Source of the DNA: Escherichia coli
Lineage (GTDB): Bacteria > Pseudomonadota > Gammaproteobacteria > Enterobacterales > Enterobacteriaceae
Strand: one strand, 5' to 3'
Assembly (NCBI RefSeq): GCF_016026235.1
Contig: NZ_CP065613.1
Length of the DNA stretch: 64,000 nt
Shown here: positions 1 to 64,000 of the stretch, piece after piece
Position numbering within the stretch: the stretch's first letter is position 1
Layout of the letters: each line of letters begins with the position of its first letter
Notes under the pieces: model-generated
The model's database searches: none
Seen by the model: the letters and a program-made list of their open reading frames with translations, nothing else
Told to the model about the DNA's origin: nothing
Translations under genes and position numbers: made by a program

Positions 1-34811: not shown

Positions 34812-35737
34812 TAATAAACCGAACGCCCTAACTGTTTCGTCAATTGTTCAAGGACGGCGATACCCGCAAGCGAGTTACCTGCATCATCCAGTTCCGGACT
34901 CCAGACTGCGATGGCCATTTCATGCGGAACAATCGCCACAATACCGCCACCAACGCCAGATTTCGCCGGTAGTCCCACCCGCCAGGCAAACTCCCCCGCG
35001 TTCTGGTACATACCACTGGTCGCCATCAGCGCGTTAATTTGCCGCGCCTGCATTGGCGTCACCACAGGTTCATCAATGTGAATAGCTTTCCCCTGATTAG
35101 CCAGAAAGACAAACGTCCGGGCCAGCTCTACACAGCTCATTTTCAGAGCGCAGTAATGAAAGTAGTTTTGCAGAACGGTTGTCACGTCATGATGGAAATT
35201 GCCAAACGACTTCATCAGCCAGGCGATAGCCGCATTTCGCGCGGAATGTTCAAATTCGGAACGCGCTACCACCGTATCGTAGGAAATATCAGACACACCG
35301 CTTAAGCCGCGCACGACTTCCAGCATACGTTGCCGTGGTGCGCTTAATCGCCCTTGCAACATATCGCAAACCACCAGCGCACCGGCATTAATAAACGGAT
35401 TACGCGGAATACCCTGCTCCATTTCCAGTTGCACTAAAGAATTGAACGGTGATCCAGACGGATCTTTGCCGACGCGTTGCCAGATTTCCTCTTCGGAGTA
35501 ATGACGCATGGCGACAACGAGACTCAGCACTTTGGAAATAGACTGAATGGAAAAACGTTCTTGCGCGTCTCCGGCCTGAAAAAGCTGTCCGTCAACGGTA
35601 CAGATAGCAATGCCCAATCGGGAACCGTCTACTGTAGCCAGCGCCGGAATATAATCCGCGACTTTACCCTGACCAATGAGCGGCCGCACTTGCCGCAAGA
35701 TGTTTTCTAAAATTGCATTATCCATGGCGACTGCCAC
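34811..35737 (-). CDS. glsB: glutaminase 2
   Basis: 308-aa ORF, serine-dependent glutaminase family. Confidence 0.9.
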
Positions 35738-35800
35738 TTTCTACTCCTGGACCGCAGGTCTGAAAAGACCTGCGAGTATATCAGAGCTGAATATGTCGCG

Positions 35801-37189
35801 TCAGATCCGGTCTTTCCACACCGTCTGGATATTACAGAATTCGTGTAAGCCGAAATGGGAAAGTTCACGACCAAAGCCACTCTTTTTCACGCCACCAAAG
35901 GCCACTCGCGCGTCGCTGGCACAATAACCATTGATAAACACCCCACCGCATTCCAGACGTGCCGCCATCTGTCTGGCCTGTGTTTCGTCGGTGGTAAAAA
36001 TGGTCGCTGAAAGGCCGAACTCACTATCATTAGCCAGTTCCAGCGCATGTTCTGCATCTTTCGCAACGGTGATTGCCGCAACGGGGCCAAACATTTCTTC
36101 CCGAAACGCGGTCATTTCTGGGGTAACATTCGCCAGAACCGTTGGCGGATAGTAGTTACCTGCCCCAGCCATCATTTCCCCGCCCAGTAACAAACGCGCA
36201 CCCTGCGCCAGGGTTTTCTCCACCTGATGATGCAGCTCATCACGTAAATCAAAACGAGCCATTGGTCCGAGAGTGTTCTCTTCGTCACGGGGATCGCCCA
36301 TTTTCAAGGCTGCCGCAGCTGCCACAAAACGTTCGGTAAATGCCGATGCAATTCCCTCTTCGATAATAAAGCGTTTTGCCGCTGCACAAACCTGTCCGGT
36401 ATTCTGATAACGTCCGGCTACCGCCGCTTTCACCGCCAGTTCCAGATCGGCATCGTTAAGCACAATAAACGGATCCGAACCGCCCAGTTCCAGTACGCAT
36501 TTTTTCAGTGCCGCTCCAGCCTGTGCGCCAATAGCCGCTCCAGCACGAACACTTCCGGTCACCGTGACAGCAGCAATGCGCGAGTCTTTAATCATCTGAC
36601 TGACACCGTCGTTGTCGGCATTCAGCCAGCCATATACGCCTTGCGGGATTCCCGCATCTTTAAACACCTGGGCAATGAGCTGAGCACAGCCCATCACATT
36701 CGGCGCATGTTTAAGTAAGTAGCCGTTACCTGCAAGAATGATGGGAACCGCGCCACGCATCACCTGCCATAACGGAAAGTTCCACGGCATAATCGCCAGA
36801 ATCGTCCCCAACGGTCGATACTCAATAACTGCCTGCTGATTTTCCACCAGCGTAGGTTCCGCCTTCAGCATTGCCGGACCATGTTCTGCATACCAGTCAC
36901 ACAAATTCGCCGATTTCGCCACTTCAGCGCGCGCCTGGTTGATTGGTTTGCCCATTTCGCGGGTGATCATTTGCGCCATTTCTTCGCTACGGGCGCGCAG
37001 AGCCTTACCGATATCACGCAGTTTTTCAGCACGATAATCTATATTTGTCTCGCGCCAGTCACGAAAGCCTGCTGCCGCCAGCTGAAGTGCGTTTTCGATA
37101 TCATCAGCGCCAGCCCACGGCAGCACAGAAAGTTGTTCACCCGTGGCAGGATTTATCGAAATTGCATGAGTTGCCGGAGTAATGGTCAT
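35801..37189 (-). CDS. sad: NAD-dependent succinate-semialdehyde dehydrogenase
   Basis: Aldehyde dehydrogenase family; likely start MTITPATH (ORF track extends 8 codons upstream). Confidence 0.9.
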
Positions 37190-37289
37190 CGGGGTATCTC
37201 CTTTATGAGTCATGGTATGAAGATACGCAGATTTACTCTTGCTTTAAAATGAATAATATTAAGCCACTTATTCACGAATCGAGAATATT

Positions 37290-38171
37290 ATGGATCTGAC
37301 CCAACTGGAGATGTTCAACGCGGTTGCCGAAGCTGGCAGCATTACGCAGGCTGCAGCAATAGTGCATCGCGTGCCGTCGAATCTCACTACCCGTCTACGC
37401 CAGCTGGAAACAGAACTGGGGGTAGATCTGTTTATTCGCGAGAATCAGCGTTTACGTCTATCTCCTGCCGGGCATAACTTTTTACGCTATAGCCAACAAA
37501 TTCTCGCGTTAGTGGATGAAGCGCGGAGCGTTGTCGCTGGCGATGAGCCGCAAGGTTTATTTTCTCTGGGTTCGCTGGAAAGCACCGCAGCAGTTCGCAT
37601 TCCGGCCACGCTGGCGGAATTCAACCGTCGTTATCCCAAAATTCAGTTTTCACTTTCCACCGGCCCTTCCGGCACTATGCTGGAAGGTGTGCTGGAGGGA
37701 AAACTTAATGCGGCGTTTATTGATGGACCCATTAACCATACTGCCATTGACGGGATACCGGTATACCGCGAGGAGCTGATGATCGTCACGCCACAAGGTC
37801 ATGCGCCAGTAATCCGTGCCAGTCAGGTTAATGGCAGTAACATTTATGCCTTCCGCGCCAATTGTTCGTATCGTCGCCACTTCGAGAGCTGGTTTCATGC
37901 TGACGGTGCCGCTCCGGGAACTATCCATGAGATGGAGTCTTATCACGGAATGTTGGCCTGTGTAGTCGCAGGAGCAGGCATTGCGCTTATTCCGCGCTCT
38001 ATGCTGGAAAGTATGCCGGGGCATCACCAGGTTGAAGCGTGGCCGTTAGCTGAGCAATGGCGTTGGCTAACAACCTGGCTGGTCTGGCGTCGTGGTGCGA
38101 AAACGCGTCCGCTCGAGGCATTTATTCAACTACTGGATGTGCCTGACTCGACAAAACAGGGTTACCAATGA
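37290..38171 (+). CDS. yneJ: LysR-family transcriptional regulator
   Basis: 293-aa ORF with N-terminal HTH, divergent from sad. Confidence 0.85.
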
Positions 38172-38248
38172 GCTATTTTTGATAGTTCTTGCGGCTAATA
38201 TGCTCTATATAGTGATGTTCCGATGACTTATGACTATATGGGGCAAAT

Positions 38249-39364
38249 ATGGTTACGCCAGTAAGCATCAGCAATTACATATCTCTTCCTGATGATTTTC
38301 CCGTTCGTAATATTGCACCTCAGGTAAAAGAAGTTTTAAAGGATTTTATTGATGCACTTAGTACAATAATATGTGATGAAGAGTGGCGCACGTCTTTAAA
38401 CATCAACTCAGCCACAAAAAAGATATTTAATAACCTTGACAACTTATCATATATTCAGAGGACTTCTTTTCGGGGTAACGACACGCTATACAATGAAAAG
38501 GTTCAGTTTAAACTCACTTATCCCGCCAGGAATGGAAGACACAAAGAAAATATTGAATTTCAGGTAGTAATAAATTTAAGCCCTATTTATTTAGATAATT
38601 TCCGCCATGATGGAGAAATTAATATTTTTTGCGCTCCCAACCCAAAGCCTGTCACTATGGGGCGCGTATTTCAGACCGGCGTCGAGCGTGTGCTCTTTCT
38701 GTTTCTGAATGATTTTATTGAACAATTCCCAATGATCAACCCTGGCGTTCCCATCAAAAGAGCGCATACACCACATATTGACCCCCTGCCTCCGGATCAC
38801 CATACCGCTGCAGATTACTTACGCCAGTTTGATTTGCTTGTCCTGAATTTTATCTCTCGCGGTAATTTTGTCATACTCCCCCGATTATGGAATAACTCTG
38901 AGGTTCACAGATGGTTCGTCAATAAAGATCCTAACTTGATCACCGCCATTCTCGACATAACGGACAGCGAATTAAAAGAGGATTTATTGCAAAGCCTGAT
39001 GGATTCATTAGGTTCTAACAAACATGTACTACCCGAAGTCTGCATCTGCTTTTTATCCCTTTTAGCAGAACAAGATTTTCCACATTTTCAGGACTTGTTT
39101 TTATTTTTCGCCAATATGTTATTGCACTATCACCAATTTATGAATCCCAATGAAAGTGATTTGAATGACGTGTTGATGCCAGCATCATTAAGTGATGATA
39201 AAATTATCAAACATATGGCGCGCAAGACCCTCAAACTTTTTGTAAAAAATGAAACGCCGCCAAAAGTTACTCATGAAGACCTGGTGAAAAACAGGCCTCG
39301 CTCCCCTGTCAGACCACCTATACCCGCAACCTCCAAAACGCCAGACCTCCCTGAACGTCATTAA
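38249..39364 (+). CDS. yneK: protein of unknown function
   Basis: 371-aa ORF, low GC, no recognisable motif. Confidence 0.7.
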   Translation: MVTPVSISNYISLPDDFPVRNIAPQVKEVLKDFIDALSTIICDEEWRTSLNINSATKKIFNNLDNLSYIQRTSFRGNDTLYNEKVQFKLTYPARNGRHKENIEFQVVINLSPIYLDNFRHDGEINIFCAPNPKPVTMGRVFQTGVERVLFLFLNDFIEQFPMINPGVPIKRAHTPHIDPLPPDHHTAADYLRQFDLLVLNFISRGNFVILPRLWNNSEVHRWFVNKDPNLITAILDITDSELKEDLLQSLMDSLGSNKHVLPEVCICFLSLLAEQDFPHFQDLFLFFANMLLHYHQFMNPNESDLNDVLMPASLSDDKIIKHMARKTLKLFVKNETPPKVTHEDLVKNRPRSPVRPPIPATSKTPDLPERH

Positions 39365-39513
39365 ACCGTGATGTGACCGACTCTCTGACGCGTGAAAGAA
39401 TCAGCGTCAGAGAAACGGAAAACGCGATCCAGATCACAAATGCATTGTATTCACATCATTAACCGTTTTAAGATCATTTCATCACTTTTTCGCAACTCAC
39501 CCGATAATCTGTT

Positions 39514-40704
39514 ATGACAACAAACACTGTTTCCCGCAAAGTGGCGTGGCTACGGGTCGTTACGCTGGCAGTCGCCGCCTTCATCTTCAACACCACCGAA
39601 TTTGTCCCTGTTGGCCTACTCTCTGACATTGCGCAAAGTTTTCACATGCAAACCGCTCAGGTCGGCATTATGTTGACCATTTACGCATGGGTAGTAGCGC
39701 TAATGTCATTGCCTTTTATGCTAATGACCAGCCAGGTTGAACGGCGCAAATTACTGATCTGCCTGTTTGTGGTGTTTATTGCCAGCCACGTACTGTCGTT
39801 TTTATCGTGGAGCTTTACCGTTCTGGTGATCAGTCGCATTGGTGTGGCTTTTGCACATGCGATTTTCTGGTCGATTACGGCGTCCCTGGCGATCCGTATG
39901 GCTCCGGCCGGGAAGCGAGCACAGGCATTGAGTTTAATTGCCACAGGTACAGCACTGGCAATGGTATTAGGATTACCTCTCGGGCGCATTGTGGGGCAGT
40001 ATTTCGGTTGGCGAATGACCTTCTTCGCGATTGGTATCGGGGCGCTTGTTACCCTTTTGTGCCTGATTAAGTTACTTCCCTTACTGCCCAGTGAGCATTC
40101 CGGTTCATTGAAAAGCCTCCCGCTATTGTTCCGCCGCCCGGCATTGATGAGCATTTATTTGTTAACTTTGGTGGTTGTCACCGCCCATTACACGGCATAC
40201 AGCTATATTGAGCCTTTTGTGCAAAACATTGCGGGATTCAGCGCCAACTTTGCCACGGCATTACTGTTATTACTCGGTGGTGCGGGCATTATTGGCAGCG
40301 TGATTTTCGGTAAACTGGGTAATCAATATGCGTCTGCGTTGGTAAGTACGGCGATTGCGCTGTTGCTGGTGTGCCTGGCACTGCTGCTACCTGCGGCGAA
40401 CAGTGAAATACACCTCGGGGTGCTGAGTATTTTCTGGGGGATCGCGATGATGATCATCGGGCTTGGTATGCAGGTTAAAGTGCTGGCGCTGGCACCAGAT
40501 GCCACCGACGTCGCGATGGCGCTATTCTCCGGGATATTTAATATTGGAATCGGGGCGGGTGCGTTGGTAGGTAATCAGGTGAGTCTGCACTGGTCAATGT
40601 CGATGATTGGTTATGTGGGCGCGGTGCCTGCTTTTGCCGCGTTAATATGGTCAATCATTATATTTCGCCGCTGGCCAGTGACACTCGAAGAACAGACGCA
40701 ATAG
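39514..40704 (+). CDS. ydeA: MFS sugar efflux transporter
   Basis: 396-aa 12-TM ORF. Confidence 0.85.
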
Positions 40705-40728
40705 TTGAAAGGCCCATTCGGGCCTTTT

Positions 40729-41394
40729 TTAATGATACGTTTTAATGATTTCCAGGATGCCGTTAATAATAAACTGTACACCCATACATACCAGCAGGAA
40801 CCCCATCAAGCGGGAGATCGCTTCAATGCCACCCTTGCCCACCAGCCGCATAATTGCGCCAGAGCTGCGTAGACTTCCCCACAAAATAACCGCCACCAGG
40901 AAAAAGATCAGCGGCGGCGCAACCATCAGTACCCAATCAGCGAAGGTTGAACTCTGACGCACTGTGGACGCCGAGCTAATAATCATCGCAATGGTTCCCG
41001 GACCGGCGGTACTTGGCATTGCCAGTGGTACAAAAGCAATATTGGCGCTGGGTTCATCTTCCAGCTCTTCCGACTTGCTTTTCGCTTCCGGTGAATCAAT
41101 CGCTTTCTGTTGCGGAAAGAGCATCCGAAAACCGATAAACGCGACGATTAAGCCGCCTGCAATTCGCAGACCGGGAATCGAAATGCCAAATGTATCCATC
41201 ACCAGTTGCCCGGCGTAATACGCCACCATCATGATGGCAAAGACGTACACCGAGGCCATCAACGACTGACGATTACGTTCGGCACTGTTCATGTTGCCTG
41301 CCAGGCCAAGAAATAACGCGACAGTTGTTAATGGGTTAGCTAACGGCAGTAACACCACCAGCCCCAGGCCAATTGCTTTAAACAAATCTAACAT
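40729..41394 (-). CDS. marC: MarC-family inner membrane protein
   Basis: 221-aa membrane ORF divergent from marRAB. Confidence 0.9.
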
Positions 41395-41499
41395 TGGTGG
41401 TTGTTATCCTGTGTATCTGGGTTATCAGCGAAAAGTATAAGGGGTAAACAAGGATAAAGTGTCACTCTTTAGCTAACCTTGCATCGCATTGACCAAAAC

Positions 41500-41605
41500 T
41501 TGAACCGATTTAGCAAAACGTGGCATCGGTCAATTCATTCATTTGACTTATACTTGCCTGGGCAATATTATCCTCTGCAACTAATTACTTGCCAGGGCAA
41601 CTAAT
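41500..41605 (+). promoter_or_regulatory. marO operator/promoter: marbox, -35 TTGACT and two MarR sites
   Basis: GATTTAGCAAAACGTGGCATCGGTC marbox; TACTTGCCTGGGCAATA and TTACTTGCCAGGGCAACTAA palindromic sites directly before the marR GTG start. Confidence 0.8.
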
Positions 41606-42040
41606 GTGAAAAGTACCAGCGATCTGTTCAATGAAATTATTCCATTGGGTCGCTTAATCCATATGGTTAATCAGAAGAAAGATCGTCTGCTTAACGAGTA
41701 TCTGTCTCCGCTGGATATTACTGCGGCACAGTTTAAGGTGCTCTGCTCTATCCGCTGCGCGGCGTGTATTACTCCGGTTGAACTGAAAAAAGTGTTGTCG
41801 GTCGACCTGGGAGCACTGACCCGTATGCTGGATCGCCTGGTCTGTAAAGGCTGGGTTGAAAGGTTGCCGAACCCGAATGATAAGCGCGGCGTACTGGTAA
41901 AACTTACCACCAGCGGCGCGGCAATATGCGAACAATGCCATCAATTAGTTGGCCAGGACCTGCATCAAGAATTAACAAAAAACCTGACGGCGGACGAAGT
42001 GGCAACACTTGAGCATTTGCTTAAGAAAGTCCTGCCGTAA
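41606..42040 (+). CDS. marR: multiple antibiotic resistance repressor
   Basis: 144-aa ORF with GTG start, winged-helix MarR family. Confidence 0.9.
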
Positions 42041-42059
42041 ACAAAAAAGAGGTATGACG

Positions 42060-42443
42060 ATGTCCAGACGCAATACTGACGCTATTACCATTCATAGCAT
42101 TTTGGACTGGATCGAGGACAACCTGGAATCGCCACTGTCACTGGAGAAAGTGTCAGAGCGTTCGGGTTACTCCAAATGGCACCTGCAACGGATGTTTAAA
42201 AAAGAAACCGGTCATTCATTAGGCCAATACATCCGCAGCCGTAAGATGACGGAAATCGCGCAAAAGCTGAAGGAAAGTAACGAGCCAATACTCTATCTGG
42301 CAGAACGATATGGCTTCGAGTCGCAACAAACTCTGACCCGAACCTTCAAAAATTACTTTGATGTCCCGCCACATAAATACCGGATGACCAATATGCAGGG
42401 CGAATCGCGCTTTTTACATCCATTAAATCATTACAACAGCTAG
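42060..42443 (+). CDS. marA: AraC/XylS-family activator MarA
   Basis: [51 protein letters not shown]...; ORF track shows longer upstream-extended version. Confidence 0.9.
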
Positions 42444-42474
42444 TTGAAAACGTGACAACGTCACTGAGGCAATT

Positions 42475-42693
42475 ATGAAACCGCTTTTATCCGCAATAGC
42501 AGCTGCGCTTATTCTCTTTTCCGCGCAGGGCGTTGCGGAACAAACCACGCAGCCAGTTGTTACTTCCTGTGCCAATGTCGTGGTTGTTCCCCCATCGCAG
42601 GAACAACCACCGTTTGATTTAAATCACATGGGTACTGGCAGTGATAAGTCGGATGCGCTCGGCGTGCCCTATTATAATCAACACGCTATGTAG
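42475..42693 (+). CDS. marB: periplasmic MarB
   Basis: 72-aa ORF with signal peptide. Confidence 0.85.
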   Translation: MKPLLSAIAAALILFSAQGVAEQTTQPVVTSCANVVVVPPSQEQPPFDLNHMGTGSDKSDALGVPYYNQHAM

Positions 42694-42700
42694 TTATTGT

Positions 42701-42722
42701 CAGGCTCTGATCACAGAGCCTG
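42701..42722. terminator. hairpin between convergent marB and the glucosidase gene, possible bidirectional terminator
   Basis: CAGGCTCTG-atca-CAGAGCCTG perfect 9-bp stem; no strong T-tract on either side. Confidence 0.4.
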
Positions 42723-42749
42723 ACATCTCCGTAATATCTTCCTGAAGTC

Positions 42750-45890
<3,141 letters not shown>

Positions 45891-45942
45891 TTATCCTTAA
45901 GAGTATAATAATTTCCTCCAGCTATCGCACTGGAGGAAAAAA

Positions 45943-46257
45943 TCAGGCATGGAGTTCTTTTCTTAATGAAATAATTTCCCTGGCTAAATCCAGGCATAAT
46001 ATTGCATTCATCAAATGATCCTGTGCATGAACCAGAATTAAATTAACTTTTATTTTGCCACAGCCTTCATCCTGACTAATTAATGCGGTCTGAATCTTAT
46101 GTGCCTGAAGACAGGCAGATTCAGAACTGGCCATTAGCTGAGTTGCGCCCTGCCAGTCTTTTTGCCCAGCACAACGTATGGCTTCCATCGCGTCAGAACG
46201 TGCCTGCCCCGCGTTGACCAGTAACTCCATAACAAGTTCTTCATCTGCAAACATCAC
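45943..46257 (-). CDS. PTS lactose/cellobiose-family EIIA
   Basis: 104-aa helical ORF typical of cellobiose-type EIIA. Confidence 0.8.
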   Translation of the reverse strand: MMFADEELVMELLVNAGQARSDAMEAIRCAGQKDWQGATQLMASSESACLQAHKIQTALISQDEGCGKIKVNLILVHAQDHLMNAILCLDLAREIISLRKELHA

Positions 46258-46281
46258 AATCTCCTTCCTGGGTAAATGGAA

Positions 46282-47604
46282 TTATCCGTTAGTTGTCATG
46301 TTATTGACTTTGTTGGCGGCAATAACAAAAGGTAAATAGATCATTGTCGCCACACCTAAACATAAAAAACCAACCAGTAAAGCCAGCCAGTTCCCCCCGG
46401 TTCCGAGGAAAGCAATTAAAGGTCCGGGCGTAGTCCAGGGCACGGCATAAGCAACCGGTGGAATAATTTCCATCGAAACAAAGAAGTAACCAATGGCACA
46501 GTTAACAATGGGAACCATAATAAACGGCACCATCATGATGGGGTTAAGTACAATAGGAAGGCCAAACATTATCGGTTCATTGATATTGAAAATACCGGGG
46601 ATAAATGACATTTTTGCCAGATCACGGTATTCCGCACGCTTAGAAGCGATAAAAATAGCCAACAATAACCCCAACGTCATACCTGAACCGCCGCAGTTGG
46701 CGAATGCATCATTAATAGAAGTCCAGGTAATCGGATATGGCGCGCCCCAGGTAGTGCCATGTTGAGCGGCCCAGGAGAGATTCTCCAGATTAGCCTCAGA
46801 AAAAACGGTTTCTCGAATTGCCGATGTGGTATTAGGTCCGTGGATCCCCAGCACCCACAGGAAATTACCCACAGCCCCCAGGATAATTACCGCAAAGATA
46901 TTCGTTCCCATATGTTTGAGCGGCGTCTGGATTAATGTGTAAATAAGATCGTTTAGTCCTGCCGGGGATATCAGTGTCAGGCAATAATTAAGTGCGGAAA
47001 AGAACACCATGACAAAAAATATTGGCAATAAAACTTTACATGAACGCGCTACCGCAGGCGGTACAGCTGCCGGCATCGTTATGGTGATTTTTGGGTTTCG
47101 AGCTAAGCGACAAAATATTTCACTGGTGATCAATGCAACGATAACAGCAACAAACAACCCCTGCGCGCCGAGATATTTGGTCGTCAGGAATGCTTGCCCA
47201 TCTATCATCTGATATGGCGTATAAACAATAAAAAATGCTCCTATTGCCGTTAATCCGCATAAAAGATCATCTTGCTCATAGCTAATCGCCATATTCCTGG
47301 CGACCAGGAAAGCAATCATAATTGACATGATATTTACAGAACCATTCATTACCGGAGTAAAAATAGCTTGTGCTTTTTCAAGGTTGGGGAAAATGCTATT
47401 CAGATGCAGTAATCCGGCAATAAAACCGTCTGGCGATAATATGGCAAAGTTAATTAATATAATTAATGAACTTGCCATGATAATTGGAAACGTAAAAACG
47501 AATCCATCTCTCACCGCTGCAACATGTTTTTGTGAGTTTAACTTGATAGCAACTGGAACAAGAAAACGTTCCATTCCACGTTCGAATGAGGCCATTAATC
47601 CCAT
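46282..47604 (-). CDS. PTS lactose/cellobiose-family EIIC permease
   Basis: 440-aa polytopic membrane ORF. Confidence 0.85.
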   Translation of the reverse strand: MGLMASFERGMERFLVPVAIKLNSQKHVAAVRDGFVFTFPIIMASSLIILINFAILSPDGFIAGLLHLNSIFPNLEKAQAIFTPVMNGSVNIMSIMIAFLVARNMAISYEQDDLLCGLTAIGAFFIVYTPYQMIDGQAFLTTKYLGAQGLFVAVIVALITSEIFCRLARNPKITITMPAAVPPAVARSCKVLLPIFFVMVFFSALNYCLTLISPAGLNDLIYTLIQTPLKHMGTNIFAVIILGAVGNFLWVLGIHGPNTTSAIRETVFSEANLENLSWAAQHGTTWGAPYPITWTSINDAFANCGGSGMTLGLLLAIFIASKRAEYRDLAKMSFIPGIFNINEPIMFGLPIVLNPIMMVPFIMVPIVNCAIGYFFVSMEIIPPVAYAVPWTTPGPLIAFLGTGGNWLALLVGFLCLGVATMIYLPFVIAANKVNNMTTNG

Positions 47605-47717
47605 TTTTTATACCTGTTGTTTTGGATATTTATACATCCCAATAAAGCATGTATGCCATATCCATTTTATGATGTGTGAAAAGTTAGTTCAGGTAATAGT
47701 TTAATAATATTAGATTC

Positions 47718-48029
47718 TTACTCTTGCAGTAGTTTCATCGCAAATTCAAGAACTGCCTGTCCGTTCATGGTGCCGTAGTCTTTCATCTCGATAACGGCTA
47801 CAGGCATTTTCCCCTGTGCAACGGCTTCAATCTCTGGTTTCTGAAAGCGAACTTGCGGGCCAAGTAAAACAACGTCAACTTCGTTATTTTTAATTTTCCC
47901 TTTAGCCTCTGCAATCGCCAATGCGGAAATATTAACTTCAAGTGAAATAGCGTTAGCATGATCAATCATACGTTTAACCAGCATACTGGTTGACATGCCC
48001 GCAGCGCAAACTAACAATATTTTTTTCAT
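47718..48029 (-). CDS. PTS lactose/cellobiose-family EIIB
   Basis: 103-aa ORF with N-terminal phospho-cysteine loop MKKILLVCAAGMSTS. Confidence 0.85.
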   Translation of the reverse strand: MKKILLVCAAGMSTSMLVKRMIDHANAISLEVNISALAIAEAKGKIKNNEVDVVLLGPQVRFQKPEIEAVAQGKMPVAVIEMKDYGTMNGQAVLEFAMKLLQE

Positions 48030-48227
48030 ATTTTCCCTTACTGGTATATAACAGATTACATTGTTTAAATATCATATCCCGCAGTAGCTATACGTCCTGG
48101 TACATTGATCACAGTAATACAGTGATAAAGTTGTTCAACATCAGGGTGATTATTAAACGACTCGGCCATACGATAAACCAATCAGGACTCAACTCCTTGT
48201 TTTCAATGGCTCTTAAAAGGTGCAAAA

Positions 48228-48926
48228 GTGATTTTTCAAAAGATTGCCCGCTTACTTAAATCCGAAATCAATGGCAATTCATGGCATGTTGGTGATTTGT
48301 TGCCGTCAGAAGCGGAACTCGCTGTTCGTTATAATGTTTCGCGTAATACCCTGCGTAAGGCATTATCCTTGCTGGAAGGCGAAGGAATTATTCACAGAAA
48401 GCATGGTTCAGGAACATACATTCAAAAAAAGAATTTTGTTGCACACATTGATCACATGAACAGTTTCAGTGAAATTGCGCATAAAAGCGGCAAAGAGGCA
48501 GGGAGTCAGATTATGAAATTTGAAGTGCAGGATGCTTCACCCACTATTGCGACTGAGCTGAATTTAGTGACTGGTGAGCAGGTTTATTACATAAAGAGAC
48601 TGCGATTCATTGAGGATAATGCAGCACAATTAGAAGAAACGTGGATGTCAGTAGCACGTTTTCCTGATTTAACCGTGTCACATATGCAAAAATCCAAATT
48701 TTCATATATTGAGAATGAATGCGGGATCAAAATCATTGGCACCTTTGAAACTTTCTCCCCTACTTTTCCTACCCCAGAAATCGCCAGTATTTTACGGATC
48801 AGCCCACGGGATCCCATACTTAAAATTCAGACCCAGGCTGTGGACAGTAACTCTATTCCGCTGGATTATTCGTTACTTTACAGCAATATTTTCGAGTTCC
48901 AGGTAAAGTACTTTTTCCCGCGATAA
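48228..48926 (+). CDS. GntR/HutC-family transcriptional regulator (HTH plus UTRA effector domain)
   Basis: 232-aa ORF; N-terminal PSEAELAVRYNVSRNTLRKALSLLEGEGII HTH; divergent from the PTS operon. Confidence 0.8.
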   Translation: MIFQKIARLLKSEINGNSWHVGDLLPSEAELAVRYNVSRNTLRKALSLLEGEGIIHRKHGSGTYIQKKNFVAHIDHMNSFSEIAHKSGKEAGSQIMKFEVQDASPTIATELNLVTGEQVYYIKRLRFIEDNAAQLEETWMSVARFPDLTVSHMQKSKFSYIENECGIKIIGTFETFSPTFPTPEIASILRISPRDPILKIQTQAVDSNSIPLDYSLLYSNIFEFQVKYFFPR

Positions 48927-48970
48927 AAGCAGACGCACAGAGTGCTGACATCACATTCTGTGCGTATGGT

Positions 48971-49870
48971 TTAGCCTCTAACCTTTACCGCTTTACGCCA
49001 CCGCAAGCCAAATACATTGATATACAGCCCGGTCATAATGAGCACCGCACCTAAAAATTGCAGACCCGTTAAGCGTTCATCCAACAATAGTGCCGCACTT
49101 GCCAGTCCGACTACGGGCACCAGTAACGATAACGGTGCAACCCGCCAGGTTTCATAGCGTCCCAGTAACGTCCCCCAGATCCCATAACCAACAATTGTCG
49201 CCACAAACGCCAGATACATCAGAGACAAGATGGTGGTCATATCGATAGTAACCAGACTGTGAATCATGGTTGCGGAACCATCGAGAATCAGCGAGGCAAC
49301 AAAGAAGGGAATGATTGGGATTAAAGCGCTCCAGATTACCAGCGACATCACCGCCGGACGCGTTGAGTGCGACATGATCTTTTTATTGAAGATGTTGCCA
49401 CACGCCCAACTAAATGCTGCCGCCAGGGTCAACATAAAGCCGAGCATCGCCACATGCTGACCGTTCAGACTATCTTCGATTAACACCAGTACGCCAAAAA
49501 TCGCTAAGGCGATCCCCGCCAATTGTTTGCCATGCAATCGCTCCCCGAAAGTAAACGCGCCAAGCATGATAGTAAAAAACGCCTGTGCCTGTAACACCAG
49601 CGAAGCCAGTCCAGCAGGCATACCGAAGTTAATGGCACAAAAAAGAAAAGCAAACTGCGCAAAACTGATGGTTAATCCATACCCCAGCAGCAAATTCAGT
49701 GGTACTTTCGGTCGTGCGACAAAAAAGATAGCCGGAAAAGCGACCAGCATAAAGCGCAAACCGGCCAGCATCAGCGGTGGCATGTTATGAAGCCCCACTT
49801 TGATGACCACAAAATTTAGCCCCCATACGACCACTACCAGTAGCGCCAACACCCCATCTTTTCGCGACAT
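48971..49870 (-). CDS. eamA: cysteine/O-acetylserine exporter (DMT superfamily)
   Basis: 10-TM membrane ORF; likely start MSRKDGVLAL (ORF track extends 7 codons upstream). Confidence 0.85.
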   Translation of the reverse strand: MSRKDGVLALLVVVVWGLNFVVIKVGLHNMPPLMLAGLRFMLVAFPAIFFVARPKVPLNLLLGYGLTISFAQFAFLFCAINFGMPAGLASLVLQAQAFFTIMLGAFTFGERLHGKQLAGIALAIFGVLVLIEDSLNGQHVAMLGFMLTLAAAFSWACGNIFNKKIMSHSTRPAVMSLVIWSALIPIIPFFVASLILDGSATMIHSLVTIDMTTILSLMYLAFVATIVGYGIWGTLLGRYETWRVAPLSLLVPVVGLASAALLLDERLTGLQFLGAVLIMTGLYINVFGLRWRKAVKVRG

Positions 49871-50064
49871 TCTACCGCCTCTGAATTTCATCTTTTGTAA
49901 GCAATCAACTTAGCTGAATTTACTTTTCTTTAACAGTTGATTCGTTAGTCGCCGGTTACGACGGCATTAATGCGCAAATAAGTCGCTATACTTCGGATTT
50001 TTGCCATGCTATTTCTTTACATCTCTAAAACAAAACATAACGAAACGCACTGCCGGACAGACAA

Positions 50065-51252
50065 ATGAACTTATCCCTACGACGCTCTACCAGCGCCCTT
50101 CTTGCCTCGTCGTTGTTATTAACCATCGGACGCGGCGCTACGCTGCCATTTATGACCATTTACTTGAGTCGCCAGTACAGCCTGAGTGTCGATCTAATCG
50201 GTTATGCGATGACAATTGCGCTCACTATTGGCGTCGTTTTTAGCCTCGGTTTTGGTATCCTGGCGGATAAGTTCGACAAGAAACGCTATATGTTACTGGC
50301 AATTACCGCCTTCGCCAGCGGTTTTATTGCCATTCCTTTAGTGAATAACGTAACGCTGGTGGTGCTCTTTTTTGCCCTCATTAACTGCGCCTATTCTGTT
50401 TTTGCTACCGTGCTGAAAGCCTGGTTTGCCGACAATCTTTCGTCCACCAGCAAAACGAAAATCTTCTCAATCAACTACACCATGCTAATCATTGGCTGGA
50501 CCATCGGTCCGCCGCTCGGCACGCTGTTGGTGATGCAGAGCATCAATCTGCCCTTCTGGCTGGCAGCTATCTGTTCCGCGTTTCCCATGCTTTTCATTCA
50601 AATTTGGGTAAAGCGCAGCGAGAAAATCATCGCCACGGAAACAGGCAGTGTCTGGTCGCCGAAAGTTTTATTACAAGATAAAGCACTGTTGTGGTTTACC
50701 TGCTCTGGTTTTCTGGCTTCTTTTGTAAGCGGCGCATTTGCTTCATGCATTTCACAATATGTGATGGTGATTGCTGATGGGGATTTTGCCGAAAAGGTGG
50801 TCGCGGTTGTTCTTCCGGTGAATGCTGCCATGGTGGTTACGTTGCAATATTCCGTGGGCCGCCGACTTAACCCGGCTAACATCCGCGCGCTGATGACAGC
50901 AGGCACCCTCTGTTTCGTCATCGGTCTGGTCGGTTTTATTTTTTCCGGCAACAGCCTGCTATTGTGGGGTATGTCAGCTGCGGTATTTACTGTCGGTGAA
51001 ATCATTTATGCGCCGGGCGAGTATATGTTGATTGACCATATTGCGCCGCCAGGAATGAAAGCCAGCTATTTTTCCGCCCAGTCTTTAGGCTGGCTTGGTG
51101 CCGCGATTAACCCATTAGTGAGTGGCGTAGTGCTAACCAGCCTGCCGCCTTCCTCGCTGTTTGTCATCTTAGCGTTGGTGATCATTGCTGCGTGGGTGCT
51201 GATGTTAAAAGGGATTCGTGCAAGACCGTGGGGGCAGCCCGCGCTTTGTTGA
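50065..51252 (+). CDS. ydeE: MFS transporter
   Basis: 395-aa 12-TM ORF. Confidence 0.85.
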   Translation: MNLSLRRSTSALLASSLLLTIGRGATLPFMTIYLSRQYSLSVDLIGYAMTIALTIGVVFSLGFGILADKFDKKRYMLLAITAFASGFIAIPLVNNVTLVVLFFALINCAYSVFATVLKAWFADNLSSTSKTKIFSINYTMLIIGWTIGPPLGTLLVMQSINLPFWLAAICSAFPMLFIQIWVKRSEKIIATETGSVWSPKVLLQDKALLWFTCSGFLASFVSGAFASCISQYVMVIADGDFAEKVVAVVLPVNAAMVVTLQYSVGRRLNPANIRALMTAGTLCFVIGLVGFIFSGNSLLLWGMSAAVFTVGEIIYAPGEYMLIDHIAPPGMKASYFSAQSLGWLGAAINPLVSGVVLTSLPPSSLFVILALVIIAAWVLMLKGIRARPWGQPALC

Positions 51253-51378
51253 TTTAAGTCGAACACAATAAAAATTTAATTCAGCCTTCGTTTAGGTTAC
51301 CTCTGCTAATATCTTTCTCATTGAGATGAAAATTAAGGTAAGCGAGGAAACACACCACACCATAAACGGAGGCAAATA

Positions 51379-51474
51379 ATGCTGGGTAATATGAATGTTT
51401 TTATGGCCGTACTGGGAATAATTTTATTTTCTGGTTTTCTGGCCGCGTATTTCAGCCACAAATGGGATGACTAA
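51379..51474 (+). CDS. mgtS: 31-aa small membrane protein MgtS
   Basis: ATG preceded by GGAGG; MLGNMNVFMAVLGIILFSGFLAAYFSHKWDD; below ORF-track size cutoff. Confidence 0.75.
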   Translation: MLGNMNVFMAVLGIILFSGFLAAYFSHKWDD

Positions 51475-51501
51475 TGAACGGAGATAATCCCTCACCTAAC
51501 C

Positions 51502-51541
51502 GGCCCCTTGTTACAGTTGTGTACAAGGGGCCTGATTTTTA
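51502..51541 (+). terminator. intrinsic terminator after mgtS
   Basis: GGCCCCTTGT...ACAAGGGGCC stem followed by TGATTTTTAT. Confidence 0.6.
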
Positions 51542-51549
51542 TGACGGCG

Positions 51550-51660
51550 AAAAAAAACCGCCAGTAAACCGGCGGTGAATGCTTGCATGGATAGATTTGT
51601 GTTTTGCTTTTACGCTAACAGGCATTTTCCTGCACTGATAACGGATCGTTGACACAGTAG
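51550..51660 (-). ncRNA. mgrR: candidate PhoP-dependent small RNA (MgrR-like), about 100 nt
   Basis: Minus strand: direct-repeat PhoP-box-like AGTTTA-agctc-CGTTTA at about 51683..51699, then about 100 nt to terminator stem CCGCCGGTTTACTGGCGG plus T8 (51550..51575); no ORF. Confidence 0.5.
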
Positions 51661-51692
51661 CATCAGTTTTCTCAATGAATGTTAAACGGAGC

Positions 51693-52583
51693 TTAAACTC
51701 GGTTAATCACATTTTGTTCGTCAATAAACATGCAGCGATTTCTTCCGGTTTGCTTACCCTCATACATTGCCCGGTCTGCTCTTCCAATGACCACATCCAG
51801 AGGCTCTTCAGGAAATGCGCGACTCACACCTGCTGTCACGGTAATGTTGATATGCCCTTCAGAATGTGTGATGGCATGGTTATCGACTAACTGGCAAATT
51901 CTGACACCTGCACGACATGCTTCTTCATCATTAGCCGCTTTAACAATAATGATAAATTCTTCGCCCCCGTAGCGATAAACCGTTTCGTAATCACGCGTCC
52001 AACTGGCTAAGTAAGTTGCCAGGGTGCGTAATACTACATCGCCGATTAAATGCCCGTAGGTATCATTAACCAATTTAAATCGGTCAATATCCAACAACAT
52101 TAAATAAAGATTCAGAGGCTCAGCGTTGCGTAACTGATGATCAAAGGATTCATCAAGAACCCGACGACCCGGCAATCCCGTCAAAACATCCATATTGCTA
52201 CGGATCGTCAGCAAATAAATTTTGTAATCGGTTAATGCCGCAGTAAAAGAAAGCAACCCCTCCTGAAAGGCGTCGAAATGCGCGTCCTGCCAGTGATTTT
52301 CAACAATAGCCAGCATTAATTCCCGACCACAATTATGCATATGTTGATGGGCAGAATCCATTAGCCGAACGTAAGGTAATTCATCGTTATCGAGTGGCCC
52401 CAGATGATCAATCCACCGACCAAACTGGCACAGTCCATAAGAATGGTTATCCGTTATTTCTGGCTTACTGGCATCTCTCGCGACCACGCTGTGAAACATA
52501 CTCACCAGCCACTGGTAGTGGGCATCGATAGCCTTATTGAGATTTAACAAGATGGCATCAATTTCCGTTGTCTTCTTGATCAT
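51693..52583 (-). CDS. dgcZ: zinc-sensing diguanylate cyclase (CZB plus GGDEF)
   Basis: Starts MIKKTTEIDAILLNLNKAID...; GGEEF motif present. Confidence 0.9.
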   Translation of the reverse strand: MIKKTTEIDAILLNLNKAIDAHYQWLVSMFHSVVARDASKPEITDNHSYGLCQFGRWIDHLGPLDNDELPYVRLMDSAHQHMHNCGRELMLAIVENHWQDAHFDAFQEGLLSFTAALTDYKIYLLTIRSNMDVLTGLPGRRVLDESFDHQLRNAEPLNLYLMLLDIDRFKLVNDTYGHLIGDVVLRTLATYLASWTRDYETVYRYGGEEFIIIVKAANDEEACRAGVRICQLVDNHAITHSEGHINITVTAGVSRAFPEEPLDVVIGRADRAMYEGKQTGRNRCMFIDEQNVINRV

Positions 52584-52837
52584 TGCCACTCCTTTTTCAC
52601 AGTTCCTTGTGCGCGCTATTCTAACGAGAGAAAAGCAAAATTACGTCAATATTTTCATAGAAATCCGAAGTTATGAGTCATCTCTGAGATAACATTGTGA
52701 TTTAAAACAAAATCAGCGGATAAAAAAGTGTTTAATTCTGTAAATCACCTCTGCATTATCGTAAATAAAAGGATGACAAATAGCATAACCCAATACCCTA
52801 ATGGCCCAGTAGTTCAGGCCATCAGGCTAATTTATTT

Positions 52838-53230
52838 TTATTTCTGCAAATGAGTGACCCGAACGACGGCCGGCGCGCTTTTCTTATCCAGACTGCCGCT
52901 AATGTTGATCATCTGGTCCGGCTGAACTTCTCGTCCATCAAAGACGGCCGCAGGAATCACGACATTAATTTCACCGCTCTTATCGCGAAAAACGTAACGG
53001 TCCTCTCCTTTGTGAGAAATCAAATTACCGCGTAGTGAAACCGAAGCGCCATCGTGCATGGTTTTTGCGAAATCAACGGTCATTTTTTTTGCATCATCGG
53101 TTCCGCGATAGCCATCTTCTATTGCATGAGGCGGCGGTGGCGCTGCATCCTGTTTTAAACCGCCCTGGTCATCTGCCAACGCATAAGGCATGACAAGAAA
53201 ACTTGCTAATACAATGGTCTGAAATTTCAT
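52838..53230 (-). CDS. ydeI: periplasmic OB-fold (BOF-family) stress protein
   Basis: 130-aa ORF with signal peptide. Confidence 0.85.
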
Positions 53231-53505
53231 ACTAACTCCTTAATTGCGTTTGGTTTGACTTATTAAGTCTGGTTGCTATTTTTATAATTGCCAAATAAGA
53301 ATACTGCCAATTGTTATAAGGCATTTAAAATCAGCCAACTAGCTGTCAAATATTCAGAGAATTTAACTCACTAAAGTTAAGAAGATTGAAGAGTCTTAAA
53401 CATATTTTCAGAATAATCGGATTTATATGTTTGAAAATTATTATATTGGACGAGCATACAGAAAAAGCAAATCACCTTTACATATAATAGCGTGGACAAA
53501 AAACA

Positions 53506-54024
53506 GTGAACATTAATAAAGATAAAATTGTACAACTCGCAGATACCGACACTATTGAAAACCTGACATCCGCATTGAGTCAAAGACTTATCGCGGATCA
53601 ATTACGCTTAACTACCGCCGAATCATGCACCGGCGGTAAGTTGGCTAGCGCACTGTGTGCAGCTGAAGATACCCCCAAATTTTACGGTGCAGGCTTTGTT
53701 ACTTTCACCGATCAGGCAAAGATGAAAATCCTCAGCGTAAGCCAGCAATCTCTTGAACGATATTCTGCGGTGAGTGAGAAAGTGGCAGCAGAAATGGCAA
53801 CCGGTGCCATAGAGCGTGCGGATGCTGATGTCAGTATTGCCATTACCGGCTACGGCGGACCGGAGGGCGGTGAAGATGGTACGCCAGCGGGTACCGTCTG
53901 GTTCGCGTGGCATATTAAAGGCCAGAACTACACTGCGGTTATGCATTTTGCTGGCGACTGCGAAACGGTATTAGCTATAGCGGTGAGGTTTGCCCTCGCC
54001 CAGCTGCTGCAATTACTGCTATAA
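53506..54024 (+). CDS. ydeJ: CinA C-terminal-domain family protein (possible NMN deamidase)
   Basis: 172-aa ORF. Confidence 0.8.
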   Translation: MNINKDKIVQLADTDTIENLTSALSQRLIADQLRLTTAESCTGGKLASALCAAEDTPKFYGAGFVTFTDQAKMKILSVSQQSLERYSAVSEKVAAEMATGAIERADADVSIAITGYGGPEGGEDGTPAGTVWFAWHIKGQNYTAVMHFAGDCETVLAIAVRFALAQLLQLLL

Positions 54025-54068
54025 CCAGGCTGGCCTGGCGATATCTCCAGTCCAGCCATTGGTGGTGT

Positions 54069-56114
54069 TTATATGTTCAAGCCACGATGTTGCAGCATCG
54101 GCATAATCTGAGGTGCCTTACCGCGCCATTGTCGATACAGGCGTTCCAGATCTTCGCTGTTACCTCTGGAAAGGATCGCCTCGCGAAAACGCAGCCCATT
54201 TTCACGCGTTAATCCGCCCTGCTCAACAAACCACTGATAACCATCATCGGCCAACATTTGCGTCCACAGATAAGCGTAATAACCTGCGGCATATCCGCCA
54301 CCAAAAATATGGGCGAAATAACTGCTGCGATAGCGTGGCGGTATAGCAGGAAGATCCATATTTTCCGCCACCAGCGCCCGCAATTCGAAATCATCGACAT
54401 CCTGCATTGCTTCGTTTTCTTCCAGGCAATGCCAGCGCATATCGAGAAGTGCGGCGCTAAGCAGTTCGCTCATCTCATACCCTTTGTTGAACAGGCTGGC
54501 ATTACGCATTTTCTGTTGCAGTTCGTCAGGCATTGCTGCCCCGCTCTGATAATGCCGGGCGTAGCGAGCGAATACCTGCGGATGCGTTGCCCAGTGTTCG
54601 TTGATTTGCGACGGAAATTCGACAAAATCATGCGGCGTGTTGGTGCCGGAAAGCGTGGCATAACGCTGGCGGGCAAAAAGGCCGTGCAGCGTATGACCAA
54701 ATTCATGGAATAAGGTTATGACATCATCCCAGAGTAACAACGCAGGCTCACCGGCAGCGGGTTTCTGATAATTGCAGACGTTATAAATTACCGGATGTGT
54801 TTCATTAAGCGTTGATTGCTCAACAAAATTGCCCATCCATGCACCGCCGCTTTTTGAATCACGGGCGAAGAAATCACCGTAAAATAACGCCAGCCCCACG
54901 CCATTATGATCAAAAATTTCCCACACCCGAACGTCAGGATGGTAGACAGGAATATCAAAACGTTCGACAAACTTAATACCGAAGAGCTGATTCGCGGTCC
55001 AGAATACACCTTCATTCAACACCGTGTTTAATTCAAAATATGGCTTGAGCTGCGCCTCATCAAGATCAAATTTCTCCCGCCGTACCTGTTCCGCATAAAA
55101 TGCCCAGTCCCACGGCTGCGCGCTAAACCCGCCCTGCTGCTTATCGATAACCGCCTGTATGGAGGCTAATTCATCGCTCGCACGTTGACGCGCCGCTGGA
55201 ACAATTTCCCGCATAAAGTTGAGTGCTGCTTCTGGCGTTTTTGCCATCTGATCGGCGATTTTCCATGCGGCATAATGAGGAAAACCAAGCAGTTTCGCCT
55301 GCTGTGCGCGAATCTCTACCAGACGTTGAATGATAGCGCGGGTATCATTGCCATCATTTTTTTCCGCTCGCGTCCAGCCCGCAATAAACAGTTTTTCACG
55401 CGTCGCACGATCGCGCATTTCGGCAAGCGCCGGTTGTTGGGTGGTATTCAGCAGCGGAATCAGCCATTTGTTATCCAGACCTTTCTCGCGAGCCGCCTCT
55501 GCCGCCAGCGCAATCTCTTGCTCACTCATTCCTGCCAGCTGCGCGATATCGTTCACAACCAGACCGCCGGATTTATTTGCTGCAAGTAACCGCTGGTTAA
55601 ACTGGCTGGTCAGGGTCGCAGCTTCTGTATTCAGTACTTTTAATTTTGCTTTATCAGCTTGCGCAAGTTTGGCTCCGGCAAGGACAAAACGTTGATGAAT
55701 AACCTCCACCAGGCGGATGGATTCACTATCAAGCCCCAGGGATTCACGGCGCTGCCAGACAGCATCTACCCGCGCGAATAATTCACCGTTCAGATAGATA
55801 TCATTAGCCAGTTCCGCCAGTTCAGCGGAAAACTGTTCATCAAGACGCTGTAATTCATCATTGGTATGCGCCGCAGTCATCGCAAAAAAGACGCTGGTAA
55901 CGCGGGTAAGTAATTCTCCGCTTTGTTCCAGTGCCAGAATAGTATTGTTGAAATCAGGCGTTTGCGGGTTAAGCGCGATGGCAGCAATTTCTGCCCGCTT
56001 TTGCTGCATTCCCTCATCGAATGCCGAGCGATAGTGATGATTGGCAATTTGATCAAAATGAGGAGCCAGATACGGCAGTGTGCTTTGCACAAGGAAAGGA
56101 TTCATTGTTGTCAT
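54069..56114 (-). CDS. dcp: dipeptidyl carboxypeptidase II (M3 metallopeptidase)
   Basis: HEFGH zinc motif present; likely start MTTMNPFLVQ (ORF track extends 22 codons upstream). Confidence 0.9.
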   Translation of the reverse strand: MTTMNPFLVQSTLPYLAPHFDQIANHHYRSAFDEGMQQKRAEIAAIALNPQTPDFNNTILALEQSGELLTRVTSVFFAMTAAHTNDELQRLDEQFSAELAELANDIYLNGELFARVDAVWQRRESLGLDSESIRLVEVIHQRFVLAGAKLAQADKAKLKVLNTEAATLTSQFNQRLLAANKSGGLVVNDIAQLAGMSEQEIALAAEAAREKGLDNKWLIPLLNTTQQPALAEMRDRATREKLFIAGWTRAEKNDGNDTRAIIQRLVEIRAQQAKLLGFPHYAAWKIADQMAKTPEAALNFMREIVPAARQRASDELASIQAVIDKQQGGFSAQPWDWAFYAEQVRREKFDLDEAQLKPYFELNTVLNEGVFWTANQLFGIKFVERFDIPVYHPDVRVWEIFDHNGVGLALFYGDFFARDSKSGGAWMGNFVEQSTLNETHPVIYNVCNYQKPAAGEPALLLWDDVITLFHEFGHTLHGLFARQRYATLSGTNTPHDFVEFPSQINEHWATHPQVFARYARHYQSGAAMPDELQQKMRNASLFNKGYEMSELLSAALLDMRWHCLEENEAMQDVDDFELRALVAENMDLPAIPPRYRSSYFAHIFGGGYAAGYYAYLWTQMLADDGYQWFVEQGGLTRENGLRFREAILSRGNSEDLERLYRQWRGKAPQIMPMLQHRGLNI

Positions 56115-56250
56115 TTTCTTCTCCTGAACGCGAGGTGTTCCATAGCGTAGGCTTACTGATAACGGAGTGCAATCTTGCAAACCAGTATTACCCGCTCTTA
56201 AGCATCACGTGCTATGTTATTGACACACAAAAGCGTTGAGGAACAGTGAG

Positions 56251-56997
56251 ATGATCGTTTTAGTAACTGGAGCAACGGCAGGTTTTGGTGAATGCATTAC
56301 TCGTCGTTTTATTCAACAAGGGCATAAAGTTATCGCCACTGGCCGTCGCCAGGAGCGGTTGCAGGAGTTAAAAGACGAACTGGGAGATAATCTGTATATC
56401 GCCCAACTGGACGTTCGCAACCGCGCAGCTATTGAAGAGATGCTGGCATCGCTCCCTGCCGAGTGGTGCAATATTGATATCCTGGTAAATAATGCCGGCC
56501 TGGCGTTGGGCATGGAGCCTGCGCATAAAGCCAGCGTTGAAGACTGGGAAACGATGATTGATACCAACAACAAAGGCCTGGTATATATGACGCGCGCCGT
56601 CTTACCGGGTATGGTTGAACGTAATCATGGTCATATTATTAACATTGGCTCAACGGCAGGTAGCTGGCCGTATGCCGGTGGTAACGTTTACGGTGCGACG
56701 AAAGCGTTTGTTCGTCAGTTTAGCCTGAATCTGCGTACGGACCTGCATGGTACGGCGGTGCGCGTCACCGACATCGAACCGGGTCTGGTGGGTGGCACCG
56801 AGTTTTCCAATGTCCGCTTTAAAGGCGATGACGGTAAAGCGGAAAAAACCTATCAAAATACCGTTGCATTGACGCCAGAAGATGTCAGCGAAGCCGTTTG
56901 GTGGGTGTCAACGCTGCCTGCTCACGTCAATATCAATACCCTGGAAATGATGCCGGTTACCCAAAGCTATGCCGGACTGAATGTCCACCGTCAGTAA
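56251..56997 (+). CDS. ydfG: NADP-dependent short-chain dehydrogenase
   Basis: MIVLVTGATAGFG Rossmann motif at start; ORF track extends 5 codons upstream. Confidence 0.9.
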   Translation: MIVLVTGATAGFGECITRRFIQQGHKVIATGRRQERLQELKDELGDNLYIAQLDVRNRAAIEEMLASLPAEWCNIDILVNNAGLALGMEPAHKASVEDWETMIDTNNKGLVYMTRAVLPGMVERNHGHIINIGSTAGSWPYAGGNVYGATKAFVRQFSLNLRTDLHGTAVRVTDIEPGLVGGTEFSNVRFKGDDGKAEKTYQNTVALTPEDVSEAVWWVSTLPAHVNINTLEMMPVTQSYAGLNVHRQ

Positions 56998-57085
56998 TTT
57001 TTATACCCGGCGTAACTGCCGGGTTATTGCTTGTCACAAAAAAGTGGTAGACTCATGCAGTTAACTCACTCACAAGCAAGAACGA

Positions 57086-57772
57086 ATGACCGTCGAAACG
57101 CAACTTAATCCCACACAGCCTGTCAATCAGCAAATTTATCGTATCCTTCGTCGCGACATTGTCCATTGCCTGATTGCTCCAGGCACACCGTTGTCGGAAA
57201 AAGAAGTTTCTGTTCGTTTCAATGTGTCACGCCAGCCGGTTCGTGAAGCCTTTATTAAACTGGCGGAAAACGGCCTGATTCAAATTCGTCCACAGCGTGG
57301 CAGCTACGTCAACAAAATTTCCATGGCCCAGGTGCGCAACGGCAGTTTTATCCGTCAGGCCATTGAGTGCGCGGTGGCGCGTCGGGCGGCGAGCATGATT
57401 ACCGAAAGCCAGTGCTACCAACTGGAACAAAATCTTCACCAGCAACGCATTGCCATTGAGCGCAAGCAACTGGATGATTTTTTTGAACTTGATGACAACT
57501 TCCATCAACTCCTGACGCAGATTGCCGACTGTCAACTGGCGTGGGATACCATTGAGAACCTGAAAGCGACCGTTGATCGCGTGCGCTATATGAGTTTCGA
57601 CCATGTTTCTCCACCAGAAATGCTGTTACGCCAGCATCTTGATATTTTCTCTGCCCTGCAAAAACGTGATGGCGATGCGGTAGAACGTGCAATGACGCAA
57701 CATTTGCAGGAAATCAGCGAATCCGTGCGCCAGATCCGCCAGGAAAACAGCGACTGGTTTAGCGAAGAGTAA
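57086..57772 (+). CDS. rspR: GntR/FadR-family transcriptional regulator
   Basis: 228-aa ORF with N-terminal HTH. Confidence 0.85.
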
Positions 57773-57949
57773 TTCATTTACTCTCATCCCATCCGGGATG
57801 AGAGGCTTTTCCCCCCGCCTTACGGCTCATGCATGCATCAAAAAAGATGTGAGCTTGATCAAAAACAAAAAATATTTCACTCGACAGGAGTATTTATATT
57901 GCGCCCGTTACGTGGGCTTCGACTGTAAATCAGAAAGGAGAAAACACCT

Positions 57950-58153
57950 ATGACGACCTACGATCGTAACCGTAACGCAATCACCACTGGCAGCCGTGTT
58001 ATGGTTAGCGGCACCGGTCACACTGGCAAGATCCTGTCGATTGATACTGAAGGTCTGACCGCTGAGCAAATCCGCCGCGGAAAAACCGTAGTTGTTGAAG
58101 GTTGTGAAGAGAAACTGGCACCTCTGGACCTGATTCGTCTCGGCATGAACTAA
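57950..58153 (+). CDS. ydfZ: small DUF1471-like protein
   Basis: 67-aa ORF with good RBS (AGGAG). Confidence 0.8.
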
Positions 58154-58188
58154 GTGTGTGAATGCCGCCGATGGCGGCATTGCTTTTT

Positions 58189-59649
58189 TTACTTCACGGA
58201 ATATTTCGCCACGGTCGCTTTCGCGCCATGCGCTAATAAAGACAAGTACGCTTCCGTCACTTTTGCAGTAAACAAGCTATTGTCTGGCAAATCATCACCA
58301 AAGATTGCCTTAATCGCCAGCAATGACTGGACGCGCGCTTTCCCTTCGGCACTACTTTGTACAGCCTTCTGAATAACAGGTAACAGTGGGTCACTGATTT
58401 CTATCGGATTTCCCTGTTCATCAACACCACCGACATAACGCATCCAACCCGCGACGCCCAGCGCCAGCAGATCGAACTTGCTGTCATGCGCCAGATGCCA
58501 GCGAACAGAATCCAACATCCGCTGTGGCAATTTCTGGCTACCATCCATCGCAATCTGCCAGGTTCGATGACGTAACGCCGGGTTGCTATAGCGTTCAATT
58601 AATCGGTTAGCGTAATCTTGCAAATCAACGCCCTGCACTTTCAGCGTCGGCGCTTGTTCCTGCAACATCAAGCCATACGCCGCATAACGATAATGTTCAT
58701 CTTCCATGCAGTCATTAATGTGCTGATATCCAGCAAGATAACCCAAATACGCCAGGAATGAATGACTGCCGTTGAGCATGCGCAACTTCATCTCTTCATA
58801 AGGCAGCACATCACTAACCAGTTCGGCTCCCGCTTTTTCCCATTCTGGACGTCCGGCAACAAAGTTATCTTCTATTACCCACTGGCGGAAAGGTTCACAG
58901 GCAACGCCCGCAGGATCGCCCACACCGGTAAGTTGTTCGATTTTCGCCAGCGTATCCTCTGTCACTGCGGGCACAATACGGTCCACCATTGTTGATGGGA
59001 AAGTCACGTTATCTTCGATCCATTGTGCCAGTTTTTCATCAACGGCTTGCGCGTAGGAAGTGACAACGTCACGCATAACATGACCGTTTTCTGGCATGTT
59101 GTCACATGACATGACGGTAAATGCGGGAAGTCCTGCCGCTTTACGGCGAGCCAGCGCCTCAACAATCACCCCTGTTGCTGTTTTCGGCTGGTGGGGATTT
59201 TGCACGTCGGCAACGACCATCGGGTGATCGAGCATTAACTGTCCGGTCGCCGGAGAGTGGAAATACCCTTTTTCGGTGATTGTCAGAGAGACAATCGCGA
59301 TTTGTGGTTCACACATCGCAGCCAACACGGTTTCTAAGCCATCCATCTGTACGTGCAAGGCTTTTTTAACGACGCCAACGACGCGAGCCGTCCACGCATC
59401 GGCCGACATTTCCGCAACGGTATAAAGATTATCTTGCTGTTGTAAATCGGCAATTTGCTGTTCGCCACCGATTAAGTTGACCTCATAATATCCCCAGTCA
59501 CTGAAATGTTCTGTAGCAAGAATATCGGCATACACGCCCTGATGCGCACGGTGAAATGCACCAAAGCCTAAATGAACAATTCTTGGGGCCAGGTTATTAC
59601 GATCATAAACAGGGAGTGTCGCTTTTGCTGATAACAAATTATTTCCCAT
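58189..59649 (-). CDS. ydfI: mannitol-dehydrogenase-family oxidoreductase
   Basis: 486-aa ORF. Confidence 0.85.
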
Positions 59650-59738
59650 AACAATTCCTTAAATTTAAATATGGCAAGCTACATGTTTTGTTATATGAAT
59701 AAAAAATCCCCTCTCCGGTAAGAGAAGGGATTAAGGAT

Positions 59739-61022
59739 TTAAAGACTTCTGGAAGGTTGCGCAGCTCTTACAACACGCGGTTGATCTTCCGCAGCGTCTT
59801 CCAGCGCACTTAAATCACGGTCTTTCACTTCTGGCATTTTCAGCGCAGAGATTAAACCAATCACTGAATATGCCATGATCATAATGGCGATCGGATACCA
59901 GGATTCCGTCATGGTGCAGAAAATACCCGCCAGGATAGGACCAAAACCGGAAGCGATAAGACCACCAATTTCTTTAGAAATAGCCATCCGGGTAAAGCGG
60001 TTTTTACAGCCGAACATTTCTGCCATGGTAATGTTTTCCAGAGCAAATAATCCCAGCACCGCACAGTTATGAATCACAATCAGTGCAACCATAATGGTGC
60101 TCGGGGCATAGCTTTTATCTACGATGATAGAAAGCATTGGCCATGCCAGCACAATCGCGGAGGTATTCATAATAATATACGGGATCCGGCGACCAATTTT
60201 ATCGGATAACCAACCAAGGAACGGAATGGTCATAAAGCCGAGAATCGAACTAATCATCAATGCATCTGTTGGAATTGCTTTGTTAAACAATAACGTCTGC
60301 ACTAAATAGCCTGCAAGGAAAGTCTGAATTAACCCGGAGTTACCCGCCTGACCAAAACGCAGCCCTGTTGCCAGCCAGAAGGATTTGCTCTGGAACATGC
60401 TACCAGCAGGTGCAGGTTTTGCTGTCGGTTGGTTGCTGTCATTAACCTTCTCAAAGACCGGGCTTTCTTTCAGATTCATACGTAACCAGATAGCAAAGAC
60501 CATCACGACAACGCTCGCCAGGAACGGTATACGCCATCCCCACGCCAGCAGTTCCTCTTTACTGAGAATGAAGAACATAAAGGCCCAGATTGCCGTTGCG
60601 CTCAAGGTTCCGCAGTTAGTTCCCATAGCTACAAATGAGGAGATAATTCCGCGCTTACCTTTTGGCGCATATTCCGCCAGCATCGTACCGGCACCGGAAA
60701 TTTCCGCACCTGCACCCAATCCCTGAATAATACGCAGCGTCACCAGCAAAATGGGTGCAAAAACACCAATCTGTGCATAGGTCGGTAACACACCAATTAA
60801 GGTGGTACAGATCCCCATCATGGTGATGGTAATAAAGAGCACTTTTTTACGCCCTATTCTGTCGCCCATTTTGCCGAAAATAAATGCTCCGACAATACGC
60901 GCCACATAACCTGCACCGTAGGTTCCCATTGCCAAAATTAACGCCATTGCCGTTGATGATTCAGGAAAAAATATTTCATGAAACACTAACGCTGCGCCGA
61001 GCGAATATAACTGGAAATCCAT
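59739..61022 (-). CDS. ydfJ: MFS metabolite:H+ symporter, apparently N-terminally truncated at the prophage junction
   Basis: 427-aa ORF; MFS loop motif GDRIGRKKV at residues about 52..60, i.e. only one TM helix precedes it. Confidence 0.7.
   Translation of the reverse strand: MDFQLYSLGAALVFHEIFFPESSTAMALILAMGTYGAGYVARIVGAFIFGKMGDRIGRKKVLFITITMMGICTTLIGVLPTYAQIGVFAPILLVTLRIIQGLGAGAEISGAGTMLAEYAPKGKRGIISSFVAMGTNCGTLSATAIWAFMFFILSKEELLAWGWRIPFLASVVVMVFAIWLRMNLKESPVFEKVNDSNQPTAKPAPAGSMFQSKSFWLATGLRFGQAGNSGLIQTFLAGYLVQTLLFNKAIPTDALMISSILGFMTIPFLGWLSDKIGRRIPYIIMNTSAIVLAWPMLSIIVDKSYAPSTIMVALIVIHNCAVLGLFALENITMAEMFGCKNRFTRMAISKEIGGLIASGFGPILAGIFCTMTESWYPIAIMIMAYSVIGLISALKMPEVKDRDLSALEDAAEDQPRVVRAAQPSRSL

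Positions 61023-64000: not shown

What the first reader, a model, noticed from the sequence alone, without database searches (positions are those of the whole stretch)
51550..51700. PhoP-box promoter plus about 100-nt transcript ending in a strong terminator: MgrR-like sRNA convergent with mgtS
On the minus strand a direct repeat AGTTTA-agctc-CGTTTA with PhoP-box spacing lies about 100 nt upstream of a GC-rich stem followed by eight T residues, with no ORF between. This fits a PhoPQ-regulated sRNA sitting next to the Mg-responsive small protein gene mgtS; I recall MgrR mapping in this interval in K-12.
Basis: partly seen in the sequence, partly recalled or inferred. Interest (0 to 1): 0.35.

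Follow-up and report, generated by a model that had tools for sequence, protein, structure and literature searches.

The report
Known MgrR small RNA gene

Summary
Window 51647..51550 (minus strand) is mgrR. It differs at one base (97 of 98 identical) from the K-12 ncRNA mgrR/b4698, and it lies in the same place, between mgtS/mgtT and dgcZ. It also lies inside a 282-bit Rfam hit to STnc560 (gathering score 55).

Homologs from 65 enterobacterial sequences keep four features: a (C/T)GTTTA hexamer, a TGnTAnnnT extended -10, a 5' hairpin of variable sequence, and the terminator. The A-rich stretch just 5' of the seed is also near-invariant; invariance of the seed 20-mer itself says nothing, because it was the search key. 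Thirty-nine of the loci have no dgcZ upstream. This rejects the rival that the hairpin is only the dgcZ terminator.

Three refinements:
Its conserved partner lies downstream (CATTGA, -30..-25), not upstream.
- "No ORF between" ignores mgtT on the other strand, which overlaps the mgrR 3' end by 29 nt.
- The Rfam model (214 nt) is far wider than the real RNA.

Novelty: already known. Interest: low.

The parts
51550..51647 (-). mgrR, the 98-nt MgrR sRNA (+1 = 51647, 3' end = 51550)
   Evidence: K-12 ncRNA mgrR b4698 maps here through alignment A1, with 97 of 98 bases identical. The stretch lies inside the Rfam STnc560 hit.
51468..51681 (-). Extent of the Rfam RF01407 (STnc560) match. It is wider than the RNA: it takes in 34 nt of promoter and 82 nt downstream (the mgtS terminator read antisense, and the mgtS 3' end).
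   Evidence: (281.9 bits, model positions 1-214), compared with the K-12 coordinates.
51694..51699 (-). It contains the dgcZ stop codon TAA (51697..51695).
   Evidence: It scores at least 5/6 against (T/G)GTTTA in only 3 of 65 homologs: the window, E. whittamii and one Salmonella.
51683..51688 (-). Hexamer h2, CGTTTA (-41..-36), the PhoP half-site conserved across the family.
   Evidence: It scores at least 5/6 in 64 of 65 homologs. G18-A22 are nearly invariant in A2.
51672..51677 (-). Hexamer h3, CATTGA (-30..-25), a degenerate half-site 5 nt downstream of h2 and 12 bp upstream of the -10.
   Evidence: The TT is nearly invariant (T30, T31). The same position reads TGTTGA, CGTTTA, GGTTTA or TATTTA in other genera.
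51654..51662 (-). Extended -10, TGcTACTGT (TG at -15/-14; hexamer TACTGT at -12..-7).
   Evidence: G44, T46, A47 and T51 are invariant and T43 nearly invariant in 65 homologs. The hexamer ends 6 nt before the annotated +1.
51613..51643 (-). 5' stem-loop (MgrR nt 5-35).
   Evidence: Seen in the MFE fold. A local 5' hairpin is visible in the printed fold of every homolog, built from different sequences, although the script's strict automatic criterion flagged only 35 of 64. Eight of 11 pairs show changes on both sides. Enzymatic probing is reported in PMC6239178.
51580..51611 (-). Single-stranded centre: the A-rich (ARN)-like Hfq distal-face motif (nt 37-54) and the target-pairing region U55-A68 (51593..51580).
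   Evidence: The A-rich bases 5' of the search seed are invariant or nearly so, outside the searched 20-mer. The region is essentially unpaired in the fold, apart from a weak 3-bp helix (nt 41-43 with 61-63). The roles are taken from PMC6239178.
51550..51576 (-). Rho-independent terminator: hairpin 51576..51557 and U8 tail 51557..51550 (the tail binds the proximal face of Hfq).
   Evidence: The helix is 98.2% paired across 65 homologs, with one compensatory pair (A-U 40, G-C 20, G-U 3).
51693..52583 (-). dgcZ (diguanylate cyclase). It is upstream on the same strand, and its 3' end overlaps hexamer h1.
51379..51474 (+). mgtS (31-aa Mg-responsive small protein), convergent with mgrR.
   Evidence: It is convergent within 400 nt of mgrR in 34 of 67 loci.
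51474..51578 (+). mgtT (34 aa). Its last 29 nt (51550..51578) are antisense to the MgrR terminator and U-tail.
   Evidence: The mgtS-mgtT operon and its PhoQP dependence are reported in PMC11429745.
51500..51535 (+). Long GC-rich hairpin after mgtS, followed by a T-rich tail. It is presumably the mgtS terminator, lies inside the mgtT ORF, and is the second hairpin of the Rfam model.
   Evidence: Structure line of the Rfam alignment and the sequence.

Best explanation
The element is mgrR, an independently transcribed, PhoP-activated gene for a 98-nt Hfq-dependent (Class II) trans-acting sRNA.

1. Under low Mg2+/Ca2+, phosphorylated PhoP binds direct (T/G)GTTTA-type repeats that take the place of a -35 element upstream of an extended -10 (TGcTACTGT). 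It activates transcription from G at 51647.
2. The RNA consists of a 5' stem-loop, an unstructured A-rich stretch, a 14-nt pairing region (U55-A68), and a terminator hairpin with a U8 tail.
3. Hfq binds the A-rich stretch on its distal face and the U-tail on its proximal face.
4. The pairing region anneals to the translation-initiation regions of targets such as eptB and ygdQ and represses them. This changes LPS modification and sensitivity to antimicrobial peptides.

What was shown here: the identity, boundaries, motifs, structure and conservation of the gene, and that its promoter does not depend on dgcZ. PhoP dependence, Hfq binding and the targets are taken from the literature on the K-12 allele, which has an identical seed. 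The choice of the ancestral PhoP box (h2+h3 rather than h1+h2) is an inference.
For: - Rfam STnc560 hit: 281.9 bits against a gathering score of 55.
- K-12 mgrR b4698 is at the collinear position and differs at 1 of 98 bases.
- The locus is present in 5416 of 5426 complete E. coli genomes.
- The PhoP-type repeat is rare in the window: 2 found against 0.13 expected.
- No sigma-70 -35/-10 promoter is found in the region, as expected for an activator-dependent promoter.
- The fold gives a 5' hairpin, an open centre and a terminator, with z = -2.9. This agrees with published enzymatic probing.
- In 65 homologs, h2, the -10 and the stretch from the A-rich region to the terminator are invariant or nearly so. 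Only the columns outside the searched 20-mer count as evidence.
- The terminator helix is 98% paired with a compensatory pair. The given structure has 81% of cells paired, against 29-46% in the slid controls.
- 39 loci with more than 1.1 kb of upstream sequence have no dgcZ there, yet keep the promoter and the RNA.
- Literature: PhoP/PhoQ dependence, the eptB and ygdQ targets, Class II Hfq binding, and the flanking genes mgtS and dgcZ.
Against: - Nothing contradicts the identification.
- Expression and PhoP dependence were not measured for this strain.
- The founding paper (Moon & Gottesman 2009, PMC2841474) is not held, so the published 5' end and box assignment could not be read. I rely on the K-12 annotation instead.
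- The predicted MgrR-eptB duplex is at the published position (nt 54-69 against eptB -8..+8, -17.6 kcal/mol), but its energy is not better than chance: 104 of 1000 shuffles do as well.
- h3 matches the strict PhoP consensus at only 3 of 6 positions in E. coli, so the h2+h3 assignment is uncertain.
Confidence: 0.97

Rival explanations
1. The hairpin and T-run are only the dgcZ terminator. The PhoP-like repeat is a chance feature of the dgcZ 3' end, and no independent RNA is made.
For: - dgcZ ends 45 nt upstream of the mgrR +1 on the same strand, and its stop codon lies inside hexamer h1.
- No other terminator-like site lies between dgcZ and this hairpin. dgcZ transcripts therefore probably do end here as well.
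Against: - K-12 annotates a separate 98-nt ncRNA here.
- 39 loci have no dgcZ upstream but keep h2, the extended -10, the RNA and the terminator.
- In most Citrobacter, dgcZ ends 46-295 nt further upstream than in E. coli, and the promoter block is still conserved.
- The literature documents PhoP-dependent MgrR.
Confidence: 0.02
2. The transcript is a small-protein mRNA or a dual-function RNA rather than a purely non-coding regulator.
For: - Mechanical ORFs overlap the stretch on the minus strand: 38 aa, 25 aa and 21 aa.
- Neighbouring genes encode very small proteins (mgtS, mgtT).
Against: - The 38-aa ORF starts at 51655, upstream of +1.
- The AUG at nt 60 opens a frame with no stop codon before the 3' end of the RNA.
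- The 21-aa ORF starts at 51675, also upstream of +1.
- No ORF on this strand is annotated in K-12 or in the RefSeq genomes.
- The 5' part of the RNA diverges freely while keeping a hairpin, which is an RNA-structure constraint and not a coding one.
Confidence: 0.01

Closest known systems
E. coli K-12 MgrR (mgrR, b4698)
   Same: Same length (98 nt), same position between mgtS/mgtT and dgcZ, and the same promoter motifs, seed, A-rich motif and terminator. 97 of 98 bases are identical.
   Different: One base differs: +4 is C here (window 51644) and T in K-12. It is unpaired, just 5' of the first stem. C is the majority state in the other genera, so K-12 probably carries the derived allele.
Salmonella STnc560 / MgrR (Rfam RF01407)
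   Same: The window matches the covariance model end to end at 281.9 bits. Salmonella MgrR is also PhoP/Q-activated and abundant on Hfq. The Salmonella loci L024 and L066 share h2, the -10, the seed, the terminator and the convergent mgtS.
   Different: Salmonella has no dgcZ upstream. The Rfam family is 214 nt, so it includes promoter and downstream antisense sequence that are not part of the 98-nt RNA. No held paper links the names STnc560 and MgrR, so the equivalence rests on coordinates.
Other Class II Hfq sRNAs (ChiX, CyaR, McaS)
   Same: An internal A-rich/ARN motif together with a U-rich terminator tail, so the RNA binds both the distal and proximal faces of Hfq.
   Different: Unrelated sequences, regulators and targets.
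PhoP-activated promoters with the box at -35 (for example the neighbouring mgtS promoter)
   Same: A direct hexamer repeat phased at 11 bp, with a hexamer ending 12 bp upstream of the -10. In mgtS this is AATTCA-GCCTT-CGTTTA, then 12 bp, then TAATAT at 51278..51312 (+).
   Different: In mgtS the good hexamer is the promoter-proximal one. In E. coli mgrR the promoter-proximal hexamer (h3, CATTGA) is the weak one, and a third hexamer (h1) sits one helical turn further upstream.

Membership tests
MgrR sRNA (E. coli mgrR b4698 / Rfam RF01407 STnc560) | Match to the family covariance model above its gathering score | tested here: met
   281.9 bits against 55, E 3.7e-65, full model length.
MgrR sRNA (E. 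coli mgrR b4698 / Rfam RF01407 STnc560) | Sequence identity and synteny with the K-12 reference gene | tested here: met
   97 of 98 bases identical. Same order ydeE-mgtS-mgtT-mgrR-dgcZ-ydeI.
MgrR sRNA (E. coli mgrR b4698 / Rfam RF01407 STnc560) | Its own promoter with PhoP-box hexamers and a -10, independent of the upstream gene | tested here: met
   h2 scores at least 5/6 in 64 of 65 homologs and the TGnTAnnnT -10 is invariant. Both are conserved in 39 loci without dgcZ.
MgrR sRNA (E. coli mgrR b4698 / Rfam RF01407 STnc560) | Induction by low Mg2+ through PhoQ/PhoP | not testable with these tools
   Known for K-12 and Salmonella from the literature. Not measured for this strain.
MgrR sRNA (E. 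coli mgrR b4698 / Rfam RF01407 STnc560) | Hfq-binding determinants: a Rho-independent terminator with a long U-tail, and a single-stranded A-rich (ARN) motif | tested here: met
   8-bp hairpin plus U8. The A-rich nt 37-54 are unpaired apart from a weak 3-bp helix, and the A-rich bases outside the searched 20-mer are near-invariant. Binding itself is taken from PMC6239178.
MgrR sRNA (E. coli mgrR b4698 / Rfam RF01407 STnc560) | Seed U55-A68 complementary to the eptB translation-initiation region | tested here: inconclusive
   The seed is identical to K-12. The best duplex of the single-stranded core is nt 54-69 with eptB -8..+8 (-17.6 kcal/mol), which is the published region. However, 104 of 1000 shuffles reach that energy.
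Canonical E. coli PhoP box, (T/G)GTTTA-N5-(T/G)GTTTA at the -35 region | Direct repeat with at most two mismatches | tested here: met
   h1+h2 (AGTTTA-AGCTC-CGTTTA) has 2 mismatches, both at the first position of a hexamer. The criterion comes from PMC7667037.
Canonical E. coli PhoP box, (T/G)GTTTA-N5-(T/G)GTTTA at the -35 region | The box overlaps the -35 region (its 3' hexamer lies about 12 bp upstream of the -10) | tested here: inconclusive
   h1+h2 ends 23 bp upstream of the -10 and is centred near -44. h2+h3 is at the canonical place but has 4 mismatches in E. coli. In other genera h2+h3 is near-perfect at that place. A footprint is needed.
3'UTR-derived sRNA (processed from the upstream mRNA, here dgcZ) | No promoter of its own; occurrence tied to the parent gene | tested here: not met
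   A conserved promoter of its own is present, and the RNA occurs in 39 loci lacking dgcZ.

The most novel reading that the evidence does not exclude
Only in Escherichia, the mgrR promoter has come to overlap the 3' end of dgcZ: the stop codon lies inside a third, Escherichia-specific PhoP hexamer. Also in Escherichia, the mgtS-mgtT mRNA overlaps the MgrR terminator antisense. Three consequences could follow.
- dgcZ transcripts, which have no terminator before the MgrR hairpin, would carry the whole MgrR sequence in their 3'UTR. They could give a PhoP-independent source of MgrR, or act as a seed-bearing competitor.
- PhoP bound at h1/h2 could act as a roadblock to dgcZ transcription under low Mg2+.
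- The co-induced mgtS-mgtT and MgrR RNAs could pair at their 3' ends.

None of this is shown. It follows only from the anatomy.
Probability: 0.1. Interest if true: 0.4.

Novelty: already known. Interest (0 to 1): 0.08.

Why it matters
It matters little as a discovery. MgrR has been characterised since 2009 as the PhoP-dependent sRNA that represses eptB and so tunes LPS modification and resistance to antimicrobial peptides.

The practical value is threefold:
- It confirms that the first-stage reader can recognise an sRNA gene from promoter and terminator logic alone.
- The RefSeq genomes whose features were seen (the 12 listed hits, and FDAARGOS_943 in detail) show no mgrR feature at this locus although the sequence is there. 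This looks like an annotation gap.
- It suggests that the ancestral PhoP box of mgrR is h2+h3, and that the textbook-looking h1+h2 repeat of E. coli is a lineage-specific addition overlapping the dgcZ stop codon.

Tried and rejected
- A strict regex for a perfect PhoP box in the homologs found it in only 5 loci. This looked like non-conservation until the alignment showed that the conserved partner of h2 is downstream and degenerate.
- The sigma-70 promoter scan found nothing in 51200..52000. This is uninformative for an activator-dependent promoter that lacks a -35.
- RNAalifold on the sequence-only MAFFT alignment recovered only the terminator, not the 5' helix. The 5' hairpin sequences differ too much between genera to align by sequence. 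Folding each homolog separately shows the hairpin in every printed fold, though the script's strict automatic flag caught only 35 of 64.
- Full-length MgrR x eptB duplexfold gave a meaningless long duplex that was no better than shuffles (217 of 300 as good). The core-only duplex is at the right place but is not significant by energy.
- Papers not held: Moon & Gottesman 2009 (PMC2841474), Yin et al. 2019 (PMC6351178), Moon et al. 2013 (PMC3765083).
- Searches for 'mgrR promoter' and for 'STnc560' together with 'MgrR' found nothing.
- The second PhoP-like repeat of the window (10615) lies in a fimbrial gene cluster and was not pursued.

Full report
OBSERVATION. On the minus strand the window reads ...CGA GTT TAA GCT CCG TTT AAC ATT CAT TGA GAA AAC TGA TGC TAC TGT GTC AAC GAT CCG....
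- The direct repeat AGTTTA-AGCTC-CGTTTA occupies 51699..51683.
- The core GTTTA-N6-GTTTA occurs twice in the 64-kb window, against 0.13 expected from dinucleotide-preserving shuffles. The other copy, at 10615, sits inside a fimbrial gene cluster.
- 107 nt downstream of the repeat lies the only terminator-like site on this strand between 51200 and 52000: stem ACCGCCGG/CTGGCGGT (51576..51557; 8 pairs, 6 G-C, 4-nt loop), then eight T (51557..51550).
- mgtS (31 aa, MLGNMNVFMAVLGIILFSGFLAAYFSHKWDD) is at 51379..51474 on the + strand, so it is convergent.

IDENTITY.
- A scan of Rfam release 15 gives one hit in the region: STnc560 (RF01407), 51681..51468 (-), 281.9 bits against a gathering score of 55, E 3.7e-65, covering model positions 1-214 (the same in the whole-window scan).
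- The K-12 MG1655 record annotates, in the order ydeE-mgtS-mgtT-mgrR-dgcZ-ydeI, an ncRNA mgrR (b4698, 'small regulatory RNA MgrR') of 98 nt.
- Alignment of 351 nt of the window to K-12 is collinear and identical except at one base. It places mgrR at window 51647..51550 (-).
- The single difference is MgrR +4 (window 51644), C here and T in K-12. This base is unpaired, just 5' of the first stem. C is the majority state in other genera.
- The 701-nt region is present in 5416 of 5426 complete E. coli genomes, at 95% identity or more in every matching record.
- No held paper links the names STnc560 and MgrR. Here the equivalence rests on the Rfam hit fully containing the K-12-annotated gene.

ANATOMY.
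- With +1 at 51647, the invariant TG-n-TAnnnT (TGcTACTGT, 51662..51654) is an extended -10 whose hexamer sits at -12..-7.
- There is no -35: the sigma-70 scan finds no promoter in the region. This is expected for an activator-dependent promoter.
- Three hexamers are phased at 11 bp: h1 AGTTTA (-52..-47), h2 CGTTTA (-41..-36) and h3 CATTGA (-30..-25).
- The RNA folds into a 5' stem-loop (nt 5-35), an essentially unpaired centre and the terminator hairpin (nt 72-91) with a U8 tail. The MFE is -25.9 kcal/mol with z = -2.9, and none of 200 shuffles folds as well.
- This is the structure obtained by enzymatic probing of K-12 MgrR. That work places an (ARN)5-like A-rich motif and the target-pairing region U55-A68 in the single-stranded centre (PMC6239178).

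COMPARATIVE TEST OF THE RIVAL. An exact search for the 20-nt seed in one genome per species found 67 loci in Escherichia, Salmonella, Citrobacter, Enterobacter, Lelliottia, Leclercia, Kosakonia, Phytobacter, Pluralibacter, Yokenella, Silvania and others. Because the loci were selected by this exact 20-mer, its invariance is by construction. Only conservation outside it counts as evidence.

Alignment of 65 sequences, covering promoter plus RNA, gives the following:
- the -10 positions are invariant;
- GTTTA of h2 is nearly invariant;
- TT of h3 is nearly invariant;
- a block from the A-rich stretch through the terminator is invariant or nearly so, including columns on both sides of the searched 20-mer.

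Structure across the homologs:
- The terminator helix is 98.2% paired, with one clearly compensatory position (A-U 40, G-C 20, G-U 3).
- Eight of the 11 pairs of the 5' helix show changes on both sides.
- The given structure has 81% of cells paired, against 29-46% when the partners are slid by 1-3 columns.
- Folding each homolog alone shows a local 5' hairpin in every printed fold, built from different sequences: CGUUAUCAG.../...CUGUUAGCG in E. coli, CCCGGCAUGGAAUGUCGGG in Enterobacter, CCUGUGGCUACAGGG in Phytobacter. The script's strict automatic flag marked only 35 of 64, because alternative long-range pairings appear in some MFE folds. The terminator is clean in 60 of 64.

Synteny:
- A DgcZ homolog lies upstream on the same strand in 16 loci (Escherichia and part of Citrobacter).
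- In 39 loci with more than 1.1 kb of upstream sequence there is none.
- Only in Escherichia does dgcZ run into the promoter.

The promoter and RNA therefore travel as a unit, independent of dgcZ. The hairpin probably also terminates dgcZ in E. coli, since nothing terminator-like lies between them. That is an addition to the main explanation, not an alternative.

WHICH HEXAMERS ARE THE PhoP BOX.
This satisfies the usual E. coli criterion of at most two mismatches (PMC7667037).
- However, it ends 23 bp upstream of the -10, one helical turn further upstream than the usual -35 position.
- Across homologs, h1 scores at least 5/6 in 3 of 65 sequences and h2 in 64 of 65. The position of h3 keeps nnTTnA and is a good hexamer in several genera, for example TGTTTA-ATATT-CGTTTA in Lelliottia, CGTTTA-CTCGT-GGTTTA in L052 and CGTTTA-N5-TGTTGA in Enterobacter.
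- h3 ends exactly 12 bp upstream of the -10. The neighbouring PhoP-dependent mgtS promoter has the same spacing: AATTCA-GCCTT-CGTTTA, 12 bp, TAATAT at 51278..51312 (+).
- I infer, at about 60%, that the ancestral box is h2+h3 and that h1 is an Escherichia-lineage third repeat formed over the dgcZ stop codon. A footprint would settle it. The founding paper, which may already state this, is not held.

MECHANISM.
- Taken from the literature on the K-12 allele, which has an identical seed: mgrR is induced through PhoQ/PhoP at low Mg2+/Ca2+. MgrR is a Class II Hfq sRNA that binds both faces of Hfq. It represses eptB and ygdQ by pairing through U55-A68, and so changes LPS phosphoethanolamine modification. 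Further reported targets include pitA, rpoS and grlRA.
- Tested here: the best duplex between the single-stranded core and the eptB leader is nt 54-69 with eptB -8..+8, across the start codon (-17.6 kcal/mol). The energy is reached by 104 of 1000 shuffled cores, and by other sites in the same 8 kb. The position agrees with the literature, but the computation adds no independent support.

CORRECTIONS TO THE FINDING.
- 'No ORF between' is only loosely right. The minus-strand ORFs are mechanical: they start upstream of +1, or lack a stop within the RNA. The annotated + strand gene mgtT (34 aa, 51474..51578) overlaps the last 29 nt of mgrR antisense. mgtT is reported as co-transcribed with mgtS and PhoQP-dependent (PMC11429745).
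- The Rfam family is 214 nt. It includes 34 nt of promoter and 82 nt downstream, so its coordinates should not be taken as the boundaries of the RNA.

VERDICT. The finding is a correct recognition of a known gene. Novelty: already known. Interest: low (0.08). The only mildly new points are the likely shift of the ancestral PhoP box, the packed Escherichia-specific arrangement (dgcZ stop codon inside h1; mgtT antisense to the terminator), and the missing mgrR annotation in the non-K-12 RefSeq genomes whose features were seen.

Noticed in passing
window 51474..51578 (+): The small-protein gene mgtT (34 aa, b4775) starts on the last base of the mgtS stop codon and runs through the mgtS terminator hairpin. 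Its last 29 nt are antisense to the MgrR terminator and U-tail. Outside Escherichia, tblastn mostly matches only about the first 20-30 residues of MgtT, so it may be lineage-specific.
   Followed up: partly
window 51550..51647; RefSeq hits H1-H12: The 12 PGAP-annotated RefSeq E. coli genomes listed show dgcZ, mgtT, mgtS and ydeE under the match but no mgrR ncRNA. Only the K-12 record was seen to carry it. This looks like an annotation gap.
   Followed up: partly
window 51644: The single difference from K-12 in the mgtS-mgrR-dgcZ end region is MgrR +4, C here and T in K-12. C is the majority state in other genera, so K-12 probably has the derived allele.
   Followed up: partly
window 51278..51312 (+): The mgtS promoter has a PhoP-type arrangement: AATTCA-GCCTT-CGTTTA, then 12 bp, then TAATAT. 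The good hexamer is the promoter-proximal one.
   Followed up: no
L014 1388..3156 (Enterobacteriaceae bacterium RIT691, WJYM01000006.1): There are two copies of the 3' two-thirds of mgrR, 1.6 kb apart. The copy next to mgtS has lost the PhoP promoter and the 5' end; the other keeps them. Between them lie a 127-aa ORF with weak, sub-threshold CHAP/NlpC-P60/Tae4 matches and a 177-aa DUF3828 lipoprotein-like ORF. It looks like an insertion into mgrR that duplicated its 3' part, possibly carrying an amidase effector/immunity pair.
   Followed up: partly
L017 9888..10062 (E. coli SCPM-O-B-8794): The dgcZ stop codon TAA is TTA here, so h1 reads AGTTTT. The DgcZ reading frame would then extend 7 codons through h2 to the TGA inside h3.
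   Followed up: no
L007 (Caldithrix sp. MAG) and L058 (Chryseobacterium sp. 18061): These contigs carry enterobacterial mgrR/mgtS DNA. L007 encodes MgtS and MgtT 100% identical, and YdeE 99% identical, to the E. coli window proteins. This is probably contamination or mis-binning in the assemblies.
   Followed up: no
window 10615..10630 (+): This is the only other perfect GTTTA-N6-GTTTA repeat in the window. It lies within or between a fimA-like fimbrial subunit gene and a chaperone gene, and is probably chance.
   Followed up: partly
window 63081..63279 (-): Rfam hit to IS009 (RF02111), 220.9 bits against a gathering score of 117.
   Followed up: no
L002 3520..3701 (E. coli FDAARGOS_943, the 100%-identical strain): An IS5-family transposase lies just beyond ydeI, and eamA is a truncated pseudogene in that strain. 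K-12 has ydeJ and an intact eamA at these places. I did not check whether the window has the same arrangement.
   Followed up: no
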